This document shows positions 1 through 64,000 of a DNA stretch of 64,000 nucleotides, piece after piece. Under the pieces are notes generated by a model. That model saw only the letters and a program-made list of their open reading frames with translations. It was not told the origin of the DNA and did not search any database. Within the stretch, counting starts at the first letter, position 1. Each line of letters starts with the position of its first letter. Made by a program: the position numbers and the translations under genes. The DNA comes from an uncultured virus (IMG/VR IMGVR_UViG_3300022700_000138). Its lineage: Duplodnaviria; Heunggongvirae; Uroviricota; Caudoviricetes. The stretch is from IMG/VR virus record IMGVR_UViG_3300022700_000138; one strand, 5' to 3'.

Positions 1-9
1 ACATCAAAC

Positions 10-3000
10 GTGATCGCGCCGGGAATCGACCAATATCCTTATGACGAGCCTAGTGGATTCCTTTCTGGGTTGGATCACCAAATAGAGACAACCGGACCCG
101 GGAACACGCTAACGCTTTACGAAGATCAGATAAGGGTGCGTGTACGTGGTGTGGAGGAGTGGTTGCACCTTCCTGGCGGTGCAGACATGGATATAGGTAC
201 ACCGCCTGCTACCGGTTACGCTAGAACACTGGTGTACCTAAAAATGAACTTTACTCTGTATGACAATGCGACAACAGGTGGTACCCCTGTAGATAACAGC
301 ATTGTAAGCCAAATACACCATCCTTACGTTCCATCAAACATATCAGGTACATTCCGTGGGCAAGGGTGGAAACGTGGTTTTGTTACTTGGCAGTTTGTCT
401 ACCAAACTTGGAACAACACTGATTATTTAGACGAAGACGATGCTATGAGTGCTGCGGGCTGGACGCGTGGCGACGTTACCATGGCAGCAGCTGGCGCTCA
501 GTACGAGGACGGCGGCATTTGGTCGCGGTCGATTGCCATAGATGCCGACGATCGGGTTCATCCCATGCAAGCAGAATGGGCCATCCCTATCTGTCTAGTC
601 CACCGCAGAAATACTGGGACGTGGACCTATGACACTAATCCAAATGGATCTCCTGGCAGACCTGACGACCGTACCGACGCTACGGTATTGCATGTAGACG
701 ACTTAGTTGATCTCCGTCATGAAGTGGGCTTGAGCGAGGACGACGTCAAAGAACGTATCGTAGCCGACATGCAGAAAAATATGACCGGCCGTCTCCGAAC
801 TAGGTTGGCGAATAAATACCAAGGTAGCGGTACCAGTGGGGAAGTAGCCGGGACGAGGATACTCCAAACAGATTTTATTGGTAACGTTCCCGGTGAGTAC
901 AACATGGAACCTGGGGATGGAAGACGGCGAATTTGGAGTGACGCACGTGAATTCCAAGTCTTGTCGGCACAGTTTGACTTGCTGAGTAGTAGCAGCGGAA
1001 CCAATTACTCGTATAACTACGATGGTGGAAATAACCGCGGGACGTTGACTATAACAGCCCCAACTTATGCTAGTATAGTCAGACATATACCTGCAATAAC
1101 GATAGCAAAAGGTGATGATCCGGATGCTGCGGATTTCATGGAATTTTATGGGCCGCCACTATGGACTTCGCAAAAAAGTCTGCCCTCGGCTGGGTTAGGG
1201 TCATACCCAACTCCGGTAGAAGCAAAGTACATGGATTCTAGCTCCGGGACCGATGCACTGGAGCCCATTGTATTCTACTGGCCGTACGATCAATCTACCA
1301 CGACCGCAAGCTTTCAGGGATTTGAAGTTACTAGAGATCCGATCTCAGGCAACGCGGTGTCTATGACAGGCTACATAGATACCAGTGGTGTATCAGGAAG
1401 TGCAGTTATAAGTTGGTGGGTACATTACGATCGTAGTTATACAGCCCCACTCGACGTAAATTATGGGCTAGCGGAGATTCCCGATGAGGTACACAAAATT
1501 ACCAAAGATCCACTGGGCAGCCCAGAACAAATAAACCTCGGACCATTATACTGTACTGTAAAGAAGACACTGACGTCCGCGTCTTCCGTTACTATTAGCG
1601 ATACAGATGTAGCTGCCGCCTCGGGTATGACAGGTACAATTACTTTGGTAGGTCTTGGGGACAGGTTCCTAGAAAGTTCGGTGAGTATACCAACCACAAC
1701 CATGACGCTTTCTAGGGATGCAATAACGGACAACTTCTCTCTATCTTATACTGGAGAATACCAAGCAGTAGTATATTTTTATACGAGCGATGTGAGTAAA
1801 TGGGTGGAGGTTGGGAAGGGAGGAAAAAGTGTACAAGCTTACTTCGAATGGAATGAGGATGTTTTTCCATTTGGGAGCCAACCTGCCAGTAGTGGCAACA
1901 GAACCAGGGCATTAGGGGAGGATCATTTTGTAAATGCAAAGAACCCATTTGGACGAACAAAAAACGACAATAGTCCACTAATAAATCCTACAGCTTGGTT
2001 ATGGAATAAGACAGCTACTGGTACTGAGTGGACTCTCCGATACGTAGGGTTGGAAAACCAAGAATTTACCAACTTCTTGACATTTTCTCAAGGTGGCCTA
2101 GACGAAGATGCCCTATTGATTTGCTCCGTTCATAAAACATTAAGTTCTGCAGCCTCCGATACCTTACAGATAGACTATACATACACACCGTATCAAGGAT
2201 TGTCGTCGACTGGCGGTAAAGCAGCCGTAATAGGACCGACGACGATTCAAAATATGAAGAATTACCTACATGGAGAGATCGTAGACAACTCAGACTTCTT
2301 TGTAACACAAAATGGCGCGTCAAGCTACTTTTCGGGTGTTGAATGTTGGACTGGTACACCGTTCAATCACCATTTCCATACTTCCGACACTAGTACAACT
2401 GGTGCTCGTAGATTCGAAGATTTTAACCGTACTGGTTTAGTAATGCCTGACGGTTCTATTGGTGGGGTTGCTGATTTACAGGGACTGTCTGGTTGGAGAG
2501 CAAGCTGCCCGGCTGCCTCTGTACTAAGACTGCCGTTTCCGTGCAACTTTAACATGGTAGTTTCATCCTACCATTCCGGAGTAATGGATTTCGATTTGGA
2601 CCCAGCTAGAGCCGGCTCAGCCTCTGGTGAATTTACGTACGCACCAGGTTATCCAGGGGGACCCACGTCGGTTAGTAATGCCCGAAAAGATCAATTTATC
2701 AATGGACTGTCTCCATTAAGAATACCGCCGGATGATAGACTGATAAGCAAATCTATGTCCATGTTGGCTAGCAGCTGGGTGGTGACTAGTGCCCATACAG
2801 CGGATTCGTTCCCAGCACGCAACAGTGGAACTTACCGTACCGGTGCGATCACCGAAGTCATATCCGTCGTTGCGGACGTACCCGAAGCAACGGACCACCT
2901 ACTGCAAAGGGCACTAACATTCTGTCAAGGGCAAGCAGGTTCAATAGGATTTGGCGATAGCACTGTTCCCACTGACGGATCCAGCGGGGTGCGTATAAGA

Positions 3001-3963
3001 GGCTACGAGAATCAAAACGCGTTCTCTGTTACCAATGCTGCGTCACCCGCTGCATATCTTTACCAAGATTATTCGGATACAATTGTGGATTATCGATATA
3101 CGGCAACTGACGGTTCTGGTGCTACCAATGATTGGTATGTGAGTTACCATCCTGGTACGGTAATAATGTACTACCTCACGAATGTCGAACCCAACCTATT
3201 AGTGGGGATAGAAATAGCTCTGGCTCAAATATCATCGTCCCCTGTGGCGGTGTTACGTGACACCCTATTAGACCTCTCTTCCGATTTTTCGATCGGTAGG
3301 GAGTTTACGTACACTATGGCAGGTATGAGTTCGTTCAGATTCGTGCAGCACTACCAACAGTTTGTAGATACGATAGTGCTTCCTTACGAGAGTACGTCGA
3401 CAACTTACAACAAATTGCAAAGGTCCTCTCGCACACTGGGGTCGATAGTAAAGGGACTTACTGTGGAGTACCCAACTAGCTGGACGGCCGGAACCATATC
3501 AAATCTTGAGAATCTTTACGCCGCGTCAATAGACTTAAAGGGGTCTGGTAGGGGGATCTATTTGGGTTCAAGTACAGATAGATTTAACATGGGTGTATTT
3601 GTTCCGGGTTCAGGTACCCCGCTTTCTGCGCTAGATCCATCCACTGTTCTCCAAGCAGATCCGGAAGGTGAACCGCTATCAGTAACGTATAAACCCCCAA
3701 TTGCACCGTTTGCTGAAACAAAGAAGGTAAATCATCCATACGACCACGGAGGGCCAACAGCCTACTCCTGTTTTGGCCTGGGTATAAGACCAAGTTCTAA
3801 CGCACATAAGAACAGACTCGTTCTTCAAATTACTGGGGGCCCGATCGGCCTGTACGACAAACGCCCCAACTCCCTAGGTAATATGGATCCTAGTGACCTA
3901 GACGGTACAGCTATAGATGCATTCTGGCCTACAGGTAGGCCTATCTTAAAACCGAAAAAGTAA
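10..3963 (+). CDS. Large putative virion structural (baseplate/tail) protein, possibly 5'-truncated by the window edge
   Basis: 1317-aa ORF, S/T/G-rich beta-type composition, first of a run of structural-looking genes; frame is open to the window start. Confidence 0.55.
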   Translation: MIAPGIDQYPYDEPSGFLSGLDHQIETTGPGNTLTLYEDQIRVRVRGVEEWLHLPGGADMDIGTPPATGYARTLVYLKMNFTLYDNATTGGTPVDNSIVSQIHHPYVPSNISGTFRGQGWKRGFVTWQFVYQTWNNTDYLDEDDAMSAAGWTRGDVTMAAAGAQYEDGGIWSRSIAIDADDRVHPMQAEWAIPICLVHRRNTGTWTYDTNPNGSPGRPDDRTDATVLHVDDLVDLRHEVGLSEDDVKERIVADMQKNMTGRLRTRLANKYQGSGTSGEVAGTRILQTDFIGNVPGEYNMEPGDGRRRIWSDAREFQVLSAQFDLLSSSSGTNYSYNYDGGNNRGTLTITAPTYASIVRHIPAITIAKGDDPDAADFMEFYGPPLWTSQKSLPSAGLGSYPTPVEAKYMDSSSGTDALEPIVFYWPYDQSTTTASFQGFEVTRDPISGNAVSMTGYIDTSGVSGSAVISWWVHYDRSYTAPLDVNYGLAEIPDEVHKITKDPLGSPEQINLGPLYCTVKKTLTSASSVTISDTDVAAASGMTGTITLVGLGDRFLESSVSIPTTTMTLSRDAITDNFSLSYTGEYQAVVYFYTSDVSKWVEVGKGGKSVQAYFEWNEDVFPFGSQPASSGNRTRALGEDHFVNAKNPFGRTKNDNSPLINPTAWLWNKTATGTEWTLRYVGLENQEFTNFLTFSQGGLDEDALLICSVHKTLSSAASDTLQIDYTYTPYQGLSSTGGKAAVIGPTTIQNMKNYLHGEIVDNSDFFVTQNGASSYFSGVECWTGTPFNHHFHTSDTSTTGARRFEDFNRTGLVMPDGSIGGVADLQGLSGWRASCPAASVLRLPFPCNFNMVVSSYHSGVMDFDLDPARAGSASGEFTYAPGYPGGPTSVSNARKDQFINGLSPLRIPPDDRLISKSMSMLASSWVVTSAHTADSFPARNSGTYRTGAITEVISVVADVPEATDHLLQRALTFCQGQAGSIGFGDSTVPTDGSSGVRIRGYENQNAFSVTNAASPAAYLYQDYSDTIVDYRYTATDGSGATNDWYVSYHPGTVIMYYLTNVEPNLLVGIEIALAQISSSPVAVLRDTLLDLSSDFSIGREFTYTMAGMSSFRFVQHYQQFVDTIVLPYESTSTTYNKLQRSSRTLGSIVKGLTVEYPTSWTAGTISNLENLYAASIDLKGSGRGIYLGSSTDRFNMGVFVPGSGTPLSALDPSTVLQADPEGEPLSVTYKPPIAPFAETKKVNHPYDHGGPTAYSCFGLGIRPSSNAHKNRLVLQITGGPIGLYDKRPNSLGNMDPSDLDGTAIDAFWPTGRPILKPKK

Positions 3964-3978
3964 TGGAGACTGACCGAA

Positions 3979-4281
3979 ATGGCTACAAAGGGAAGCAGCA
4001 AGACTAAGAAAAAGAATGGTGGCAACGGAGAAAAACTACCGGATCAGGTCGAGCAAGCTGACTTGCATCCAATGCAGTTGCTGTTCAAAGAGTTGGAGAA
4101 CCTACAGCTCAAGAAGCAACTGATGGAAAGTCGTGTACCTGAAATTGCGGAGCTTAACGCCCAAATGGATGAGGTACGTAAGCAACTAGGTGAAAAGAAT
4201 CATCAGGTCAACGAAAAGTACCAGCTCAATACAGAGACTGACCGTATCGACCTAAACACGGGGACTATTACGAGGAGCTAA
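3979..4281 (+). CDS. Small coiled-coil protein, possible fibre assembly chaperone
   Basis: GGAG SD upstream; heptad pattern; C-terminal IDLNTGTI motif. Confidence 0.5.
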   Translation: MATKGSSKTKKKNGGNGEKLPDQVEQADLHPMQLLFKELENLQLKKQLMESRVPEIAELNAQMDEVRKQLGEKNHQVNEKYQLNTETDRIDLNTGTITRS

Positions 4282-4283
4282 AA

Positions 4284-4568
4284 ATGGATGAGTACAAACT
4301 TTCCGAAGATAAGTTGCTTAAAATCGACAATCTACGTTTGAAATATCAGAATTCATTAACTCTGGTAGAAGCAATACGTCAGCGCCGGGACAACCTTGCC
4401 ACAGAATTGCGCGTGATCCCAGAACGCCTGGAAAAGGCTGAAAAGGACGCAGAAAGCAAAAAATCTGCGTTCGAAAGTGCTTACAAAGAACTGAAGGAAG
4501 AATTTGAAGTTCCAGACGGAAAGGAACTCAATTTCGAAACCGGTGAGTTCGTAGACACAAACCGGTAG
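4284..4568 (+). CDS. Small coiled-coil protein, paralog-like to the upstream gene
   Basis: GAGGAG SD; coiled coil; C-terminal LNFETGEF motif resembling IDLNTGTI. Confidence 0.5.
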   Translation: MDEYKLSEDKLLKIDNLRLKYQNSLTLVEAIRQRRDNLATELRVIPERLEKAEKDAESKKSAFESAYKELKEEFEVPDGKELNFETGEFVDTNR

Positions 4569-4594
4569 ATCATGCACGGCGTTGGAGAGAGGCT

Positions 4595-5908
4595 ATGTCC
4601 AGTAATTATCCAGTAGGATACGACTCGAATGCGAACCTTGGGGGACCTTTCTCCAACGTCGTGCCACCCGCTGATCCGGCTTTAGACATAGACGCTGTAC
4701 ATACTAACAATAGAAATGATTCTATCTTTGCTATAGAAGCTCGAGTTGGCATCTACGGAGAATCCAACAATACATCCTTAGACTGGGCCACTTTGACCGT
4801 CGGGGGCACCCCTAACCAAGGACTGAGGTTTGCGGGAAGCCATGCAGACTGGCCCGGGGACGTAGCTGAATCGGGTATATTCGTCGATTCTGCGACTGGT
4901 AACGTATCTTTCCACAAAAGCGGCGATGCAGTAGGGGTGTTCTACGATTTAACCAGCACAGGCAGTCCATACACTCCACCGACCGGTTCAAACATAAACA
5001 AGTTACAAGTGTGGGATGGGGCTGCGTGGTCAGCGACGAATGTAATCGACTCAACTACTAGTGCTGAGGCCATTAAAATCACACAAGCTGGGACTGGTAA
5101 CATCTTAGATTTAACGGATACATCAGGTCCAACGAGCAGGTTTGTAGTAGCTAAAAGTGGTGAAACGAACATAAATGCCGTTACTGCAAATCCCGCTTTG
5201 TTTGTGGAGCAGGGTTCCTCTGGGGCACTGCTGGATCTCACAGATGGGGCTGGACCAACTATAAGATTTGCCGTTAGCAAAGACGGGGGAACCAGCGTTA
5301 ATGCTAGTAGCACTGGTAACGCTCTGTACGTCGAGCAGGCATCATCAGGAAAAATACTTGCCGTTTATGATGGTACCGGACCAGCAAGTCGACTAGAAGT
5401 GGCCAAAGCAGGCGACACTAGCATAACAGCTAACACCACAAACCCTGCATTGTATATAGAACAAGGGTCAACTGGTGATTTACTAAACCTTACAGATGGT
5501 ACAGGACCTACTAGCCGGTTTACTGTGTCTGTTGGTGGCGAGGCCGACTTAGTTGCCAGTACCACAAATCCGGCGCTGTCAGTGGTGCAAGGATCAACAG
5601 GTGATATATTTGGGTTTTATATTTCAGAGGGTCCGACTAATAGGCTATCTCTAAGCACAAACGGGCTTTTAAGTTTGTCTACGTCTAGTAACATTGAATC
5701 TGAAGCGTTCTTGATAGATCAGAACGATTCTAATATGCCGTTCATCAATTTTGCTGGGACATTGGCAGAAGACAAGTCTGCAAACATATCATCTAATTTA
5801 GGGGCAGAAGGATCTGTAGTCGGGCCCTTGTCTGATATGTGGTCTGGCTATCGTATGGTCAAGATGGAAGTAAACGGCGTGTCCGGTTGGGTGTGCTTCT
5901 TTAATTAG
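4595..5908 (+). CDS. Putative fibre protein with five 42-aa repeats
   Basis: Repeats such as TANPALFVEQGSSGALLDLTDGAGPTIRFAVSKDGGTSVNAS; GGAGAG SD. Confidence 0.65.
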   Translation: MSSNYPVGYDSNANLGGPFSNVVPPADPALDIDAVHTNNRNDSIFAIEARVGIYGESNNTSLDWATLTVGGTPNQGLRFAGSHADWPGDVAESGIFVDSATGNVSFHKSGDAVGVFYDLTSTGSPYTPPTGSNINKLQVWDGAAWSATNVIDSTTSAEAIKITQAGTGNILDLTDTSGPTSRFVVAKSGETNINAVTANPALFVEQGSSGALLDLTDGAGPTIRFAVSKDGGTSVNASSTGNALYVEQASSGKILAVYDGTGPASRLEVAKAGDTSITANTTNPALYIEQGSTGDLLNLTDGTGPTSRFTVSVGGEADLVASTTNPALSVVQGSTGDIFGFYISEGPTNRLSLSTNGLLSLSTSSNIESEAFLIDQNDSNMPFINFAGTLAEDKSANISSNLGAEGSVVGPLSDMWSGYRMVKMEVNGVSGWVCFFN

Positions 5909-5925
5909 GATTAAGGTCACCATAC

Positions 5926-6429
5926 ATGTCTCAATTTGGTACAGGTCAATTTGGTACAGCATCTTTTGGGGGTGACCCAGATCCACCCCTAATATTTGAT
6001 ATCGACGCCGAAATAACTACCAAAGCAAGGGACCTGATTGCACGAGGACGTACTGATGGCACCGGAATAAAAACTACGCAGTTCTCCATTGGAACCGGCG
6101 GTTATAATCCATTTGACTTCACGCGTGCTGTACCTGTAAACCCCGATTCATCAGATCTAGATTTTCCCCTGCCATTTGCCACCCCGAACGGACGTAAACC
6201 GATCACGGAATACGAGCATCCGAACCAAAAGTCTGGCTGTACCTACTGCGTCGTAGAAAAAACGGAAGGCAACGCTCTACTTGGTGAAGTTGGTGTATGG
6301 GCAGAAATAGTGTATAGTCCATATACTCACGAACTAGGAGATGTTTTTCTAGCAGCAATTTCTCACTTTCCATTAGTCGGCAAAAACAGCTCTATGCGCT
6401 ACGCGTTTCGTGTAAACGTACATTTCTAG
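5926..6429 (+). CDS. Putative baseplate/fibre-attachment domain protein
   Basis: FSIGTGGY...LGEVGVWA motif typical of tail-fibre attachment domains; similar to the C-terminus of the next gene. Confidence 0.5.
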   Translation: MSQFGTGQFGTASFGGDPDPPLIFDIDAEITTKARDLIARGRTDGTGIKTTQFSIGTGGYNPFDFTRAVPVNPDSSDLDFPLPFATPNGRKPITEYEHPNQKSGCTYCVVEKTEGNALLGEVGVWAEIVYSPYTHELGDVFLAAISHFPLVGKNSSMRYAFRVNVHF

Positions 6430-6438
6430 GGACAATAA

Positions 6439-9216
6439 ATGGCTGTGCACATCCTACGACCGAATGATCCGGGATTCTATAGCAGTGCTTGGTCTATCCA
6501 GACTACTAGTGGCTATACTACCTATTGGGAGAACATAAATGAGGCCGACGCTGATGGGGACGCAAACTATGTCTACGCAACAGAGCCAGGTGCGTTTACC
6601 GTCAACATCACAGACTATTTTTCATCTTCTTACATCAGGCCTACCAGAGTTCAGGGTATCATAGTAATTGCCACATTGAAGACCAGCAGCGCCAATCCAG
6701 TTGATTTCAAGTTTAGACTCAGGTATAACAATCAGAATTATGATTCAGAAGTATTTACAGCAAACTCATTCCCGAATTATTCCGAGATATACAAAATATA
6801 TAAGCAACTTCCAAATGGAGATGCCTGGAACAGTGTACGGCTAAGTGATTTGGAAGTTGGCTTAGTTCACGTATCCGGTGTGTCTTCGGTGGAACTACGC
6901 TGCACCAAAATCGAAGTCCAAGTACACTCCGAACTGTATCCTAATTTTGTCCTGACTCCGAATGACCCGGGCTATTATTCTGAATGGGATGTGGAGCCTT
7001 CTACTGCAGATGCCTTCCGAGCCGTAGAACGGTTCAATGGTGATTTAGCATATGTACATAGCAATAATGTGTGGCAGATTGGGGATACTAATACCACAGA
7101 ATCTTTGACTTCTATTTCTGGAAGTTCCTCGGCCAACATTTTTGCTGTAGGCACTTCCGGTACAATTGTACACTGGGACGGTACAGACTGGGCGACACAT
7201 ACTTCTGGAATCACGACAGATTTGTTTGGAGTATGGACTTACGACCCAAACAATGCGTTTGCAGTCGGCCTCACTGGAGTAGTACTAAAATGGGATGGTA
7301 CTACCTGGAATGACATGTCACCGTCATCCGTCTCGGGTCTACGTGGCGTGTGGGGTACTTCTCCAACTGACTTGTTTGTAGTTGGGACTGGCGGGACTGT
7401 GTTGCACTGGGATGGGCTAACCTGGACTACGATGGCTTCCGGTACAGCTGAGCATTTGATGGATGTATGGGGACTTGGTTCCAGTGATGTTTATGCTGTG
7501 GGCTATAACGGCGAAATTATATATTATGATGGGTTGTCCTGGTCAGTACAGGCCTCGCCGACCACAGAAATACTAAACGGTGTTTTTGGCAGCGCCACAA
7601 ATGACATTTATGCTGTCGGGGAAAATAGCGCCGTAGTTTACTGGGACGGTATCTCATGGAGTTCAGTCTCTATTGGGGTACTCGCAGATCTAAACGCAAC
7701 GTGGAGTGACGCTTCTAATAACGTGATTATAGTAGGTGATGCTGGTTTTGTGCGTCACTGGAATGGAACTATTTGGGAAGAACTTCCGACACGCTCAACA
7801 GCCAATCTATTGGATGTTTGGGGCGCCGCCAGCTCAGAGATCTATTCCGTTGGTCATAGTGGTACATTTACGTACGTAAGTGCAAATACCTGGTGGCCAA
7901 TTACCACGGTCAATACAGAAGACCTACCTACACCCCTACCTGCCCCCTTAATAGATAAAGTGCAGGCGAGTTGCCTGGTTAAAAACCAAGAAACAGATAA
8001 TATAGGATACGTTAATACAGTTGTACGATCTAGCGGCGCGGACTACGAAGGTGCAAGGGGCACCGATAGTTGGCAAGTCCCGCCGGACGGCAAATGGCAT
8101 TTTATAGAGGAGGAGTTTGTCAACGACCCAAACACGGGTTGGCCAACTGGTGTACCCAGTGCTACCGCTTGGGCAGCGTCGGAAGTAAACAACTTTCAAG
8201 TCGGCGTAAAAAACGAAGGCGGGGATCTTCGTTGCACATCTATGGGATTGGAGGTGTTTTTCAAAAATACGCCGTTATCCACTTTCGATATGGTACCGGT
8301 AGCTGACGGATACCACACTCAGCTTCTCCCGCGACAGCCAAATACTGGAGAAGCTGCTTGGGAAGACGTGGACGAAAATCCACCGGACTGGTCTACCTCT
8401 TATATTGGTGCGGACGCGTCAACAGCTGGAACTCCACAGTATGGTTCCTTTTCAGTGACTGCCGGTGGGCCAATCCCGTCTGGGGAACAAATTTATTGCG
8501 TAGAACTGAAAATAGGTACGAGATTAGGGTCTACTTCCGCGGCGTGGGTTGCGGGACTAATCAGATTGGGAGGGGAAACGTACATAGGCCGACCGTTTAG
8601 GGTGGACAACACAGGAACATCTTGGTTTTATGTAAAAGAAGATTTTTTCACATCACCGTTTACGAGTCACCGTTGGGAGCTGGCTGACGTTAATGCGGCA
8701 GAGTGGGGTGTAGTAGTACTAACAGGTGATGTTGATATCACAAGTGTGAAGGTACAGATACAGACAGCTCCATTACTCGACAATTCCCCGGATCCTACAG
8801 ATCTACAGCTAACAAATGACGCTCTATACTGGATAAACCAGTCAAAAATAGACGGGACGATATACGCAGTGCTAGAATTCGGGGTTGGCACAGGCGGATA
8901 TTCCTCTGCAGATCCGGCAACTGTGCTGGCCGTAAATCCAGCCGCTACTTCACTAACAAATGAGATATACAGAGATAAAATAACCGCAGTTACATACGAT
9001 GCGGATACGCTTCCATGGAATGTAGACTACTGGTGCCGAGTGCCAAGGGACGTTGCAGTAGACGCAGTAGGTGAAGTAGCGCTGTACGCTCAAATTATAG
9101 ACTCGCCGAGCGCACCGGCGGGAACATGGTTTCTATTTGCGATCATGCATTTCCCGTGTCAATGTAGGCATGATAAAAAGGTCCACCTTTACAAAGTATC
9201 GATCGAATATCCCTAG
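6439..9216 (+). CDS. Virion protein with beta-propeller repeats and C-terminal attachment-like domain
   Basis: About six repeats of LxGVWGxSxxDxxAVGxxGxIxHWDGxxW; C-terminal FGVGTGGY...VGEVALYA. Confidence 0.65.
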   Translation: MAVHILRPNDPGFYSSAWSIQTTSGYTTYWENINEADADGDANYVYATEPGAFTVNITDYFSSSYIRPTRVQGIIVIATLKTSSANPVDFKFRLRYNNQNYDSEVFTANSFPNYSEIYKIYKQLPNGDAWNSVRLSDLEVGLVHVSGVSSVELRCTKIEVQVHSELYPNFVLTPNDPGYYSEWDVEPSTADAFRAVERFNGDLAYVHSNNVWQIGDTNTTESLTSISGSSSANIFAVGTSGTIVHWDGTDWATHTSGITTDLFGVWTYDPNNAFAVGLTGVVLKWDGTTWNDMSPSSVSGLRGVWGTSPTDLFVVGTGGTVLHWDGLTWTTMASGTAEHLMDVWGLGSSDVYAVGYNGEIIYYDGLSWSVQASPTTEILNGVFGSATNDIYAVGENSAVVYWDGISWSSVSIGVLADLNATWSDASNNVIIVGDAGFVRHWNGTIWEELPTRSTANLLDVWGAASSEIYSVGHSGTFTYVSANTWWPITTVNTEDLPTPLPAPLIDKVQASCLVKNQETDNIGYVNTVVRSSGADYEGARGTDSWQVPPDGKWHFIEEEFVNDPNTGWPTGVPSATAWAASEVNNFQVGVKNEGGDLRCTSMGLEVFFKNTPLSTFDMVPVADGYHTQLLPRQPNTGEAAWEDVDENPPDWSTSYIGADASTAGTPQYGSFSVTAGGPIPSGEQIYCVELKIGTRLGSTSAAWVAGLIRLGGETYIGRPFRVDNTGTSWFYVKEDFFTSPFTSHRWELADVNAAEWGVVVLTGDVDITSVKVQIQTAPLLDNSPDPTDLQLTNDALYWINQSKIDGTIYAVLEFGVGTGGYSSADPATVLAVNPAATSLTNEIYRDKITAVTYDADTLPWNVDYWCRVPRDVAVDAVGEVALYAQIIDSPSAPAGTWFLFAIMHFPCQCRHDKKVHLYKVSIEYP

Positions 9217-9259
9217 TCCTACCTTCCCCGTCCTTCCAATTATCTAGTTATCTTATAAA

Positions 9260-9279
9260 GAGACGGACCGGTCCGTCTC
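9260..9279. repeat. Perfect 20-bp palindrome GAGACGGACCGGTCCGTCTC
   Basis: Self-reverse-complementary, intergenic, 27 bp upstream of the ATG at 9307. Confidence 0.9.
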
Positions 9280-9306
9280 CAATCTCGTACATAGTGGAGT
9301 GCAACA

Positions 9307-9699
9307 ATGTCTGATAAAAGTGTGGAGCATAATGTGCTCTGGCACCAATTGAACGACAAAAATGAACTGGAGGCAGTTTTTGCTTCTCCATTGGAGGACT
9401 TGTACTCAGAGATGCTTACTCACGCTAAGTACGTTGCATCTTTGGCAGAAAACGGGGTCGAATCCCGTATAGTAGAAGGAGATGCAATAATTAATATAAG
9501 ATTCAGTGACAATAATGGTAACAAAGAAACAGTATCACTGCTCGCGGGAAAACCAAGATTAGCTTTCAGAGAAGTCCATTTTACGAACCTGCTAGATGAA
9601 AAAGGAGGTATGGTCACGTTGGCTAGCTCACCGGATTCATGGAAAAGTGCCCCAGACATTTTCGAGGCAGAGTACAAAGAGGAAACTAAGGAGGAATAG
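9307..9699 (+). CDS. Hypothetical protein
   Basis: 130-aa ORF with GGAG SD. Confidence 0.6.
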   Translation: MSDKSVEHNVLWHQLNDKNELEAVFASPLEDLYSEMLTHAKYVASLAENGVESRIVEGDAIINIRFSDNNGNKETVSLLAGKPRLAFREVHFTNLLDEKGGMVTLASSPDSWKSAPDIFEAEYKEETKEE

Positions 9700-9702
9700 C
9701 AG

Positions 9703-10161
9703 ATGAAATATAAGCTCAAGTCATCTGTAATAACCCCCTTGACGGATGCTGGGGTAATTGACGCCGACGGTGACATTACCCTAAATATCCCAATTAGGGG
9801 TTCGAACGAATTTGAAAAAATGTACAAACTAACCTGGAAAGCTGCAACCGAGGCGTTGCAAACCAGCAACCCACGGGCCGCGAGAGCTATCAGAAATACT
9901 ACTGCCCCACCAACTAAAGTAAACGGAAATTGGAAGATTATGGACCCTGCTATCAAGTGGTTTGATGAGCTCCCAGACAGCGATACAACAACAGCAAAGT
10001 CAGTGGATGTGGATGGCGTTCAGGTGCCTTCTCGGTTCGAACGGCAACTTCTACGTCGGTATAGGCAAGCAGGAGCCAACGTGGTGAGGCCACATCCACT
10101 AGATCCCAGATCAGAGCACGAGTCAAACATATCAGCAGCCAAAACGTATTTCGGTTTGTAG
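9703..10161 (+). CDS. Hypothetical protein
   Basis: 152-aa ORF, AGGAGG SD, tightly packed. Confidence 0.6.
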   Translation: MKYKLKSSVITPLTDAGVIDADGDITLNIPIRGSNEFEKMYKLTWKAATEALQTSNPRAARAIRNTTAPPTKVNGNWKIMDPAIKWFDELPDSDTTTAKSVDVDGVQVPSRFERQLLRRYRQAGANVVRPHPLDPRSEHESNISAAKTYFGL

Positions 10162-10187
10162 AAACAAACTAGGAGAGGAGTTCAACC

Positions 10188-13100
10188 ATGGCAATAGCAC
10201 CCGCCTTATATTTCAATCTTACAACTGGACGGAACACCCGCTTTTCGTCAACAGATACCCTGCAAGCTAATACTATCGAAGCCTTTAGTTCTAGCGACGC
10301 TGTAACTCTGTTCGGCAACCTCGGGTCGTCTGGTACACTTGCTTTGGGCGCAGCCGGAATGGAAGTTACAGTACCCGGTGACTTCAGGGTTCAGGGTACT
10401 GAATATGTCGAAACAAATGAGTCTGTTACCGGCAACTTTTCTGTAGATGGCGACGCCACTTTAGGCAGTGATTCTGCAGATAGCATCACTATGAACGGCG
10501 AGGTTGCTTCAAACCTCGTTTTTCAAACCAGCACAGCAGCCAGAACCATTACGGGAGACGGTACAAATGGGTTAACGGTTACTGCCGGTGCAAGTACAGC
10601 TCTGACACTAACATCACCGGTCGCTGCAACTTGGTCGACGACGGCAGGCGTACTCACCCTTTCTGGTGCTGGTGGCGCTACGGTAAATGGAAATGGCAAC
10701 ACACTGACGCTAGCGTCTGCAGCAGGTAGTATTGATGCCGACGCTGCTACTATTACTATCGACGGTAGCACTAGTGTAAACGTTAACTCTGGTGCAATCT
10801 ACAGTGATGGTACAAATGTTGGTATTGGGCAGACAGCCTTCACCGACACCAGCTGGTACACACAAATTACAGGTACAGACGCTAGTGAGGTTCTTCTTCT
10901 CACCAACAGCGGAGCAAACAGTGCAGGTATTCATGTAGGATCGGGCGATCCAAGTGGTACTGTTAGCGGTAATGCGGGCGATATATACCTGGATGTCAGC
11001 TCCGGTGCCCCTTATTATTGTACCGGTACAACAAACTGGACGCAGGTCGGTAGTGCGACTGCGACGGGTAACAACCTCGATGAAGCATACGATGCCTTTA
11101 CAGGCGCTGCGACCATCAATGTTGACACCAAGAATCTGACCTGGCAACTTACTGAAGGCAATGGGTACGACATTGTTTGGACCGACGACAACGGTGACGA
11201 CTTCCTCAGAGCAGACGATGCCACCGATTCTATTGTTCTGGGTGCAGCTGGCGGAACAACGGAACGTCACGTGACGGTTGGGGGGACTGTTAATAGCAAT
11301 ATCTCCTTCGACAACACGCTCCGCTCAATCATTAACTTCAATGCAGGGATTAACATCAACGCTGGTGCTTCTATTGCAGATGCTCCCATTAACATTTCCT
11401 CCAGTGGAGATTTTGCAATTACAGCCAGTGCTGGCGGTGGTTCTGACACAGGCACAGTGGATATTACCTCAGCCGGTAACATGACTTTGACTTCTAGCTC
11501 TGGTTCCATCGTGTTGGATTCGGACGATGGTACAGCGGGGGAGATCCGACTTACTAACGGCTCTGGCAACCAGGGTTTCACGTATGGTGTAGGTGGCTCG
11601 ACCGTAACCCAACCCGAAACCTTTGCATTCGACAACAGTGCCTCGACTCCGAGTGCCGCATCGGGTGGTTTTGAAGTTCACGTAGCTGGAGACGTAGATC
11701 TACAGAGTGGGCTCAATGCAGTTGGTTCCGCTACTGGCGCGATCGACATCACAGCTAATGGCGGGCTCCTTACTCTTACTTCCACAGGAAGTGGTATCAC
11801 CTTAGACAATGCTGGGGACTCCACCACTTATCGAAAAGTTGTCGACCTGACGAATAATGAGGCGGCGGGAGTCGGTGCTTCCGATGCATCAGCATCCATC
11901 TTTGTGAGTTCGAACGACCCAAATACCGGAGAGGGAGCTGGTACTGCTGCAAATGCGGGTGACATTTGTCTGGTGGACACTGGCGATCTCTACGTGAACA
12001 CCGATGGAACTGCTACTGGATGGTCCACAGTTCAACTCGGTACCGAGAGCCTAACCCTCCAAGGCGCGTATGACAACTACACCGGCACGCCAATCGTAGC
12101 ACTGGATGCTACCGGAACCTTAACGTGGCAGGTTGACAGCGCTAACAATTCGGACTTCATCATCCAGCAGGATGCCACGGCAAGTTCGTATTATCTGCAT
12201 GCAGATACCACCAACACCCAGATTCAGCTTGGTTCCACCGCAGGTGCAACCGACATCAGTGTTGTCATTCCGACCGACGTTCTTGACGCCGACGTAACTG
12301 GTGCGATGACTCTCGATGCTGGTGCGGCTTCTCAGGTCACCACTTCATCCGGGGCACTGACACTTACATCGGCAGCTGCAGCCACTTGGTCGACTACTGC
12401 CGGTATCCTAACTCTCGATGGTGCTGGTGGTGTGAACGTCGTCGGTAACGCATCCGAGGTGGATATTACCACAACTGGGGCTGTAGACGTAAACGGCTCT
12501 ACAATTACTATTGATGGTTCCACCTCGGTGGCAATTGATTCCGCCGGCACCACGCTGCTTGATAGTGCCACGGGCACCACCGTATCTGCGGACGCTGGTG
12601 GGGTAACAATAGACCCAACTGCTGGCAACATTGCGATGTCAACCGGCACGGCGGACGACGACATCACAATGACCGTTACTGGTACTGGGGGTGAAATCTC
12701 CTTCACGGCCCATACCCAAACACTCACTGTTAACGACTCGACAAATAATTCTTTCGCCGCTACTACCTATCTAGTGGGCGATACTTCCATCGTCGAGGCA
12801 CTAATCGACCTTGATAGCGCAATATCGGGCACGGGCGACACCGTAATCGAGCTACCGGCCGGCGAAACCAGCGCTAATATGTCTGTCGGCGATGCGCTGT
12901 ATATCAACTCGGACGGTCAGGTTTATCGAACAGACGCGTCGGCCGCATCCAGTGCGAAGTTCGTCGGGTTCGCCAGAACTGTAACAGGAACCATTGGTAA
13001 TAATATCGAAGTCTACACCGCAGGTAAGGTAGTTTCGAGTACTGATTTCTCTGGCACTGGTATCGACGCAGATGAGGGTACGTACTTGTATCTGGACAAT

Positions 13101-13232
13101 ACCACAGCAGGCGCACTAACAGACGACGTTAGCGGGTTCACTACAGGTGATGTGGTGTTACGAGTAGGGGTTGTCGTGAGTCAGGCTAACGATGAGCTAG
13201 CTGTCCAAATTGGTAATCCAGTTGAACTGTAG
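10188..13232 (+). CDS. Long fibre protein with C-terminal DUF2190/capsid-cement-like domain
   Basis: G/T/A/S/D-rich 1014 aa; internal duplication ALTLTSxxAATWSTTAGxLTLxGAGG; C-terminal VGDALYI...FVGFA...YLYLD...VLRVGV. Confidence 0.7.
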   Translation: MAIAPALYFNLTTGRNTRFSSTDTLQANTIEAFSSSDAVTLFGNLGSSGTLALGAAGMEVTVPGDFRVQGTEYVETNESVTGNFSVDGDATLGSDSADSITMNGEVASNLVFQTSTAARTITGDGTNGLTVTAGASTALTLTSPVAATWSTTAGVLTLSGAGGATVNGNGNTLTLASAAGSIDADAATITIDGSTSVNVNSGAIYSDGTNVGIGQTAFTDTSWYTQITGTDASEVLLLTNSGANSAGIHVGSGDPSGTVSGNAGDIYLDVSSGAPYYCTGTTNWTQVGSATATGNNLDEAYDAFTGAATINVDTKNLTWQLTEGNGYDIVWTDDNGDDFLRADDATDSIVLGAAGGTTERHVTVGGTVNSNISFDNTLRSIINFNAGININAGASIADAPINISSSGDFAITASAGGGSDTGTVDITSAGNMTLTSSSGSIVLDSDDGTAGEIRLTNGSGNQGFTYGVGGSTVTQPETFAFDNSASTPSAASGGFEVHVAGDVDLQSGLNAVGSATGAIDITANGGLLTLTSTGSGITLDNAGDSTTYRKVVDLTNNEAAGVGASDASASIFVSSNDPNTGEGAGTAANAGDICLVDTGDLYVNTDGTATGWSTVQLGTESLTLQGAYDNYTGTPIVALDATGTLTWQVDSANNSDFIIQQDATASSYYLHADTTNTQIQLGSTAGATDISVVIPTDVLDADVTGAMTLDAGAASQVTTSSGALTLTSAAAATWSTTAGILTLDGAGGVNVVGNASEVDITTTGAVDVNGSTITIDGSTSVAIDSAGTTLLDSATGTTVSADAGGVTIDPTAGNIAMSTGTADDDITMTVTGTGGEISFTAHTQTLTVNDSTNNSFAATTYLVGDTSIVEALIDLDSAISGTGDTVIELPAGETSANMSVGDALYINSDGQVYRTDASAASSAKFVGFARTVTGTIGNNIEVYTAGKVVSSTDFSGTGIDADEGTYLYLDNTTAGALTDDVSGFTTGDVVLRVGVVVSQANDELAVQIGNPVEL

Positions 13233-13233
13233 T

Positions 13234-13290
13234 TCGTGAATTTATAGGGGGCTCGGGGATCGTACTCCGAGCCCCTCATTAAATTCATGA
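13234..13290 (+). terminator. Long intergenic hairpin (terminator or processing site)
   Basis: TCGTGAATTTA/TAAATTCATGA outer stem and GGGGCTCGGGG/CTCCGAGCCCC inner stem right after the stop codon; no U-tract. Confidence 0.55.
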
Positions 13291-13322
13291 GCACTGTAAA
13301 TTCCTACCTGAGGGTGTAGACC

Positions 13323-16300
13323 ATGGCGCAGGGACCAAACGATCGTACTGTCTTGTACTTCGATAGCGGTATCTACAAAGTTATCGGGGGCGACGATACT
13401 ATCTGGAATAATATTACTACTGCTTCTGTAAACGCGCTTCGTTTCGAGCGGAGTGGGGCAGACATATTTACGCTAGCTAATCAAGGCGAGCTTAAAGTAA
13501 CCCCAACTGGCTCTGCAACTTCACCGGCACTTGACGTGCAGGGGCACCCAGCAAACCAAGACTTAGTACGGGTGTACGACGCTAATGTTGGTGAAGACGT
13601 ATTAAAATTTACTAAGACTGATACCGGTGCCAGCTCATGGGCAGTCAATATGGTGCTGCGTAATGCAGATACCCCAACTGCTGCAGATGAGGCCCTTAGA
13701 CTTACGCATGACGTTCAGTCAGACACTCCCAATACTTCTACTAAGCTTCTATCTCTTGGCCATACCGGAACTGGTGGGGCTTCATATACTGAAAAGTTCA
13801 AATTAACCCAGGGTGGGGCTTTTCATCTATTGGACACCAACGGGTCGGCAGACATACTGTGGGGTACTGACGGAGGCGGAAACATCGGTACCTCCGGTGG
13901 GGCTGGAAGGCCGGATAAGATTTTCGCTGCTACCCAGGTTTTTGCAGGAGGATCTTATCTGGAAAATCAGTATTTGTATATTGGTCCCCAAACTGCAAAT
14001 AACAAACACATAGTAGCCCTGCAAACAGGAACTTCTGATCCCTCTATTCGATGGAATGAAAGTGGCAGCCAGTGGGAAATCAGTCCCGACAGTTCTACCT
14101 GGTCTGCGGTTGGGACCAGTAACGTTGCTAGTTGGGACGATCTTTACGATTTAGATCAAGATCTCACTATAGATGGTTCTCCGTTAGCATGGACTCAAAC
14201 GTCCACTAGTGGTTCAGCATTATACGTTCTTAGAGCCCTAGGAGAAACTAGTACTACTGCACCTATTGTATTCATTGATAACAAGGTAGCTGATGCAGTG
14301 GATGATCAACCTGCGTTAAAGGTAAACTGTCAGCAGTTTAGAGGGTCGACCGATTCATACGGTATCTATTCTGTTTATGTGCAAGATGATGACACTACCA
14401 CAGGACGTACTGGTGGTACAGCTACCTCACTTTTCTCCGCCGTTTCTCCAAATGATCTTGATACCGGTGGCAGTTACCACGCTGTAGGTTGTCATGCTGC
14501 AGCAAGCACTGGGAATGCAACCGCTTACGGGATTTATGTAAACGAAAACTTTGACTATGGAGTTTATTCAAAATCAAAAGCCTATGTGCTGGAATCTACA
14601 GCTACCAACTTTGGTAATAGTGAAAACTATGCAGTAAGCGTAGAAACCACCTCAACCGGAACCGGATTGCTTGCCAACGATATTTTTATTGGCTATCGGC
14701 ATGAATTCACTCCCGATACAGACGATTCCACTAGTTCTTACTACTACGGATTCTACACGATCGGACCTGCCAGTGACTATGTACCAAATTATTACGGATT
14801 TTACGCAGATGGTAGCGGAGGTACTACGGCACAAAACAAGATAGGATATTACGCTAGCGTAGATTGGGATTACGGACTATACTCAGGTAGTCCAATTATC
14901 ATGATCGACCCTTCGGTAACCTCTGCCTTCGAAGGGATTAAAGTTGATGTTACCTCTACTGGGTCCGGTGCAAATAGTATAGAAGGAATTTCAGTCGACC
15001 TTACCGGAGACTCAGCTGATACAGGTACTCACACAGGAGTTAAAACCTATGTTTTAACGGAGTCTAGCAGTGCCGTAAATATTGTTGGTCACGACATTAC
15101 TCTAGCAGACGGTGGAAGCACTACTGGAAACTATACAGGAATAGACCTCACTACTGGCGGCAACACTTCTGGAACTACTTACGGACTAAACGTTGACGGA
15201 AATTGGGACTACGCACTGTACAGTTTGTCGTCCGTGTTTGTTAACAACGATGTATCTGGTGGAGGTGTCTACTCAGCTCGAGTGGAGGCCGACACCTCTG
15301 GAATGTCCGGCGGTACATCCTCTATATTAGAATTGACACAGATTGACGATGGAACTTCGTCGAGTGGACCTATTTTCTATGGTTTACAGGTATCTGGTGA
15401 TGCCGATTCTAACATAGGCACTGGTGCTGTGGCGGTAAACATCAATGCTAACTGGGGGCTTGGTGTAGTATCGGCAGCACCCGAAAATAGATTCTGGTAT
15501 TCTCCATCATCATCTCCATCATCTGCAGTAGAACTAACCCACATCAAGTATACGTCTCCTGCGGCTGGTACTACTGCGGCCATTAAGGGTGTGGACATAG
15601 AAATTACTGCAGATGGGGACGACTCGAACAGCTACGCCGGAGTTAGCGTCCAAGCATCACAAAATCCAGCTGGTGCTTCTATGTACGGTGTTGCTGTCAA
15701 TAGATTTTGGGATTGGGGGGTGTACAGCGAGTCCCCAGTATATGCACTAGAACGATTTGCGTCAGGATCAGGCGAAGAGTATGTAGCACAATTTGATGCA
15801 CAAGCAGACACAGCTGGCGCGGCGGCAAGCGACCGTGGTTGGACTATTATGACCCACGCGGAAAATGCTGCCCTTGATAATGGATCAAATAGATTTGCTG
15901 CCATCCGCGTAACCGGGACGGACAATGGAGGGGCTGCGATTTATGGTCTGTATTTCCCTACCACCGATGCAAATGCTACCGGTAGCTGGCCAGCTTTAGA
16001 ATACGGAATTTATGCTGAAGCCGGATTGCACTATTTGTCAACTGACTTCGATGGAAGTACTGGAAGCCATCTTTACCTTAATACACAAAATTCTAGCGCG
16101 GTCAGTAGTGGTGGTGAGCTAGTATCTATATCGGCTTCTATGAATGCTACTAGTGGGGAAGGTAATTTCGGTATTACGGGGGTAAAGGTACAGACGACAG
16201 ATAATCAATGGAACGACCATGCCTATGCTTTCCACGCGGCTAGTACCGCATCAGGTAAATGGTCTTCGGGACTTTTTGCTGAGAATACGTTGGCGGTCCA

Positions 16301-17600
16301 TGCTGATGTAGACATATCGTTAGTTCCTGGTAGCAATATAACTGACATAAATACCGACGGCATTTTGAATGTAGAGACAGACAACACGACGGCTTTAGGG
16401 TTGGGCGAAATTGTTTACGGTGGGCTAAGGGTCTATCACACAGGCAATGCGTCAGATGACGCGGCATCGCAGATATATGGCGCCTACGTAGACGCAGATG
16501 GTACCCAAGGCGGACTATACTACGGTTATTATGCCGGTGGAGGGTGTAGTTACGGGGTGTGGTGCGATGAAGTTGGAGCGGGGAGTATTTTGTCTGGAAA
16601 CGGTTCAATTGTAAGCTCCAACAATACTTCAAAATACGAAAACACTTCTTTGTCAAATGCTTTGATCTACGCTGAGACCAATTCAGATGGTATCGATGGT
16701 AGTACTGATCCAAATTGGTACGGAATAGTTTCTGGGTACAATCATAATAGTGGCGATACTAATGACGCGAACTGGTTCGCGTTCTACGCAGAAGCTATAT
16801 CTGGTACAGAAGGTAGTGTCACCACAATAGGTTATAGAGCGCATAGTTCTCTAGATATTGGGTTTGAATCCTACGCGCCTACTAATACCTTTAGTAGGAG
16901 CGATGACCTTTACTCCGGGTCAAGTCCCGTAGTTCTAGTTAGAAACCTGGATAATGACAGCACTGCGGGCGTTACCCCAGCATTAACGTTAGAAAACGCA
17001 TATTCTAGCACGTCTTCCACAGTGCTAAGTATTGACAGCGCCTACGATGGCGGTGATTCCGAAGATACTCGGCGTGCAATTGTATTAGCAAACACCTCGA
17101 GAAACCGACGTAATCTTCCAATTCAACACGCAACAGCTGTTGGGTCTACGATCGAGTGGTACCTCAATGCCTCTGATTATTTGACCACACGTGCAAGAGA
17201 TTATTGGATATGCCGCAGTACCTCTAGTGGTGGATACACAGTAAAAGTTCCCTTGTTTCTGCCGCACCGAAGTACGCTCCAACAAGTTTATGTCGCTTTC
17301 TATGTATCGGGTACTGCTTCGGGTACCGAAAGCCAAAGGACAAGAGCGAGAGTTTACAGAAAAGCATACAACCAGAGTATCTCTGGCACAGAAGGTTATC
17401 TAGCTCAAAGCTATCTAGGTACCGGTACCGGTACTCAGTACATAAACCTGAGTAGCATAAACCACGATATTGACGCCCGCAATAACAATTTCTTTTTAGA
17501 GATTCGCGGCCCGACTGGAGGGAGCAGAAGTACCCTTTGGTGGCTGGGCGGGTATTACACATACGACATCACAGACTTAGGTGCTGCACCTGGATACTAG
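13323..17600 (+). CDS. Very long fibre/adhesin-like virion protein
   Basis: 1425 aa with recurrent YGxYxxxxWDYGxYS-like repeats suggesting a beta-helix. Confidence 0.65.
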   Translation: MAQGPNDRTVLYFDSGIYKVIGGDDTIWNNITTASVNALRFERSGADIFTLANQGELKVTPTGSATSPALDVQGHPANQDLVRVYDANVGEDVLKFTKTDTGASSWAVNMVLRNADTPTAADEALRLTHDVQSDTPNTSTKLLSLGHTGTGGASYTEKFKLTQGGAFHLLDTNGSADILWGTDGGGNIGTSGGAGRPDKIFAATQVFAGGSYLENQYLYIGPQTANNKHIVALQTGTSDPSIRWNESGSQWEISPDSSTWSAVGTSNVASWDDLYDLDQDLTIDGSPLAWTQTSTSGSALYVLRALGETSTTAPIVFIDNKVADAVDDQPALKVNCQQFRGSTDSYGIYSVYVQDDDTTTGRTGGTATSLFSAVSPNDLDTGGSYHAVGCHAAASTGNATAYGIYVNENFDYGVYSKSKAYVLESTATNFGNSENYAVSVETTSTGTGLLANDIFIGYRHEFTPDTDDSTSSYYYGFYTIGPASDYVPNYYGFYADGSGGTTAQNKIGYYASVDWDYGLYSGSPIIMIDPSVTSAFEGIKVDVTSTGSGANSIEGISVDLTGDSADTGTHTGVKTYVLTESSSAVNIVGHDITLADGGSTTGNYTGIDLTTGGNTSGTTYGLNVDGNWDYALYSLSSVFVNNDVSGGGVYSARVEADTSGMSGGTSSILELTQIDDGTSSSGPIFYGLQVSGDADSNIGTGAVAVNINANWGLGVVSAAPENRFWYSPSSSPSSAVELTHIKYTSPAAGTTAAIKGVDIEITADGDDSNSYAGVSVQASQNPAGASMYGVAVNRFWDWGVYSESPVYALERFASGSGEEYVAQFDAQADTAGAAASDRGWTIMTHAENAALDNGSNRFAAIRVTGTDNGGAAIYGLYFPTTDANATGSWPALEYGIYAEAGLHYLSTDFDGSTGSHLYLNTQNSSAVSSGGELVSISASMNATSGEGNFGITGVKVQTTDNQWNDHAYAFHAASTASGKWSSGLFAENTLAVHADVDISLVPGSNITDINTDGILNVETDNTTALGLGEIVYGGLRVYHTGNASDDAASQIYGAYVDADGTQGGLYYGYYAGGGCSYGVWCDEVGAGSILSGNGSIVSSNNTSKYENTSLSNALIYAETNSDGIDGSTDPNWYGIVSGYNHNSGDTNDANWFAFYAEAISGTEGSVTTIGYRAHSSLDIGFESYAPTNTFSRSDDLYSGSSPVVLVRNLDNDSTAGVTPALTLENAYSSTSSTVLSIDSAYDGGDSEDTRRAIVLANTSRNRRNLPIQHATAVGSTIEWYLNASDYLTTRARDYWICRSTSSGGYTVKVPLFLPHRSTLQQVYVAFYVSGTASGTESQRTRARVYRKAYNQSISGTEGYLAQSYLGTGTGTQYINLSSINHDIDARNNNFFLEIRGPTGGSRSTLWWLGGYYTYDITDLGAAPGY

Positions 17601-17610
17601 GAGTAACAAA

Positions 17611-18114
17611 ATGATTATAAATAAGGAAACAGCCGACACAGTTCTACTGAACTCTTTGCGCATATTCGATTCGTCTGGTAAGGTTATCGTCAATGTTAAA
17701 TCGTTAGATACAGATACACTAGCAGTCAGTTTGAACAGTGGAGAGTCAGTTACCGCAAACGATTTCTCATTTTATGTATATAACTACGAAGACGCTTCTG
17801 CTCTAGAGAGTGTGTTAGAAGAGGACCTATTACCAAGAGTAATCAAACGTGGCTCTGGACTACCCAGAAAATCACTGGATTCGGAAGATACGAGTCCAGA
17901 ACACTTATTGATTACAAAAGGAGGGTGCGAGCCTGTACTGGTTCAGTGTACCAATTGCTCAACGCATTTCATGATGATTAGGGGTGGAGATGGGAGCTTG
18001 TGGTCTACGACAAGAAGCAACTCTTCGGATAAGTGGCTCACTGCTGAGAAACTCACAAAAGACGCTATCGCTTGCGACAATTGCGGAGAACCCGTCGTGC
18101 ACGACGAAAAATAA
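17611..18114 (+). CDS. Hypothetical protein with C-terminal Zn-ribbon
   Basis: ATG 17611 with GGAG SD; CTNC and CDNC motifs. Confidence 0.55.
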   Translation: MIINKETADTVLLNSLRIFDSSGKVIVNVKSLDTDTLAVSLNSGESVTANDFSFYVYNYEDASALESVLEEDLLPRVIKRGSGLPRKSLDSEDTSPEHLLITKGGCEPVLVQCTNCSTHFMMIRGGDGSLWSTTRSNSSDKWLTAEKLTKDAIACDNCGEPVVHDEK

Positions 18115-18231
18115 TAGGATCTACCTGCAGTTTCACGGTTATTATCGTAACTGTCGTGAGACTATATATTGCACAAGGTTGCTAACCAAGGTACTACGGT
18201 GGGAAGGGGAGGAGACAACAAATGAGGCAGC

Positions 18232-18594
18232 ATGCCAGAAAAACCCACAGGAAGGCCAAGAACACGATCAACAGCAGACACATACGAACGTCTGCTTACA
18301 GTAGAGATGAAAGCTCTATTAGAGAGGATTAATGAACTCACTGAAACAGTCGGAAAGTTGTTTGTAGAAGTGAACGGATTAGCAGTTAATTTGGAGGAGG
18401 CAGTGGGAAACTTAGAAAGAGTAGCTACGGATTTGGATCAGTACTCCAAAGAGATAAGTACGGTGAAGAGTAGAATAGATGGGTTCGAAAAAATGGTAGA
18501 TTCTCTTCAATCCAAAGTCGGTGCTATTGATGGTAAACTAGACGAAGCTAGTTTGTTCATAGCAACTCTGGAACAACGAATCAAAAATAAATAA
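18232..18594 (+). CDS. Coiled-coil protein
   Basis: Continuous heptads; GAGG SD. Confidence 0.55.
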   Translation: MPEKPTGRPRTRSTADTYERLLTVEMKALLERINELTETVGKLFVEVNGLAVNLEEAVGNLERVATDLDQYSKEISTVKSRIDGFEKMVDSLQSKVGAIDGKLDEASLFIATLEQRIKNK

Positions 18595-18655
18595 GTTACT
18601 TATTGGTAAGCAATCACTGCCACAACCTACCTGTTCAGGTCTAGGGGTACATTCC

Positions 18656-20179
18656 ATGTCCAACTCGATGTTTGACCAATTTAAACTCGCCATGAAGAAG
18701 GCTATTCAAGATGAAGACTTTCGGCGAAAGAATCAAATATACCAAGATGACGATTTTCTGTCTGGGGTGCTAAACCGGGTAGATTCGCTTACGAATGACG
18801 TAACTATAGAACAAGACTATAACGACATCATCTCTGTTTTGGGCATGGTCAAGAAAGATACCTCCAACCGTTCCATAGTATTCGACACTCGGGGTTTCAA
18901 AACTACCCTATCTGCTTTTAGAGAAGGTCTCATACAAAATCCCTCCAAAATATGGCGCAGGATCGTGGAAGGCAGCGATGACCGCTACCTAATTTCTGAC
19001 AGAGGCAGTGGTGTCCTTGTACTCAATTCCGATCTAGAGGTACTGTATCGATTTCCAAATTTCAGTCCCAATGTAGCAGGAGGGGGCTACCACGACGCGT
19101 CTGCGTGCGTGACGTTTGTCGTAGATGATGTTGAGTACATAGCAATTACAATGTACAGCCATCATGTGTGCAGTATTTATGAGTACAACTCACCAAACAC
19201 ATTCCAGTCTACAATCGGTCAGGTCGATACACCTGGTGACATCACAGATTATCTAAACAATCCGATCGGCATCGCGGTAGACGAAACGAATTCTCTTCTG
19301 TACATACTGTCTCAAGACGGTCAGCCAGCCGGGTCTACACTAAATCGCGGGTTCGTCTCAGTGTATGATGTGTCTACACCGTCCACACCTGTATTTCAAG
19401 AAATATTCCTATACTATGCTAATACAGGTAGTTTACTGGATGCGGAAAGCGACTCCGCCAAAGATGTTTATTTCGATGATGGGATACTATGGGTGTCGAA
19501 CGGTGGGGATCAGGATGAAGTTGCTGGGATAGATGTGCTGGCAACCCCACACAGGTGTGTGAAATACATAGAACCATCTGGTTCTGGGTACACACTGCGC
19601 TCACCTGAGCAGGTTTCAACTTTAACAGATCCGGGAAACTATAAAAGCCTATTTATTGCAAATGGTGCCACTGGAACTATAGAGGAATTCGACGCACAAA
19701 CACTGCGGCACCAACGTACCTTTGGGTTTCGCGCGTCTGAAGACGAACTTAATTCTTACTACAGATTGTCGGATGCGGTTTATGGTGCTATCGGTTATGC
19801 AAAAGCAGCGATTGCAGATAACACTATTCTGGATGAAAAAGATACCAAGGTGTTACTCTGCACGGACACCCTAAATAAACGCATGCACAGCTTCAACGTA
19901 GACGCATACACCACAGACAACTTCGTAAACTTTTCACCACTAGAATTCGAGGTACCGTTTTCTGCAAACGGATGGACAGTATCTGGAACCATACCGATGG
20001 ACATGCTTAAGGTCTACTACCGGTTCCAAGACACCGAAGAATTCAGGGAAATGCCCCCAGATACCTCTTTACCAGAGACGTCTAGAATACAATTCCAACT
20101 TCGCATCCAACTAGACAGCAGACGTTTCGTACGGGACTGGTATGTAAGTAAACTCCGAGTACACGGAAATCAGGTATAA
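18656..20179 (+). CDS. NHL-repeat beta-propeller protein
   Basis: LNNPIGIAVD and LRSPEQV NHL-like blades. Confidence 0.6.
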   Translation: MSNSMFDQFKLAMKKAIQDEDFRRKNQIYQDDDFLSGVLNRVDSLTNDVTIEQDYNDIISVLGMVKKDTSNRSIVFDTRGFKTTLSAFREGLIQNPSKIWRRIVEGSDDRYLISDRGSGVLVLNSDLEVLYRFPNFSPNVAGGGYHDASACVTFVVDDVEYIAITMYSHHVCSIYEYNSPNTFQSTIGQVDTPGDITDYLNNPIGIAVDETNSLLYILSQDGQPAGSTLNRGFVSVYDVSTPSTPVFQEIFLYYANTGSLLDAESDSAKDVYFDDGILWVSNGGDQDEVAGIDVLATPHRCVKYIEPSGSGYTLRSPEQVSTLTDPGNYKSLFIANGATGTIEEFDAQTLRHQRTFGFRASEDELNSYYRLSDAVYGAIGYAKAAIADNTILDEKDTKVLLCTDTLNKRMHSFNVDAYTTDNFVNFSPLEFEVPFSANGWTVSGTIPMDMLKVYYRFQDTEEFREMPPDTSLPETSRIQFQLRIQLDSRRFVRDWYVSKLRVHGNQV

Positions 20180-20190
20180 AGGTTGCTGTC

Positions 20191-20475
20191 ATGCTAATAT
20201 CATATTATCCCAACGGTTCAAAAATAATACGGCTATCTATAGGTACTGAACTATCAGAAGGTAGAGTTACAAAAGTTCGGGTGGACATGGCAGCGCGCGA
20301 GGAGCTGCTGCCATCCTCGACGGAATACCTAAAAGAAAGCGGGTTGCTACAAGAAGTCCTATCAAAAGCCGGTTTGAATGAAACGATAGAGTTCTCCACC
20401 TACACCCAAACGTCGTATAAATCTGTAGGTAACCATGAACACGTCTATCGCCTCGAGCTTACCGTAGCTGTGTAA
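20191..20475 (+). CDS. Hypothetical protein
   Basis: 94-aa ORF fitting the gap between neighbours. Confidence 0.5.
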   Translation: MLISYYPNGSKIIRLSIGTELSEGRVTKVRVDMAAREELLPSSTEYLKESGLLQEVLSKAGLNETIEFSTYTQTSYKSVGNHEHVYRLELTVAV

Positions 20476-20495
20476 TTAGCTAAACGGAGTCGAGG

Positions 20496-22817
20496 ATGGC
20501 AAATGTAAGCGGAACACAGATAGTAACATCTGAGCAAGTTTACAAAGTTAGGGCGGAGCTGCAGTTCCGTACCCCAATAAGTAATATAGTCGACTATGTA
20601 AAGAACAATGACAGTGTAAAACTGGAAATAAAAGCCGATGCCGGCATACCAGAAACGTCCGTGTTTGTGGACGTAGTTGAGCTTAATCAAGGTAAAATAG
20701 GCAATACGTACATATACGAGATTCTGCTAACTCTTGATCCCGTTGGTACTACGCAGTCCCCTGCAAGCGCGCACGAACATGATTCTGATACTGTATTCCA
20801 CCCATTAAGGGAAGCATATCGTGACGGCCCAAATATAGACTTAGATGCAACTTTGGGCCCTGTGGAAATTTCCGCAGACGAACCAGACACGGTAGACTAC
20901 TTTAGGGTACAACAGGACTCGCACGACATTTTTCTTGTGCGAAAAGATGGAGTTATCTACATTGGTGGGAATACTCTATTCGATAACGATACGACATATG
21001 ATATTGGAAGCGCAGATGACGGAGTAACGTTATACCGTCCCCGGGATGTTTACATTGGGCGTGATTTGTGGGTAGCGAGCGATGCGTGGGTCAGCGAGTC
21101 CGTTACTACAACTGCGTACAAGTATTTCCCACAAACAAGTAATCCTAGTACCGATCCAACTGAACGTTTCTTATACTGGAGTTCGAATGACAATTTGCCT
21201 CATATGTGGGACGGAACCACAGATCAACCTATTATAGGTGGAGGCGGTACAGATTATGACGGCGTAATTTTCATAGAAAATCTCACTCCTGATATAGGAA
21301 ATATAAACTGTACTTTTGCAGAAAATAATACCAGAGTCACCACCGCGTCAGTAAGTCCAGACGTAACTACTATAACAGTGCATGTGTTCGCATACACTGG
21401 ACATGAGCAGGTAAGGCCGTCCGTACTAGTAAATGGGTCTCCTGTCACGTGGAGCACAACTCCACAGAAAGACCCAACTGCATACGAGGGTACAGTAGAT
21501 ATTACAGGTTTCACTTTACCGTTTACAATTACTGCTACACACCAAGACGGAAATTCCTACTCCGTCGACGTCGTCGCCGATGCCAAACCCCAAATAACCG
21601 ACCTGTCATTCGTGAACGGATATCCCGGTACGCAGACAGAATTAAAGGCAGGCGATACCTTCGATATAAATGTGCAGACAGATGTAGACTTCACAGCTGT
21701 AGAAGTTGAAGACAGTGGCGCATGTACCGCCTTAAGTTTCAGTGTAGGCGCAACATCCAATCATACCTTCACATCTAATATAGCCAATAGGGGTACTACC
21801 ACACAAGCGCTTCCTGCGCGCGTGCGGGTACAAAAAAGTACGGGTACATGGTCTGATTGGGTTTACACAAATGCTGGAGGTGGTACGGTTGACGGAACTG
21901 ACTTGGTAAATTTAAATAACACATATCCTTATATAGAACCTATGAACCAATCCAGTATAACATATCCGGTTGGCCAGCAAGCAATAAAAGATGCCGAGAC
22001 GGTCACGGTTCATTCTACCTGCAGTGATTTCGACAGCATAACCTACTCATCGCCATCTGGCGAATTATCTATCCCAAGCTCTGCTGCTTACGCAGAAAAT
22101 AAGTCAGGAGTTGCTAGGATATCTGGTGGGTATAACATAGCAACTGTTAATTATAGAATCAGTGCAAATAGATCTGCTAACGACGCCTCGTCGTCCGAAG
22201 ACTTAGTTGTTTACATTGCACATGACCAAGCACAAATACAAATGTCTGAACCTTACAACCGGCTACGTACAGGCGGTAATGACGGTACAAGTCCTCAGGA
22301 TTACTCTATTACGTTAACTAGCGACCAAAGACTTATTGCCGCTCCCACAATTGCAGCACCGCCCGCTGGCGGCGGGACTTGGTTAGGTGCTGGGTTCTCT
22401 GGCGGCCCGGAAATTTGGACCAGGGATCTTCAAGTTCATGACAACGATACAGTTGGTGCTTATAGTTATGGGTCTCTTGTAGCAACTAACCTAGCCAATC
22501 GAGTGACTACATCGTATACTGGAGACAGTTCTTACACTATTGGTGGTTTTGTCTCCCGTACGGTAACTCTTGCAGCATTTGCAAACGAAACCACATTTAA
22601 TGCCGCGGTTGCCGATTATAGTAAATGCACGCTAAACTGGGAGTTTAAGAGCCTCCCAAATCGACGCCCATTTAATACTACGGTTACACCTGATCCAAAC
22701 AGTTGGTGCTTTGCCGGTACCATTGGATCAAGCCCAACAACCGCTAGAATATTAGATACGGCAGCCACAGGATCCAGCTCAAATAATACCGACGTTACAG
22801 TTGAGGAGATCGTATAA
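20496..22817 (+). CDS. Putative virion structural protein with beta-sandwich domains
   Basis: 773 aa, T/S/G-rich, GAGG SD; stop overlaps next start (TAATG). Confidence 0.6.
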   Translation: MANVSGTQIVTSEQVYKVRAELQFRTPISNIVDYVKNNDSVKLEIKADAGIPETSVFVDVVELNQGKIGNTYIYEILLTLDPVGTTQSPASAHEHDSDTVFHPLREAYRDGPNIDLDATLGPVEISADEPDTVDYFRVQQDSHDIFLVRKDGVIYIGGNTLFDNDTTYDIGSADDGVTLYRPRDVYIGRDLWVASDAWVSESVTTTAYKYFPQTSNPSTDPTERFLYWSSNDNLPHMWDGTTDQPIIGGGGTDYDGVIFIENLTPDIGNINCTFAENNTRVTTASVSPDVTTITVHVFAYTGHEQVRPSVLVNGSPVTWSTTPQKDPTAYEGTVDITGFTLPFTITATHQDGNSYSVDVVADAKPQITDLSFVNGYPGTQTELKAGDTFDINVQTDVDFTAVEVEDSGACTALSFSVGATSNHTFTSNIANRGTTTQALPARVRVQKSTGTWSDWVYTNAGGGTVDGTDLVNLNNTYPYIEPMNQSSITYPVGQQAIKDAETVTVHSTCSDFDSITYSSPSGELSIPSSAAYAENKSGVARISGGYNIATVNYRISANRSANDASSSEDLVVYIAHDQAQIQMSEPYNRLRTGGNDGTSPQDYSITLTSDQRLIAAPTIAAPPAGGGTWLGAGFSGGPEIWTRDLQVHDNDTVGAYSYGSLVATNLANRVTTSYTGDSSYTIGGFVSRTVTLAAFANETTFNAAVADYSKCTLNWEFKSLPNRRPFNTTVTPDPNSWCFAGTIGSSPTTARILDTAATGSSSNNTDVTVEEIV

Positions 22818-23434
22818 TGGCGGATCCAGTCATCAATCAATTTGAGATTGAACGACGCGTCATTACGTGGTCTCCGCTTACTACGTTGAACGATGGGATC
22901 ACTCCTCTTGGGTATGACGGAGACCCCAACTTAGTTTCCCCTACAGGTACTCCAGGAGAACAGTGGCTATACAATTTACCTATAGGACAATTCTACAAGC
23001 AAAGTGACGCTACCCTTTGGTGGAAAAATGGTACCCCCAACACGTGGACTCAGGTATTAGGAGGAAGCTCCTCTACAAGCGTAGTCGGGACGTATTCAGG
23101 TGCAACCGTGTCAGTTGGGGATGCAGTTACCACCTCCGCTGCTGATACTGTAGTGCCAGCATTAGCGTCCGATGCAAGCCAGAATCCGGTTATCGGGATT
23201 TGCATTCAGAAACCAGATGCATCCACTGCTCTGATTCAACTTGCAGGAGAAGTCAGTGTATTTCCTGCATCTACCTTTACTGCGAACAAAAAATATTGGT
23301 TGTCTAACGCGGTTGCAGGAGCATTGGTTAATGATGTCAGTACATACTCAACCGGAGACGTAGTTCAATTGGTCGGAGTTAGCAAAAGCGATTCCGTTCT
23401 TACCTTACTATTGCACGCACCGACCGAGGTATAA
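22817..23434 (+). CDS. Protein with DUF2190/cement-like domain
   Basis: VGDAV...VIGIC...KYWLS...GALVNDVSTYSTGDVVQLVGV, closely resembling the C-terminus of 10188..13232. Confidence 0.6.
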   Translation: MADPVINQFEIERRVITWSPLTTLNDGITPLGYDGDPNLVSPTGTPGEQWLYNLPIGQFYKQSDATLWWKNGTPNTWTQVLGGSSSTSVVGTYSGATVSVGDAVTTSAADTVVPALASDASQNPVIGICIQKPDASTALIQLAGEVSVFPASTFTANKKYWLSNAVAGALVNDVSTYSTGDVVQLVGVSKSDSVLTLLLHAPTEV

Positions 23435-23883
23435 TGATGCCATTAGACATGCTAAAGGATGAAATTGACAAGGCAGGTCTCAGGACCGTAATGCAGCATA
23501 TTGATTTGGAAGAATTATTAGAAGAGATAGAAAATAATGGGGTGGATGACGCACTTACAGATGAAAGTTTATTCAGGTTTATTGAAAGTCTTGTACGTAT
23601 CGGAACGATTCCTGCAACCTGGCAAAAACTTTCCGAGCTTGGATGGACAGATGATGAGATATCGAGCTTGCTCGCTGTAGGGATTCTGTCCACGGTACCA
23701 ACTACGCTAAAAGCAGCAATAGGTTCGGGTGCTTTATCTCTAGACGAATTTGATGAGTTTGGGAGCTATCCTAACCAAGAAGTTGACATACTGTATTACG
23801 GAGAGCCGGCAAGAAATTTGTACTCTTGGTTTACGCGGCAGACTTCGCTGCCGAGAATCAGAGAGGATGCGTTCGCAGCATAG
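23434..23883 (+). CDS. Acidic hypothetical protein
   Basis: 149-aa ORF coupled to the previous gene (TAATG). Confidence 0.55.
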   Translation: MMPLDMLKDEIDKAGLRTVMQHIDLEELLEEIENNGVDDALTDESLFRFIESLVRIGTIPATWQKLSELGWTDDEISSLLAVGILSTVPTTLKAAIGSGALSLDEFDEFGSYPNQEVDILYYGEPARNLYSWFTRQTSLPRIREDAFAA

Positions 23884-23903
23884 TACTATTCTAGAGGAAA
23901 CAA

Positions 23904-25448
23904 ATGGCTGTAAAGATCACAAATAGTACTGACAAAAAACTGGTATTGCCGCTAGTAAACGGTAGAGTCTATCTAAAACCACGCGAATCCAGAATATACG
24001 AACGACTATCATACGACGAAGTTATAATATATCCCGCTTTTTCGGAGGCTATTAAAGGTAACCTTATAAAGGTAGAAAACCTAGATAATCTAGATATAAA
24101 ATTTAACTCTGATTGGGATAAGGGACCGCATTTAACGATAGGTGACTATGAATACTGGATTGATGCCCATGGTGTAACTCGAGTAAGAAATGGAAAACCG
24201 TTGTACGACGAGGATGGTGAGGTACTGGGGTCGGATAGCAGTGTAAAAGTTCCCATATACTCCGAAGCGATACCGGTGAGCGGCCGTACGTTTTCGCAGG
24301 TACGCTTATCCTTTTTCCGTTGGTTTCCCAATGAAGCGATGGGAACGTGGGATACTTTGTACAAATACTGCCTGTGGAGTATATCATACGATGGTGGTAC
24401 CAATTGGACTGGATATTTTAAGTTCGATACCGAAAGTGACTTTTTCACCTGGTTGGAATCTGTAGTTCCTTCCAGTGGTGGAACCTATACAGTTGGGTCT
24501 GTATTGTTCAGAATACGTGAACAAGTAGACACTCAAGATACATTTCCCAAATCCGTAGCTCATAGAAATTCGCTAGTGGCATCAATAATAGGTCGTGGAA
24601 ACTATAATTCAAGGTGGCCTGTAAATTGTTCGGGTGTTGATCCGCTATTTAACTCACCATCTTACTACAACAACTATTACAATGAGCTAGGTAGGCGCAT
24701 AGTACAGGCCAATACTGGGGTGCTTCCGGCTACAAACAACGACGGTGTTGTATGGCATACAAGAAGAACTAGAAGTAAGCACGGACTTCCGAAAGTTGGG
24801 ACCTACGTAACTATAAACTCGGGTGCCAGAGACGCAGTGTGGGATACCGTCGGATCTACTTGGGTTACACCAGCACCCGGAGGTTCCTATACAGTTCAAT
24901 CCCCGTTGTTGCTCACGGAATGGAATAGAAAAAAGCTTCTAAGTGTATCTGGATCACCTTCCAATACAGAATGGGGGATTGCCGCTACGAACTCTGTAAG
25001 CGCTATCATTTTTCCGGTTATAAATAGTGGATCCCCACAATATAGAGCGTATGTAATATATCCGTATAATTATGATTCCTTTTCCACCGAAAAATTCGAC
25101 ACGTCAGAGTATGAACTTACCATGAAACTTGTGTATCGTAATACTTCCAGGCCTATCTACAAAGTTGTACAACCATGGCCAACAGTAGGTTCAGACGGGG
25201 AGCACTTGATGTGGTCACACTGGACCGTAGTGTCTACTTCCCCTCTGAATGTGAGATCCGTGTTAAACGATAAAGCACCGGGCTCTTCTGGAAGGAATCC
25301 AGACAGCAACACATACCCAGACAGGGTGTATATAGCCAGGCGGCATAAAGAAGCCGGAATACGGTCAAACTGGTATCCGTTATATTCTATACGAAGAAGA
25401 ACTCCGTATTCCCCATATCGAATAATGCCGTCAAGACTTTATAGATGA
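23904..25448 (+). CDS. Putative virion protein
   Basis: N-terminal ~110 aa paralogous to 25911..26660 (YWIDAHGVTRVRNGKPLYDEDGEVLG). Confidence 0.55.
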   Translation: MAVKITNSTDKKLVLPLVNGRVYLKPRESRIYERLSYDEVIIYPAFSEAIKGNLIKVENLDNLDIKFNSDWDKGPHLTIGDYEYWIDAHGVTRVRNGKPLYDEDGEVLGSDSSVKVPIYSEAIPVSGRTFSQVRLSFFRWFPNEAMGTWDTLYKYCLWSISYDGGTNWTGYFKFDTESDFFTWLESVVPSSGGTYTVGSVLFRIREQVDTQDTFPKSVAHRNSLVASIIGRGNYNSRWPVNCSGVDPLFNSPSYYNNYYNELGRRIVQANTGVLPATNNDGVVWHTRRTRSKHGLPKVGTYVTINSGARDAVWDTVGSTWVTPAPGGSYTVQSPLLLTEWNRKKLLSVSGSPSNTEWGIAATNSVSAIIFPVINSGSPQYRAYVIYPYNYDSFSTEKFDTSEYELTMKLVYRNTSRPIYKVVQPWPTVGSDGEHLMWSHWTVVSTSPLNVRSVLNDKAPGSSGRNPDSNTYPDRVYIARRHKEAGIRSNWYPLYSIRRRTPYSPYRIMPSRLYR

Positions 25449-25462
25449 GCGCAGTTTTTGCG

Positions 25463-25547
25463 GAGCTATCCTGGTAGTAGGGATAGCATAAAGAGCTGCC
25501 CTGGTAGTAGGGGCAGCATAAAGAGCGGCCCTGGTAGTAGGGGCCGC
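25463..25547. repeat. Three tandem 30-bp hairpin repeats with invariant loop TGGTAGTAG
   Basis: Stems GCTATCC/GGATAGC, GCTGCCC/GGGCAGC, GCGGCCC/GGGCCGC joined by ATAAAGA linkers. Confidence 0.92.
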
Positions 25548-25595
25548 TTACTAATACGCATCACGAGTATAAGCTGCTGCGTATTAGTAAGCGGC
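25543..25595. repeat. Perfect 18-bp inverted repeat with 17-nt loop
   Basis: GCCGCTTACTAATACGCA (25543-25560) / TGCGTATTAGTAAGCGGC (25578-25595). Confidence 0.92.
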
Positions 25596-25617
25596 TATCG
25601 ATACTAGGAGAAGAAAA

Positions 25618-25881
25618 ATGGCAGTATACGTCGATGCTGGAGGCCAGACTATCGGTACAAAACATATCGCAACTGTACGTCTGCAAGGAGAGTCTACCCT
25701 TGACGTTGAAGTAGTTTCCGACGGATCGAAAACTGTCCTGGACTTAATCAAAGAAACCGCAACTAGCTTAATAGAGACTACAGCTGGTGACGACCTCAAT
25801 TGGTCGGAGCTTAAAGCGGTCCCTGCAGAGGGCGAAGTCGTAAAAATTTCTATTGGTGCCCTAGCCGAGCGTTCAGAGTAG
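25618..25881 (+). CDS. Hypothetical protein
   Basis: 87 aa, AGGAG SD. Confidence 0.6.
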   Translation: MAVYVDAGGQTIGTKHIATVRLQGESTLDVEVVSDGSKTVLDLIKETATSLIETTAGDDLNWSELKAVPAEGEVVKISIGALAERSE

Positions 25882-25910
25882 GTGCCTTGTAACCGTAAGG
25901 TTTACATAAC

Positions 25911-26660
25911 ATGGCCATTTTAGTCACAAATAACCTGGATAGTATACTATATATAGGTAGCACTATAAATAGAAGTATTGGTGCGCGCGCGTCCAAAATA
26001 ATAGAATTTGTTGCATACGATGATGCTATAAACGAACCGGAAATAGATCGACTACTAAGAAGGGACTACATAAGTATCGTAAATCTGGATGCACTGGGCA
26101 GCACATACGCAGCAGGTTGGAACCAAGAGCCAAAACTAAAACTAGGCACATATACTTTTTGGATCGACGCGCTAAGCCAGCTCAGAATGAAGTCAGGCAC
26201 GCCAACATCAGACACCGACGGCGTAGTTATTGGTCCTGGCGGGGCTCCATTACCCCACGGCAATACGCACGTGTTCACCGGTTCAGACCCGATACCAAAC
26301 ATTGAGGTTGTTGAGGCGCAATACACGTGCACGGTGGCTGAACAAGTTAGGGATGTGGTGTTCGAAGCAGCTTCGAACTTTGTTCGACAAGCTAATGCTG
26401 GTATAGCCGGTAATATGCCGGCCGTGGGAGTTATCATTTCTAAGCCCACCCCTACAACCTGCATTTTAGCTCAATCAGGTGAGATACCCGGATATTCTGG
26501 GCTAAGTCCTGGTGCTCCATATTTCGTGTCCAACTCGGTTCCAGGAACGATCACGCCTGTTGCGCCAAGTGGTTCTGGTCACTTCGTCCAGAGAATTGGA
26601 TACTCAAAAAACGGTACAACTCTGAGGTTGGAAATATATCCACCAACAAAAAAAGCTTGA
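25911..26660 (+). CDS. Fibre-associated protein with C-terminal cement-like domain
   Basis: FWIDALSQLRMKSGTPTSDTDG motif plus AVGVI...PYFVS...FVQRIGY domain. Confidence 0.6.
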   Translation: MAILVTNNLDSILYIGSTINRSIGARASKIIEFVAYDDAINEPEIDRLLRRDYISIVNLDALGSTYAAGWNQEPKLKLGTYTFWIDALSQLRMKSGTPTSDTDGVVIGPGGAPLPHGNTHVFTGSDPIPNIEVVEAQYTCTVAEQVRDVVFEAASNFVRQANAGIAGNMPAVGVIISKPTPTTCILAQSGEIPGYSGLSPGAPYFVSNSVPGTITPVAPSGSGHFVQRIGYSKNGTTLRLEIYPPTKKA

Positions 26661-26668
26661 GGTAAGGT

Positions 26669-26872
26669 ATGGCACAATTTCGATATATAGGATCCGCCCC
26701 GCCGAGGCCAGACGGGACCTACACTTTCAGGGTCCGGTCCAAAAATTTCTCTGTTACCTTCAACGATGGAGAAACTTTTGAGGTCCCGGATTCAGAAGAG
26801 TTCGTATTGAAGTGCATTAGAGGCATTCTGGACTTCGATACCCAAACAAACTCATACGAAGAAGTTCTGTAG
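26669..26872 (+). CDS. Small hypothetical protein
   Basis: 67 aa, GAGG/AAGG SD, tight packing. Confidence 0.5.
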   Translation: MAQFRYIGSAPPRPDGTYTFRVRSKNFSVTFNDGETFEVPDSEEFVLKCIRGILDFDTQTNSYEEVL

Positions 26873-26884
26873 GAGGCGGAGCAA

Positions 26885-28963
26885 ATGGCAGATTTAAGAG
26901 CACAAGCACTCGACACAACCGGATTTGGGTACGTAGAAGTAGCCGATTCGGATAAGCTGCTAATCGGTAATATAGCTCCGTCTAGCGGAAATCTGACGAT
27001 TGGGGGCGCCAGCGCAACCGACAGCGTTGTCATTGATGTAAATAATGATTTAAGTATTTCGGGTGACGGGGTACTTAACCTGACTGGTACTGGAAATCTC
27101 AACATTACCGGTACGGGCACCCACGTCATTTCTGGGGGGGCGCTTGATGTAGACGTAACGTCAGACTTTTCTGCCGATATGACACTTAGCAGCGGTGCTA
27201 ATCTGTCCGGGTCAACCGGATCGGCACTATCTGGATTCGACTCCATTGAGGGTATCTCATCCGGTGACCTGCTAGATAAAACAGCCGCAGAAACGATCAC
27301 CGGTCAGTATACCTTCCAGGCGGGAGCTGCCACAAACCCGAAGCTTGTTGTACAAGCTGCGGGAGGCGAGGCCGCGGACACAATCCTATTCCAGGTTCAA
27401 ACCAGTGCTGGGGGAAATTTATTTTCAGTTGACACTGAGGGAGACGTTGTAGTTGCTGGCGGCGAAACCGTTGCCGGTTCTACTATTTACACCGGAGATA
27501 TTACCCTTGGTGATGGTGGTAATACCATTCAGCTAGGATCGGCGGCCAGTCCCGCGAATGGGGATAGAGTATATATCAATACAACGGGCACCACCGACGG
27601 TAGCTTCTCGATTACGTCGGCTAACTTAAATATAGATACCTCTGGAAATATTGACACTGACGGCAATATAACCCTTAACGATGGTGGTTCCATCAACTCT
27701 ACCAATAATGGTGATATCACCATTGATGCAGATGGTTCTGGGGTTGTAAACGTAGCAGACAATCTGAATGCCCAAAATGGGCTTGATGTAACCAATTCGG
27801 CCCTAACTGCTGATTCCGGTCTTACACTAACGACTACCGGCATTACCATGACCGGTCTTGACATCGGTACATCCGCCAACAGAGCCGGAACTGGCTACTT
27901 TGATACTATCGACGCTACTACGATTACCGGTGCAATTGTCGCGGATGGCACCAACTCGAACATTTGGGTAGTTAATGAAGATGCAGTCTCTGGTACCTCC
28001 GAGGACTCAGCCCTTGTCCAAGAAGCTGGTGACGGGTCCAACCTGCACGTTTGGCAAACAATCAACGACAGTTCCGCGGTACAAAATATCCTAAGGTACA
28101 AACAGGATCCAACTGACCCGAAGGATATCGCTGAAGCTGGCTACACTGATGTGGTCGTATACGATGGGCCGACAGCTGGGGTCTCGTTTTCGGGCAACGT
28201 AGATGCACAATCGGGACTAGACGTTACTGGTGCGGCTCTAACCATAGACTCTAACGGTATTGACTGCGGCGGAAATATAGACCTGAATGGCACACTCAGT
28301 TTCGATGCCGCAGGAACGATTGATACGAGTGGCAATAATAACCTTACCGTCGACGCGGGCTCCGCGAGCGTACTAGTCACTGCAGGAACAGTTGATCTGC
28401 AAACCAACGTCACCGCCTTAGACGTACCCAGTAATACCGGATTCTCAATTGGTGGCACGGCTCTTACAACCACCAGCTTTACTGCAACCGCTGCCGATGT
28501 AATCTTCGGTGATGGCACCGGGGATGCGGATCCATATCATACTCATGGTAGCGCGGCCTCTGCAGATCAAATCGTACTTGACAGCCTGACTACGGCTGCC
28601 ATGAGCCAGTACCAAGCTGGATACACCAGTTCAGACAACACAGTCTCTCCGACAGACTGCAGCTCCACCTCTGGCACTTACTTAACTGCTACATTCACCG
28701 GTGTATATGATGGTGTTAGTGGAGAAATGGTAAATGCTGGAAAAGTCGAGGTACAATTCGATACAGGACTTACCCCGGCACCTGTAGCGGGAGATCCAGC
28801 TATTCTTAGCTGGGTGAACACTGGGCAGTTTAGAAATAGGGCACCTGCTTCTGGTTCTGGACATTTCCTCACTTGGGCCGGGGTAGTTCTGGATGCTAGT
28901 AACTATAGCACCAATCAGCGGTGTGTTGTAATCCTACAACCCAACCGACCTGTCAAGCGCTAA
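26885..28963 (+). CDS. Fibre protein with divergent C-terminal cement-like domain
   Basis: G/T/S/D-rich 692 aa; ends APASGSGHFLTWAGVV. Confidence 0.65.
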   Translation: MADLRAQALDTTGFGYVEVADSDKLLIGNIAPSSGNLTIGGASATDSVVIDVNNDLSISGDGVLNLTGTGNLNITGTGTHVISGGALDVDVTSDFSADMTLSSGANLSGSTGSALSGFDSIEGISSGDLLDKTAAETITGQYTFQAGAATNPKLVVQAAGGEAADTILFQVQTSAGGNLFSVDTEGDVVVAGGETVAGSTIYTGDITLGDGGNTIQLGSAASPANGDRVYINTTGTTDGSFSITSANLNIDTSGNIDTDGNITLNDGGSINSTNNGDITIDADGSGVVNVADNLNAQNGLDVTNSALTADSGLTLTTTGITMTGLDIGTSANRAGTGYFDTIDATTITGAIVADGTNSNIWVVNEDAVSGTSEDSALVQEAGDGSNLHVWQTINDSSAVQNILRYKQDPTDPKDIAEAGYTDVVVYDGPTAGVSFSGNVDAQSGLDVTGAALTIDSNGIDCGGNIDLNGTLSFDAAGTIDTSGNNNLTVDAGSASVLVTAGTVDLQTNVTALDVPSNTGFSIGGTALTTTSFTATAADVIFGDGTGDADPYHTHGSAASADQIVLDSLTTAAMSQYQAGYTSSDNTVSPTDCSSTSGTYLTATFTGVYDGVSGEMVNAGKVEVQFDTGLTPAPVAGDPAILSWVNTGQFRNRAPASGSGHFLTWAGVVLDASNYSTNQRCVVILQPNRPVKR

Positions 28964-28985
28964 TCTGCTTATCTGGTAAGTTGAC

Positions 28986-29558
28986 ATGGCTGACAAGTAT
29001 CCAGTTGTGTTAGATGATCTCGGGACCCAGGAACTGGGTCCCGGGTCCTCTGATACTCTGGTTGTCGAAAATATAAACATTGAAGGTGGATTCAAGCTTC
29101 CGCAGGGGTCTACTAAACCCGCTTCTCCTGCTGACGGCGACCTGTGGTATGACAATTCCAGTGGTGAGCGTATTTTGTACGTGTATGACGGTAACCGATC
29201 TAAGTGGCTGTCGTCGAATGAATACGTACTGCAATGGGGACATGATAACGCGGATGGGCAACTGTTGCGCGGTCCGGGAGTTGTCTTCCCTGGTTCAGGT
29301 ACAGGCGTGCTAATACCACATGATTGTACCATAGTTCGTATTACTGCTCATCAAAGAACGGGTCCTTCCACAAAACAAATAGATATTCTAGTTAATGGGT
29401 CTTCTGTTTTAAACTTCAGTCTGTCTTCCGACGTATATAAAAGTAATGCCGTGGACCAGGACATTAACGAAGACGATGAATTATGGGTTGAAGCAGATAG
29501 TGCGGAAAGCAGTTCCAGTGACCTAACAGTGGTGCTCTGGATTGCTTGGCGAGGCTGA
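28986..29558 (+). CDS. Putative fibre-associated protein
   Basis: PASPADGDLWYD...LYVYDG motif common in tail-fibre modules. Confidence 0.55.
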   Translation: MADKYPVVLDDLGTQELGPGSSDTLVVENINIEGGFKLPQGSTKPASPADGDLWYDNSSGERILYVYDGNRSKWLSSNEYVLQWGHDNADGQLLRGPGVVFPGSGTGVLIPHDCTIVRITAHQRTGPSTKQIDILVNGSSVLNFSLSSDVYKSNAVDQDINEDDELWVEADSAESSSSDLTVVLWIAWRG

Positions 29559-29563
29559 TAACT

Positions 29564-32500
29564 ATGGCAGAGTTCTGGATTCGAAATACTACCGCCAGTG
29601 AGTACACGGTCGACGATCTTGGGCTTAGTCTACCCGCAGCCGGCGAAATAGACCTACATGTCCATTATTTTTTCGAGGCTATCAGGGCTAGCGAAGATCT
29701 GGATACAGCATTATCCTCTGGAGATTTGGTCCGCCTAACCGGGGAAGGGGGATCCGTTGTACCATACTCAGAGACCTATGACGACATCGTACTGGCGCAC
29801 AAAATAAATGGTGATGGTCACTTTGGTGCTCTGAGCACAGACGAAGTGATGGAAGGGAGTAACCTTTATTACACTGAAAATAGGGTATCCGACAATACTG
29901 ATGTAGCAGCCAACATCTCCCATAGGAATTCGACCGCAAATCCTCACTCCACGGATTTGGGAAACCTTGGTAGTGGTACACTTGCAGAGCTAAACTCAGT
30001 GGTAGCCGACGCCACTTTAGACGATTCGGGTGCCTCTAGGACACCAACAGGCCATGCCGGTACACATAACGGAGACGGAAGCGATCCGATCGCGACCGCT
30101 ACTGACTCGGTTGCAGGCCTTCTATCGTCTACTGACAAAGCTAAACTGGATGATGTCACCCTGGGCAATCTGTCCAGGGAAGTTTATAACGAATCTGGAT
30201 CTCAAATTGACGCTGGAAAACTAGTGGCAGTAGTTGGATGGAATTCTACCGAAGATCTACCTACCATCGATCTTGCCGATAAAGATACCCCAGGTTTAAG
30301 ACCTGCCTCTGGTATCTCCTTAAATAGCATACCGAACGATAGTAATGGCGAAATTCTTATAACTGGTACTTACAGCCCTATTGATACAAGTGCTTGGTCC
30401 GTAAACGATCAATTAGTTCTCGGGAACAATGGAGACCTATCTAGACCTCCTCCAGGCACCGATCCGTTCACAGGGGAGGTGCAAACGGTAGGCCACGTAG
30501 TCGGCGTCGGTGCGAGTGCTGGATCTATAATTTATGCGTCAGACGGGCTCAATATAGTAACCGCTTCACAGAGATTTGCACTTGAAGGATCTGACGGGAC
30601 CCCGTCAAAAACTAATCCATATGTTACGCATTCTGACGATCGACTGAGGAAGCCACAAAACTACCTGCGCGTCTCCCCCTCTGGTGGAGATTACACCTCC
30701 ATAAAATCAGCGGTTGACTATGCTGTGAGTCAAGGAGGCACCTGGGAGATCATTGTATTCCCAGGTACTTATAATGAAGATCCCATGACCATCCAGTCTG
30801 GGATAACTATTAGTACCCATACGGCCAACCGTATGGATATCGCTACTGTCGTAGCGAATAACTCCGCAGAGGATCTGTTCACCTGTACCGGCGGTTATAT
30901 TGGGGGTTTAGAAGTCACTGGTGTCACTGATGCTTCAAAAGCGCTGTTCAGGATGAGTACCTCTGGCAGCCTTACCACTTTACATGGAGTATCTGTTTAT
31001 GGTTGTTCGACGGGAATCGAAATATCGAATGGAGCTAGAGTTGTAGCTACTGATTTTTCTATTAACATTGCTACTACTGGGGCTGAAGTTACTACCGGAA
31101 TTAGTGTTAGTGGCAATGACTCCTACTTTGGGTGTGTTGGAGCATTCTTCTCAGTTCCATCTGCGCTGATCCCCGCCTATGCTGTCAACCCAGTTCAAAC
31201 TGCCGTGTCTTGCTCTGGATCTGGTTCCGAGGTCTATGTCGTTGGCGCCACTTTTAGAATTGCGAACAAGGACACCACTGCCGATACCCTCGTCGCAGAT
31301 GATGGGTGCAGGTTTATATTATTGTCGTCTGAAGTATCTGAGTGTTATAGGGGTGCTAGAATTGGATCTAGTGGGTCCGATACTACTTTCGTGATAAATG
31401 GGTGTGCTTTCTTCGATAACACAATAAATGGGCAGTCTGACAGCTCTACTGGCGTGTTCTTGGTAAACGCTGCCAGCGACGAGTTCAAATGGAGTGCAGT
31501 TTCCGGGTCTGTACTGTCGGGGGTGGTCCAGGCTCTGAATTTTGACAGAACCTTCCTATCTGGTGATCTGAGCTACTGGTTTACAAGTCAAAAGGCCATG
31601 GCTCTAGAAAACTGGTTCCATGACCAGACGTCCACTGGTATTAGTGATATAAATGAAGGTATTGTAACAGATGGTGGCGGCTTAACCGTGGACGTGTCTC
31701 CCGGCCACGGATGGATAACCAGAAATTCTCCAAATAATGATTCGTTCGACGTATCGTGGAGCGCGGTGACCGGAGTATCCTTAACAGCTAATTCTTCTAA
31801 CTATGTTGGCTATGATTCTGTTTCGGAATCTATCACGTCTGTCACTTCTATTCCCGGCCCCACCACTTTACAACTGGCTATAGTCGAAACAAGTGCAATG
31901 TCCGTTAGGTTCATACATCAACGTAGAAACCTGGTACATGATTTTGACGCAAGGCTGCAAGATTATCTCGCTACAACCCGACGAATAGTGCTCAAATCTG
32001 GATTGGCGGTAACCACAGGGAGTGTGGTCACAAAGTTTGAGGTAACTAGTGGAGACTACTATAATTCACTGGACGTAATTGATTACGTTGGCAGCGGCGG
32101 TGACGCGACCTTCTCCTATTTTTATGGGTTTAATGGCGCTAATGAGATAGGCAGCCAGACCGACGTAGATACCAGCAATTACGATAATTCTGGTACTCTT
32201 ACGGCGATGACTGTGGGCTATTATAGATCGGACACCGTAATACTTACTTCTGATGGTCGTGTCTCTGTTATTTACGGAACGGCAGAATATTCAACACAAA
32301 GCGCAGCAGAGGCGGCTTCTTTACCAACCCAGCCGACATTTATTGAATCCAGCGGTATATATTTGTCCAGGTTGATTGTCCAAGAGGGCAATGGGATAGT
32401 AGAGTTTGTAGATGAGCGTCCAGTTGGTCAACCGGCTGGAGCCGGGGGAACGGCGATTACAGTACACGGCAATTTGGCTGGATTAAGCGCCGACGATCAC

Positions 32501-33988
32501 CCCCAATATCTACCAGTCAATGGCACCAGATCGATGGGGGGAAGTCTCGATATGGGGGGCAACAACGTCTCCAATGTTGGGACTGTTGACGGGATAACAG
32601 TATCCTCCCATTCCGCAAGGCACAATCCTGGTGGTTCCGATGCTATAACTACAGGGACTCCGGTTTCTGTCCAGGTTGGGGCCTCTCCGTCTGAGGGAAC
32701 TAATAATGCGTTTTCCCGGTCGGATCACCAGCATGGAATCACGACCGGCACTCCTGTCGATGTTGCTAATTCAAATTCCTCAGGTTCCGCGTCTTCAGTA
32801 TCTAGGTCTGATCACGTTCATGCGGGGCTTGATCGTAACGCAAACGATTTCAATACCTTCACAGAAAAGACATCAGCGACTTCGACTGACCTACTCTTGA
32901 TCGAAGATAGTATGGGTGGTGGTGCCAAAAAGAATCTAGAATTTGGGACTCTCGAAGGATCACTTAACCACCTTAACATCCAGAATATCGGAACCAATAC
33001 CCACGCACAAATCGATAGCCACATTGCGGACATATCGAACCCACACAGCGTCACGAAAGCGCAGGTAGGCCTGGGCAATGTGACAAATGACGCTCAGGTC
33101 AAAAAGGGTCCCAGTTCTACCAATGATGCGATTCCGAGGTGGGACGGTACCACCGGTGACTTGCTTCAAGATTCTGGTGTCATCATAGATGACAACGATC
33201 GAACCACCTGGCCCGACAGTGGGGCATCTAAGCTGCTTGTCGTAGATCCACCAAACGATCAAGTGGTAATCGGGCCGGACTCCGCGGAGCCAACCTACAG
33301 AGTTACCCTGCGCGGCCCATCGTCAGTAAATGGAATTTTTGCGCAAATAGCCGGGGACGCCGGCACTAGTCCACTGCACATAGAGAATCATGATGGGTCG
33401 ACCCAATTATTACACCTAGACGCGAATACCGGCAGGCTCGGTCTAGGAACTATCCTGCCGTCCTATGGCGTGTCTAATAGTTTACCATCCGGGGACTCGG
33501 CGGACTATGATACTAAATACGGACTATACCGAATCGGCGGCAATCGTGCAAATGATGCAGTAACAGTATATGATTCCCTCGGAAATCAGACGTTTACAGG
33601 GATTACTCAACTCAATCTGGATTCAACTACAGTCATAGGAGATATATACACCCTAAATATCGATGAAATACAGATAAACGTGACCGGAAGATACTTAATA
33701 TCGTATCAGGTTACCTTAGACATTTCCAGTGGTACTAGTAGAACGTCTAGCTTCGCTGGTTTGTATATTGACCCGGATGGTAGTGGTACATACTCATTGC
33801 AACCCGAAACCAAAAGTTATGGATATCACCGGAACAGTTCCAATGGAATTATGACGTTTGGTGCCACAGTAGTAAAGGATTTGACTAGCAATAATAGATT
33901 GGTTTTGGGGGCGACTAGACTCTCTGGATTCTCGGTACTATCCACCGTGGCAGATGCTACGAGGCTTACAATACAAAGGTTGTCGTAA
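29564..33988 (+). CDS. Very long multi-domain fibre/tailspike protein
   Basis: ATG 29564; cement-like domain, VSPSGGDYTSIKSAVD pectin-lyase-like beta-helix start, RSDHxH and NPHSVTKAQVGLGNVTND fibre motifs, C1q-like C-terminus. Confidence 0.7.
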   Translation: MAEFWIRNTTASEYTVDDLGLSLPAAGEIDLHVHYFFEAIRASEDLDTALSSGDLVRLTGEGGSVVPYSETYDDIVLAHKINGDGHFGALSTDEVMEGSNLYYTENRVSDNTDVAANISHRNSTANPHSTDLGNLGSGTLAELNSVVADATLDDSGASRTPTGHAGTHNGDGSDPIATATDSVAGLLSSTDKAKLDDVTLGNLSREVYNESGSQIDAGKLVAVVGWNSTEDLPTIDLADKDTPGLRPASGISLNSIPNDSNGEILITGTYSPIDTSAWSVNDQLVLGNNGDLSRPPPGTDPFTGEVQTVGHVVGVGASAGSIIYASDGLNIVTASQRFALEGSDGTPSKTNPYVTHSDDRLRKPQNYLRVSPSGGDYTSIKSAVDYAVSQGGTWEIIVFPGTYNEDPMTIQSGITISTHTANRMDIATVVANNSAEDLFTCTGGYIGGLEVTGVTDASKALFRMSTSGSLTTLHGVSVYGCSTGIEISNGARVVATDFSINIATTGAEVTTGISVSGNDSYFGCVGAFFSVPSALIPAYAVNPVQTAVSCSGSGSEVYVVGATFRIANKDTTADTLVADDGCRFILLSSEVSECYRGARIGSSGSDTTFVINGCAFFDNTINGQSDSSTGVFLVNAASDEFKWSAVSGSVLSGVVQALNFDRTFLSGDLSYWFTSQKAMALENWFHDQTSTGISDINEGIVTDGGGLTVDVSPGHGWITRNSPNNDSFDVSWSAVTGVSLTANSSNYVGYDSVSESITSVTSIPGPTTLQLAIVETSAMSVRFIHQRRNLVHDFDARLQDYLATTRRIVLKSGLAVTTGSVVTKFEVTSGDYYNSLDVIDYVGSGGDATFSYFYGFNGANEIGSQTDVDTSNYDNSGTLTAMTVGYYRSDTVILTSDGRVSVIYGTAEYSTQSAAEAASLPTQPTFIESSGIYLSRLIVQEGNGIVEFVDERPVGQPAGAGGTAITVHGNLAGLSADDHPQYLPVNGTRSMGGSLDMGGNNVSNVGTVDGITVSSHSARHNPGGSDAITTGTPVSVQVGASPSEGTNNAFSRSDHQHGITTGTPVDVANSNSSGSASSVSRSDHVHAGLDRNANDFNTFTEKTSATSTDLLLIEDSMGGGAKKNLEFGTLEGSLNHLNIQNIGTNTHAQIDSHIADISNPHSVTKAQVGLGNVTNDAQVKKGPSSTNDAIPRWDGTTGDLLQDSGVIIDDNDRTTWPDSGASKLLVVDPPNDQVVIGPDSAEPTYRVTLRGPSSVNGIFAQIAGDAGTSPLHIENHDGSTQLLHLDANTGRLGLGTILPSYGVSNSLPSGDSADYDTKYGLYRIGGNRANDAVTVYDSLGNQTFTGITQLNLDSTTVIGDIYTLNIDEIQINVTGRYLISYQVTLDISSGTSRTSSFAGLYIDPDGSGTYSLQPETKSYGYHRNSSNGIMTFGATVVKDLTSNNRLVLGATRLSGFSVLSTVADATRLTIQRLS

Positions 33989-34635
33989 TGATTGGTCCAG
34001 GAACTAAATACACTTACTCTATTTCTACCGACTTTCCTTTAGGAAGGTTAGACGTTGGTAGACTGGACGAAGAAATTTCAAATAGTAGTTTGGGTCCGTT
34101 GTTTGATGGCGTGTCCAAAAGAGATGATGTTTGTGCGGTTATGTTCACCTCGGATCTCAGTTCTGTGCAAAAAGAGGTTTTGGATGGAAACGTATCTCCA
34201 CCATCGGGATCAAGTTTGATCGGTAACCATACTGGTGAACCCATTGAATCGGAATCTGTGTGGATAGTGGAACAGGAAAAGACTATTGAAACCTCTAGTA
34301 CCAATTACATAACGGCACTAAAGTTAAATACTGATTCCCTGCCCGCTGGATCATATTATTTGCACTGGGGATTTAATCTATCCGGGAATAGGTATAACGG
34401 GGAATTGAAATACAAAGTGATGTTAGACGGCGAGACCGCGCTTATAGAAGACAGTATGCTTCCACCTATATGTTATAGAGGAAGATTTTGGACCGGTGGA
34501 TCCAATGATATCAGTTATTTCAAAAAGCTGGAACTGCTTGCAGGGGCGCATTCAATATCTATTCACATTGCGTCGTCATCAAAATCACAAACTGCAATCT
34601 TCAAACATGGTAGGATAGAGTTAACTCAGGTATAG
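33988..34635 (+). CDS. Putative virion/fibre-associated protein
   Basis: N-terminus TKYTYSISTDFPLGRLDVGRL paralogous to the next gene. Confidence 0.55.
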   Translation: MIGPGTKYTYSISTDFPLGRLDVGRLDEEISNSSLGPLFDGVSKRDDVCAVMFTSDLSSVQKEVLDGNVSPPSGSSLIGNHTGEPIESESVWIVEQEKTIETSSTNYITALKLNTDSLPAGSYYLHWGFNLSGNRYNGELKYKVMLDGETALIEDSMLPPICYRGRFWTGGSNDISYFKKLELLAGAHSISIHIASSSKSQTAIFKHGRIELTQV

Positions 34636-34648
34636 TAAGGGTGACTAC

Positions 34649-35731
34649 ATGGCTGAAACTAAATATACATATGTCGTCTCGACCGATTTCCCAAATGGGA
34701 AGGTGGACATTGGACGTCTTACTCAAGAAATAGACAATAGCGGTATTGTCACGAAGCTGGCCAATAACGGAATTACTGTGGATGGTGCCGACTGCAATAT
34801 CTGGTTCATGGCACCTCTTAGTGGCGATGACCAGACCAGCCTTAATTCTATAGTAAATAGCCATAGCGGAGAGCCCTTACACCCTGAGAACGTACCGGTA
34901 GAAGTTGCAAATGCTGCTTCTACCGATTCTCACAATCGGACTATTACAGTACCAGAACCAGAAACTGACCGCAAGATGGTCAACATTGCAACTCATAATT
35001 TTTGCGACAAAACTACTTGGTGGCAGCAAGCATCACCTATTGTGCATGAGGAGCTGATTGACTCAGGCGATGGTCTTACCTTCAGTTCTGTAAATACTCA
35101 TTGGATTGATCTTACTCATGGAAAATTCTATCTCGAAGATAGAATAACGAATAGGGATTCATACATTCCGGTTGTCAAGGTAGATGGCGTAACGATGACT
35201 GAGCGTGCGCCGTTTGATACGTCTGGTGGCGATTACGTTGTTGACTATGCCGCTGGTACGGTAACCTTTGCCTCCTCTCAGTCAGGTAAAACTGTTACCG
35301 CGTCTTACTACTTTGCCGGAAGCAGCTTGTTTACCTTGGCACCAGATGCTGGCAAGGTTCTGTGGGTTAGAGATTCGGAAGTCCAGTTTTCAGTAGACGT
35401 TGAAATGCTGTCTACTCTAAACTTTCAGGCGTTCGCATACGATCCTAACGACATACCTAATAAGATCGCCGTATCTCAAAAAACCAATTACAAGACTATT
35501 CGAAATTTTGTTGAGGAGGCAAAAGGAGTCTACCCCAAGGTGCCGGCCTTGAGTGCATCTGGTCCAAGAGGTTTGGCTCAAGAGCACGTGGTGTTTCCTT
35601 TCAGGTACACACAAGTCAAAGCCTTGTACAGTAGTCAAGGAGTTGAAATCAAGCTGTGGCTTGATGAAGATGTGGAGTTTGGTGGCGAGTTTGGAACCGC
35701 GACGTTCTACTGCTCAAGCTATGACGAATAG
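34649..35731 (+). CDS. Putative virion protein
   Basis: N-terminus TKYTYVVSTDFPNGKVDIGRL; DYVVDYAAGTVTF motif. Confidence 0.55.
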   Translation: MAETKYTYVVSTDFPNGKVDIGRLTQEIDNSGIVTKLANNGITVDGADCNIWFMAPLSGDDQTSLNSIVNSHSGEPLHPENVPVEVANAASTDSHNRTITVPEPETDRKMVNIATHNFCDKTTWWQQASPIVHEELIDSGDGLTFSSVNTHWIDLTHGKFYLEDRITNRDSYIPVVKVDGVTMTERAPFDTSGGDYVVDYAAGTVTFASSQSGKTVTASYYFAGSSLFTLAPDAGKVLWVRDSEVQFSVDVEMLSTLNFQAFAYDPNDIPNKIAVSQKTNYKTIRNFVEEAKGVYPKVPALSASGPRGLAQEHVVFPFRYTQVKALYSSQGVEIKLWLDEDVEFGGEFGTATFYCSSYDE

Positions 35732-35735
35732 TAAT

Positions 35736-36413
35736 ATGAGGATAATACTGAATTCTACAGATCGAACCAAGTGCGTAATGGTTCTATCCGACCTACATAT
35801 AGGTGATCCAAGGCAGTCCGATGCTAAAATAGATCGTATTGTTGAAACCATAGAAACAAACAGACCAGATATACTAGTGCTAAACGGAGATACAATCGAG
35901 TGCGACCTAGCTACTAGAGATCAAATGTACAAACTAATAGATGTGTGCTCTAATATAGACAAGGTAATTGTACTTGAAGGAAATCACGACACAAAGAAAA
36001 CTAAATACCTAGCGTATACGATTGGAGCTACGTACGGGAGCGTTCTGGCAGGGTACTCTCTGGCTAGTTCTTATATAGTAGAACACGGATCTAGGTTTGA
36101 CTCATGGTGGGTAAGATTTCCTATCTCAGGATGGTCCGCGATATTATTCAATAGACTGATATACAATATCAGTAACTTTGACGTACAAAAATGGCTAAGA
36201 GGATTTGGCGGCATTAATAAAAAGTTGGAAAAGCAACATAAGATAGCACGCAAAGCATGGCCAGATAAGAATATTGTTATAACAGGACATACACATATAC
36301 CAACTGGTAACAATGTACGCGGGAAAGGATATTTTAATTCTGGTGATTGGATCTATCACAAATCTTATGTAATTATACATAATGGGAAGGCCAGGTTGGA
36401 GAATGCAGGATGA
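35736..36413 (+). CDS. Calcineurin-like metallophosphoesterase, LpxH/YbbF-like
   Basis: SDLH, NGD, GNHD, HG, GHTH and NSGDW motifs; ATG 35736 follows the previous stop. Confidence 0.8.
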   Translation: MRIILNSTDRTKCVMVLSDLHIGDPRQSDAKIDRIVETIETNRPDILVLNGDTIECDLATRDQMYKLIDVCSNIDKVIVLEGNHDTKKTKYLAYTIGATYGSVLAGYSLASSYIVEHGSRFDSWWVRFPISGWSAILFNRLIYNISNFDVQKWLRGFGGINKKLEKQHKIARKAWPDKNIVITGHTHIPTGNNVRGKGYFNSGDWIYHKSYVIIHNGKARLENAG

Positions 36414-36922
36414 CAAACGAAGTTATCGTAGGGTTTAGTACTACCGACAAACTTATGTCTCGTATAATAAGATGGATTACCAGAGGAAAGAGCAGTCACG
36501 CTTGGCTACGTTACTGGGACGATACTCTGCAGCTTCATATGGTTCTGCAAGCTGAACTACACGGGTATGAAACTATACCGTGGGATAAATGGAAATCTAA
36601 GAACAGGTTAATTGCTGCGTTCGAACCCAATGGTAAAAATATAACTAACGGAGTACGCTTCATAGCCAAAAGCCTTGGTGCCGACTATGACTTTAGGAGC
36701 GCGGTATGGACCGGATTGAAGAGATGGTTCAGGAAGAAAAGTAAGAGGGCACTTCATTCACCGAAAAAGCTAATGTGCTCTGAGGCAGTGGTACGAGCAC
36801 TACAACATTCCGGAATAGAATGTGTAGCCAACTTCGATCCCGAAACAACATCTCCTGTAGAGATATACACAGCGCTTAATAATAGCCAGGAGTTCATCCT
36901 CAAAGATCTGGGAGACGCTTAG
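36410..36922 (+). CDS. Permuted papain-like NlpC/P60 enzyme (YiiX/YebB-like)
   Basis: SHAW near the N-terminus, GADYDF, LMCSEAV: His before Cys. Confidence 0.75.
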   Translation: MTNEVIVGFSTTDKLMSRIIRWITRGKSSHAWLRYWDDTLQLHMVLQAELHGYETIPWDKWKSKNRLIAAFEPNGKNITNGVRFIAKSLGADYDFRSAVWTGLKRWFRKKSKRALHSPKKLMCSEAVVRALQHSGIECVANFDPETTSPVEIYTALNNSQEFILKDLGDA

Positions 36923-36924
36923 TT

Positions 36925-37854
36925 ATGGAATACGGACATAGCGAGGTTATATGGGCCAGTCTTACACTCTTGTTTATACTAGGGGTGTACTTATCTACTA
37001 AGGTCATACGGAAAAGTGAGAAAAACCCAGCAGCCACTTGGGCACAGCGTCATGTACTTATTACCTTTATACTGTCATTTGTTCTACCTTTAGCAGCAGG
37101 CGTAGCGCTAATAAACACAGTATTTGGGCAGAAAAGACGTGACAGAATTAAAGTAAGCTCAGTTAATAGTGTATCTAAGCAACAGGGCATAAAGTTTTTA
37201 TCTGAGTCATCTACGCCGCTAGAATTACAAGCCGCATATTTGTACGAACCGGTCGTGAAAGTTATTGTAACAGATGACCCCGAAAATGTCAGTATAAAAG
37301 CGTTGAATGCCTGCGACACCAATCAACTTACGCTCGCCCGTGGAACAGAAGTGGAGTGTACTGATAATATACCTGTTAGCCTCAAGGTGTGGATACAAGA
37401 TGCAAAGCTACATAAGAAACGAGAGATAAAAAACTACGTAAAACGCAGTGTAAGTACAGACCGTTTGTATCAACAACCAAATAAGTTAGACCTAACCCCA
37501 CAAAAGCAGTCGTTCCTTGTTATACCAACACATAACGGCAAAGATAAAAAGGTATCAGTAGTAGACGGATATGCAGAGCTTATTTACTTCTTAGTACTAG
37601 TTCTTGGGGTATTAAGTAAGTATTTTTGGGATTACCACGAAGAGCGCAAAAAGGGCGAAAAGAAGATACAATTCGACCCGATTCTAATACTCAAAAGTTT
37701 TATAATTGCCATGTTAGTGTACTACGTCGTTCAGGGTCTATTGGATAATGAATCGGGTAAACTTTCCTGGGGCGGTGTGCTACTCGCCTATAACAACGGG
37801 TTTACTTGGCAGACTATTCTTACCACAGTAGCTGCTAGTGACAAGAGTCGATAA
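36925..37854 (+). CDS. Multi-pass membrane protein
   Basis: Two N-terminal and about three C-terminal hydrophobic helices. Confidence 0.6.
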   Translation: MEYGHSEVIWASLTLLFILGVYLSTKVIRKSEKNPAATWAQRHVLITFILSFVLPLAAGVALINTVFGQKRRDRIKVSSVNSVSKQQGIKFLSESSTPLELQAAYLYEPVVKVIVTDDPENVSIKALNACDTNQLTLARGTEVECTDNIPVSLKVWIQDAKLHKKREIKNYVKRSVSTDRLYQQPNKLDLTPQKQSFLVIPTHNGKDKKVSVVDGYAELIYFLVLVLGVLSKYFWDYHEERKKGEKKIQFDPILILKSFIIAMLVYYVVQGLLDNESGKLSWGGVLLAYNNGFTWQTILTTVAASDKSR

Positions 37855-37887
37855 CCGAGAACTGTAAAACAGTACAGAGGAGAAAAG

Positions 37888-38628
37888 ATGAAAAAGTCCA
37901 GCACAAAACTTGCCGCTATTATCATCGGATTATGGATGCTACTCGGTGTTGCAGCCGAAGCTGGTTCTAAGCCAGCGACAACGCAGCCAGTGACAATGTC
38001 TGCTACATCTGTAATGAGTTCTATGAGTGCAGACGTGCCGGTGAAAACCGATTCTAATATGGCAGCCACAAAACCTGCTACTATGTCTTCCCCACCAATG
38101 GCTGTGATGTCAGCCACAGTTGATTCAAACAGTCAACCCTCCATGAAGGCCAAATCAGGCCCAGACTCGAAAGGTAGTGTTATTGGCGGCTGGCTAATTG
38201 ACCTATTGCTATACCTGCTAGGTATTGCGATCACTGCTATTACTCCGGTACTTACTGCCTGGCTATGGAGAAAGTACAAACTGGACAAGTATATGGAAAA
38301 GAAAACAGTCGACGATATTGTCCTTAAAGGAGTACGTTTCGGTATTGGTAAAGCTGATGAAGCGGCCTACAAACTTAGAGATAATCCAATGCAATCGGCT
38401 GAAAAGCTAGACTTGGCTATCAAAAAAGCAAATGACTACATTCGTGATTCAGGAGTAGCGGAGAAGGGGTCAGAGTACCTAGCCGATCTCATCGAGTCCG
38501 AGCTAGGTAAAACCAGGCCTCCCTCCAACAAAGCCGCAAAAAAGGGCGAAAATTCGGACAGTCTGTCTAATGAGAAGGCGGTTACAAAGGAAGACTCAGA
38601 AGACAAGAGTAAAAGCGGAGACAAGTAG
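37888..38628 (+). CDS. LL-H-like holin with N-terminal signal peptide and low-complexity linker
   Basis: TM segment followed by DDIVLKGVRFG...AEKLDLAIKKA...LIESEL, resembling LL-H family holins. Confidence 0.5.
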   Translation: MKKSSTKLAAIIIGLWMLLGVAAEAGSKPATTQPVTMSATSVMSSMSADVPVKTDSNMAATKPATMSSPPMAVMSATVDSNSQPSMKAKSGPDSKGSVIGGWLIDLLLYLLGIAITAITPVLTAWLWRKYKLDKYMEKKTVDDIVLKGVRFGIGKADEAAYKLRDNPMQSAEKLDLAIKKANDYIRDSGVAEKGSEYLADLIESELGKTRPPSNKAAKKGENSDSLSNEKAVTKEDSEDKSKSGDK

Positions 38629-38658
38629 TTGTAATTTTTGACGACTACATGTAGTGTG

Positions 38659-38698
38659 GTGAAGGAGAGTGTATACAACTCTCCTTCACTTGTTTCTG
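38659..38698 (+). terminator. Probable intrinsic terminator
   Basis: 12-bp perfect stem GTGAAGGAGAGT/ACTCTCCTTCAC followed by TTGTTTCT. Confidence 0.7.
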
Positions 38699-38720
38699 AC
38701 CTATGAAATAAGGAATTGAG

Positions 38721-39062
38721 ATGAACGAAAAGCTAACTGAAACGCAAAAAGAAGCTGTAAATAACGCTAAAGGTAGGTCCTCAAAAAAGGTCCTGTGGTG
38801 GACTCTAGGGATAATACTTGTATTGGTTGCTATAGTAACGCTGGTACTAATATTTTACCCTACGGATAAAGACGGGGACAGTCCAGTAAAGGCAATCATA
38901 AAAAAGACCAAAAAGGCAGTTGATGGTGTAGATATAGAAGCCAAAGCACGGGTCGCAGAAGCCGAAGGCGTAGCCAAAGATAAAGTGAACGAAATACGTG
39001 AAACAATGGAGATTGACGATGAAGACGAACGAAACGCGCGTTTGGCTGATCTGCTTCGCTAG
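38721..39062 (+). CDS. i-spanin-like membrane protein
   Basis: Single N-terminal TM plus charged helical tail; overlaps the next gene. Confidence 0.45.
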   Translation: MNEKLTETQKEAVNNAKGRSSKKVLWWTLGIILVLVAIVTLVLIFYPTDKDGDSPVKAIIKKTKKAVDGVDIEAKARVAEAEGVAKDKVNEIRETMEIDDEDERNARLADLLR

Positions 39063-39663
39063 TATAGCTGTATCTATGACGTTGTTGCTGGGATGTACCA
39101 ACAGCAAAAATTTGCCCAAAATACCGACAGCTAGTGAAGCCAGAGCGAGGGTCCTGAAGAACGATAACAGTAACAACAGTTCCGTAAAAGAACCCCTTAG
39201 AGATCCACTTCTGGAAGAGCAGTATTCATTCCTTAAAGGCGGAAAAATAGCGGGCGTAAAGAGAGGCCAACTTATTTGCATTGTGGAAAGTAATAAAGGA
39301 AAGAAGGATGCAAAGAAGGTTTCGGACACTACTACGACTAAAGCCTCAGAATCGGTATCGGATAAGTGTGATAAAAAGGTGGAATGGGGTTCCGTTCTTC
39401 TGAGTCCCAAAAAAGCAGGAGAACTCGCCACAGTTGAGGTACAAAGGAACTTGTTAATCGAAAAGCTACAAGAAGAACGCATAAGAAGGCGTGCTGCTAA
39501 AATAATCTACAACGCTGCTTTGGCACAAGCGGAAGCTAAAGCTAAACGTACCTGGTGGGAAAAGAACAAAGGAATCGTATCAGGGTCTGTGTTTTTTGCC
39601 GTTGGAGTGGCCGCTACGGTAGGTTTGGTCTACGCGCTTAGTGGGGGCGCGGGGGCTAATTAG
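39019..39663 (+). CDS. Spanin-like lipoprotein with C-terminal TM helix
   Basis: Lipobox LLLGC, coiled coil, C-terminal hydrophobic GIVSGSVFFAVGVAATVGLVYAL; ATG 39019 with GGAG SD. Confidence 0.5.
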   Translation: MKTNETRVWLICFASIAVSMTLLLGCTNSKNLPKIPTASEARARVLKNDNSNNSSVKEPLRDPLLEEQYSFLKGGKIAGVKRGQLICIVESNKGKKDAKKVSDTTTTKASESVSDKCDKKVEWGSVLLSPKKAGELATVEVQRNLLIEKLQEERIRRRAAKIIYNAALAQAEAKAKRTWWEKNKGIVSGSVFFAVGVAATVGLVYALSGGAGAN

Positions 39664-39673
39664 AGGTTGAACA

Positions 39674-39862
39674 ATGTATGATGACTCTACGTTACATTGG
39701 GAAAGTTGCTGCAGGGGTAGAATGAGCTGTCCCCAGATAGCTGTATCAAGCGATTTTATCTACATCAAAGATGACTACGGTAATGAAGTGAAAATAGGTA
39801 AAGAATACGCTGATTCACTTATCGAAAAAGTAGCAGAAAGTGTAAGAGGAGCTAACAGGTAA
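39674..39862 (+). CDS. Small hypothetical protein
   Basis: 62 aa, GAGG SD, CC...CP...IKDDYG. Confidence 0.55.
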   Translation: MYDDSTLHWESCCRGRMSCPQIAVSSDFIYIKDDYGNEVKIGKEYADSLIEKVAESVRGANR

Positions 39863-39869
39863 AACGACA

Positions 39870-40352
39870 ATGGCGACATTAGTTTTCTTCATTGTGGCCT
39901 ACTCACTCGCATTCTTAATTGCGGATGCATCGATCTTTGGTGTATCGACTCAGGCATTTCTACAAAAACCAGAAGATGTTGAATACAATAGGAATAAGGG
40001 GGTACTGAGATTTAGATACTATCTTCTACGCGTACCAAAAATACAAGAATTTTTATCTTGCTATTTTTGTCTCGGCTTCTGGACTGGGGCCCTTGCGCAT
40101 TTGCTTATATACCTATTATCATTCTACATACCGGACTTACTAACTAGTTACATTCTACTGAATGTAGGCATCAGCACAATCGGTGTAGCTATCAGCACTT
40201 TAGTTGCTGCATTGGTTAGTGCACCAGCGTGTCTGTTCGCAAACCTGATTATAGAACTAATCGAACTAAAGGTAGAGAGAGAAAATGAAAACATAGACCT
40301 AACAGCTACTAACAACACTTACAATGACAATGATCCAATGATGGGTATGTAG
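39870..40352 (+). CDS. DUF1360-like membrane protein
   Basis: LSCYFCLGFW motif between TM helices. Confidence 0.6.
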   Translation: MATLVFFIVAYSLAFLIADASIFGVSTQAFLQKPEDVEYNRNKGVLRFRYYLLRVPKIQEFLSCYFCLGFWTGALAHLLIYLLSFYIPDLLTSYILLNVGISTIGVAISTLVAALVSAPACLFANLIIELIELKVERENENIDLTATNNTYNDNDPMMGM

Positions 40353-40354
40353 TA

Positions 40355-42445
40355 ATGGGTATACTCAAAGCAACAAATGATGCACTGCAGAGGCAGTTAT
40401 ATCGGGGCACGCTTGCGCGATTGGTCCCCAGAGGTATGGCAATACCTCTTGATCCGTTTGCTAAAGGCAAGATACGTTTTGGAAGAAAGATAGAGTTCGT
40501 ACTGCCGTTCTTAGCTCTGCAGAACAGATATCAGCTAGACGTCGATGCGGTATTTGATACGGATAGGATAGTTTTGAATTTTGAGCCTGTTTGGATGAAC
40601 GCTGGTGGTTTTGTTTTTATTGGTGAAAAAGAACTACACGAGATAGAAGACGTGATCGACGGCACTGTAATACTGTCTACCAACTTACTAGCAGACCATC
40701 CGGCAAACGAGCCAGTGTACCATTATAGCAATCCGGTAACGGTGGAGGGTAATTACTTATCTGGAGTAGATATAATCAATATCGACACTGAATATTTTAT
40801 AGTCCGTGGAGACCATATCGCCATTTCATCACGTGCCGACATAAATTTATCTTTTAAGGAATACACAGTTGAAGATTACAGCCTTATAGGAACCACAAAT
40901 GGGCAGAATCAATATCAATTGCTTCTTGACCGTCCAATACATAGATCGTTAGAGGACGCGGAAGTAATACAACTACGTGCTTTTATGGCATACAAATCTC
41001 AGATAATATCTCTCCCAACCCAATCAGACGCGGTCAGGCAGCTTGTGGGTCCTTTTATCCTTGATTGGGTCTCGGCTCCATTTATAGTGGACCTCGGATT
41101 AGATGAACGCCAAACGATACAAAAGTACAATGATGCACGGGTACCGCTGGGTCCACCCGAACATATTGACAAGAACACTCCTATCATACACAGACCTATA
41201 CGGGCTGATCAATTCCTATGGTGGGACGTAATAGATGGTGAAATAAACTACGACAAAGGGATAGAACGATTCTTAATGTTCCCAGATGAGAAGGGCCGAC
41301 TACATATAAACTACGATTGCGTGCCAAAAATAAAGGTACCATCCACCAATGCTAGCGGTAGTATTATTACAACGGACCCCAGTACACTTTCAAATAATGA
41401 ATGGTTTGTAATTGATGATAGTGTAAAGAAGATGCGATTTGAGTATAAAGTTAATCCATCCTACATTCCTACGGCAGAAAGCCCCGCAACTGGATCAATA
41501 AACATATCGTCAATTCCTACTAGTAACAACCAATGGTTTGCCCTTGATGACGGTTTTGGTACGATACAATACTTCGAGTACAAAATAGATTCCTCGTTTG
41601 TTGCTAACAATAACTACGTAACCATAGACGTAAGTAGCGCGGCTCTACCTCTTGACGTCACCATACTCACAGAAACAGCCGTCAACAATTCTAGCATAGG
41701 AATATCCGCAGCCAGAAGCGGCACCGTCCTTAACCTGACCAACGATATAATCAGTACCAGAGGCAACAAACCAATATTAATTGATGGCACACTTGGGTGG
41801 GCAATAGTGGGTATGAGCGGCGGTACCATAGACGTGTACACCATTGATATTAGTTCTCTGACTACAGCTGCACAAGTAGCCGCGTACACAAGTGCTGCAA
41901 TAAACAAAGCCGATCTAAAGATAACCGCAGACAATCCCGGCATATTTAATTCATTTCGCATGTTTAACGCGTTACCAGGCACAGCAGGTAATGTACCAAT
42001 AACCGAAAGTATCACCGACCCCAATTTTATCATAACTGGTATGTCGGGCGGCACCGGTGGGATCAACTGGCATTTTCAAATAAAACCGGATCAAGACATT
42101 CTACTCAGAATACAACTATACCCGAACGACTGGGTAAACTACAATTTGCCAGCAAATGTGGACTCTACTGTCGTAGTAAGCCTAGCATCCACAGACGAAG
42201 AAGTAGAAAAAATGAATATTGTTGTCAGCGCACCAAATCCGAACGCTGAAGTCTCCATGACAGACTGGCAGCCTGCGACTCCTAGCATAGGAGCAATATC
42301 GAACGAATACGTGTTACAGATGATTGGAGACTATAGCGTTGCAGCTCACACAATCTGGGCAAAGCCCTACCTGTTTTCGCTTGAAGACATCAAATTCAAG
42401 CTAAACGAAGAAAACAACCTTAACAGTGGCTTTGTACGAGTATAA
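40355..42445 (+). CDS. Putative virion structural protein
   Basis: 696 aa with internal duplication NNxWFxxDD...FEYK and GMSGGT. Confidence 0.55.
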   Translation: MGILKATNDALQRQLYRGTLARLVPRGMAIPLDPFAKGKIRFGRKIEFVLPFLALQNRYQLDVDAVFDTDRIVLNFEPVWMNAGGFVFIGEKELHEIEDVIDGTVILSTNLLADHPANEPVYHYSNPVTVEGNYLSGVDIINIDTEYFIVRGDHIAISSRADINLSFKEYTVEDYSLIGTTNGQNQYQLLLDRPIHRSLEDAEVIQLRAFMAYKSQIISLPTQSDAVRQLVGPFILDWVSAPFIVDLGLDERQTIQKYNDARVPLGPPEHIDKNTPIIHRPIRADQFLWWDVIDGEINYDKGIERFLMFPDEKGRLHINYDCVPKIKVPSTNASGSIITTDPSTLSNNEWFVIDDSVKKMRFEYKVNPSYIPTAESPATGSINISSIPTSNNQWFALDDGFGTIQYFEYKIDSSFVANNNYVTIDVSSAALPLDVTILTETAVNNSSIGISAARSGTVLNLTNDIISTRGNKPILIDGTLGWAIVGMSGGTIDVYTIDISSLTTAAQVAAYTSAAINKADLKITADNPGIFNSFRMFNALPGTAGNVPITESITDPNFIITGMSGGTGGINWHFQIKPDQDILLRIQLYPNDWVNYNLPANVDSTVVVSLASTDEEVEKMNIVVSAPNPNAEVSMTDWQPATPSIGAISNEYVLQMIGDYSVAAHTIWAKPYLFSLEDIKFKLNEENNLNSGFVRV

Positions 42446-42457
42446 GGAAAAGAAACT

Positions 42458-44680
42458 ATGGCCGATATTCCTGGACCAAGTTATCTCGTAAAACAGTCTT
42501 TAGATAGACTAAAGTACGGCGATGATATAATACAACAGGAACTCATCCAACGGCTCTATCTAATGATGGGGCATCCGGACTATATAACTACAACGAGTTA
42601 CGGCATCGTAAATGACTTTGATCCAGATAGCTCTGTAGCGGCCGATGGTGATTTCCTGGCTGTTAGCGAAAACGGTACCACAGAACTAACCGTGGATATT
42701 AATCCCGGTATGGCTGTTTTCAAGAGTGGCGTGTGGATTATTATAACAGATTTCGTGCGCAAATTGTTCTTAGCTGACCAGTCGGTCGGTATACCTAATG
42801 TTATATATCTAGAATATACGATACAGTCTGGTCCAACAAGATTAGACAAGTACCATAAATCTGTTCCCGCATATACGATGCGTATTGGTGGTCCAGCGTT
42901 AGATTCTGCTCCGTCAGCGCCCGCCAATGAATCGGTGTTGGTTGGAATAGACACTTTAGACGCATACAACAATTACAGCGAAGACCGAAAAGTTAATATG
43001 GTCCCACTGGCAGTGGCGACTGTCCAAACTGTAATAGATCCAAATACCAGCCTAGAAACCACCACGCTCTCAATTGACCATACTAGAGCTACATATAATT
43101 TCAATAGACCATGGTTTTCTGCCCAAGACGTACAACATAGAAACCAACTTGGCTCAGGGGTCCGGACTGAAAACAACGCACATGCCTTAGAACAAGATGA
43201 TCTGACGGTAGGTGATTTTACACCGCAGCAGATTAGATCCAATTATGGGTTTGTAATTGCAGAAGACAAATCCGTGCCAAACCAACCTGGCTATCGTTGC
43301 CAAGTGGCTATCCCATACACAAATATCAAAACAGATGACGCTTCGGGTACGAATACTGGATTTGCCAACAAAAAATATTTCGAGCTGGATTCATATCCCA
43401 CCAGACTAGGTAAAGTATGGGTAGAGAGTACCGGAGAGGAACTGGCAGCCTTACTAGTGGAAGAAACCAACATTATAGTATTTGCAGGTGATGATCCCCC
43501 GCTAAATGAGAAGGTTGGCGCATATTACACTAAAGTAGATGTATGCGAACCACCTGCGGGCTCCAATGAAATTAACTTCACTACCAAAAATGCCTTAGAG
43601 GAAGAACTGGTGTTTGCAGGTGGGATAAAGCATAAGACGCTAACCTCTACAACAGAAGAGTTCAATGATGCACAGAGATTTCCGCTAAAGTATAACGTAA
43701 TATTAGACGGGGAAGGTACTTTAACCAAAACACCTCAGCCAATATACTGCTATAAAAGAATCACGGCTATAGGAACAACAGATGATATATCTATAGACCA
43801 GTATGGCCCCGCAAAAATAATGGTTGGTCTAGCGGAGGCTTCTGGCAGCGGTTCCATGAGCGTAAAGATTAAGGTATCCGGTACAGACGAAAATGGCAGC
43901 TCGATAAGTCACACCTTCGAGTTTACTGGTGGAACGTGGACTGACCCCTACCCCCTACCAAGTACCACAACTCCAGAAGGTAGCGTACGAATATCCGACA
44001 AGCTATTTTACTCTACAACCGAGGTAACAGTCGAGGAGGCTATAGACGCCGGGCCTAACGCATCTGTTATGGCGTGGGCGTTACTGAATCCGGTAGACAC
44101 GCAAGAAAAACTTAAGGATGCATGCTGGGTTGCTGAAACAGTCTGGGACGGATTTAGACTGGCAGAAATACGAGATAAACGGATAATTAGCACAACCGAC
44201 AAAGATACTGCAGATATAGGCGTTGACACCCTTGGGTATCTAACCCATGTTCTCGGTCTTGGATCCGCACCCACTGTAATGATGGAGGATTTCAGGAACC
44301 CCAGGTTTCACACCCAGATACTCAACAAAGACATAGACTCCAGCCTCTCTAATAATCACCCCTCGAATAATATGAGTAAACTTCGGCCAGGATTTTACGG
44401 AAAATATACTACACGCGCATATCCAGTAATGCCGGGCTCAGGAAACGACTGGCGCGTGTTCGTGATCCCTAAACCGGATGCGTTGAATACTATCTCAAAT
44501 AACCCCCAGCCACCGGATTTTTACTATTACCAATCCGGTTCTTGGTCAGGTCCAGTTGCAATGACGCCTGTTCCGGGGCTACCCCTAACATATGAAGCTA
44601 GCCTGACAGGTAGCGCACCTACTAGGGTAAAAGTGGAAGTAGTGCTACAAGAGGCACATGGATTGGTCCTATTTGGATAA
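42458..44680 (+). CDS. Putative baseplate/tail structural protein
   Basis: LTVDINPGMAV...NVIYLEY...VPLAVATV pattern like baseplate/fibre N-terminal domains. Confidence 0.55.
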   Translation: MADIPGPSYLVKQSLDRLKYGDDIIQQELIQRLYLMMGHPDYITTTSYGIVNDFDPDSSVAADGDFLAVSENGTTELTVDINPGMAVFKSGVWIIITDFVRKLFLADQSVGIPNVIYLEYTIQSGPTRLDKYHKSVPAYTMRIGGPALDSAPSAPANESVLVGIDTLDAYNNYSEDRKVNMVPLAVATVQTVIDPNTSLETTTLSIDHTRATYNFNRPWFSAQDVQHRNQLGSGVRTENNAHALEQDDLTVGDFTPQQIRSNYGFVIAEDKSVPNQPGYRCQVAIPYTNIKTDDASGTNTGFANKKYFELDSYPTRLGKVWVESTGEELAALLVEETNIIVFAGDDPPLNEKVGAYYTKVDVCEPPAGSNEINFTTKNALEEELVFAGGIKHKTLTSTTEEFNDAQRFPLKYNVILDGEGTLTKTPQPIYCYKRITAIGTTDDISIDQYGPAKIMVGLAEASGSGSMSVKIKVSGTDENGSSISHTFEFTGGTWTDPYPLPSTTTPEGSVRISDKLFYSTTEVTVEEAIDAGPNASVMAWALLNPVDTQEKLKDACWVAETVWDGFRLAEIRDKRIISTTDKDTADIGVDTLGYLTHVLGLGSAPTVMMEDFRNPRFHTQILNKDIDSSLSNNHPSNNMSKLRPGFYGKYTTRAYPVMPGSGNDWRVFVIPKPDALNTISNNPQPPDFYYYQSGSWSGPVAMTPVPGLPLTYEASLTGSAPTRVKVEVVLQEAHGLVLFG

Positions 44681-44691
44681 GGTACAAAACC

Positions 44692-45612
44692 ATGCCACAA
44701 AAAAGATACTACGATTACCATGCAACCGCCGATGATGCGTCAGAGAACTCTATACACTACGCGCTACATCCTAAAGGTGTTTACCGTGGGATGGAATTGC
44801 ATGTAACATCTAGCGGGGACGTCGAGATATCGCCCGGTTATTGCCTTATGAATGATGGAATAGTATGCAGAGAAAACGCGGCTTTTACCTTATCATTTTC
44901 TCCGCCTTCCGCACCTACGAACTACACAATAGTTGCCACCCATACAAACAGGCAGATAATAGGCGGCGTACCAGTTGAGTACAGTATTGTCGTAGGCACC
45001 ATTTATTCCCTACTAGATCCAGGATTCGACGGCGTGGTGCTTGGTTGGATATATCACCCAGGAGGTGCTACCCCTCTAAGTGACGACTTTATTGTAGAAG
45101 CACCAAAACGTGCGTCTCTATACGAAAATACAGCAACGGGATCGTTACTTCCGGTTGAGAGGATAGCGCCCATCCAACCTAGCTTTGTGTCATCTATTGG
45201 GCCCGACCTTACGTTCAACGCCGTTGAGTTTGACGCCGGCAACTTTACCCTGTACCAAGAAATAGTCTCGTCGCCGACCGCTGTCGGTGTCCAGACTGCT
45301 GTGCAGCATCTGCAATTCTATGTAAACGATAATACAAGACCGAGCAGCATAGAACTGTATTGCCTGGTTTATACCCCGGCTACCACAAAGCTAGACGTTG
45401 AAGTCTATGGCACTGACCAAGTTTTAGTACCAGTTACTGGGGGTACTATTTTGGGGGACGGCACTTGGAAAACCGAAACGGTAACTATAGATAAATCCGC
45501 GGGGACCTTTGATGATGGAAAGCCATACACAGTACGACTGACGTACACTTTGGATCCCGGCAATGCTGTTTGGGTAGGTAGGGTAAAGTTGGTACACTGG
45601 CCTTATCCGTAA
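44692..45612 (+). CDS. Putative baseplate/tail structural protein
   Basis: GVYRGM...VEISPG...VVLGWI pattern. Confidence 0.5.
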   Translation: MPQKRYYDYHATADDASENSIHYALHPKGVYRGMELHVTSSGDVEISPGYCLMNDGIVCRENAAFTLSFSPPSAPTNYTIVATHTNRQIIGGVPVEYSIVVGTIYSLLDPGFDGVVLGWIYHPGGATPLSDDFIVEAPKRASLYENTATGSLLPVERIAPIQPSFVSSIGPDLTFNAVEFDAGNFTLYQEIVSSPTAVGVQTAVQHLQFYVNDNTRPSSIELYCLVYTPATTKLDVEVYGTDQVLVPVTGGTILGDGTWKTETVTIDKSAGTFDDGKPYTVRLTYTLDPGNAVWVGRVKLVHWPYP

Positions 45613-45625
45613 AGAGAAAAGAACC

Positions 45626-46123
45626 ATGATCACCCTAGTGAAATTCCACGAGAACAAACGAACCGACGCTACAGACAATAAAGTAATAACAAAGACGCTT
45701 GGAAAGACTGGAGTACTAGACTGGGAGAAAGTCAGAGAACACGGACGTGTGCCGCAGGACGAAGAATTTTGGTTTGTAGAAATAGTACTGGAAAAGGGTG
45801 CAGGTACTCCTCGTGGACTATTTGTACTTAATCCGATAAAAAAAGTAGATACCCTAGAAAATGGGCGACCTGATATAATTAGAATGATTCCTGGAACGTA
45901 TAGCTCCAAAAAGATAGATAATGCTGTTTTATTGTATCCGAGTCAGCTGTCAGAAGACTGCCTGGGACCAAATTGGATCTGCAGCCTTAGTGTCCGCAAG
46001 AAAATAATGAACAAATATAAAGTAGACGGTCAGTATACTGTAAATAGCGTGATTGTTGTTTTCGACAATTCTGATTCTTGGGAAAAAGACTACTTCAAAG
46101 ATCCGAACCAGCTAGCCGGCTAA
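45626..46123 (+). CDS. Hypothetical protein
   Basis: 165-aa ORF, tight packing. Confidence 0.55.
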   Translation: MITLVKFHENKRTDATDNKVITKTLGKTGVLDWEKVREHGRVPQDEEFWFVEIVLEKGAGTPRGLFVLNPIKKVDTLENGRPDIIRMIPGTYSSKKIDNAVLLYPSQLSEDCLGPNWICSLSVRKKIMNKYKVDGQYTVNSVIVVFDNSDSWEKDYFKDPNQLAG

Positions 46124-46136
46124 CACGGGGAAACTC

Positions 46137-46574
46137 ATGCAGCAGATACATGGAACACATCTGTTGGTGGACGGGTACGTCTCTACTAGAAAAATATTAA
46201 CCGTACCCCACATAAATGATATGTTCGACGAGTTGGTCAGTACACTAAATATGCGCTACCTGACCGACGTACAGGCTGTTGAAGTACCGATAAATAAAGA
46301 CAAATTACGAGGCAGCCAGGACGAAGGCGGATTTTCTGTTTACTGCCAGATTACAACTAGCCATATGTCTGCCCACGTATGGCCCCTACGCAAAGCTGTG
46401 ATGCTAGACATATTTTCATGTGTTCCATTTGATTTCGACCAGGCGTTCAAAGTAGTTGACAAATATTTAAAATTCAAATATTATGCAGTCCACACCATTG
46501 AACGTAAGGATCCATTAACTGGGCATTTTGGTGGAAGACAGGTTGGTAATCTTGAACTCGGTCGAGGCAGATAA
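46137..46574 (+). CDS. speD: S-adenosylmethionine decarboxylase proenzyme (class 1b, pyruvoyl)
   Basis: GTHLLVDGY, GFS...ITTSHMSAHVWP, LDIFSC. Confidence 0.85.
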   Translation: MQQIHGTHLLVDGYVSTRKILTVPHINDMFDELVSTLNMRYLTDVQAVEVPINKDKLRGSQDEGGFSVYCQITTSHMSAHVWPLRKAVMLDIFSCVPFDFDQAFKVVDKYLKFKYYAVHTIERKDPLTGHFGGRQVGNLELGRGR

Positions 46575-46954
46575 TGGTTGGTTGTTGCCGTAGGCGCGCA
46601 AGGACAATCCCAAAAGGAAGCTCGTACTGTAAACGGATAGAGCAGGGTGGTTCCCAGCTGCGGCTTTGGATTGCGGCACATCAGGGATCTTATAAATTAC
46701 TAATGCGAAATCCAGATACCATGCAGTTCGTAGACGTGCTGCAGTTTATAGCACAGAACAAATGTAACGGAGCCATGGCAAGCATGGTCCGCACGCATGC
46801 AAATAGAATACTGGATGCAATCAGAAGAGATCCAGCTACTATGCGAAAAAAAGCTGCAAACGGAACCTCCCTAACGGCACTACTAAAAACAGCTGACGCT
46901 GTGCTGAAACAGGGAGGCAAAAATGTCGTTCAAGCTCACCAAACTCGCAGATAA
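46574..46954 (+). CDS. Basic hypothetical protein
   Basis: 126 aa, coupled by TAATG overlap. Confidence 0.45.
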   Translation: MVGCCRRRARTIPKGSSYCKRIEQGGSQLRLWIAAHQGSYKLLMRNPDTMQFVDVLQFIAQNKCNGAMASMVRTHANRILDAIRRDPATMRKKAANGTSLTALLKTADAVLKQGGKNVVQAHQTRR

Positions 46955-49910
46955 AACTTGTGAAACCTGCCCACTTTATCTGCATCCTTCGGTAAACAAA
47001 CAGGTACCAACTGAAGTACACCCTAACGACCATGACGGGTCTGTAGATGTTATGTTCGTTGCGGAGGCTCCGGGTGAAACAGAGGACTCGGTCGGTAGGC
47101 CTGTGGTGGGCGTATCCGGTAAGATATTACGTAGAGTAATCGTGCAGCTTAACGGATCCGAGAAGGGTACTGCCTACGGCAACGTAGTGCGGTGTAGGCC
47201 CACTACTGAAGACGGTAACAATCGTAAACCAACCCCGAAGGAAATCGGTATTTGCTGTCCAAATATTCTGGACACGATCCGAAAAATAAACCCAAAGAGG
47301 ATAGTAATTTGCGGTAAGTCCGCAGCACAAGGTCTAGCTCTGGACCCAGATACCAGAGAACCTATTAATCCGAATATATCAATCTCGAAACTTCGAGGGT
47401 TAGATTACATCGTGCGCACACCAGATGGTAGTGAATACCCAGCTACTATAACTTACCATTTTGCCTACGTAGCACGAAATCCTGTGTCAGGCAGTATTTT
47501 CAGGGAAGACATACTACGATCATTTATGCGGGCTAAAAATGAAGTACCAGATTATTCGAAGCCCGGACGACCCGCAGTGATTGCCGATACAGTAGATAAG
47601 GTGCGTAAATTATTGGAGCATATGGTACATGGGTTAACGTCTGATACGATAGTCGCCATGGACTACGAGACCGACAGTATTTCCAGAATTAACAACAAGG
47701 TTCTAACAGTTGGGTTTGCGTTTGAACCGGATAGAGCATTTGTCATCCCGTATGAGCATGTGGAAAGCCCTTGGACATCAAGGGAGCTACAAGAAGTACG
47801 CGCCCTGCTCACCAAATTCTTCCAGACTAGAAAAGCATCTTACAGATCTATTGTACCGCATAATGCTAAGTTTGAAGCTGCAATTACAGCAGATGCTTTC
47901 GGTGCGTACCTCGGTAATCTAAAATTGGAAGATACTATGCTTAGAGCGCATGCTTTGAACGAGAATAGAAAAGCCGCGCTAGGAGCTGCGTTCGGATTGA
48001 AAACGCTAGCTGACGAGTGGCTTGGGTTTAAGGGATACGAAGAGCCGTATATTGCTGAGGTTGTAGGCTTACGCAACAACGGCGATCTAGCCTCCGCAAG
48101 TTTACGCCCCCTTTGTGATTACAACGGCATGGACTGTTACGTAACCTACCGATTATTCCATTTTGGAGAAGCGATCGCGAGAAGGGAGGGATACCAGGAA
48201 AGGTTGAAGCGGCTCGGTCTTGGAATCCATGGTCCTGAGTCCGCATTTGCATCCGCTATGGAAAGAAACGGTATTCGAGTTGATATGGACAGACTCGAAT
48301 ACTATATGACACAAGATTCTCCAATATATAGAAGACAAAAAGAATTGGAGGAGGAACTGTATGGCAAAGAGACCGTAAAAATCGCTAACAAAATGCTTCT
48401 TGGTTCCCGTAGACGGGTAGCAGGAATGCAGAGTATCTGGGGTGATCAGAAGGATGATCCATGGGTCTTCAGTATCAATAAAGCAGAATCCAAGAAGGCT
48501 CTGTATCTGGACGTGCTGGGTTTAGAAGCGAACACAACGAAAAGCGGTAAACCCTCTGTTGATAAGGATTTCTACAAAAGAAATAAAGGTATTAGGGAAG
48601 TAGACATACTTTCTGAGTGGACTGCGCTAGATAAACTACGTGGAACATATATTGAGGGCATCTATAAACTTGTACGCAATAGCAGAGACATGCAGGATGG
48701 TAGAGTCCGTGCAGCATTTAACTTTCATACTACTGCCACGTCGAGGACCAGTTCCGACTCCCCGAACATGCAGAACATTCCAAAAGGGAAGACACCAACA
48801 GCAAAAGCTATTAAGAGTCTTTACATAACGGACGAAGGCTATGTTATGGTCTGCGTAGACTACTCGCAGGCTGAGGTCCGGTGGCTTGCAGAGATGTCGG
48901 GTGATGACAATCTAATCACAGCCTTTCAAAATGTCGCCAAAGCTAAGGACGCCTACCTGAAGAACCCTACACCAGAAAACGAGGTAAGGCTGCTGTCGGA
49001 GGGTGATTTCCACAGACAAACCGCTGCGCAATTAAACGATAAAGATCCACAATACGTGACCGACCTCGAAAGGGGAGCAGCAAAGTCTGTCGTATTCGGT
49101 CTGGTGTACGGCATGTCTGCTTTCGGACTAGCAAGTCGACTTGGGATTGAAGTAAGCGAAGCCGAGGCCTACCAAGAAAAATTCCTAAATCAGTTCCCGC
49201 AGGCCAAAGAATGGCTTTCAATGGTAGAACGTCAGGGATTCAAGGAAGGTTATGTAGAATCTCCTATTGGTCGTAGAAGACATTTGTTGTCGGGGTTCTT
49301 GGTCGGGTCCGATAATCAGTTTGTTGAATTTGGTGACGGTACCAGAGTTCCCACAGATATTTGTAAATTCAAGTCATATGAAGATCGTGTTTGTCGTAAT
49401 GCGCCTATCCAGTCTATTGCCTCTGACACCAATCTTATGGCTTGCATCGCCATACAAAACTATATTATCAAGAACAGGAGAGACTGGCGTTTAATCAATA
49501 TCGTGCATGACTCGATCATCGCAGAGATTCCGTTTCCTGAAGTGGAAGAGTATACCAGAATAGTTAACCAAATCATGATCGACCCGAACCTGTTCAAAAC
49601 ATTTGGGTTTAAGCTCAGGGTTCCATTTAAGGTAGACTTCACTGTGGGACCAAACTGGGGAGACCAGCTAGACGTAGAAATAATGGAGAGGTATTTCGTC
49701 CATTGCAACTCCTGTGAAGAGGAACGGCTCGAAAAAGCCAAACCTGAAAATAGAAGGTGTGAGGAGTGCGGGTCCAAAGACGCCGCCGTCGGAATGACTC
49801 AGGGCCCACTTAAAAAACTACTGAAGTATCTAGATAGCAAGTACCTGTACAGTGAGTATTGGAAGTACCGAAACGGGAAAGAGCGCAATGAAATCGAAGT
49901 ACGATTCTGA
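46923..49910 (+). CDS. polA: Family A DNA polymerase with N-terminal family-4 uracil-DNA glycosylase domain and 3'-5' exonuclease
   Basis: UDG: CETC, AEAPG, NVVRCRP; exo: DYET, HNAKFE, YNGMD; pol: DYSQAEVR, RGAAKSVVFGLVYG, VHDS; C-terminal CxxC...CxxC. Confidence 0.93.
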   Translation: MSFKLTKLADKTCETCPLYLHPSVNKQVPTEVHPNDHDGSVDVMFVAEAPGETEDSVGRPVVGVSGKILRRVIVQLNGSEKGTAYGNVVRCRPTTEDGNNRKPTPKEIGICCPNILDTIRKINPKRIVICGKSAAQGLALDPDTREPINPNISISKLRGLDYIVRTPDGSEYPATITYHFAYVARNPVSGSIFREDILRSFMRAKNEVPDYSKPGRPAVIADTVDKVRKLLEHMVHGLTSDTIVAMDYETDSISRINNKVLTVGFAFEPDRAFVIPYEHVESPWTSRELQEVRALLTKFFQTRKASYRSIVPHNAKFEAAITADAFGAYLGNLKLEDTMLRAHALNENRKAALGAAFGLKTLADEWLGFKGYEEPYIAEVVGLRNNGDLASASLRPLCDYNGMDCYVTYRLFHFGEAIARREGYQERLKRLGLGIHGPESAFASAMERNGIRVDMDRLEYYMTQDSPIYRRQKELEEELYGKETVKIANKMLLGSRRRVAGMQSIWGDQKDDPWVFSINKAESKKALYLDVLGLEANTTKSGKPSVDKDFYKRNKGIREVDILSEWTALDKLRGTYIEGIYKLVRNSRDMQDGRVRAAFNFHTTATSRTSSDSPNMQNIPKGKTPTAKAIKSLYITDEGYVMVCVDYSQAEVRWLAEMSGDDNLITAFQNVAKAKDAYLKNPTPENEVRLLSEGDFHRQTAAQLNDKDPQYVTDLERGAAKSVVFGLVYGMSAFGLASRLGIEVSEAEAYQEKFLNQFPQAKEWLSMVERQGFKEGYVESPIGRRRHLLSGFLVGSDNQFVEFGDGTRVPTDICKFKSYEDRVCRNAPIQSIASDTNLMACIAIQNYIIKNRRDWRLINIVHDSIIAEIPFPEVEEYTRIVNQIMIDPNLFKTFGFKLRVPFKVDFTVGPNWGDQLDVEIMERYFVHCNSCEEERLEKAKPENRRCEECGSKDAAVGMTQGPLKKLLKYLDSKYLYSEYWKYRNGKERNEIEVRF

Positions 49911-51759
49911 TGAGATCGAGATACTTGAAGACCTAGAACATGTTCGCCTACGCCCAGATATGTATGTAGGTGACACAGATCTGTATGGTCTGCATCATAT
50001 CCTTAAAGAGGTGATAGACAACGCAATAGACGAATATATAGATGGGCATGTGACACAGATAGGTGTTAAATTAGATACTGCCCAACAAACGGTTATGGTA
50101 GTAGACAATGGGCGCGGCATACCGGTAAGCAAGCACAAGAAAGCAAATATACCTACAATAACAGCTGTGTTTACCAAGTTGCATAGTGGCGGCAAGTTTA
50201 GAGACAAGGCCTACACGGGTGTGCAGACCGGGCTGCATGGTATTGGAGTCAAGGCAACTAACGCCCTGTCTAAGAGTCTTACTGTTTGGACTAATCAGAA
50301 GGGAGTCACGTATAAACAAGAGTTCGCTAAAGGCGAACCTGTAACAGCGTTAGAAAAGATAGGTAATAAACTGAAGGCGGGGACCCGTATAGTATTCACA
50401 CCGGACTTTTCCATATTTAAAGAGGTGACGTTTGATCCTGACCGCATTCGTAGTCATCTGCAAAATATTGCGCGGCTGTGTCCTAATTTATCCGTTAAAT
50501 ACAAAGTAGACGACAACGATCTGGAAACATTTCACTATGAGAACGGCCTGGAAAACCTCTTGGAAGAAATGACGAAGGACTTGGAACTGACACATGAACC
50601 ACTGTTTATTCGTAATGAACTATGCGATGTTGCTCTAGTATGGACGGATAGAGAAGGGGGAGAAAAATGGGCTTCTTTTGTAAACGTATCGCCGACACCA
50701 GACCACGGTACCCACGTTAAAGGGGCCAAGAGAGCAATACAAGAGGTATTGTCTTCAATGGCCGACAAAAAGCATGGAAAGCTGAAGGGGGATGATCTTC
50801 GTGATGGTCTTGTTGCGGCAATACACGCCAGAGTCAAGGGACCCAAGTTCAGAGGCCAAACTAAGTTCTCCCTTAAGAACAAGGAAACCGAGGCCGAAGT
50901 AGCTGAGGTGGTAGAGAAGGCGCTTAAACGTTACGCTTCGGCAAACTCCGATCTTGTCAAAACGCTTCTAGAAAGAGCAGTAGAAGTACGGGACGCCAAA
51001 AAGAAGTTCAGAGCGCAACAAAAAGCAATCAAGAGCGTAAAGAACAAAGGTTCCACAAAGAGTGTGCTACCAGGCAAACTATGCAGCGCACCCAACTGTG
51101 GTAACAGTGTAAGAGAACTATTTATAGTCGAAGGCGATTCAGCGTTTGGTATTACTCGAGACGGTCGAGTAAAAATGAAGGACAGCAACGGTGAGAGCAT
51201 CCACTTTCAGGAAGTGTTCCCACTGCGCGGTAAACCACTAAACGTAGAAAAGAAGCCAGGCATTGAAGTAGCTTTAGCCAACGCAGAAATGGCGAACCTC
51301 ACGCAGGCTATAGGTGCAGGGATCGGCCCCACCTTCAAACTCGATGACTGCCGTTATGCAGGAATATACCTGCTAGCCGATGCTGACCCAGATGGAAAGC
51401 ACATTGTTTCCCTTTTACTCACATTCTTCACAAAGTACATGCCCGTACTGATTGAGGAGGATCGCCTTAGAGTTGTACTGAATCCACTATTTCGTGGCGT
51501 GTCCTCTAAGAAAACAGTTTACGGAAATTCAATCGAAGAGGTGCGCGCCAAATTTCCAAAGAACGCTAAGATAAAACTTAGCCGGTTTAAGGGTTTAGGT
51601 GAATCAGGTGCGGTTGATATCCGTACCTATGCAATGAACCCAAAAACAAGAAAGGTATGTAGGGTTATATGGGGAGGCAAGGACGATAAAGAGACGGTGC
51701 TGGCTTATATGGGTGATGATGCTAAATACCGCAAGAAGTTGCTGAAGGTAATAGACTGA
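49888..51759 (+). CDS. gyrB: Type IIA topoisomerase subunit B (GyrB/ParE-like)
   Basis: VRLRPDMY, EVIDNAIDE, DNGRGIP, LHSGGKF, GLHGIG, VEGDSA, PLRGK, DADPDG, RFKGLGE. Confidence 0.93.
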   Translation: MKSKYDSDEIEILEDLEHVRLRPDMYVGDTDLYGLHHILKEVIDNAIDEYIDGHVTQIGVKLDTAQQTVMVVDNGRGIPVSKHKKANIPTITAVFTKLHSGGKFRDKAYTGVQTGLHGIGVKATNALSKSLTVWTNQKGVTYKQEFAKGEPVTALEKIGNKLKAGTRIVFTPDFSIFKEVTFDPDRIRSHLQNIARLCPNLSVKYKVDDNDLETFHYENGLENLLEEMTKDLELTHEPLFIRNELCDVALVWTDREGGEKWASFVNVSPTPDHGTHVKGAKRAIQEVLSSMADKKHGKLKGDDLRDGLVAAIHARVKGPKFRGQTKFSLKNKETEAEVAEVVEKALKRYASANSDLVKTLLERAVEVRDAKKKFRAQQKAIKSVKNKGSTKSVLPGKLCSAPNCGNSVRELFIVEGDSAFGITRDGRVKMKDSNGESIHFQEVFPLRGKPLNVEKKPGIEVALANAEMANLTQAIGAGIGPTFKLDDCRYAGIYLLADADPDGKHIVSLLLTFFTKYMPVLIEEDRLRVVLNPLFRGVSSKKTVYGNSIEEVRAKFPKNAKIKLSRFKGLGESGAVDIRTYAMNPKTRKVCRVIWGGKDDKETVLAYMGDDAKYRKKLLKVID

Positions 51760-53930
51760 TGTCCGATATAAAGAAAGAAGAGAATACTAGCGCAATTGTC
51801 ATAAATTCACTTGCTGAGTATGGCGCGTACACGATAGAGGATCGCGCTATCCCTGATGTTAGAGATGGATTGAAGCCTGCACAAAGACGTATCATGTTTG
51901 CTCTGCATCGCCTCAAAAGGACCAGCAAAACAATGCCGGTTAAGAGCGCCAGAGTTGTAGGTGATACTATCGGGCAATTTCACCCGCATGGCGATTCTGC
52001 ATGCTACGATACGCTGGTGAACTTAACGCACCTGCGTTATCCAATTGCTGATGGTTCCAAAAGTAACTTTGGCAATCCCAATACTTTGGTAGACACGGGT
52101 TATGCGGACAAACGCTATACTGAAACCCGAATGACTGCGTTCGGCGATAGACTGTTCGATGATATATCGGTAATACCGACCCAGCCAACCTTTGATGAAG
52201 AAGACGACGAACCGATTATTTTGCCTGTGCGTGTACCACTACTCCTGGTAAATGGTAGCTCAGGTACGGCACTTGGGCTCAAGACGACAATACCCCCACA
52301 CAACTTGGATGAAGTAATAGACGCAACACAATACTTAATAGAAAACCCGGAATGTAGTGTTACCGATTTGATGAAGTACATTAAAGGACCCGACTATGGT
52401 AATGGTGCCATACTATCAGGCAAACGGGAAATAAAGGAGCTGTATGAAACCGGTAAGGGTAAAATATCGTACACGTGTAACTACCGGTATGAAGAGGGCC
52501 GCAAAGGAGTAAGCAGACTAGTCGTTACAGGAATGGCCCCTGGATTCCGCAAGAGCAGGTTCGTAAAGGTTACTAAAAATCTAGCGGATCAAAAATTACT
52601 GGTAGACGCTGCACGTGACGATGGTACTATAGAAGAGCCGACTAGGTTTGTCGTAGAATTCAAGGATCCCAATATCGTAAATGATCGTGTACTTCCATTG
52701 CTCAATACAAGCATCTCTTACCAAATGTATGCCTTGGGTCCCAAGAAACGACCCAAGAAGTTCAATCTAAAAGAGATGCTCCAAGCTTTTGTACAGGTAC
52801 GTCGTACTATAGAAAGTAGGGTACTTAAAGAAGAACGCGCGTCGATACAAAAGAAGCTATTAGTTACACAGGCCAAAAAAGCTGCGGTCAACAACATGGA
52901 TGTACTACGTAAAGTGCAATCGGAAGCCAAGTCGGATGAAGAAGCAGTTAAAATGCTGGCTTCGTCCAAGAAGTTGAACATAAATGAGGAGCAAGCAATC
53001 ATTATATTGGATGCCAGCTTCCGGTCTTTACTACGCGCTAATCGGAAAAGCCTGAGCGATAAGGAAAAAGAGCATAAAGACAGACTTCGCGATATAAAGG
53101 AAGGGCTGGATAACATAGATGGCGTGGTGTCCAGCCGACTGGAAGAAATGCGCAAGTACGTCACTAAACGTGAAACCCGGCTACGGGGTGACGTAAAAGA
53201 AGTTGAGGATAATGTAGAAACTACTTATCATATAGGTATCACACCAGAATTAAAAGTTGATAGCTTTGTTGAACTACCAACAAAGAGCAAAGCTGCTTGG
53301 AACTATGTAAAAATGGTACAAACCAAGCTTGGTTTTGTCGTGGTAGACGAGGACAACTTGGGACAGTCGATTAAACTGTCGTACCTAGACAAGTTAGATA
53401 CCAAAGGCAGCGGCAAGATAATAGGGGTGTCACGGTTAGAAGACGACTGCATGATTGCAATTTCAGAAAAAGGAAAGTATGTAGCATTCCCACCAGACCA
53501 GCGCCGTACCCAGTATCCTGTATTCAGAAATCTAGACGATGACGACCATATCGTTTATGCATCTGGATTTAATGAAGGGGATATACTTTATGTTTGGTTT
53601 GACGACGGTACTGTCGAGGAGTTAGACAAGCTACAGGTAACACGACCAAATGTCGCCCCTAAAAAGATAAAAAAGGGTAGCAAGATTACCCGACTTGTGA
53701 CGCGTGCGTTAGTTGTGCCGTCGGACACTGTAACACTATCCATAGACGGTGATGAGTATAACCCAACTGAATTCGAACTGGATGAATCGATTCTTGTAGT
53801 TAGCAACGAAAACTTGGTGATAATGGGTGACGGTAGGCGCCTTGTCAAAGATTTCGATGGTGTAGTTAAACTGATTGAAAAGGGTGACGAGGTTACAATG
53901 GTAAACCCTCTCATGCCAATTGATGAGTAA
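51759..53930 (+). CDS. gyrA: Type IIA topoisomerase subunit A (GyrA/ParC-like)
   Basis: RAIPDVRDGLKPAQRR, KSARVVG, HPHGD, catalytic RYTE, LLVNG, IPPHN. Confidence 0.92.
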   Translation: MSDIKKEENTSAIVINSLAEYGAYTIEDRAIPDVRDGLKPAQRRIMFALHRLKRTSKTMPVKSARVVGDTIGQFHPHGDSACYDTLVNLTHLRYPIADGSKSNFGNPNTLVDTGYADKRYTETRMTAFGDRLFDDISVIPTQPTFDEEDDEPIILPVRVPLLLVNGSSGTALGLKTTIPPHNLDEVIDATQYLIENPECSVTDLMKYIKGPDYGNGAILSGKREIKELYETGKGKISYTCNYRYEEGRKGVSRLVVTGMAPGFRKSRFVKVTKNLADQKLLVDAARDDGTIEEPTRFVVEFKDPNIVNDRVLPLLNTSISYQMYALGPKKRPKKFNLKEMLQAFVQVRRTIESRVLKEERASIQKKLLVTQAKKAAVNNMDVLRKVQSEAKSDEEAVKMLASSKKLNINEEQAIIILDASFRSLLRANRKSLSDKEKEHKDRLRDIKEGLDNIDGVVSSRLEEMRKYVTKRETRLRGDVKEVEDNVETTYHIGITPELKVDSFVELPTKSKAAWNYVKMVQTKLGFVVVDEDNLGQSIKLSYLDKLDTKGSGKIIGVSRLEDDCMIAISEKGKYVAFPPDQRRTQYPVFRNLDDDDHIVYASGFNEGDILYVWFDDGTVEELDKLQVTRPNVAPKKIKKGSKITRLVTRALVVPSDTVTLSIDGDEYNPTEFELDESILVVSNENLVIMGDGRRLVKDFDGVVKLIEKGDEVTMVNPLMPIDE

Positions 53931-54801
53931 GCAGGCAAAAATCAGATCCCCTATTAAAATGTTAGGGGGTAAGGGTACGTTACGCAACAGGATAATCCGG
54001 TATTTTCCTCCCCATCGGGTATACGTCGAGCCGTTTGGGGGCGGAGGTAGTGTACTGCTTGCGAAGAAGCCAGCAAAAATAGAAGTGTATAACGATAAAG
54101 ATCCACGGCCTGCGGAGCTGTTTCTCACAATACAAAATCGGGATACCCTAAAACGACTTACTGAGCTGCTTTGGTTGACACCTTATAGCAGGTATGAACG
54201 AGAGCAGGCTCGATTGGGCTGGGAAGACGAGGCACTAGACGTTTCCAGGGCTGCTATGTACTTTGTAAACTCACGGCAGTCTTTTGGAGGTAATATAGAT
54301 AGGACATCCTGGGGTCTAGTAACAACCAGCTCGGCTAGAGGGAAGGCGCAGCCTGTAAATGCATACATTGAAGCTATAAAGAAATTGAAGGACGTTCAGC
54401 GCCGGATAAAAGATGTCACCATTTATAACGCTGATTATTGGGATGTTATCAAGAAATATGACAGTAAAAGTACACTGTTTTACTTAGATCCACCATATCC
54501 AAAGAGCACACGTAGAGACGGCTACTACGAGTGTGATATGGAAGAACTAGAGCACAAAGTTCTGATAAACAGAATTACAAAACGTAAGGGCTGCGTTGTA
54601 CTATCAGGTTACTGGAATAGTTTATATAATACGTTGGTCGATGACTACGGTTGGCGGTTAATAGAGTTTCAACGGGCTTGTAGTTCTGTAGCGAGAACAA
54701 AAGCTACAGGGCTTTTAGGTACTGGTTCCGTACGGACGAAGCAAGGTCGTGTGGATTGTATTTGGTTGAATCCCAGGACCCAAGAAGCTCTGAACCTGTG
54801 A
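53923..54801 (+). CDS. DNA adenine methyltransferase (Dam/D12 class)
   Basis: GGK, YVEPFGGGGSV, EVYND, FYLDPPY. Confidence 0.9.
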   Translation: MSKQAKIRSPIKMLGGKGTLRNRIIRYFPPHRVYVEPFGGGGSVLLAKKPAKIEVYNDKDPRPAELFLTIQNRDTLKRLTELLWLTPYSRYEREQARLGWEDEALDVSRAAMYFVNSRQSFGGNIDRTSWGLVTTSSARGKAQPVNAYIEAIKKLKDVQRRIKDVTIYNADYWDVIKKYDSKSTLFYLDPPYPKSTRRDGYYECDMEELEHKVLINRITKRKGCVVLSGYWNSLYNTLVDDYGWRLIEFQRACSSVARTKATGLLGTGSVRTKQGRVDCIWLNPRTQEALNL

Positions 54802-54914
54802 GTAACGGCGCTTGATAGTATCAGGCCACAAGGTGTGAGTAAGTATATTACCGCTGCAGAGCCCAGGTAAATGGTTGCTTTATCCTGTGTGGCCTCTTTT
54901 TTAAGGAGCATAGC

Positions 54915-55628
54915 ATGAGTTGTGGTTTCTACGGTAAAGCGCTACTAAGCCATCAAGACATCCTGACCGGATACGAAAACGGAGACATTTATATAGATCC
55001 CTTTAACAAGAGTCATGTTGGTACTAATAGCTATGACGTTACATTAGGCAAATACTATTGGAAGGAGTCGGATCCGGACAATCGAGTTTTCACGCACAAA
55101 GTACGGCGCGGTACTCTGTATAATTTTTACGATGAGACCCATGTAAATAAGACATGGGCGCTAAAAACGGCTAACCGAGCGCAGGACGTAATACTTCAAC
55201 ACGAGAAGCTAGTTGGGATTAATCCAAATGATCTGGTTATATTGTTAGAACCAGGAGAGGTAGTTTTAGGGCATACTGAAGAATTTATAGGGGGCTCGTC
55301 AAATAGGATCACCACAATGATGAAAGCCCGTTCTACCATAGGTAGAAACTTTATTGAAATTAGCAGGTGTGCTGGTTCAGGAGATGTCGGCTATCATAAT
55401 AGGTGGACTTTAGAATTAACCAATAACTCTAGGTTCTATACGATCCCACTCGTAGTAGGACGCAGAATAGGGCAACTGCTGTTCTTCGAGGTTACTCCCG
55501 TAGATGAAAAATATTACGCATCGGGTAAATACCAGATAGAATCTGACCCTGAAGAAATGAAAAAGCGCTGGAAACCACAAGACATGCTACCTAAGGCTTA
55601 CAAAGACCGAGAACTAGGAGAAGAGTAG
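54915..55628 (+). CDS. dcd: dCTP deaminase
   Basis: SYDVTLG, ARSTIGR, GDVGY, TLELTN, RIGQLLF, Y..GKYQ. Confidence 0.88.
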   Translation: MSCGFYGKALLSHQDILTGYENGDIYIDPFNKSHVGTNSYDVTLGKYYWKESDPDNRVFTHKVRRGTLYNFYDETHVNKTWALKTANRAQDVILQHEKLVGINPNDLVILLEPGEVVLGHTEEFIGGSSNRITTMMKARSTIGRNFIEISRCAGSGDVGYHNRWTLELTNNSRFYTIPLVVGRRIGQLLFFEVTPVDEKYYASGKYQIESDPEEMKKRWKPQDMLPKAYKDRELGEE

Positions 55629-55630
55629 GT

Positions 55631-57085
55631 ATGCGATTCAAACCCGGAGACATAATTCAGCTAAAGCAAGCTGCTATACTCGATGGCACTATAGAAGGTA
55701 CCACAGTCATACTGGAAGCCTACTCAAATGCCGTATTTGTAATAATTGACACAGATGAACATGACAACAGAATTTTCTTCGATATAAACCACGAGGATGT
55801 AACAAATAGATATGTAATTGCAATAAGGTGCTGCATTGACTTAGAAGAATTTGGCGAACATAACATTGATATACTAGTTCCGCAAGATCATGAGCCCCGA
55901 CAACGCACAAGTAAAAAGGAAAAACCAATGCGTAAAGCCAGTCCATTCCGTCTAAGCTTCTACTCTGTAAAACAGGGACGTAATCGCCCCAGTGCTGACA
56001 TGTTCCAGCTAGTGGCATCAAAACTGGCCGATGTCCATGACAAACCAGCGTGGAAGCTTCCACAAGACGGATTGTTTGGACCTAATACTACCAAGGTAGC
56101 AAAAGAAATCCAATCTCACTACGGACTTTCACCAGTGGACGGTATTATAGGTAAAGGCACCTGGCGTGCCATTACTCCTGACTTGGGAGCCTGGAGGCCA
56201 CCGCTCAGACTACGCATCAGTGAGTGTCAGTGCTCTTGGGAAGCAGGGGCTGCTGGATATGGGTACTATGGGCTCATTGAATGGGAAGGTTGGTGGAATT
56301 ACGGTATTTGGAATGTTAATCGAGGAAGTGCAAGATCCCTGGTTCGAATGGGTGGTGCAGATCATTTAATATCAAAGATAGGCACTGCAGATGCGATGGG
56401 GACTGATAGTCAACCGTACGCCGGTCGGGATTTAGCAGCAGAGGTCGCGCACTGGTTCAAAACAATGGGAAAGAACGTGCAAGTAGGTGAGTACTTTGTG
56501 AACCACACACTAAAACCTAGCCTGCTAAACTTGGTCAAACTAGGATGGGATGTTCAGCAACTAGGATTTTCGGGTGAGGGGGAGATTCACAATTTATCAA
56601 CCAAAACCGTTGATCAACTCGATGAGTGTCTGAGATCTATAGATCCGTTTTATGAGCGCTTGGTCCTTCAAGCTTGCGACATTACAGTCAACTCTGGTCC
56701 GGGTAACTACTTTCCTAACAAATCCCCCCGAGCTTGGGGTGGACACGGAGATGAGGCGTGGCCTGAGGACAAGCTCCCCCCAAAGGAAGAGGTCAAAAAA
56801 GTGTTTGCCAAGACCTTTGGTGGGGAAATTACGGACGACTACACCTATCTGAAAGCGAACCATCCCGACGACACCTATCGAGACGCGCTGAAAAGGTCCC
56901 TCGATGAGCTATGTTCTGATGACGAACAGCGCATCAATTTGATTGGGGAACTTCAGGCTCGATGCGTTATTGGAAAATGGAGAGGTGACGTAATCAGACG
57001 TCGCCGAGCAGTTGCCTGGAAAGAGGGACACGCCTTTCAAGGGAGCTTCTACTGCATGGGCGAGCATTTTGGAATAGGAGTTTAG
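55631..57085 (+). CDS. Peptidoglycan-binding-domain protein, possible endolysin
   Basis: DGLFGPNT...IQ..YGL..VDGIIGKGTWRA PG-binding motif followed by an unassigned domain. Confidence 0.65.
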   Translation: MRFKPGDIIQLKQAAILDGTIEGTTVILEAYSNAVFVIIDTDEHDNRIFFDINHEDVTNRYVIAIRCCIDLEEFGEHNIDILVPQDHEPRQRTSKKEKPMRKASPFRLSFYSVKQGRNRPSADMFQLVASKLADVHDKPAWKLPQDGLFGPNTTKVAKEIQSHYGLSPVDGIIGKGTWRAITPDLGAWRPPLRLRISECQCSWEAGAAGYGYYGLIEWEGWWNYGIWNVNRGSARSLVRMGGADHLISKIGTADAMGTDSQPYAGRDLAAEVAHWFKTMGKNVQVGEYFVNHTLKPSLLNLVKLGWDVQQLGFSGEGEIHNLSTKTVDQLDECLRSIDPFYERLVLQACDITVNSGPGNYFPNKSPRAWGGHGDEAWPEDKLPPKEEVKKVFAKTFGGEITDDYTYLKANHPDDTYRDALKRSLDELCSDDEQRINLIGELQARCVIGKWRGDVIRRRRAVAWKEGHAFQGSFYCMGEHFGIGV

Positions 57086-57087
57086 GT

Positions 57088-57369
57088 ATGGCCCACAAAA
57101 TAGTCAAATCTGCCAGTGCCTTAGTTGTAATGGACGATGCATCACCAGAGTATCTTCACCTAACCATTGGAGGTCCTGAAGTTGGGTGGGTAGTGGTATC
57201 TAATGAAGAATGGTCACCCACGGATGCTAGTACGGCTGCTTTATCTCTGGTCGAGGCGGTTAAAGCGCTCATAGCACTAAATGATCCCAGAGTAAATTCG
57301 ATTTTGGAAGAAAGAAACATCACTTTTCGTGAGCCGAAGGAGACGACATCCAACCCTCCAACCAGGTAA
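57088..57369 (+). CDS. Hypothetical protein
   Basis: 93 aa, AGGAG SD. Confidence 0.55.
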   Translation: MAHKIVKSASALVVMDDASPEYLHLTIGGPEVGWVVVSNEEWSPTDASTAALSLVEAVKALIALNDPRVNSILEERNITFREPKETTSNPPTR

Positions 57370-57412
57370 TCCAAAAGTAAGCTAAACCCTAGACGGGGTC
57401 GCATTACTCTAC

Positions 57413-57634
57413 ATGAGCCAGATCAAGAACAAGGTGAGACAAGAAATGTCCGATAATGAACCAGAAAAAGAAGACCCACTGAATAAAATAGCCGATCAAC
57501 TCAACAGGCTAAACAATAATCTTGAAAAACTCATACGAAAAGATTATTGTAGTGGGCAAACCTACGTACCAGTAGAGCTAACCCTTGATACTAAGCTGCA
57601 TACTATAATCCGTAGGGCGTACTCAGATAAATAG
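57413..57634 (+). CDS. Hypothetical protein
   Basis: 73-aa ORF; start may be the downstream ATG (57446). Confidence 0.45.
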   Translation: MSQIKNKVRQEMSDNEPEKEDPLNKIADQLNRLNNNLEKLIRKDYCSGQTYVPVELTLDTKLHTIIRRAYSDK

Positions 57635-57638
57635 AACC

Positions 57639-58007
57639 ATGTACATGACTCTACATGATTTTCTCCACGCTAACCAATTGTGTAACAATTCTTTTGTACA
57701 GCATGACAGCTTTCTGGAGCTATATTTACGTATTGGTCCTAGATACGTGGATATATCCCACAAGTTAGTGTACTTGGATCGAGTTCTGCAGATAGCCCGG
57801 GTGGCAGCCAAAGTCCCTAAGACTGGCGCACTGCGTCAATTGGTTGGTGACGTCGACAGGATTTCCGGGTGTAAGTTACCTATATATATAGAGAACCTGT
57901 ATAATAGTGCAGCCGCACAAGGGATATTACGCTCCGATCTGGGCTTCATGGAAGTAGACCAAAAAAGTCCACATGCTACTTGCCTTTTGCGTCCTGCGGT
58001 GCTATAG
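57639..58007 (+). CDS. Hypothetical protein, weakly GNAT-like
   Basis: QIARV...PKTGALRQLV...IYIEN...LGF pattern. Confidence 0.4.
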   Translation: MYMTLHDFLHANQLCNNSFVQHDSFLELYLRIGPRYVDISHKLVYLDRVLQIARVAAKVPKTGALRQLVGDVDRISGCKLPIYIENLYNSAAAQGILRSDLGFMEVDQKSPHATCLLRPAVL

Positions 58008-58123
58008 ATCTTACTCAAATCCTTTCCTACTGTAAAGGAATGGTGTGGGCAGTAGATACACGCACCTTGTTGAGTCCTTTCGGCGTTCTGGTTTCGGAAA
58101 AATCTTCTGCCCACAATTTTTGC

Positions 58124-58152
58124 TTGACTGCGCTACCCGAAGTGTTTAGCTT
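58124..58152 (+). promoter_or_regulatory. Sigma70-type promoter for the lipoprotein gene
   Basis: TTGACT-N17-TAGCTT, upstream of GGAGG SD and ATG 58186. Confidence 0.6.
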
Positions 58153-58185
58153 GAATTTATCAACCAGCGACACGGAGGATGCATC

Positions 58186-59307
58186 ATGCGAACCACAACT
58201 TTTTTGTTCCTGAGTCTGTTTCTGGTAGCGTGTGGTACTACCGACACGCCCACGGACAACACAAACAACCAGAACACAAACACCAGCGACCCGGTCTGCG
58301 GGAACGGTATTCTTGAACCCGGGGAGGCCTGCGACGACGGAGCAGACAACTCTGATGTTGCTCCCAATGCCTGCCGCACAGACTGCCGAGAACCCTCTTG
58401 CGGAGACGGGGTCATTGACAGTGGCGAAGCCTGTGACGGTAGTGAGCTAGCTTCTAATAGCTGCGTCGGGCTTGGGTACACTAAGGGGACGCTGGCTTGC
58501 GACCCGATTACCTGTGAATACGACGTCAGAGACTGCAGTACCTGCGGTGATGGCGTTGCTGAAGGAACGGATACCTCGACAGTAGGATACGAAACTTGCG
58601 ACGGGAGTGATCTACGTGGTAAGGATTGCATTTCTATCGGGCAAGCAATGGGTACTCTTGCCTGTAATTCGTCTTGCGAGTGGGATATTTCCGGCTGCGT
58701 GGGAGGGGGCCCAGTTTGCGGAAACGGGATCGTAGAGGAGGGCGAGGAATGTGACGACGGAAACCACACCCTAACCGACAACTGCCCGGACGGACCGGCC
58801 GGAACGTGTCTCAGCGCGTACTGTGGGGATGGGTATGTTCAGGCTGGTATCGAGGGCTGTGATGATGGCAACGGTACCAATGAAGATATCTGCCCGGATG
58901 GCCCAGGTGGAACCTGCCAGACGGCAAGCTGTGGCGATGGGTTCGTGTTTACCGGAGCCGAAAACTGTGATACAGCACTGGACCCTTACTGTCACACTGA
59001 CTGCGTGGCACGTTGTGGAGATGGGACTGTGGATACTCAGTTCGGTGAGCGCTGTGATGACGGGAACAACGTAGACGACGAGGATTGCTACTCCGATTGC
59101 TCTGGCTACTGCGGCGACGCCATTGTTCACGATGGGACTTGGGACGAAAACGTCCAGGCTGTATTGCCAGATCATGGAGAAGAGTGTGACAGAGGTCCTG
59201 TTGGCGGAATTGCCTGTAGTGCAAGCTGTACGCTAACCGATTGTGGTAACGGATCCTGCTTTGAGCCAGTAGAGACACCGGACAATTGCCCGCAAGATTG
59301 TCCGTAG
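58186..59307 (+). CDS. Lipoprotein with Myxococcus cysteine-rich (DUF4215-like) repeats
   Basis: Lipobox LVAC; many CG(N/D)GxxxxGExCDDGN repeats; ends CPQDCP. Confidence 0.85.
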   Translation: MRTTTFLFLSLFLVACGTTDTPTDNTNNQNTNTSDPVCGNGILEPGEACDDGADNSDVAPNACRTDCREPSCGDGVIDSGEACDGSELASNSCVGLGYTKGTLACDPITCEYDVRDCSTCGDGVAEGTDTSTVGYETCDGSDLRGKDCISIGQAMGTLACNSSCEWDISGCVGGGPVCGNGIVEEGEECDDGNHTLTDNCPDGPAGTCLSAYCGDGYVQAGIEGCDDGNGTNEDICPDGPGGTCQTASCGDGFVFTGAENCDTALDPYCHTDCVARCGDGTVDTQFGERCDDGNNVDDEDCYSDCSGYCGDAIVHDGTWDENVQAVLPDHGEECDRGPVGGIACSASCTLTDCGNGSCFEPVETPDNCPQDCP

Positions 59308-59369
59308 TAAACGGCGTCCAGAGGTAGATGGTACCTTGACAACAGAATAGTGAACGATGCGAAGTTTTC

Positions 59370-59442
59370 GGGCCTGTAGCTCAGTTGGGAGAGCATCGCC
59401 CTTGCAAGGCGAATGTCGCTGGTTCGATTCCAGTCAGGTCCA
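59370..59442 (+). tRNA. tRNA-Ala(TGC)
   Basis: Cloverleaf, loop CTTGCAA, G3:U70 pair, TTCGATT T-loop; CCA not encoded. Confidence 0.93.
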
Positions 59443-59600
59443 CAAAATAACCAGGTAGCTGCGCTGCATGGTAGCTGCTCTAGAAGATGCGCAGGGTGTG
59501 TGGGTTATGGTGCTAGGATGGCGCTGCGGCATGGATTGATCCTCCTCAGCCTCAGTACTGGAGTACCCAGTCGGTGAATCCGATCTGCACCTATTCACCT

Positions 59601-59830
59601 AGCTGTCTTTGATAATGAGTGAATTAACTCGGTAAGACTCCGGGCTGGTTTTAATGTTTGAGCCCTGCGTAACGTAAACTGCTCGCCGAAGATCCGTCAA
59701 GGTAGGTCTGTGGCTTACTGGCAGGCGCGAAGCGGTGCGGGGCCGCGTGAGGGTAACCTCTCCCCGTGGTTGGTACGGACAGGGTTGGCAGCTATCCTAT
59801 CCCTCTGACCTTTAAATTATCAAAAGCTGC
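59601..59830 (+). ncRNA. Putative structured ncRNA domain of unknown family
   Basis: Closing helix TTTGATAAT/ATTATCAAA; nested AGCCCTG/CAGGGTT and TCCGT/ACGGA; GAGG-GTAA-CCTC GNRA hairpin. Confidence 0.5.
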
Positions 59831-60046
59831 ATCTTTGAATCGGGTTTGGGCGACCGTTCCCAAGACAAAAAACGGTCGTATTTACAATCCCGTACTACAT
59901 GATCCGTACTAGGATTGTCTTCCTCCGTGAAGCGTGTGGTACGCATCAGAGCCCTGGCCTTTAGCGGTAGGTCATTAGGTAACACGTGCGGCCGAAGTGT
60001 TATCAAAACCGTTAGGCAGGAGATGGTAATTCCGCTCCTGTCGTCT

Positions 60047-60172
60047 GGGTCTTTAGCTTGAAACCTTGGGCTTCCAGGATTAGCTCTCCACGAAAGCTCA
60101 GGGTGGACAAAGCGCTCTGTCTGGGTTCCTAGGCCAGATGGAGAGAACTGGTTCGAGTCCGGTATGGACCCA
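60047..60172 (+). ncRNA. Expanded tRNA-like RNA
   Basis: GGGTC/GACCC acceptor, GCTT/AAGC D-stem with ~50-nt insert, 10-bp anticodon-position stem, ACTGG-TTCGAGT-CCGGT T-arm. Confidence 0.65.
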
Positions 60173-60259
60173 AATCCCGGAAGAGATCAGTAGCCTTTTC
60201 CGAGGCGAACAAAAAGCTACTGAGGTTGTGGGTTCTCCAAAAGCCCTCACCCGGCAAAA

Positions 60260-60363
60260 TAGGATCAGTTGTCTTGTGCAGGATAGGTGGGAGATGTTGA
60301 ATCTTGGTCGCAAGGCTGAGAGGAATGACCCCTGAGATACCACCCATTGGCTTTTGATTGCTA
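60260..60363 (+). ncRNA. Free-standing 23S rRNA L1-stalk (H76-H78)-like RNA
   Basis: GTGCAGGATAGGTGGGAG...TTGAA-[8-bp stem, GCAA loop]-GGA...TGAGATACCACCC, collinear with the bacterial 23S L1 stalk as recalled. Confidence 0.8.
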
Positions 60364-60381
60364 ACTATTTTGTCGGTGTTT

Positions 60382-60464
60382 GGAAGGGTGGCCGAGAGGT
60401 CGAAGGCGGTGCCCTGCTAAGGCATTGAGCGAAAGCTCCGTGGGTTCGAATCCCACCCCTTCCG
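60382..60464 (+). tRNA. tRNA-Ser(GCT)
   Basis: Loop CTGCTAA, variable arm GAGC-GAAA-GCTC, G discriminator. Confidence 0.92.
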
Positions 60465-60523
60465 CTTTTCTTTACCTATATGGAGGGACGGTCTAAGTCC
60501 CCTCGTTTAGAGGTAGACACTCA

Positions 60524-60597
60524 GGGCCCATCGCCTAGTTGGTTCAAGGCACTCGGCCCATACCGGATTATCGCAGGTTCGAATCCTGCTGGGCCCA
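60524..60597 (+). tRNA. Aberrant tRNA with CAT (Ile2/Met-like), 6-nt anticodon loop
   Basis: Perfect GGGCCCA/TGGGCCC acceptor and T-arm; anticodon arm CTCGG-CCCATA-CCGGA. Confidence 0.75.
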
Positions 60598-60609
60598 ATA
60601 ACCGAATGT

Positions 60610-61357
60610 TGTTTTGTCCCTACGTCTCCAAAGCGCGCAGGAGACCTCTGGATGGACAGGCTGATGATCCTCGGTCGTGTTGCTAGTTCCTTCCCGTTAG
60701 GTTGCGCCAGGCGGGCTGTAGTTGAGCCGGGAAGACGACAGGCAGCGATAAAGCCAAAAAACGAGGGTCGCTTATTTTATGACCGTTTACCACATTGATT
60801 CAGGACTCTTTAAAATCCGGGCTGCGGCTGCGGGGAGAGAGTCACAACTGAATTAGATGTGCCACGCAATACTCGGACACTGGTTGTCGTGGGCTTAGGA
60901 ATATAGCTAAACAGTGTTCCGTGAGAGGTGGATAGCCTCAGTAGGTAGATTACCCTGGTTTGTATCCTACGAGGTCCCCTCAATAAATGGGACTAACCGG
61001 TCTGCGTAGAACGCTGCTCGCCAGTAGTGCTGGTCGGGGAGGTAGGTGAGGCACTGCGTAGGAACAAGTGAAGTGATGCCGACCAGCTACGGTTCATTGA
61101 AGTTTGGGCGTCTTCGGTGAACAAGAGATCTTAGGTAGAAACGCCAAAGGATTGGGTGAGGCTACAGTGTAAGCTCAATCCACGAGGGTAGTGGTGGACA
61201 CGCCTGCCTCAACTGCTGCCCGTTTTTTGGTTAGATAATTGGAGGTCATCTAGGCTGTGGCTCGCAGAACCTAGAGAGGCGACTGGTAGGAAGGTAGACT
61301 AACGAGCTTGGCACTGGGTAGATGAAGCCCAGGCGACTAAAACTGCCTACCGCCTCC
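60610..61357 (+). ncRNA. ORF-poor run of structured RNA domains of unknown family
   Basis: Consecutive helices, e.g. 60666-73/60762-69, 60791-803/60848-61, 61029-37/61079-87, 61149-57/61173-81, 61241-46/61352-57. Confidence 0.5.
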
Positions 61358-61371
61358 GTTTTGCGTATAAT

Positions 61372-61449
61372 GGGAGAGTTTGCGGAGAGGTCAGTTTGCC
61401 AGTGAAGGTAGAGATCACTGCGTGGGGTTAGAATCCCCCGCTCTCCCCA
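61372..61449 (+). ncRNA. Degenerate tRNA-like RNA
   Basis: GGGAGAGT/GCTCTCCC acceptor, CAGTGA/TCACTG stem, GGGG-TTAGAAT-CCCC T-arm. Confidence 0.55.
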
Positions 61450-61510
61450 TTGTATCCGCGAGAGGCGTCTCTACATTTCCTCTCGCGGATATTTTCCCCT
61501 AGGTGACGAA

Positions 61511-61732
61511 ATGGATCAAGACGAAGTAAATCGCAGATTACTGGACGCAGCCCGTGAGGGTCAGTGCGATCACGAGTATCCAGGACCCTCTTTCGATCCG
61601 GAAGAGGCACGCGGTATGACCGCCGCGCAGGTACGCGAGCGGCGGCCTCGCTTCTACTGTCCTTGCACAAAGTGCGGAGAGCACTCGATTGCCTATGCTT
61701 CGTACGAACACTATATTGCCGGTGATTGGTAG
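61511..61732 (+). CDS. Small Cys/His-containing hypothetical protein
   Basis: AGGTG SD; CDH...CTKCG...HYIAGDW. Confidence 0.65.
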   Translation: MDQDEVNRRLLDAAREGQCDHEYPGPSFDPEEARGMTAAQVRERRPRFYCPCTKCGEHSIAYASYEHYIAGDW

Positions 61733-61746
61733 ATGGTTTGTATTAT

Positions 61747-61929
61747 GCTCCACAGCACGAGACCAGGCGGCCTTGACGAAGGATGACCCATCTGGTGCGG
61801 AGCTAATGCCTAGTTGATACAAAGATTGGTGATGTTCAGGACGCTGAGACGAGTCAATCTCCAACGAAATTGTGTCATGAGCCACACGTCGTTGGAACTA
61901 GGTGCCGGGTTGAATTCCCGGGTGGGGCT
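61747..61929 (+). ncRNA. Large tRNA-like RNA with branched insertion
   Basis: GCTCCAC/GTGGGGC closing stem, CCGGG-TTGAATT-CCCGG T-arm, GCCTAGTT/AACTAGGT and TCCAACGA/TCGTTGGA helices. Confidence 0.6.
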
Positions 61930-61934
61930 GTTTT

Positions 61935-62007
61935 GCCAGTGTAGCTCAGTTGGTAGAGCAGCTGATTTGTAATCAGCTTGTCGCGGGTTCGACTCCTGTC
62001 ACTGGCT
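61935..62007 (+). tRNA. tRNA-Thr(TGT)
   Basis: Cloverleaf, loop TTTGTAA, TTCGACT T-loop. Confidence 0.95.
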
Positions 62008-62135
62008 TTTTCTTGACTACTAGAAGAAATTATGCTTATTGTAGATAGATCAGAATATATTGCATGGTGCATATCTGTTTGTAATATATGGATAGTAGAT
62101 ATTGCACTGCAATGGAACTGCAATGGAGAGGCGTC

Positions 62136-62423
62136 ATGGACATTGATCGAAAAGCTGACAAACTAGAAACTCCTGTTTGCCCACGCTGTGGCAACGAAAT
62201 GACCCCGACCATAACAGAAGCCGTGTATCACGATGGTCAAAACATTCCAGTTAGAGGTGGTGGCCTTCAAACGTTCGTACCCATTGCGCACCGCCACTGC
62301 TTTCAATGTGAGCAATGCACTCCACCACGCGCAGTGATTGAAGTCCCTTATACTGCAGAAAGAGACTACTGCGTCTGGAGTAACAACCATGAACCCAAAC
62401 GAGACACTAACGAAAATTCGTGA
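62136..62423 (+). CDS. Zn-ribbon hypothetical protein
   Basis: CPRC and CEQC; ATG 62136 with GGAGAGG SD. Confidence 0.55.
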   Translation: MDIDRKADKLETPVCPRCGNEMTPTITEAVYHDGQNIPVRGGGLQTFVPIAHRHCFQCEQCTPPRAVIEVPYTAERDYCVWSNNHEPKRDTNENS

Positions 62424-62616
62424 AGTGGTGAACCTTGTTCGGTTACCGCTGAAATGGTTAATACCTGGGCTAGGCAGGATCCCTTTGGACACGATGAGGT
62501 AAACCGCCGCATTTGTGTTGAGGCCCGCGCCAAGCGTTTGGGTTTCTGGGGGTCGTACGAAAAGTGCGACGGTGAGGGAGTTATTTACCCGACTGATAAA
62601 GCTCAGGTGAACTTGA

Positions 62617-62991
62617 TTTTGTGGATGCTGCATCCGACACCCTCCGTCCGGAGCAGTGGCAGAATCCACCGAAGAACGTCACCAGCACACGAACAAAAAG
62701 ATCGCGTTCAATCGGTTGGTGAAGACGAAAGAGTTTCAGAATTGGGCTCGGTTGCAAGCGGCAGCAGTAGAGCAAGGCTACCGTAATATCGAAGAGAAGG
62801 TCGAAAAGTCGATGACGCCCAACAACCTGAAAGTAGAACACGTAACGACTTACACTTGTGACTCTTGTGGTAGGTCGGAAACAGTTACTTCTACGGATCC
62901 TCTTGACGTGCCTACTTGGTTGGTGTACAGTGGAGAGGATCCCCGAAAGGTAGAGCAACACAGATGTACTGCCTGTGAGAGCAGGAAATGA
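62617..62991 (+). pseudogene. 5'-truncated peptide chain release factor-like (RF-1/ArfB domain) gene lacking GGQ
   Basis: IRHPPSGAVAESTEERHQHTNKKIAFNRL matches the post-GGQ part of RF-1 domains; in-frame TGA at 62614 and 62608. Confidence 0.6.
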
Positions 62992-63239
62992 GCAAGCGTG
63001 CACTAAGGCGACACCACCGTCGGAGGCTTTTCCAAAAGCGCAGACGCTACTGGTCTAGTTTGTCTGATCATCCGAGGATGCTTCGTGTTATAGCTAAAAC
63101 ACCCCAGAGATGTTCTTGTGTTATGTGTAGCGGTAGCGCAGGTCGGAAACACGGCGAGGTTACACTACAGGAGCGAGCGGCCGAAATGGACGAAGAAGAA
63201 CAAATCTCTGCTCATATAGTGAGTGCGGAAGAAAAATAA
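62988..63239 (+). CDS. Small basic protein with CSCxMC motif
   Basis: RRHHRRR...TPQRCSCVMC...VTLQER; ATGA overlap with the upstream stop. Confidence 0.65.
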   Translation: MSKRALRRHHRRRLFQKRRRYWSSLSDHPRMLRVIAKTPQRCSCVMCSGSAGRKHGEVTLQERAAEMDEEEQISAHIVSAEEK

Positions 63240-63244
63240 AATAA

Positions 63245-63319
63245 CGGGGCGTAGCGCAGTCTGGTCAGCGCGCCTGGTTTGGGTCCAGGATGTCGGAGGT
63301 TCAAATCCTCTCGCCCCGA
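63245..63319 (+). tRNA. tRNA-Pro(TGG)
   Basis: CGGGGCG/CGCCCCG acceptor, loop TTTGGGT, TTCAAAT T-loop. Confidence 0.95.
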
Positions 63320-63633
63320 ATGGTGCGCAGCATACAACTCGGTATTCATGCCAATCTCCTGTTCCTCGTTGGAATTGCGAAGTGGTTTGGCTGCGTACCT
63401 TTACTGAGAGTCAGTGGTCATTGAGACCTGCTAGGTGCCTCAATAGTGGAGACGCAGTGAGTGTCTCCCAGATCACTTCATTTGTCTCACCTAAGTAAGT
63501 GAGGCAAATTGAGTGTGGCTGGGCATGCCATGCTCTCCTTACACCTGGGCAAGTGATTAAACTGCCCACTTTTTGACCTCATCGGGCCACCCCAATATTG
63601 CTACGTGGTCAGAGGAGAGACGCCATCATTATC

Positions 63634-63661
63634 TTGACATTTGAGTCTAGCTTGGTACAGT
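63634..63661 (+). promoter_or_regulatory. Sigma70-type promoter with extended -10
   Basis: TTGACA-N16-TACAGT with TGn immediately before the -10. Confidence 0.6.
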
Positions 63662-63715
63662 GGTAGGTGAGCTAGTCAACGTGGTAGCAATTTTAACGTG
63701 TAGGAGAGGATCATA

Positions 63716-63913
63716 ATGGACGCATCCCAACTCATCAGATTCGGGGAAATGTCTTTTCTGTTTGCCTTTTCCTTGGGTGGTATTTACTGGACGCTGTTGG
63801 TGCCGCTGGTTCCGGTCGTCAGCAGGTCAGCGTCGACGATTGGTGCAATGAGCACTATGATTTATTTGGCAAAAAGTTCGGAGTCGTCAGGTTTCCATTC
63901 GATGGGTACGTAA
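63716..63913 (+). CDS. Small hydrophobic hypothetical protein
   Basis: AGGAGAGG SD, 65 aa. Confidence 0.4.
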   Translation: MDASQLIRFGEMSFLFAFSLGGIYWTLLVPLVPVVSRSASTIGAMSTMIYLAKSSESSGFHSMGT

Positions 63914-63963
63914 CCTTCTCTATTGTTCGAGTTACTGACTGACGACGTAGGAGGAGCTTCAAA

Positions 63964-64000
63964 ATGGATCCAAACGTGTACCTTACGACCATGCGCGAGA
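63964..64000 (+). CDS. Partial CDS (MDPNVYLTTMRE...)
   Basis: AGGAGG SD, runs off the window. Confidence 0.5.
   Translation, partial: MDPNVYLTTMRE

Follow-up and report, generated by a model that had tools for sequence, protein, structure and literature searches.

Positions 59370-63320 of the stretch of DNA analysed here (64 kb, hereafter the window) form an island that is best explained, with a probability of roughly 0.55, as the region in which an uncultivated jumbo myophage encodes tRNAs and small stable RNAs, with RNA modules, including a predicted uL1- or tRNA-elbow-binding RNA, set among five tRNA genes. The parent sequence is a 163-kb metagenomic contig with a tail sheath, a family A DNA polymerase and a topoisomerase II as phage markers, and every gene lies on the + strand. 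Besides five canonical tRNAs, the island holds three tRNA-like elements, four to five small ORFs and the remnant of a gene with a GGQ/release-factor domain (Table 1). It had been described as largely non-coding, which holds for about two-thirds of it, namely three ORF-poor stretches (59444-61510, 61733-61934 and 63320-63630; about 2.8 kb of + strand sequence within the island), but not for 61511-61732 and 62088-63239, which carry the small ORFs. The relatives used for comparison (G001, G002 and G005 among others) have a neighbouring endolysin-like protein only 41-53% identical, and only four distinct phages carry any module of the island, which keeps the evidence from covariation thin.

Table 1. 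Features of the RNA island, with positions counted from the first letter of the window.
Feature	Position	Strand	Evidence or remark
tRNA-Ala(UGC)	59370..59443	+	ARAGORN; Rfam, 70.8 bits
Spacer modules A1-A3	59444..59841	+	ORF-poor; differ between strains
Module A4, hairpin group	59842..60095	+	Fold z -2.86; about 91% identical in the variant contig
tRNA-like element with T-arm 60147-60163	60096..60176	+	Weak acceptor stem, 5-6 of 7 pairs
Conserved hairpin pair 5' of the L1 copy	60176..60254	+	Fold z -2.11
23S rRNA L1-stalk copy (helices 76-78) with its own terminal closing stem	60255..60372	+	blastn, cmscan, consensus fold
tRNA-Ser(GCU)	60382..60465	+	ARAGORN, Rfam
tRNA-Met(CAU)	60524..60597	+	ARAGORN; Rfam, lowest score of the five, 50 bits
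Spacer B1	60598..60920	+	ORF-poor; promoter-like site 60787-60816
Module B2, hairpin with invariant 3' single-stranded motif	60921..61004	+	Matches G001 L019 581-664
Module B4	61118..61236	+	Model R2 finds copies in G001, G002 and G005
Module B5, three-way-junction RNA with invariant loops	61236..61366	+	Two copies in G001
Aberrant tRNA-like RNA	61372..61447	+	8-bp acceptor stem, 4-bp T-arm
14-bp hairpin with short U-run	61452..61492	+	z -6.19
Small ORF, 73 aa	61511..61732	+	ORF call
Spacer C	61733..61934	+	Hairpin, then orphan T-arm 61905-61921 just 5' of tRNA-Thr
tRNA-Thr(UGU)	61935..62007	+	ARAGORN, Rfam
Small zinc-ribbon ORF	62088..62423	+	Promoter-like site 62013-62042
GGQ/RF-1-domain and zinc-ribbon gene remnant	62617..62991	+	Overlaps ORF 62454-62786
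Small arginine-rich ORF, 83 aa	62988..63239	+	ORF call
tRNA-Pro(UGG)	63245..63319	+	ARAGORN, Rfam
Spacer D	63320..63630	+	Non-coding, strong folding (63400-63540: z -3.86)

One element is a free-standing copy of the 23S rRNA L1 stalk. It shares 73.9% identity with nt 2109-2200 of E. coli 23S rRNA (blastn, E 5e-4), and in a 201-nt search with cmscan it matches positions 2135-2206 of the LSU_rRNA_bacteria model (39.7 bits, E 5.1e-11). Helices 76-78 are present in both sequence and structure, and so is the conserved L1-site core; most, but not all, of the highly conserved positions of the bacterial LSU consensus are matched. A homolog exists in G001 (L019 1700-1812; 72% identity over 145 nt, E 2e-14), and the consensus fold of the window, E. 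coli and G001 copies displays compensatory changes in 10 of 29 shared pairs, including a G-C to A-U replacement in the L1-binding helix. As blastn, cmscan and the consensus fold all agree, the L1-stalk copy reported in the original prediction is upheld. In the window copy, most residues of the two T-loop regions are retained, and the first T-loop of the G001 copy departs from the rRNA consensus. Two other identities were rejected: a full LSU rRNA gene, since only 72-92 nt match, the flanks are unrelated and the score falls below the gathering score of 50; and an L1 mRNA operator of the rplK/rplA leader type, since the downstream gene is tRNA-Ser. No Ribosomal_L1 gene was found among 76 ORF queries from the window or in the records of five relatives. 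Immediately 5' of the copy, 60193-60260 matches G001 L019 1639-1703, and the motif of the second hairpin of the pair located there occurs three times in G001.

With regard to the tRNAs, the five canonical genes, all on the + strand, are called by both ARAGORN and Rfam (50-71 bits versus a gathering score of 29 for RF00005), each forming a cloverleaf with a 7-nt anticodon loop. Four normal tRNAs and one aberrant one had been counted; the tools return five normal ones, and the aberrant element does exist, separately, at 61372-61447. In this RNA a long central hairpin replaces the normal anticodon arm, ARAGORN calls it at -ps80 only, and its 22 bits with the tRNA-Sec model, for which the gathering score is 47, leave it short of a tRNA. 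Its fold z is -3.35, and its acceptor pairs are 7/7 Watson-Crick, a match expected by chance at 19% of random positions. In G001, a tRNA-like element (L019 342-427) likewise follows a B5 copy. The element at 60096-60176 is collinear with G001 L019 1557-1583, and the changes in the variant strain leave its T-stem paired. When both strands of the window were searched for T-arm-type hairpins, seven were found, all on the + strand inside the island. Two of the window's T-arm hairpins are orphans (60147-60163 and 61905-61921), and orphans also occur in G001 (eight in the first 9 kb), G002 (four) and G005 (two); such orphan hairpins characterise these phage RNA regions.

Between the tRNAs lie modules B2, B4 and B5, which match no Rfam family and each of which recurs in one to three related phages. 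In B4, a 9-bp hairpin interrupted by an internal loop is followed by a second stem, whose loop is conserved, and by a U-run; the module was found in the records of three of the five relatives searched. The two B5 copies in G001 were retrieved by model R1 with E-values of 2.5e-46 and 4.4e-44, the same sequences having been used to build that model. Judged from the aligned sequences, compensatory changes of base pairs have preserved several modules in related phages (pairs 6/21 in B4 and 12/34 in B5; in the stem of B2, both sides changed between the window phage and G001, as read from the alignment), this covariation resting on two to four sequences from which the structures were themselves derived. 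Thermodynamic stability is less informative: the MFE z-scores of B5 (-1.10), B4 (-1.63) and the L1 copy (-0.17) are unremarkable, and in a sliding scan the z-scores of the island did not stand out from those of the coding DNA on its flanks. The case for real modules is comparative. Counting against the preferred reading, 10 of the 21 substitutions that fall on predicted paired positions in the variant strain would disrupt pairs of the single-sequence MFE fold, a figure that covers the substitutions listed, with 31 further changes outside the list. Neither the phage-type L1 pattern nor the B4 pattern was found among 185,579 prokaryote species, each represented by one genome. Next to B4, G001 has a piece that resembles, more weakly, the L11-binding GTPase-associated centre (GAC, helix 43-44).

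Could the island be neutral debris, that is, decayed tRNA genes and an rRNA fragment brought in by illegitimate recombination, functionless sequence that a large genome tolerates? The orphan T-arms, whose acceptor stems are poor, resemble tRNA wrecks, the chance level of a perfect acceptor match and the weak MFE z-scores point the same way, a broken GGQ gene lies in the same island, and modules are gained and lost between strains and phages. Moreover, the L1 copy is carried by only two phages, being present in one and missing from nine of ten searched relatives' records, and is absent from the one complete relative genome searched; it is therefore dispensable within the clade. Yet the L1 copy, B2, B4 and B5 are kept across phages as divergent as the endolysin-like protein indicates, their changes concentrate in compensating pairs, with invariant loops and variable stems, the L1 copy has gained a closing stem of its own, and B5 and the tRNA-like element following it recur jointly. 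We thus regard debris as an unlikely explanation. The claim that the spacers between the tRNAs are not junk stands, given that at least four modules (the L1 copy, B2, B4 and B5) recur with compensatory pair changes, and the elements are neither all known Rfam families nor all non-conserved decayed tRNAs. Homologs were not found for every spacer: A1-A3 match nothing in Rfam and lack a clear homolog in relatives, and none was found for B1 or for spacer D.

Less probable again is a cis-acting role, in which the L1 copy and B4 would be attenuators that sense uL1 or tRNA and set read-through into downstream tRNAs or genes, in the manner of ribosomal-protein or T-box leaders. The L1 copy ends just 10 nt upstream of tRNA-Ser, most B4 and B5 copies end in a stem and a U-run, and mimicry of rRNA is the standard logic of ribosomal-protein leaders. 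However, the B4 copy of G002 is without the U-run, there is no ribosomal-protein gene downstream, known L1 operators are far smaller than the complete domain of helices 76-78, and covariance models of Rfam gave no match to a T-box or other leader in the island at E up to 5-10. Furthermore, no fixed pair of regulator and target exists, because module order is shuffled between phages.

Other transcription signals bear on the preferred reading. In its favour, the hairpin at 61452-61492 looks like an intrinsic terminator closing the second RNA block (block B); the consensus terminator scan missed it because its loop is 13 nt long. A TTGACA hexamer (59336-59341) lies 29 nt upstream of tRNA-Ala, where a good -10 box was not found, and a promoter-like site follows spacer D (63634-63661). 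Promoter-like TTGACA sites precede ORFs in the window and the equivalent RNA blocks in G002 and G005.

GOLLD and ROOL are phage-associated RNAs that adjoin tRNAs and form multimeric cages. The island resembles them as phage-associated structured RNA next to tRNA genes, with ORF-poor blocks of about 0.9 kb and many multibranch domains, and a single large multidomain RNA of this type, acting as one particle, might be envisaged. We consider it highly improbable. Kinship with GOLLD or ROOL, which the original prediction mentions, is not supported, since neither these nor other large RNAs of Rfam matched 58800-64000 at E up to 10, or two spacers searched alone at E up to 5. The island is also modular and variable, unlike one conserved global fold: from one relative or strain to another, modules change order, occur twice or are lacking. 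In the variant contig (DNA runs X1/X2), unlike sequence replaces 59444-59603, 18 other letters replace 59647-59841, and 61731 is joined to 61928. Because module order and content vary in this way among phages and strains, the island is best seen as a mosaic whose RNAs each fold on their own. A phage tmRNA at 59.9-60.2 kb, called by ARAGORN at -ps90 (59901-60171, with a 16-residue tag ending in Leu-Ala), has a negligible probability and was rejected: the default settings yield no call, Rfam gives no tmRNA match, ARAGORN at -ps80 labels true tRNAs as 'tmRNAs' as well, and the supposed tag is the A4 hairpin 60016-60041 misread at relaxed settings, which evolves as a hairpin, the variant strain having non-synonymous changes in the tag and two double compensatory changes (60017/60040 and 60018/60039, both altered and still paired).

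Returning to the preferred reading of a phage tRNA and small-stable-RNA region, a free-standing L1 stalk among folded RNAs points to RNA decoys or scaffolds that the phage may produce for components of the host protein-synthesis machinery. Host-type promoters, in which a TTGACA hexamer and a TA-rich hexamer stand about 17 nt apart, would drive transcription of the RNA blocks, and the host RNase P, RNase Z and RNase E would cut the products into stable small RNAs at probable cutting marks provided by tRNAs, tRNA-like elements and A/U-rich spacers. The L1-stalk RNA would then bind free host ribosomal protein uL1 and, alone or with uL1, may dock onto tRNA elbows or onto the elbow of the tRNA-like element beside it. 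As an outcome, the feedback by which uL1 controls its operon would be disturbed, as would the amount of uL1 in ribosomes, or tRNA-shaped RNAs would be held. In all likelihood, B2, B4, B5 and the tRNA-like RNAs bind proteins or tRNAs as well. The original prediction, in which a polycistronic transcript would be processed into decoy or scaffold RNAs that may act on host translation or anti-phage ribotoxins, is supported in part, as regards the conserved modules and the translation-apparatus look-alikes.

Known systems offer partial parallels. Isolated L1-stalk fragments bind L1, which represses its own operon, and known L1 operators copy a minimal helix and loop and sit on ribosomal-protein mRNA. 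Like the operator of the L11/L1 operon, the phage RNA is an extra-ribosomal copy of a ribosomal-protein binding site, but it is a complete stalk owned by the phage, with no ribosomal-protein gene nearby. In the ribosome, the L1 stalk docks the tRNA elbow via a double T-loop module (PMC3664808). The phage copy resembles the 23S stalk and its uL1-rRNA complex in the sequence and secondary structure of the whole domain, in most conserved positions and in the double T-loop regions; it differs in lying outside an rRNA gene, alone in a tRNA region and with its own closing stem, and in being only about 74% identical to the E. coli stalk. Its binding of uL1 or tRNA is putative. The tRNAs of phage T4 and its RNAs C and D, which lie in T4's tRNA cluster, are probably released by host tRNA-processing enzymes. 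PMC9697503 describes RNAs C and D as 'of yet unknown functions'. The T4 cluster parallels the island in having non-tRNA small RNAs among phage tRNA genes. The island has many more modules as well as rRNA look-alikes, and the two are likened by location, not by sequence.

Finally, the protein-coding part of the island adds a release-factor look-alike. The product of 62617-62991 shares 55% identity (E 5e-51) with an intact GGQ protein of 151 aa in G002 (residues 35-151), two in-frame TGA codons lie just upstream (62608-62616), and the GGQ segment is missing; these features confirm the release-factor remnant that had been proposed. Against PF00472, the window product reaches 13.4 bits (E 0.075; cut-off 35 bits) and so does not qualify as an RF-1/GGQ domain, whereas the G002 homolog scores 73.6 bits with GGQ present. 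The G002 protein thereby resembles ArfB/ICT1-type GGQ proteins; the window copy departs from them by its lost GGQ segment and in-frame stops, and the phage family by a C-terminal zinc ribbon. An island of translation-apparatus look-alikes is thus real, as regards the L1 stalk, the tRNA-like elements and the GGQ-gene remnant, with the GAC-like piece in G001. Among the small ORFs, those at 61511-61732 and 62988-63239 belong to no Pfam family, and the former has no homolog in the relatives compared. The zinc-ribbon ORF at 62088-62423 has a homolog in the tRNA region of G001 (L019 8415-8633, 37% identity).

The island at 59370-63600, on the + strand of the window, is best read as a phage tRNA and stable-RNA region, and its non-tRNA products as conserved, separately folding RNAs, one of which is an L1-stalk domain. 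The contig carrying the window is metagenomic and 163 kb long, and the + strand bears nearly all long ORFs of the window. The encoded proteins include a tail sheath, with 37% identity to that of phiKZ-like jumbo phages, a family A DNA polymerase, both topoisomerase II subunits, a Dam-type methylase and a dCTP-deaminase-like protein. Comparison with GenBank phages gave matches confined to tRNAs, and the endolysin-like protein had no tblastn match among them. Directly upstream of the island, 58186-59307 codes for a cysteine-rich protein of 373 aa that contains three DUF4215 repeats and shares 67% identity with its counterpart in the metagenome locus L003.

With regard to the composition of the island, the original prediction distinguished four normal tRNAs and one aberrant tRNA. 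The tRNAs are real and an aberrant element is present at 61372-61447, but the canonical count is five, ARAGORN and Rfam being in agreement (Table). In tRNA-Met(CAU), reading of the sequence indicates that the base just 5' of the anticodon appears to be C, where U is usual. The description of about 4.3 kb as largely non-coding holds for four ORF-poor stretches; however, two other segments harbour small ORFs, so that about 2.8 of 4.2 kb are non-coding. The GC content of the island is 52-54%, compared with about 45% upstream. A permissive Rfam scan of 58800-64000 returned the five tRNAs and otherwise sub-threshold noise only, and the two long spacers, scanned separately, had no Rfam match.

Table. 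Features of the island and their counterparts in the sister phage G001
Feature	Window position	Position in G001 locus L019	Remarks
tRNA-Ala(UGC)	59370		+ strand; ARAGORN and Rfam
ORF-poor stretch between tRNAs	59444-60381		938 nt
L1-stalk copy with upstream hairpins	60193-60368	1639-1814	72% over 145 nt, E 2e-14
tRNA-Ser(GCU)	60382		+ strand; ARAGORN and Rfam
tRNA-Met(CAU)	60524-60597		+ strand; ARAGORN and Rfam; 50 bits, less than each of the other four
ORF-poor stretch between tRNAs	60598-61510		913 nt
Module B2	60921-61004	581-664	
Module B4	61101-61247	813-980	
Module B5	61240-61363	1308-1431	second G001 copy at 210-347
Small ORFs	61511-61732		
ORF-poor stretch	61733-61934		
tRNA-Thr(UGU)	61935		+ strand; ARAGORN and Rfam
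Small ORFs	62088-63239		
tRNA-Pro(UGG)	63245		+ strand; ARAGORN and Rfam
ORF-poor stretch (spacer D)	63320-63630		

The L1-stalk copy that had been proposed is genuine. When the first spacer was compared by blastn with 5,426 E. coli genomes, only 23S rRNA was matched, in 33 genomes at E values up to 10 (best E 5e-4, 73.9% identity), and the matched region, nt 2109-2200, corresponds to helices 76-78. Filtered out in the 5-kb Rfam scan, the match was recovered when a 201-nt stretch was searched alone, at positions 2135-2206 of the LSU_rRNA_bacteria model (39.7 bits, E 5.1e-11), with agreement at most of the highly conserved consensus positions. A terminal stem, absent from rRNA, closes the copy on itself. 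In a three-way fold of the window, G001 and E. coli sequences, 10 of the 29 pairs retain pairing via two-sided changes, including a G-C to A-U replacement in the L1-binding helix. The structural model built on this copy matches one of ten relatives' records, that of G001, itself used for building it. The phage-type sequence pattern was found in IMG/VR in G001 only, and was absent from 185,579 prokaryote genomes, each representing one species. A hairpin motif of about 35 nt lies ahead of the copy (60221-60260, the single occurrence in the window) and is present three times in G001 (L019 1664-1700, 2161-2198 and 2424-2460), where a different RNA module follows each copy; the motif may serve as a signal for processing or assembly.

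Scans of IMG/VR with single window proteins revealed no close relatives. For the endolysin-like protein (55631-57085), 28 homologs were obtained (34-64% identity), and the profile derived from them led to seven metagenome loci and to two long contigs in IMG/VR, G001 with 221 kb and G002 with 260 kb. A topoisomerase profile led to G005, a complete genome of 350 kb with terminal repeats, and to others. The metagenome loci adjoining the endolysin homolog (L002-L008) lack the island. The first 2.6 kb of G001 is also ORF-poor and contains homologs of several window modules. There the B modules precede the L1 unit, whereas the window has the reverse order, with two tRNAs between the L1 unit and the B modules. 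A 15-mer derived from B5 occurs in 29 IMG/VR stretches, among which the real ones are two G001 loci (L035 and L036) only. Direct repeats of about 90 nt stand in tandem at the start of the G001 contig (L019 1-200), directly before its RNA modules; they may mark an end of the genome or result from assembly.

The stems of the modules vary and their loops are invariant. Among three sequences each, compensatory changes affect 6 of 21 pairs in B4 and 12 of 34 in B5. The B4 model matched three of five relatives' records, two of which (G001 and G005) had served to build it, the G002 copy being a new find (E 1.9e-11); the B5 model matched one of five, namely both G001 copies, from which it was also built. 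A gapped B4 pattern retrieved three stretches from IMG/VR, one in G005, one in G002 and one in a 60-kb contig that does not differ from G002 over 5,480 nt, and it had no match in a set of 185,579 prokaryote genomes, one per species. The case for selected structure is good but short of statistical closure: the numbers are small, no more than four distinct phages have one or more of the modules, and these sequences also served to derive the structures. Thermodynamics contributes little to it. Sliding MFE z-scores of the island are similar to those of neighbouring coding DNA and do not discriminate between them, and the modules score -0.17 (L1 copy), -1.10 (B5) and -1.63 (B4), with values of -3.35 for the tRNA-like RNA, -6.19 for a terminator-like hairpin and -3.86 for spacer D. 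New RNA families may be represented by B2, B4, B5 and the tRNA-like RNAs. Pairing of the conserved B4 loop with tRNA 3' ends was considered and dropped because the G002 copy has not kept the sequence concerned.

A search of both strands of the 64-kb window for T-arms (5-bp stem and 7-nt loop of the T-loop type) identified seven hairpins, all on the + strand and all inside the island; five belong to the tRNAs and two, at 60147 and 61905, are orphans. Orphans account for 8 of the 14 T-arm hairpins in the first 9 kb of G001, 4 of 8 in the 6 kb around B4 of G002, and 2 of 3 in G005. Acceptor stems sought for orphan T-arms were mostly within chance. The element at 61372-61447 has a perfect 7-bp acceptor stem (8 bp in the fold) and a 4-bp T-arm, with a long central hairpin replacing the normal anticodon arm, and the succession of a B5 copy and a tRNA-like element recurs in the window and G001. 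Three to four tRNA-like RNAs with acceptor and T-arms had been described; three elements were found, but since seven out of seven acceptor pairs arise at 19% of random positions, the acceptor stems are convincing for some of them only.

A second possible rRNA domain was noticed in G001, between B4 and B5 (L019 975-1070), which resembles the L11-binding GTPase-associated centre (GAC; 23S helices 43-44). It shares 90% identity with 23S positions 1059-1088 over 30 nt, its best E value in the full set of E. coli genomes being 0.06, and scores 16.4 bits (E 0.007) with the LSU model, the second hairpin being enlarged by a 51-nt insertion. The evidence is weaker than for the L1 stalk. The GAC motif was not found in the window, and no further rRNA look-alikes were detected in spacer B against E. 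coli or in the fetched G002 and G005 regions.

Besides tRNAs and tmRNAs, phages are known to encode ribosomal proteins, as well as a few stable RNAs of unexplained role. In layout, the closest analogue of the island is the tRNA cluster of phage T4, and in logic, the rRNA mimics in ribosomal-protein leaders. T4 RNAs C and D are 'of yet unknown functions' (PMC9697503). Among the papers listed by full-text searches of the literature outside subscription journals, none was seen to describe a phage-borne copy of the L1 stalk or of another rRNA domain.

An isolated L1-stalk fragment binds uL1. A phage-encoded L1 protein was found in none of five relatives' records and among none of 76 window ORF queries, so any partner of the L1-stalk RNA would be host uL1. 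The L1-stalk domain docks tRNA elbows via a double T-loop module (PMC3664808). The phage RNA might be processed from a longer transcript and benefit the phage, and it might bind uL1 or tRNA. If it does bind them, phages would be shown to manipulate translation with rRNA-derived decoys, and the domain would be a small, naturally occurring RNA with which uL1 or tRNA elbows could be captured. A broader proposal, which we hold to be rather unlikely, is that a jumbo-phage clade makes free-standing copies of both ribosomal mobile stalk RNAs (the L1 stalk in the window and G001, the GAC in G001), together with tRNA-shaped RNAs, as decoys for uL1/uL11 or for tRNA elbows and 3' ends. Such decoys would constitute a phage counter-measure built from rRNA domains, of which no description was found in the literature searched, and by which host ribosomes are re-tuned, the L11-dependent stringent response is blunted, or nucleases attacking tRNA and rRNA are distracted during infection. 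Between bacterial species, L1 and its rRNA site are interchangeable in recognition, which makes uL1 binding by the L1-stalk RNA directly testable in vitro.

The release-factor remnant was also recovered. G002 encodes, inside its tRNA region (L020 13751-14206), an intact 151-aa protein that joins a GGQ-containing RF-1 domain (73.6 bits) to a zinc ribbon at the C-terminus and may act as a phage ribosome-rescue or peptidyl-tRNA hydrolase factor. Window positions 62617-62991 share 55% identity (E 5e-51) with residues 35-151 of this protein; the GGQ segment is absent, two in-frame TGA codons lie upstream, and the Pfam score is 13.4 bits only, features of a broken or truncated gene.

The sequencing runs listed for the island were two DNA runs of one study and no RNA run; related contigs in them cover parts of the island. 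The first matches 59331-59443 and 59842-60235 with 36 differences and 4 gaps, carries unlike sequence in place of 59444-59603, retains 59604-59646, and has 18 other letters instead of 59647-59841; in another, 61731 is directly followed by 61928. Strains thus differ by gain and loss of modules. Two double compensatory changes fall in hairpin 60016-60041, inside the segment 59842-60235. Among the substitutions listed, 21 predicted pairs (from single-sequence MFE folds) were hit, of which 2 changed on both sides and 9 on one side while staying paired, and 10 were broken; 7 substitutions fall at unpaired positions. A tmRNA called by ARAGORN at a relaxed threshold was rejected, its 'tag' showing non-synonymous and compensatory changes in the variant strain.

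The transcription signals are known as consensus matches only. Promoter-like sites (TTGACA, 16-18 nt and a TA-rich hexamer) occur at 62013 and 63634, and similar ones precede the corresponding RNA blocks in G005 and G002. A TTGACA hexamer without a good -10 box is located 29 nt before tRNA-Ala, and a 14-bp hairpin followed by a U-run (61452-61499) looks like a terminator of the second block. Upstream of the RNA and tRNA region, the window (57639-58007) and G002 (L139 10473-10826) have in common a 122-aa gene (45% identity), which in G002 directly precedes the promoter-like site of the RNA block. Arginine-rich small ORFs beginning with Met-Ser and basic residues follow the RNA blocks in the window (62988-63239), G005 (L133 10409-10664) and G002 (L139 12820-13180); they may code for RNA-binding proteins, and tblastn did not show homology among them. 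Finally, an ORF of 9-10 codons beginning with Met-Lys-Arg, with a conserved stem behind it, immediately precedes a tRNA gene in G005 (L133 11000-11125) and G001 (L019 3231-3370), and lies between tRNA-Gln and tRNA-Val in G002 (L139 13860-14074).

What the first reader, a model, noticed from the sequence alone, without database searches (positions are those of the whole stretch)
60047..60172. 126-nt tRNA-like RNA with a two-hairpin D-loop insert and a doubled anticodon stem
Seen: acceptor GGGTCT/GGACCC, TA at 8-9, and D-stem GCTT (60056-59)/AAGC (60110-13) enclosing ~50 nt with hairpins CCTTGG/CCAGG and TCCAC/GTGGA. A 10-bp stem CTCTGTCTGG/CCAGATGGAG has loop GTTCCTAGG, whose centre TT-CCT-AG resembles an Arg CCU anticodon loop. 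The T-arm is canonical. Inference: too large to decode normally, so probably a tRNA mimic or scaffold rather than random decay, since the inserts are paired.
Basis: partly seen in the sequence, partly recalled or inferred. Interest (0 to 1): 0.72.

Follow-up and report, generated by a model that had tools for sequence, protein, structure and literature searches.

The report
Oversized non-decoding phage tRNA look-alike
A large uncultured phage carries, inside its tRNA gene cluster, a 126-base gene built on a lysine-tRNA frame but with an extra hairpin in the D-loop and a double-length anticodon arm, so it is most likely a tRNA-shaped stable RNA of the long-known but unexplained kind seen in phages T4 and T5 rather than a working tRNA.

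Summary
The described cloverleaf is really there (60047-60172, + strand). It lies in a tRNA cluster of a huge-phage-like contig, keeps a canonical T-arm, acceptor stem, U8-A9 and D-stem, and folds better than all 200 shuffles. ARAGORN and Rfam do not call it. The D-loop insert folds best as one 42-nt hairpin, not two, which leaves a G18-G19-A21-like GGACA free. The anticodon arm is 10 bp with a 9-nt loop, GUUCCUAGG. No single or double excision restores a normal tRNA. Its frame resembles tRNA-Lys. The architecture matches T4 species 1 RNA (rnaC), whose fold I confirmed by covariation, but an rnaC model does not hit it. Relatives of this phage carry many other oversized tRNA look-alikes. The same loop caps a hairpin before a T-arm in at least five other phage contigs, one of them a normal-sized tRNA with an 8-nt loop. 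A roughly 91%-identical strain has six changes in the element: five fit the preferred fold and one breaks a pair. Verdict: a non-decoding tRNA-derived RNA gene, a new member of a known but functionally unexplained kind. Expression is untested. A 72-nt 23S L1-stalk copy lies 100 nt downstream.

The parts
60047..60172 (+). whole 126-nt tRNA-like RNA gene (discriminator A at 60172, no encoded CCA)
60047..60052 (+). acceptor 5' strand GGGUCU, pairing with 60166-60171 GGACCC; U7.U119 mismatch and one extra base at the junction with the T-stem
60056..60059 (+). D-stem 5' strand GCUU (3' strand AAGC at 60110-60113), preceded by U8-A9
60063..60104 (+). 42-nt hairpin inserted in the D-loop at about tRNA position 17 (12-bp stem, internal loop, 3-bp tip, 7-nt loop UUAGCUC)
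   Evidence: no other copy in the window
60105..60109 (+). GGACA, unpaired in the preferred fold; corresponds to G18 G19 N A21 of a tRNA D-loop
   Evidence: read from the fold; the tRNA numbering is from established knowledge
60115..60143 (+). 10-bp arm at the anticodon-arm position, CUCUGUCUGG/CCAGAUGGAG; the inner 5 bp UCUGG/CCAGA resemble a tRNA-Lys anticodon stem
60125..60133 (+). 9-nt loop GUUCCUAGG (reads as UU-CCU-AG closed by G.G; contains the palindrome CCUAGG); unchanged in the variant strain and shared with other phage tRNA-like genes
60147..60163 (+). canonical T-arm ACUGG-UUCGAGU-CCGGU
   Evidence: the two stem changes in the variant strain keep both pairs
59370..59443 (+). tRNA-Ala(UGC), first gene of the cluster
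60382..60465 (+). tRNA-Ser(GCU); tRNA-Met(CAU) follows at 60524-60597, tRNA-Thr at 61935-62007 and tRNA-Pro at 63245-63319, all on the same strand

Best explanation
This is a tRNA-derived RNA gene that no longer decodes. It is a phage 'tRNA-like stable RNA' of the T4 species 1 (rnaC) / T5 RNA1-RNA2 kind. Shown here: it sits on the coding strand inside a phage tRNA cluster. It keeps an acceptor stem, U8-A9, a D-stem, a GG-A in the D-loop and a canonical T-arm on a frame that resembles tRNA-Lys. It has a 42-nt hairpin inserted in the D-loop and a 10-bp arm with a 9-nt loop where a 5-bp stem and 7-nt loop should be. Inferred: it is transcribed with the neighbouring tRNAs. Because the acceptor/T-arm half is what RNase P, 3' trimming and the CCA-adding enzyme recognise (established knowledge), it is cut out and accumulates as a discrete, stable, L-shaped RNA. 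The doubled arm puts the loop about 5 bp too far from the elbow for ribosomal decoding. The working part is most likely the invariant loop GUUCCUAGG held on a long arm. That loop would bind a specific partner, either a tRNA-anticodon-recognising protein or, through its palindrome CCUAGG, a second copy of the RNA. The partner is unknown.
For: The fold and its significance come, and the unique T-arm motif. The Lys-like frame rests on an L002 tRNA-Lys match at 25.3 bits that shares GGGUCCUUAGCU/GGACCCA, and on the inner stem UCUGG/CCAGA against Mimi tRNA-Lys(ctt) UCUGA/UCAGA. Standard finders do not call it. In the excision test, 0 of 264 deletions confined to the anticodon arm were called. Only 5 of 96 D-insert deletions were called, each with an abnormal 4-base anticodon. 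No single anticodon emerged among the 1712 of 20370 records that were called. T4 rnaC has the same layout: an acceptor stem with U.U mismatches, a short D-stem enclosing a long hairpin followed by GG, a 10-bp hairpin, and a canonical T-arm. In rnaC, 19 of 46 pairs show compensatory changes across 5 genera. The T5 record annotates RNA1 and RNA2 as 'tRNA-like stable RNA with unknown functions'. Relatives of this phage hold many oversized tRNA look-alikes with intact acceptor and T-arms that ARAGORN misses: 7 orphan T-arms in a 10-kb stretch of G001 (7 kb of it) and 6 more in G002. The same loop sits on a hairpin before a T-arm in G003, G004/5/6, L022, L023 and L050, and stems flanking the loop differ in sequence between contigs, with both sides changed in the L022/L023 pair. 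In the variant strain the 48 nt at 60100-60147, which include the whole arm, are unchanged, and the two T-stem changes keep both pairs. The insert is not a repeated mobile hairpin in the window.
Against: There is no evidence of transcription or processing. No homologue of the whole 126-nt element was found: none in IMG/VR, in INPHARED phages, in 7 related metagenome loci, or in the tRNA regions and whole-record first look of two related phages. The rnaC model hits only the T-arm (6.1 bits, E 1.1), so the likeness to rnaC is one of design, not of demonstrated descent. The element's divergence from the variant strain (6 of 126, 4.8%) is lower than in the 205 nt upstream (25, about 12%), but it is not lower than in 61187-61731 (10 of 545, 1.8%). 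One of the six changes breaks a pair in the preferred fold, G24-C51. The loop-family statistics are only suggestive. Hairpin closure of at least 4 bp was seen in 4 of 7 distinct hits with a T-arm against 5 of 27 without. The loop and T-loop letters were required by the search pattern itself.
Confidence: 0.55

Rival explanations
1. It is a decaying pseudogene. A former tRNA (Lys-type frame, CCU/CCUA-type loop) picked up an insertion in the D-loop and a stem duplication, and it is now drifting without function.
For: Phage tRNA clusters turn over quickly. The variant strain has replaced or lost most of 59443-59842 next to the element. The acceptor/T junction is irregular (U.U plus one extra base). 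One strain difference breaks a pair. The element is not more conserved than 61187-61731. No full-length homologue was found.
Against: Both additions are fully paired and raise fold stability (z -2.75). The arm and loop are unchanged in the variant, and the T-stem changes keep pairing. The same loop is kept in other phages on stems of differing sequence. The same design is under selection in T4-like phages. Relatives hold oversized look-alikes with perfect 7-bp acceptor stems.
Confidence: 0.2
2. It is a real tRNA gene with intervening sequences that are removed after transcription, as proposed for the oversized tRNAs of Lak megaphages. The product would be a decoder of AGG (CCU) or of a four-base UAGG (CCUA).
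For: Lak megaphage tRNAs 'larger than expected' were read as intron-bearing (PMC6784885, passages). The phage uses AGG (148) and AGA (238) for 386 of 818 Arg codons, and no tRNA-Arg is called in the window. A normal-sized tRNA with the 8-nt loop UUCCUAGG exists in the 212-kb phage G003 (ARAGORN 'ccta'). Removing the D insert alone gives a tRNA call in 5 of 96 trials.
Against: Two separate excisions would be needed. The extra 10 nt of the arm lie on both strands, so one cut cannot remove them. None of the contiguous deletions I worked through by hand leaves a 7-nt loop with U33. In one search the anticodon called changes with the arbitrary cut. The D-loop junction is an internal loop, not a bulge-helix-bulge. 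The inserts are far too short for group I introns. TAG ends 20 of 49 ORFs, so a UAG-reading tRNA would be costly.
Confidence: 0.1
3. It is a decoy or partner for a defined tRNA-binding system. It could be bait for a host anticodon nuclease that attacks tRNA-Lys or tRNA-Arg, or a Y-RNA-like (YrlA-type) partner of a Ro/TROVE protein.
For: The frame is Lys-like and the loop is well formed and anticodon-like. Some jumbo phages encode Ro/TROVE with a tRNA-like partner (PMC7824862, passage). tRNA-Lys and tRNA-Arg anticodon nucleases are known host weapons (reference titles seen in PMC7824862 and the listing for PMC2610378; the remainder is recalled).
Against: No TROVE, RtcB, RNA ligase or Pnkp domain was found in the 51 window ORFs scanned with Pfam, but the contig has a further ~100 kb that I could not see. 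The Rfam YrlA model gives nothing on the element. In YrlA the 5'/3' ends form the long stem, which is a different topology (recalled). The loop is not Lys-like.
Confidence: 0.1

Closest known systems
Bacteriophage T4 species 1 RNA (rnaC; NC_000866 70908-71046, 139 nt)
   Same: Both are encoded on the tRNA strand of the phage tRNA cluster. Both have an acceptor-like stem with U.U mismatch(es), a short D-stem enclosing a long hairpin followed by GG, a 10-bp hairpin at the anticodon-arm position, almost no variable region and a canonical T-arm. Neither has a usable anticodon arm. The sizes are 126 and 139 nt. rnaC is co-transcribed with the tRNAs (PMC2330249, passage). Its function was still unknown in 2022 and 2025 (PMC9697503 and PMC12685909, passages).
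   Different: There is no detectable sequence relationship: the rnaC covariance model hits only the T-arm. The loops differ. rnaC has two invariant, mutually complementary loops, UUGACG and CGUCAA, whereas this element has one palindromic loop. rnaC has an 8-nt spacer before its 10-bp hairpin, where the element has 1 nt.
Bacteriophage T5 RNA1 and RNA2 (NC_005859 30501-30644 and 32959-33083, annotated 'tRNA-like stable RNA with unknown functions')
   Same: Both are oversized (144 and 125 nt) tRNA frames in a phage tRNA region that also holds further stable RNAs of unknown function. Both keep the acceptor stem and T-arm and cannot decode.
   Different: In the predicted folds the T5 RNAs keep an ordinary D-arm and carry their extra sequence as a long irregular anticodon-position arm plus a variable arm. 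The element instead carries a D-loop insert.
Oversized 'intron-containing' tRNAs of Lak megaphages (PMC6784885)
   Same: Both are tRNA genes of huge phages that are larger than expected and are missed or left unclassified by bacterial tRNA finders.
   Different: The Lak inserts were modelled as anticodon-loop introns that leave a normal tRNA. Here no excision gives a normal anticodon arm. I read passages of that paper only, not its supplementary tables.
tRNA-Lys of phages (L002 tRNA-Lys(UUU); Arthrobacter phage Mimi tRNA-Lys(CUU)) and the 8-nt-loop tRNA of IMG/VR phage G003
   Same: The 5' end GGGUCYUUAGCU, the 3' end GGACCCA, the inner anticodon stem UCUGG/CCAGA and the T-arm are shared. The G003 tRNA shares UCUGG-UUCCUAGG-C.AGA almost letter for letter.
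   Different: Those are 73-79 nt with a normal D-arm and a 5-bp anticodon stem. The element has 42 extra nt in the D-loop, 5 extra bp in the arm and a 9-nt loop.

Membership tests
Canonical tRNA (Rfam RF00005) | Scores at or above the family gathering score (29 bits), or is called by ARAGORN | tested here: not met
   No RF00005 match on 60047-60172 even at E<=10 in a 161-nt search. ARAGORN at default settings makes no call. A call appears only at a relaxed threshold, as 'Trp cca, intron 40'.
Canonical tRNA (Rfam RF00005) | Acceptor stem, U8, D-stem, G18-G19 and a T-arm with a UUCRA loop | tested here: met
   The acceptor stem has 6 pairs plus a U.U mismatch and one extra base at the T junction.
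Canonical tRNA (Rfam RF00005) | 5-bp anticodon stem with a 7-nt loop | tested here: not met
   The stem is 10 bp and the loop 9 nt. 0 of 264 single deletions in the arm gave an ARAGORN call.
T4 rnaC (species 1 RNA) family | Match to a covariance model built from rnaC of five Tevenvirinae genera | tested here: not met
   Model R2 with filters off hits only the T-arm at 60146-60163 (6.1 bits, E 1.1).
T4 rnaC (species 1 RNA) family | Architecture: acceptor stem, D-stem enclosing a long hairpin, 10-bp hairpin and T-arm, located in a tRNA cluster on the tRNA strand | tested here: met
   The element's own model aligns rnaC end to end at 12.6 bits, E 0.011.
T4 rnaC / T5 RNA1-2 kind | Accumulates as a discrete stable RNA processed from the tRNA transcript | not testable with these tools
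   No RNA run holds the stretch.
Intron-containing tRNA | Removing one contiguous insert yields a canonical tRNA with a defined anticodon | tested here: not met
   5 of 96 D-only deletions were called, all as tRNA-??? (gggt). Double deletions gave many different anticodons.
Y RNA-like YrlA (RF02553) with a Ro/TROVE partner | Match to the model and a Ro/TROVE gene nearby | tested here: not met
   No YrlA match on the element. No TROVE domain in the 51 ORFs scanned. The contig outside the window was not seen.
tmRNA | tRNA-like domain plus a tag reading frame; called by ARAGORN -m | tested here: not met
   The acceptor has G3-C70 rather than G3.U70.

The most novel reading that the evidence does not exclude
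The arm capped by GUUCCUAGG marks a family of tRNA-Lys-derived RNAs that is spread across unrelated phages. Its self-complementary CCUAGG loop would act as a docking or dimerisation site. In this phage the RNA would work together with the adjacent stand-alone copy of the 23S L1 stalk, the ribosomal element that grips the tRNA elbow. The locus would then encode decoys of the translation apparatus that capture host factors such as ribosomal protein uL1, a tRNA-anticodon nuclease or a synthetase.
Probability: 0.1. Interest if true: 0.8.

Novelty: new member of a known kind. Interest (0 to 1): 0.42.

Why it matters
Phage T4 and T5 have carried tRNA-shaped stable RNAs of unknown function for fifty years. 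This element, the many oversized look-alikes in its relatives, and the shared loop motif show that the design is widespread in uncultured large phages and that standard tRNA finders miss it. A conserved loop on a rigid arm gives a concrete handle for finding the binding partner, for example by pull-down or dimerisation assay. The neighbouring L1-stalk copy suggests that such loci may hold several mimics of translation-apparatus RNAs. For annotation, these genes should not be counted as decoding tRNAs or as intron-bearing tRNAs without RNA evidence.

Tried and rejected
- **Exact-pattern scans of IMG/VR** with the element's T-arm and acceptor found nothing.
- **Single-protein locus searches in IMG/VR** with the 484-aa protein and with GyrA found no relatives.
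- **Seven metagenome loci** encoding relatives of the 484-aa neighbour lack the element and lack synteny with the tRNA block.
- **Two related phage records:** the whole-record first look with the element's model found nothing. The full search of their tRNA regions returned only real tRNAs.
- **BLAST of the element against INPHARED phages** gave only a 24-nt T-arm match.
- **Sequencing runs:** no RNA holder is listed. The two DNA holders come from one study and gave one variant strain.
- **Mobile-hairpin idea:** the insert has no other copy in the window.
- **Bulge-helix-bulge intron idea:** rejected by inspection, because the two unpaired stretches face each other.
- **Loop-loop pairing like that of rnaC:** at best 4 bp with the tip of the D hairpin, or 5 of 6 with 60097-60102. 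This is chance level by my estimate.
- **Further rRNA-like pieces** in 59443-60046 and 60598-61371: none.
- **Source of the L1-stalk copy:** an 18-mer from it gave 23 genome hits, about the number I estimated by hand for chance. The longest extends to only 26 nt and none reaches beyond the hairpin into the rest of the L1-like stretch.
- **Promoter and terminator scan:** uninformative.
- **BLAST of the L022 and L050 elements against phages:** nothing beyond T-arm matches.

Full report
**Context.** The window reads like part of a huge phage. Nearly all long ORFs lie on the + strand. They include a UDG-exonuclease-PolA fusion, GyrB, GyrA, a Dam-type methylase, a dCTP-deaminase-like protein and a protein with a peptidoglycan-binding domain. 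Most of the large ORFs have no Pfam family. The protein index gives 163 kb for the longest contig that carries the window's own 484-aa protein. No whole genome is held. From 59.3 kb onward lies a block that is richer in G+C and largely non-coding. It holds tRNA-Ala, Ser, Met, Thr and Pro, all on the + strand. The finding lies between tRNA-Ala and tRNA-Ser.

**The observation.**
- The 126 nt fold into the described cloverleaf at -51.8 kcal/mol, against -41.97 +/- 3.58 for shuffles (z -2.75). None of 200 shuffles folds as well.
- On the + strand of the 64-kb window, a GG-TTCRA T-arm with a 5-bp stem occurs only in the five tRNAs and here.
- ARAGORN and Rfam do not report the element, even at E<=10 in a 161-nt search.
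- A model built from the element (R1) scores genuine tRNAs end to end at 18-27 bits. The frame is therefore tRNA-like beyond chance.
- The best such match among loci related to this phage is a tRNA-Lys(UUU) that shares GGGUCCUUAGCU...GGACCCA.

**Two details need correcting.**
- The 50 nt inside the D-stem fold best as one 42-nt hairpin (60063-60104) flanked by GAA and GGACA, not as two hairpins. The whole-molecule energy is -51.5 against -40.9 kcal/mol in the window sequence. It is -43.7 against -40.5 in the variant strain, whose own optimum (-48.8) is again a single hairpin.
- In this fold the insert sits at about D-loop position 17, and the GG-A that corresponds to G18, G19 and A21 stays free. 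The L-shape could therefore still form. That last step is an inference from standard tRNA numbering.
- The junction between acceptor and T-stem carries a U.U mismatch and one extra base.

**Can it be a working or spliced tRNA?** The arm at the anticodon position is a continuous 10-bp helix with a 9-nt loop, GUUCCUAGG. I removed every block in the D region (96 versions), every 6-16-nt block in the arm (264 versions) and all combinations (20,370 records in total), then ran ARAGORN.
- The native sequence is not called.
- 5 of the 96 D-only deletions are called, each as a tRNA with an abnormal four-base anticodon.
- None of the arm-only deletions is called.
- The double deletions give whatever anticodon the arbitrary cut creates (Pro, Gly, Arg, Trp and others).

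The extra 10 nt of the arm lie on both strands, so one excision cannot remove them. The intron reading offered for oversized Lak megaphage tRNAs (PMC6784885, passages) therefore does not fit. TAG ends 20 of 49 ORFs, so an amber-reading tRNA would be costly. AGG and AGA make up 386 of 818 Arg codons and no tRNA-Arg is called in the window, so a CCU decoder would have been useful. This molecule cannot be that decoder.

**Closest known.** Recalling the two unexplained stable RNAs of the T4 tRNA cluster, I fetched the region. rnaD and rnaC are annotated directly after tRNA-Arg.
- rnaC (139 nt) folds at -50.2 kcal/mol (z -4.57). It has an acceptor-like stem with U.U mismatches, a 3-bp D-stem enclosing a hairpin of about 60 nt followed by GG, a 10-bp hairpin at the anticodon-arm position, and a canonical T-arm.
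- BLAST finds rnaC in 748 phage records.
- An alignment from five Tevenvirinae genera supports this fold: 19 of 46 pairs show compensatory changes.
- The layout is the same as in the window element. R1 aligns rnaC end to end at 12.6 bits, E 0.011.
- The reverse test fails. An rnaC model (R2) hits only the T-arm of the element (6.1 bits, E 1.1). The two share a design, not demonstrable descent.
- The T5 record annotates RNA1 (144 nt) and RNA2 (125 nt) as 'tRNA-like stable RNA with unknown functions', among several other stable RNAs in its tRNA region. Their predicted folds keep an ordinary D-arm and enlarge the anticodon arm instead.
- Papers from 2022 and 2025 still call rnaC and rnaD functionally unknown (PMC9697503 and PMC12685909, passages). 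A 2008 paper states that they are made from the same primary transcript of about 1.75 kb as the eight tRNAs (PMC2330249, passage).
- After I had reached this point, earlier notes of this scan turned out to describe several similar phage elements and to name the same comparators.

**Relatives of this phage.** The 484-aa neighbour protein has 28 relatives at 34-64% identity (29 hits including the window's own protein).
- Seven metagenome loci and two IMG/VR records (222 and 260 kb) encode relatives. None keeps the tRNA block next to that gene, and none has a homologue of the element.
- Their tRNA regions nevertheless contain many canonical T-arms that ARAGORN assigns to no tRNA: 7 in 7 kb of one record and 6 in the other.
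- Most of these are followed by a 3' strand that pairs over 7 bp with a stretch 60-160 nt upstream. They fold into multi-arm molecules of 87-161 nt.
- Oversized tRNA look-alikes are thus common in this phage group, and each has a different interior.

**The loop.** Scanning IMG/VR for the loop plus its two closing G-C pairs, followed by a T-loop, gave hits in tRNA-like settings.
- Two related contigs, L022 and L023, have an acceptor GGGGYG/CRCCCC, a hairpin GYGG-GUUCCUAGG-CCRC and a 6-bp T-arm. Each helix shows one compensatory change between the two.
- L050 has a long interrupted arm capped by the same loop.
- Three contigs, G004-G006, share one roughly 74-nt look-alike with a 6-bp stem and the same 9-nt loop (R1 28.0 bits).
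- The complete 212-kb phage G003 has an otherwise normal tRNA whose anticodon arm reads UCUGG-UUCCUAGG-CUAGA. ARAGORN calls it a tRNA with the four-base anticodon ccta.
- That arm matches the inner half of the window's arm (UCUGG-GUUCCUAGG-CCAGA) almost letter for letter.
- The nearest cultured relative of the G003 tRNA is the tRNA-Lys(CUU) of Arthrobacter phage Mimi (81% identity), whose arm is UCUGA-UUCUUAA-UCAGA.
- The motif occurs once in four of these five records and twice in G006, once on each strand.

Together with the Lys-like 5' and 3' ends, this points to a tRNA-Lys-type ancestor whose loop was remodelled.

**Caution on the loop family.** The loop and T-loop letters were demanded by the pattern. 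Of the 34 distinct hits of the widest scan, 7 have a real T-stem. Hairpin closure of at least 4 bp occurs in 4 of those 7, against 5 of the 27 without a T-stem. The family is therefore suggested, not proven.

**The strain comparison.** Contigs of two DNA runs from one study hold a variant about 91% identical over 59842-60235.
- Six substitutions fall inside the element, plus a 4-nt insertion in the 3' trailer.
- Two adjacent T-stem changes turn C-G, U.G into U.G, C-G.
- One change lies at a variable T-loop position.
- One turns a G-C pair of the insert hairpin into G.U.
- One turns a bulged A into a G that can pair.
- One breaks G24-C51.
- The 48 nt from 60100 to 60147, which include the whole arm and loop, are unchanged.
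- Divergence is 4.8% in the element, about 12% in the 205 nt upstream, and 1.8% in 61187-61731.

The comparison is compatible with constraint but does not prove it.

**Mechanism.**
- Shown: a stable tRNA-shaped fold with intact recognition elements for the tRNA-processing enzymes, placed in a tRNA cluster, which cannot be turned into a decoder.
- Inferred from established knowledge of RNase P and CCA-adding enzyme substrates, and from the T4 precedent: it is cut from the cluster transcript and persists as a small RNA.
- Inferred from conservation of the loop: the loop on its long arm is the functional end.
- The loop reads either as a well-formed anticodon loop (U32 U33 CCU A37 G38) closed by G.G, or as a 6-nt palindrome that could form a kissing dimer.
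- No Ro/TROVE, RtcB or RNA-ligase gene lies in the window.
- My odds: a functional non-decoding tRNA-like RNA 0.55, decay 0.2, a spliced real tRNA 0.1, a specific decoy or Ro partner 0.1.

**Side finding.** A stretch 100 nt downstream, 60275-60346, matches the bacterial 23S model at positions 2135-2206 (39.7 bits, E 3.9e-11 in a 156-nt search) with the helices kept. It is 74% identical to E. coli 23S. By my recall this region is the L1 stalk (H76-78). No rplA or other ribosomal gene is nearby, no other rRNA-like piece was found, and one literature search found no phage precedent. It deserves a study of its own.

Noticed in passing
window 60275-60346 (+): A stand-alone 72-nt copy of the 23S rRNA L1-stalk region lies between the tRNA-like RNA and tRNA-Ser. 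Rfam LSU_rRNA_bacteria matches at 39.7 bits, E 3.9e-11, model positions 2135-2206. It is 74% identical to E. coli 23S and its helices are kept by compensatory changes. No L1 gene or other rRNA piece is nearby. The variant strain's contig stops aligning at 60235.
   Followed up: partly
window 61372-61447 (+): A second aberrant tRNA look-alike. It has an 8-bp acceptor stem GGGAGAGU/GCUCUCCC, a T-arm, a 6-bp stem with the 9-nt loop AGGUAGAGA, and almost no variable region. Its best Rfam match is tRNA-Sec at 22 bits (E 0.62), and ARAGORN does not call it. The run contigs covering 61187-61731 are about 98% identical.
   Followed up: partly
window 59300-63700 (+): The motif GGTAGR is enriched and strand-biased: 16 of 17 copies in this block lie on the + strand, several just upstream of tRNA or tRNA-like genes (for example 60512, 12 nt before tRNA-Met). 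AGGTAG also precedes the look-alikes in L022 and L023 and the G003 tRNA. It may be a phage promoter or a processing signal.
   Followed up: no
window 61905-61921 (+): An isolated T-arm-like hairpin, CCGGGTTGAATTCCCGG, lies 14 nt upstream of tRNA-Thr. Rfam gives a weak YrlA match across 61878-61994 (17 bits, E 9.6).
   Followed up: no
L017 (G001:1-10000) and L019-L021 (G002:207000-260067): Relatives of this phage carry at least 13 canonical T-arms outside any ARAGORN tRNA. Many belong to 87-161-nt multi-arm tRNA look-alikes with perfect 7-bp acceptor stems and 6-bp T-stems, for example L017 5799-5959 and L021 4851-4991.
   Followed up: partly
L063 236-311 (-) = IMG/VR G003, 212-kb complete phage: A normal-sized tRNA with an encoded CCA has an 8-nt anticodon loop, UUCCUAGG. 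ARAGORN reads a four-base anticodon ccta, which would pair with UAGG. Its body is 81% identical to a tRNA-Lys(CUU) of Arthrobacter phages. It may be a natural four-base or frameshifting decoder.
   Followed up: partly
T4 rnaC alignment A4 (L010:2905-3050 and four T4-like phages): The tip loop of the D-region hairpin (UUGACG) and the loop of the 10-bp hairpin (CGUCAA) are invariant in five genera and are exact complements. This suggests a loop-loop contact within one molecule or between molecules.
   Followed up: no
L023 1011-1463 (-) and L022: In two smaller phage contigs the look-alike with the GUUCCUAGG loop is not in a tRNA cluster. It lies directly upstream of a gene's ribosome-binding site; in L023 that gene encodes a single-stranded-DNA-binding protein.
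   Followed up: no
L009 1867-1940 (LR745206, 635-kb uncultured phage): ARAGORN calls a tRNA with the four-base anticodon gtag inside an array of repeated tRNA-Asp, Pro and Gln genes.
   Followed up: no

What the first reader, a model, noticed from the sequence alone, without database searches (positions are those of the whole stretch)
60260..60363. Phage-encoded stand-alone mimic of the 23S rRNA L1 stalk (H76-H78)
Seen: TGTGCAGGATAGGTGGGAGATGTTGAA-TCTTGGTC-GCAA-GGCTGAGA-GGAATGACCCCTGAGATACCACCC, enclosed by an imperfect helix (TAGGATCA.../...TGATTGCTA). Established (E. coli 23S ~2093-2196, recalled from memory): UGUGUAGGAUAGGUGGGAGGCUUUGAA-GUGUGGAC-GCCA-GUCUGCAU-GGAGCCGACCUUGAAAUACCACCC. The two align without gaps. 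The two T-loop-forming segments are nearly identical. The H78 stem differs in sequence but still forms 8 pairs with a GNRA loop. I recognise no flanking rRNA, and the element sits between a tRNA-like RNA and tRNA-Ser. The L1 stalk binds protein uL1 and the tRNA elbow. Inference: a retained RNA module that titrates uL1 (affecting L11-L1 operon autoregulation or ribosome assembly), binds tRNA elbows, or decoys ribosome-targeting defence factors.
Basis: partly seen in the sequence, partly recalled or inferred. Interest (0 to 1): 0.92.

Follow-up and report, generated by a model that had tools for sequence, protein, structure and literature searches.

The report
Phage gene copying the ribosome's L1 stalk
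A large uncultured phage carries, among its tRNA genes, a small RNA gene that copies one working part of the ribosome (the L1 stalk, which holds protein uL1 and grips departing tRNAs), and similar lone copies occur in at least nine other phage lineages, pointing to an undescribed way for phages to interfere with host translation.

Summary
Window 60275-60346 (+) matches only positions 2135-2206 (H76-H78) of Rfam's bacterial LSU rRNA model, without gaps (39.7 bits, E 5e-11). No other rRNA-like sequence lies around it. The element runs from 60252 to 60375, is closed by its own 11-bp helix, and ends 6 nt before tRNA-Ser. The window is a myovirus-like phage contig.

It is not a one-off. Three pattern scans of IMG/VR returned 26 contigs. 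Fifteen of them, in 9 sequence lineages, carry a lone L1-stalk domain with private closing helices. Six are real rRNA pieces, one is ambiguous and four are chance hits. Four lineages including the window have the element inside tRNA arrays, co-oriented with the tRNAs. All four helices covary (85.9% of cells paired against 64.4% shuffled; 19 of 24 pairs with double changes). The double T-loop core and the tRNA-stacking platform are intact in the window.

The function is inferred, not shown. My best guess is a stable RNA cut from the tRNA precursor that binds host uL1, possibly with tRNA elbows, as a free decoy. No relative of this phage was retrieved, expression is untested, and read continuity could not be checked. 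I found no publication; this scan noted a similar element once before on other DNA (e1-1050371).

The parts
60252..60262 (+). 5' strand of the private 11-bp basal helix that closes the element (pairs with 60365-60375)
   Evidence: MFE fold; sequence. It has no counterpart in rRNA flanks.
60263..60274 (+). 5' side of the irregular middle part of the extended H76-like stalk (short helices and internal loops)
   Evidence: two 3-bp helices in the MFE. It does not fit the consensus register of the other phage copies (5 of 8 basal pairs non-standard).
60275..60285 (+). H76 pairs U60275-A60346 and G60276-C60345, then the 9-nt bulge. The bulge holds the platform residue G60278 (equivalent of G2112) and T-loop 1, AGGAUA (60280-60285).
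   Evidence: Rfam alignment. Motif definition from PMC3664808 section 8.
60286..60290 (+). Distal H76, GGUGG, pairing with CCACC at 60340-60344
   Evidence: 100% paired across 11 phage copies, with 2 covarying pairs.
60293..60295 (+). H77 5' strand (GAU), pairing with AUG at 60325-60327. The first pair is a G.G mismatch.
   Evidence: NC line; pair 38-73: G-C in 10 of 11; the window is the exception.
60302..60321 (+). H78 hairpin: 8 pairs and a GCAA tetraloop
   Evidence: 7 of its 8 pairs covary across phage copies.
60328..60339 (+). 12-nt loop holding T-loop 2, UGAGA (60333-60337). Its apical A60335 is the equivalent of A2169.
   Evidence: PMC3664808; PMC5309774.
60347..60375 (+). 3' side of the extended stalk, ending with the 3' strand of the basal helix (60365-60375)
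60382..60465 (+). tRNA-Ser(GCU), 6 nt downstream. Its RNase P site would define the 3' side of the element (inferred).
   Evidence: 59 bits
60048..60172 (+). Upstream tRNA-like structure (T-arm-like hairpin 60148-60162). Context only, not part of the stalk.
   Evidence: In a ~91% identical relative, the changes at 60148 and 60149 keep the stem paired.
59370..59443 (+). tRNA-Ala(UGC), first gene of the co-oriented RNA gene cluster that holds the element

Best explanation
SHOWN: 60252-60375 is a self-contained RNA domain that reproduces the whole head of the bacterial 23S rRNA L1 stalk. [quoted passage not shown] It is closed by a private helix and sits in a co-oriented cluster of phage tRNA genes. 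Analogous lone domains exist in at least nine other phage lineages and keep the structure through compensatory changes. INFERRED: it is transcribed with the tRNAs. It is freed on its 3' side by RNase P cutting at tRNA-Ser, and on its 5' side by tRNA 3'-end or double-strand processing. It then accumulates as a stable ~125-nt hairpin. Because isolated H76-H78 fragments fold on their own and bind uL1 tightly, the RNA most likely captures host uL1 (the phages encode none) and forms a free 'L1-stalk head' particle. That would act as a sponge. It would draw uL1 away from its operator on the L11-L1 mRNA and possibly from ribosomes. With its intact G.A platform it could also hold tRNA elbows. The physiological pay-off for the phage is not known.
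For: Identity: local LSU hit confined to model positions 2135-2206, E 5e-11, no gaps. All six core residues of the double T-loop module (AG..A with the extra U; UG..A) and both platform residues (G60278, A60335) are present, as defined in PMC3664808 and PMC5309774.

Stand-alone: no other rRNA similarity in the surrounding 5 kb. There is one copy per window. In 10 whole phage records the LSU model hits one piece only, never beyond model positions 2115-2256, in 7 of 10; the other 3 had no hit at E<=0.01.

Not a copy of a known rRNA: two exact patterns built on the window's junction sequences found 0 of about 185,000 species' genomes. Identity to the rRNA pieces in hand is 57-75% over the core.

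Recurrence: 15 of the 26 viral contigs retrieved carry lone copies, in 9 lineages, all confirmed by the covariance model.

Selection on structure: 85.9% of cells paired against 64.4% in shuffles (0 of 500 reach it) and 38-53% when the partner is slid. 19 of 24 pairs change on both sides. RNAalifold independently predicts the same four helices: 22 pairs, 17 with compensatory changes. L008 and L006 share non-rRNA flanks (CUAGGU......CCUUUCC) yet differ by compensatory changes in basal H76, H77 and H78. In L002 and L003 a ~135-nt island holding the element is identical between ~400-nt non-homologous flanks.

Context: the element lies inside co-oriented tRNA arrays in the window, G002 (39 tRNA matches), G003 (28) and G005 (43; 263 kb, 100% complete).

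uL1 as partner: H78 is absent from modules that only dock tRNA (T-box stem I; PMC3664808) and from eukaryotic stalks (PMC5309774). Here it is kept with covariation in all copies. A 55-nt 23S fragment binds L1 alone (PMC2175363). The uL1-rRNA complex outcompetes the mRNA operator complex (PMC10931766). No Ribosomal_L1 gene was found in 0 of 10 phage records or in the window, so any uL1 must come from the host.
Against: There is no expression or processing evidence of any kind, and no RNA run holds the stretch. No relative of this phage's own element was retrieved, so conservation is shown across analogues, not within this lineage.

The window's H77, at the heart of the uL1 site, has a G.G mismatch where 10 of 11 copies have G-C. 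The predicted fold is no more stable than shuffles (z -0.51).

The family was fished with patterns that demanded the T-loop and H76 residues, so their invariance among the copies is partly circular. The one scan that relaxed them added a single copy, L048, which keeps AG..A and UG..A.

Covariation in H76-H78 could be inherited from different donor rRNAs rather than evolved in phages. Copies are as far from each other (53-79%, excluding L005/L013, which are one lineage at 97%) as from rRNAs.

Four of the ten lineages have the element far from any tRNA gene. No benefit of uL1 sequestration to a phage is known.
Confidence: 0.45

Rival explanations
1. tRNA-elbow binder without uL1. The double T-loop platform docks the G19:C56 elbow of phage or host tRNAs or pre-tRNAs, as in RNase P and T-box stem I. 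This could chaperone, order or shield tRNA processing in the array, or hold deacylated tRNA.
For: Both platform residues and both T-loops are intact. The same module is the elbow-docking device in three other RNAs (PMC3664808; PMC5309774). Four lineages place the element within tRNA arrays, 6-52 nt from a tRNA gene in three of them.
Against: Elbow stacking alone is a weak, unspecific contact that the known systems combine with other contacts (PMC3664808 discussion). No second tRNA-reading element is seen. H78, which is dispensable for elbow docking, is kept in all copies. The 2112-equivalent is not invariant: it is U in L002/L003 and A in L029 and L048. Four lineages are far from tRNA genes.
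Confidence: 0.2
2. Decoy for another factor that recognises the L1 stalk. Candidates are a host defence toxin or ribosome-associated factor, or a phage protein that docks on the stalk. The free RNA soaks it up or regulates it.
For: The copy reproduces the complete surface of the stalk head, more than uL1 operators on mRNA need. It recurs in unrelated large phages. No conserved neighbouring protein gene is seen, which fits a host partner.
Against: No factor of this kind is identified here, and I know of no toxin that targets the L1 stalk (recalled; no call). There is no defence or anti-defence gene context in the window.
Confidence: 0.12
3. Cis-acting processing or stability element. The long stalk is simply a structured spacer (an RNase III/RNase P landmark or exonuclease block) in the tRNA precursor. 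In some phages it could be a 5'-UTR or terminator element, and its rRNA likeness would reflect ancestry only.
For: The window's stalk is about 21 bp with loops and abuts tRNA-Ser. In L008, L006 and L019 the basal helix is followed by a T-run. In L006 a 12-of-12 sigma-70 promoter follows 40 nt later. In L008 and L012 an ORF with a ribosome-binding site starts about 30 nt downstream.
Against: A mere spacer or terminator would not need intact T-loops, H77 and H78 in ten lineages. The terminator scanner reports none at the element.
Confidence: 0.1
4. Relic or artefact. It could be a decaying remnant of a captured host rrn operon (16S - tRNA-Ile - tRNA-Ala - 23S), or host rRNA reads mis-assembled into the contig.
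For: tRNA-Ala(UGC) lies about 830 nt upstream in the window, and tRNA-Ile(GAU) lies directly upstream in L019. These are the usual rrn spacer tRNAs (established knowledge). Read continuity could not be verified.
Against: The boundaries fall exactly at the base of H76 and are sealed by private helices in every lineage. The sequence between tRNA-Ala and the element has no residual 23S similarity. Only 72 nt are rRNA-like, at 57-75% identity to the rRNAs in hand, and the junction sequence is absent from about 185,000 reference genomes. A mis-join would carry near-identical rRNA over a read length. Other lineages are flanked by tRNA-Arg or tRNA-Val, or by no tRNA.
Confidence: 0.06

Closest known systems
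L1 stalk of bacterial 23S rRNA (H76-H78, E. coli about 2093-2196)
   Same: The secondary structure is the same, column for column. It has the double T-loop core, the G.A platform, and H78 with a GNRA-type loop. It is the bacterial type, since eukaryotic stalks lack H78 (PMC5309774).
   Different: It is not part of an rRNA. It has no H75/H79 junction and is closed by a private helix. It is encoded by a phage among tRNA genes. H77 is weakened by a G.G mismatch.
uL1 autoregulatory operators on rplK-rplA mRNA (bacteria and archaea)
   Same: They are RNA mimics of the uL1 site of 23S rRNA that compete with rRNA for uL1 (PMC10931766; PMC2175363).
   Different: Operators copy only the small H77/H78 junction motif, lie in cis before rplK or rplA, and bind more weakly than rRNA. 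Here the whole head domain is copied, no rplA or rplK is nearby, and action would be in trans.
[quoted passage not shown]
   Same: They share the AG..A / UG..A interlocked T-loops that present a stacking platform for the tRNA elbow (PMC3664808).
   Different: Those modules lack H78 and are parts of larger RNAs with further tRNA contacts. Rfam finds no RNase P or T-box match here.
Non-tRNA stable RNAs in phage tRNA clusters (phage T4 species 1 and 2 RNAs; recalled, no call)
   Same: They are small stable RNAs of unknown role, co-transcribed and co-processed with phage tRNAs.
   Different: I know of no reported rRNA likeness for them. blastn of the window's element against 50,697 phage records found only rRNA-type contaminants.
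   Same: It reports a small RNA gene with a 68-nt copy of the L1-stalk head, read as a decoy.
   Different: It is a different genome and context (two facing sRNA genes, not a tRNA array). No sequence likeness to the window was found by the look-up.

Membership tests
[quoted passage not shown] 2013, PMC3664808) | T-loop 1 with closing A...A and conserved G at position 2 (AG..A), with an extra U between positions 4 and 5 | tested here: met
   AGGAUA at 60280-60285; definition read
[quoted passage not shown] 2013, PMC3664808) | T-loop 2 with UG..A | tested here: met
   UGAGA at 60333-60337. Position 4 is G instead of A, which is not a core residue.
[quoted passage not shown] 2013, PMC3664808) | Platform formed by the residue two before T-loop 1 (2112) and the apical residue of T-loop 2 (2169) | tested here: met
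   G60278 and A60335. Sequence level only.
[quoted passage not shown] 2013, PMC3664808) | The two loops actually interlock in three dimensions | not testable with these tools
   No RNA 3D prediction is available. The MFE fold cannot model T-loops.
Bacterial 23S rRNA (Rfam RF02541) | Score at or above the gathering threshold, and embedding in a full LSU rRNA | tested here: not met
   39.7 bits against 50. Only model positions 2135-2206 of 2925 match. There is no other LSU match nearby.
uL1-binding site of 23S rRNA | H77 stem next to GGGAG, plus H78 and the connecting loops | tested here: inconclusive
   H78 (8 pairs) and the loops are present. H77 has 2 of 3 pairs (G.G at 60293/60327). The list of uL1-contact nucleotides was not available in the papers I could read.
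uL1-binding site of 23S rRNA | Binds uL1 | not testable with these tools
   Complex prediction takes no RNA. Needs gel shift or filter binding.
uL1 autoregulatory mRNA operator | Lies in the leader of rplK or rplA | tested here: not met
   No Ribosomal_L1 or L11 gene in the window. The downstream gene is tRNA-Ser.
T-box riboswitch / RNase P RNA | Match to the family model (specifier loop and antiterminator; catalytic core) | tested here: not met
   No such Rfam match at E<=10
tRNA / tmRNA | Cloverleaf or tmRNA model match over the element | tested here: not met
   ARAGORN and Rfam find none at 60252-60375

The most novel reading that the evidence does not exclude
Large phages repeatedly, and probably independently, lift single working domains out of their hosts' ribosomal RNA and express them as free RNAs from their tRNA operons. 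The L1-stalk copy assembles with host uL1 into a free 'E-site arm'. This arm strips or titrates uL1 and grips deacylated tRNAs, retuning the host ribosome pool and tRNA cycle in favour of the phage's own tRNA set. That would be a new class of translation-hijacking RNA, an rRNA-domain decoy.
Probability: 0.3. Interest if true: 0.92.

Novelty: new variant of a known kind. Interest (0 to 1): 0.82.

Why it matters
Phages are known to bring tRNAs, tmRNAs, translation factors and a few ribosomal proteins, but not pieces of ribosomal RNA. A free, selectable copy of the L1 stalk would be a new kind of tool for manipulating translation. It would also be a natural experiment on what the stalk head does when detached from the ribosome, and a ready-made small RNA for probing uL1 autoregulation and tRNA-elbow recognition. 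It also shows a blind spot in annotation. The hit disappears in ordinary Rfam runs on a few kilobases and appears only when about 200 nt are searched, so such elements are probably under-counted.

Tried and rejected
Relatives of this phage:
- megablast of 59300-63400 against 50,697 phage records found only a 62-nt tRNA-like match.
- Two protein-seeded scans of IMG/VR found no relative.
- Two exact-pattern scans of JGI metagenomes gave 0 hits.
- Covariation within the window's own lineage therefore could not be tested.

Read continuity and expression:
- The look-up of sequencing runs listed 2 DNA runs of one marine-sediment study with small shares (0.14, 0.08) and no RNA holder.
- Read laying showed Logan contigs of a ~91-98% identical relative over 59331-59443, 59842-60235 and 61187-61731. 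That contig stops 69 nt past 60235, and nothing bridges the element.
- This is no evidence either way on assembly or expression.

Donor rRNA:
- Two exact patterns in genome contigs gave 0 hits.
- This excludes an identical junction in the reference genomes but not a similar rRNA, and many assemblies lack rRNA.
- A broad rRNA phylogeny could not be built, because no taxon-centred genome search is possible without a held genome.

Cultured phages:
- blastn of the element and of the L005 and L019 loci hit only rRNA contaminants or tRNAs.

Other readings:
- Protein-coding: the three ORFs overlapping the element (81, 72 and 65 aa) have no Pfam hit, and the 81-aa ORF, the only one of them scanned against PHROGs, has no hit there either.
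- tmRNA for the upstream RNA: only a sub-threshold ARAGORN call, with no Rfam support.
- Other rRNA-domain copies in the RNA-rich region: none.
- Phage-encoded uL1: 0 of 10 records.
- Intrinsic terminator at the element: none by the scanner.

Literature:
- Five searches found no description of a phage-encoded L1-stalk RNA.
- Nevskaya et al. 2005, on the L1 recognition motif, is not in the library, so uL1-contact nucleotides could not be checked residue by residue.

Full report
WHAT IS THERE

The window is a phage contig. It encodes a tail sheath (phrog_15433, E 1.6e-102), tail proteins, an endolysin-like protein, a family-A DNA polymerase fused to a UDG domain, GyrB/GyrA-like topoisomerase subunits, a Dam-type methylase and a dCTP deaminase. 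All are on the + strand. No whole genome is held for it.

After the last long ORF (58186-59307), an RNA-rich, ORF-poor stretch begins. Its G+C is about 53%, against about 45% in the coding part. It holds tRNA-Ala(UGC) at 59370, tRNA-Ser(GCU) at 60382, tRNA-Met at 60524, tRNA-Thr at 61935 and tRNA-Pro at 63245, all on the + strand.

THE OBSERVATION

A cmscan of 60200-60400 aligns 60275-60346 to positions 2135-2206 of Rfam's bacterial LSU rRNA model. There is no gap, the score is 39.7 bits, and E is 5.1e-11. The matched model segment is distal H76, H77, H78 and the two connecting loops.

The same hit is absent from the whole-window gathering search and from a 5-kb E-value search. Ordinary annotation would therefore miss it.

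No other rRNA-like match exists in 59000-64000. A covariance model built from the phage copies finds only one copy in the 64 kb.

The minimum-energy fold closes the domain with an 11-bp helix (60252-60262 with 60365-60375) and an irregular middle section. The element is therefore 124 nt, 60252-60375, and ends 6 nt before tRNA-Ser.

The fold's energy is not unusual (z -0.51). The three short ORFs that overlap the element match no Pfam family, and the one of them also scanned against PHROGs (81 aa) matches none.

ANATOMY AGAINST THE PUBLISHED MOTIF

Lehmann et al. [quoted passage not shown]
- T-loop 1 is residues 2114-2119: AG..A with an extra U.
- T-loop 2 is residues 2167-2171: UG..A.
- The platform is formed by residues 2112 and 2169, and it stacks on the tRNA G19:C56 pair.

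Mohan and Noller confirm the G2112-A2169 platform. They also state that H77/H78 form the head that binds L1, and that eukaryotic stalks lack H78 (PMC5309774, passages).

In the window:
- T-loop 1 is AGGAUA (60280-60285).
- T-loop 2 is UGAGA (60333-60337).
- The platform residues are G60278 and A60335.
- H78 has 8 pairs and a GCAA loop.
- H77 has 2 of 3 pairs; the first is G60293.G60327.

At the sequence level the module is complete. The one blemish is in H77.

IS IT AN ARTEFACT OR A FRESH COPY OF HOST rRNA?

Only 72 nt are rRNA-like. Their identity to the rRNA pieces I had in hand is 57-75% over the core. Two exact patterns built on the window's junction sequences found nothing in one genome each of about 185,000 species. 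The flanks pair with each other rather than resembling 23S.

A mis-assembly with host rRNA reads would carry near-identical rRNA over a read length, so it is unlikely. I could not verify this directly. The only public runs holding related DNA are two marine-sediment metagenomes from one study. They hold a ~91-98% identical relative whose contig stops 69 nt beyond 60235 and does not bridge the element.

IT IS A RECURRENT PHAGE ELEMENT

Three pattern scans of IMG/VR returned 26 distinct contigs:
- Four are chance matches that the covariance model rejects (L017, L021, L023, L047).
- Six are true rRNA pieces, whose similarity runs on beyond the stalk. These are L001, L007, L009, L015 and L030 by Rfam, and L038 by its flanks.
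- One sits at a contig end and is ambiguous (L014).
- Fifteen contigs, of 4.8 to 263 kb, carry a lone stalk domain.

The fifteen fall into nine sequence lineages: L002/L003; L004/L008/L011; L005/L013; L006/L010; L012; L019; L026; L029/L033; L048.

In ten whole records the LSU model hits exactly one piece, never beyond model positions 2115-2256, in seven of them. The other three gave no hit at E<=0.01, though my model finds the element in them. None of the ten records encodes a Ribosomal_L1 protein. Two of these records are rated 95% and 100% complete.

Each lineage closes the domain with its own helix of 6-11 bp, unrelated in sequence to the others.

STRUCTURE IS UNDER SELECTION

On 11 stand-alone sequences, 85.9% of pair cells are standard pairs. 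The figure is 64.4% in column shuffles (0 of 500 reach the observed value) and 38-53% when partners are slid by 1-3 columns. 19 of 24 pairs show changes on both sides. Distal H76 is 100% paired, H77 97%, H78 87% and basal H76 72%. RNAalifold predicts the same four helices unaided, with 22 pairs, 17 of them compensated.

Two caveats apply. First, much of this covariation could have been inherited from different donor rRNAs, since the copies are as far from each other as from rRNAs. Second, my patterns required the T-loop and H76 residues, so their invariance is partly built in. The scan that relaxed T-loop 1 and part of T-loop 2 added one copy, L048. Its loops are AGAAUA and UGGGA, which still keep AG..A and UG..A.

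Two observations speak for constraint within phages:
- L008 and L006 share non-rRNA flanks (CUAGGU before the element, CCUUUCC after it). Yet they differ by compensatory changes in basal H76, H77 and H78.
- L002 and L003 are about 95-100% identical phages. A ~135-nt island holding the element is identical between them, while about 400 nt on each side are non-homologous.

CONTEXT

The element lies inside long, co-oriented tRNA arrays in:
- the window;
- G002 (39 tRNA matches at 40.7-74 kb; element at 65.6 kb);
- G003 (28 matches at 24-50 kb; element at 47.1 kb);
- G005 (43 matches at 151-197 kb; element at 178.8 kb).

The nearest tRNA gene is 6 nt away in the window, about 52 nt away in L005 and about 20-35 nt away in L019. 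In two further lineages a co-oriented tRNA lies about 3 kb upstream (L008, L002/L003). In four lineages tRNAs are far away or absent from the record (L012, L026, L029/L033, L048).

In L008, L006 and L019 the basal helix is followed by a T-run. In L006 a 12-of-12 sigma-70 promoter follows 40 nt later. In L008 and L012 a small ORF starts about 30 nt downstream. The one feature common to all contexts is the domain itself, which favours a trans-acting RNA.

HOW IT MOST LIKELY WORKS

Shown: this is an autonomous, conserved copy of the full bacterial stalk head, in phage RNA gene clusters.

Inferred: it is co-transcribed with the tRNAs. RNase P cutting at tRNA-Ser releases its 3' side. Processing behind the upstream tRNA-like structure, or cleavage of the long stalk, releases its 5' side.

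Established knowledge:
- A 55-nt H76-H78 fragment binds L1 on its own (PMC2175363, passages).
- The uL1-rRNA complex is more stable than the uL1-operator complex, so new rRNA releases uL1 from its mRNA (PMC10931766, passages).

Inference: a free stalk RNA made at tRNA-like levels would capture host uL1. It would derepress the L11-L1 operon or deplete ribosomal uL1. As a uL1-RNA particle it could also hold tRNA elbows. All copies keep H78, which pure elbow-docking modules lack, and this tips me toward uL1 as the primary partner (confidence 0.45).

The rivals are:
- a uL1-independent tRNA-elbow binder (0.20);
- a decoy for another stalk-binding factor (0.12);
- a cis processing, stability or terminator element (0.10);
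- a relic or artefact (0.06).

One hint on origin: tRNA-Ala(UGC) lies upstream in the window and tRNA-Ile(GAU) lies directly upstream in L019. These are the usual rrn spacer tRNAs, which may mean the domain came in with a captured rrn fragment. That bears on origin, not on retention.

COMPARISON AND NOVELTY

The element works like, and at sequence level is, an L1-stalk head. It is not an rRNA, not an rplK/rplA operator, not a T-box and not RNase P (see the membership table).

I found no description of a phage-encoded L1-stalk RNA in five literature searches, nor in Rfam 15. An earlier AI note of this scan (e1-1050371) reports a similar lone copy on other DNA. I could not check that note, and I do not count it as support.

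I rate the element a new variant of a known kind: rRNA mimicry for r-protein or tRNA binding, here as a free phage gene. The bolder reading, rRNA-domain decoys as a phage strategy, remains open.

Noticed in passing
window 60048-60172 (wider: 59901-60171): A tRNA-like structure with a T-arm-like hairpin (60148-60162) and a possible 6-bp acceptor-like helix (60048-60053 with 60166-60171) lies 80 nt upstream of the stalk. ARAGORN calls a 'permuted tmRNA' with tag VRQEMVIPLLSSGSLA* only at -ps90, and Rfam finds nothing. In a ~91% identical marine-sediment relative, the changes at 60148 (C>T) and 60149 (T>C) keep the stem paired, and 60157 G>A makes the loop more tRNA-like.
   Followed up: partly
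window 61372-61447: There is a weak tRNA-Sec-like match (22.2 bits, E 0.15-0.56). It lies in an ORF-poor stretch that is ~98% conserved in the marine-sediment relative (61187-61731). It may be another tRNA-like RNA.
   Followed up: no
window 59308-63300: About 4 kb has almost no credible ORFs, holds five tRNAs, and has G+C about 8 points above the coding part. Several unassigned structured RNAs are likely. The relative lacks 59444-59603 and has 59647-59841 replaced by 18 nt, so these parts are dispensable.
   Followed up: partly
window 59370-59443 and L019:1598-1675(-): The tRNA genes lying upstream of the stalk copy are tRNA-Ala(UGC) in the window (~810 nt before the element) and tRNA-Ile(GAU) directly upstream in L019. 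These are the two usual rrn spacer tRNAs. This may be a trace of capture from a host rrn operon.
   Followed up: partly
L029:2308-2362(-) and L033:2309-2363(-): A twister-P1 ribozyme-like match (44.3 bits, below the gathering score of 67.2) lies about 800 nt from the stalk copy in two 156-166-kb phage contigs.
   Followed up: no
L006:1605-1632(+): A perfect 12-of-12 sigma-70 promoter (TTGACA-16-TATAAT) lies 40 nt after the stalk copy and its T-run. In that phage the element therefore ends one transcription unit.
   Followed up: partly
L002:1470-1610 vs L003 (reverse strand): The stalk copy lies on a ~135-nt island that is identical between two otherwise ~95-100% identical phages. The ~400-nt flanks on both sides of the island are non-homologous, so the neighbourhood is mosaic or cassette-like.
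   Followed up: partly
L008/L006/L012, just 3' of the basal helix: These three lineages share a CUUUCC tail. In L008 and L012 it could pair with the Shine-Dalgarno-like sequence of the small ORF that follows, which hints at a cis-regulatory use in this subfamily.
   Followed up: no
G010 (L048 record) 90250-90386(-): Here the LSU model match is longer (model positions 2115-2256) than in the other phage records (about 2125-2216).
   Followed up: no
L030 (IMG/VR contig of 6.5 kb): This contig joins tobamovirus elements (IRES_Tobamo at 153.8 bits, the UPD pseudoknot) to an rRNA-like piece. It is probably a chimeric assembly in the viral collection.
   Followed up: no
window 46923-49910: The DNA polymerase A carries an N-terminal uracil-DNA-glycosylase-superfamily domain (PF03167, E 3.6e-17) ahead of the 3'-5' exonuclease and polymerase domains.
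   Followed up: no
window 63367-63946: ARAGORN at a lowered threshold proposes a tRNA-Val with a 498-nt intron. This is doubtful.
   Followed up: no
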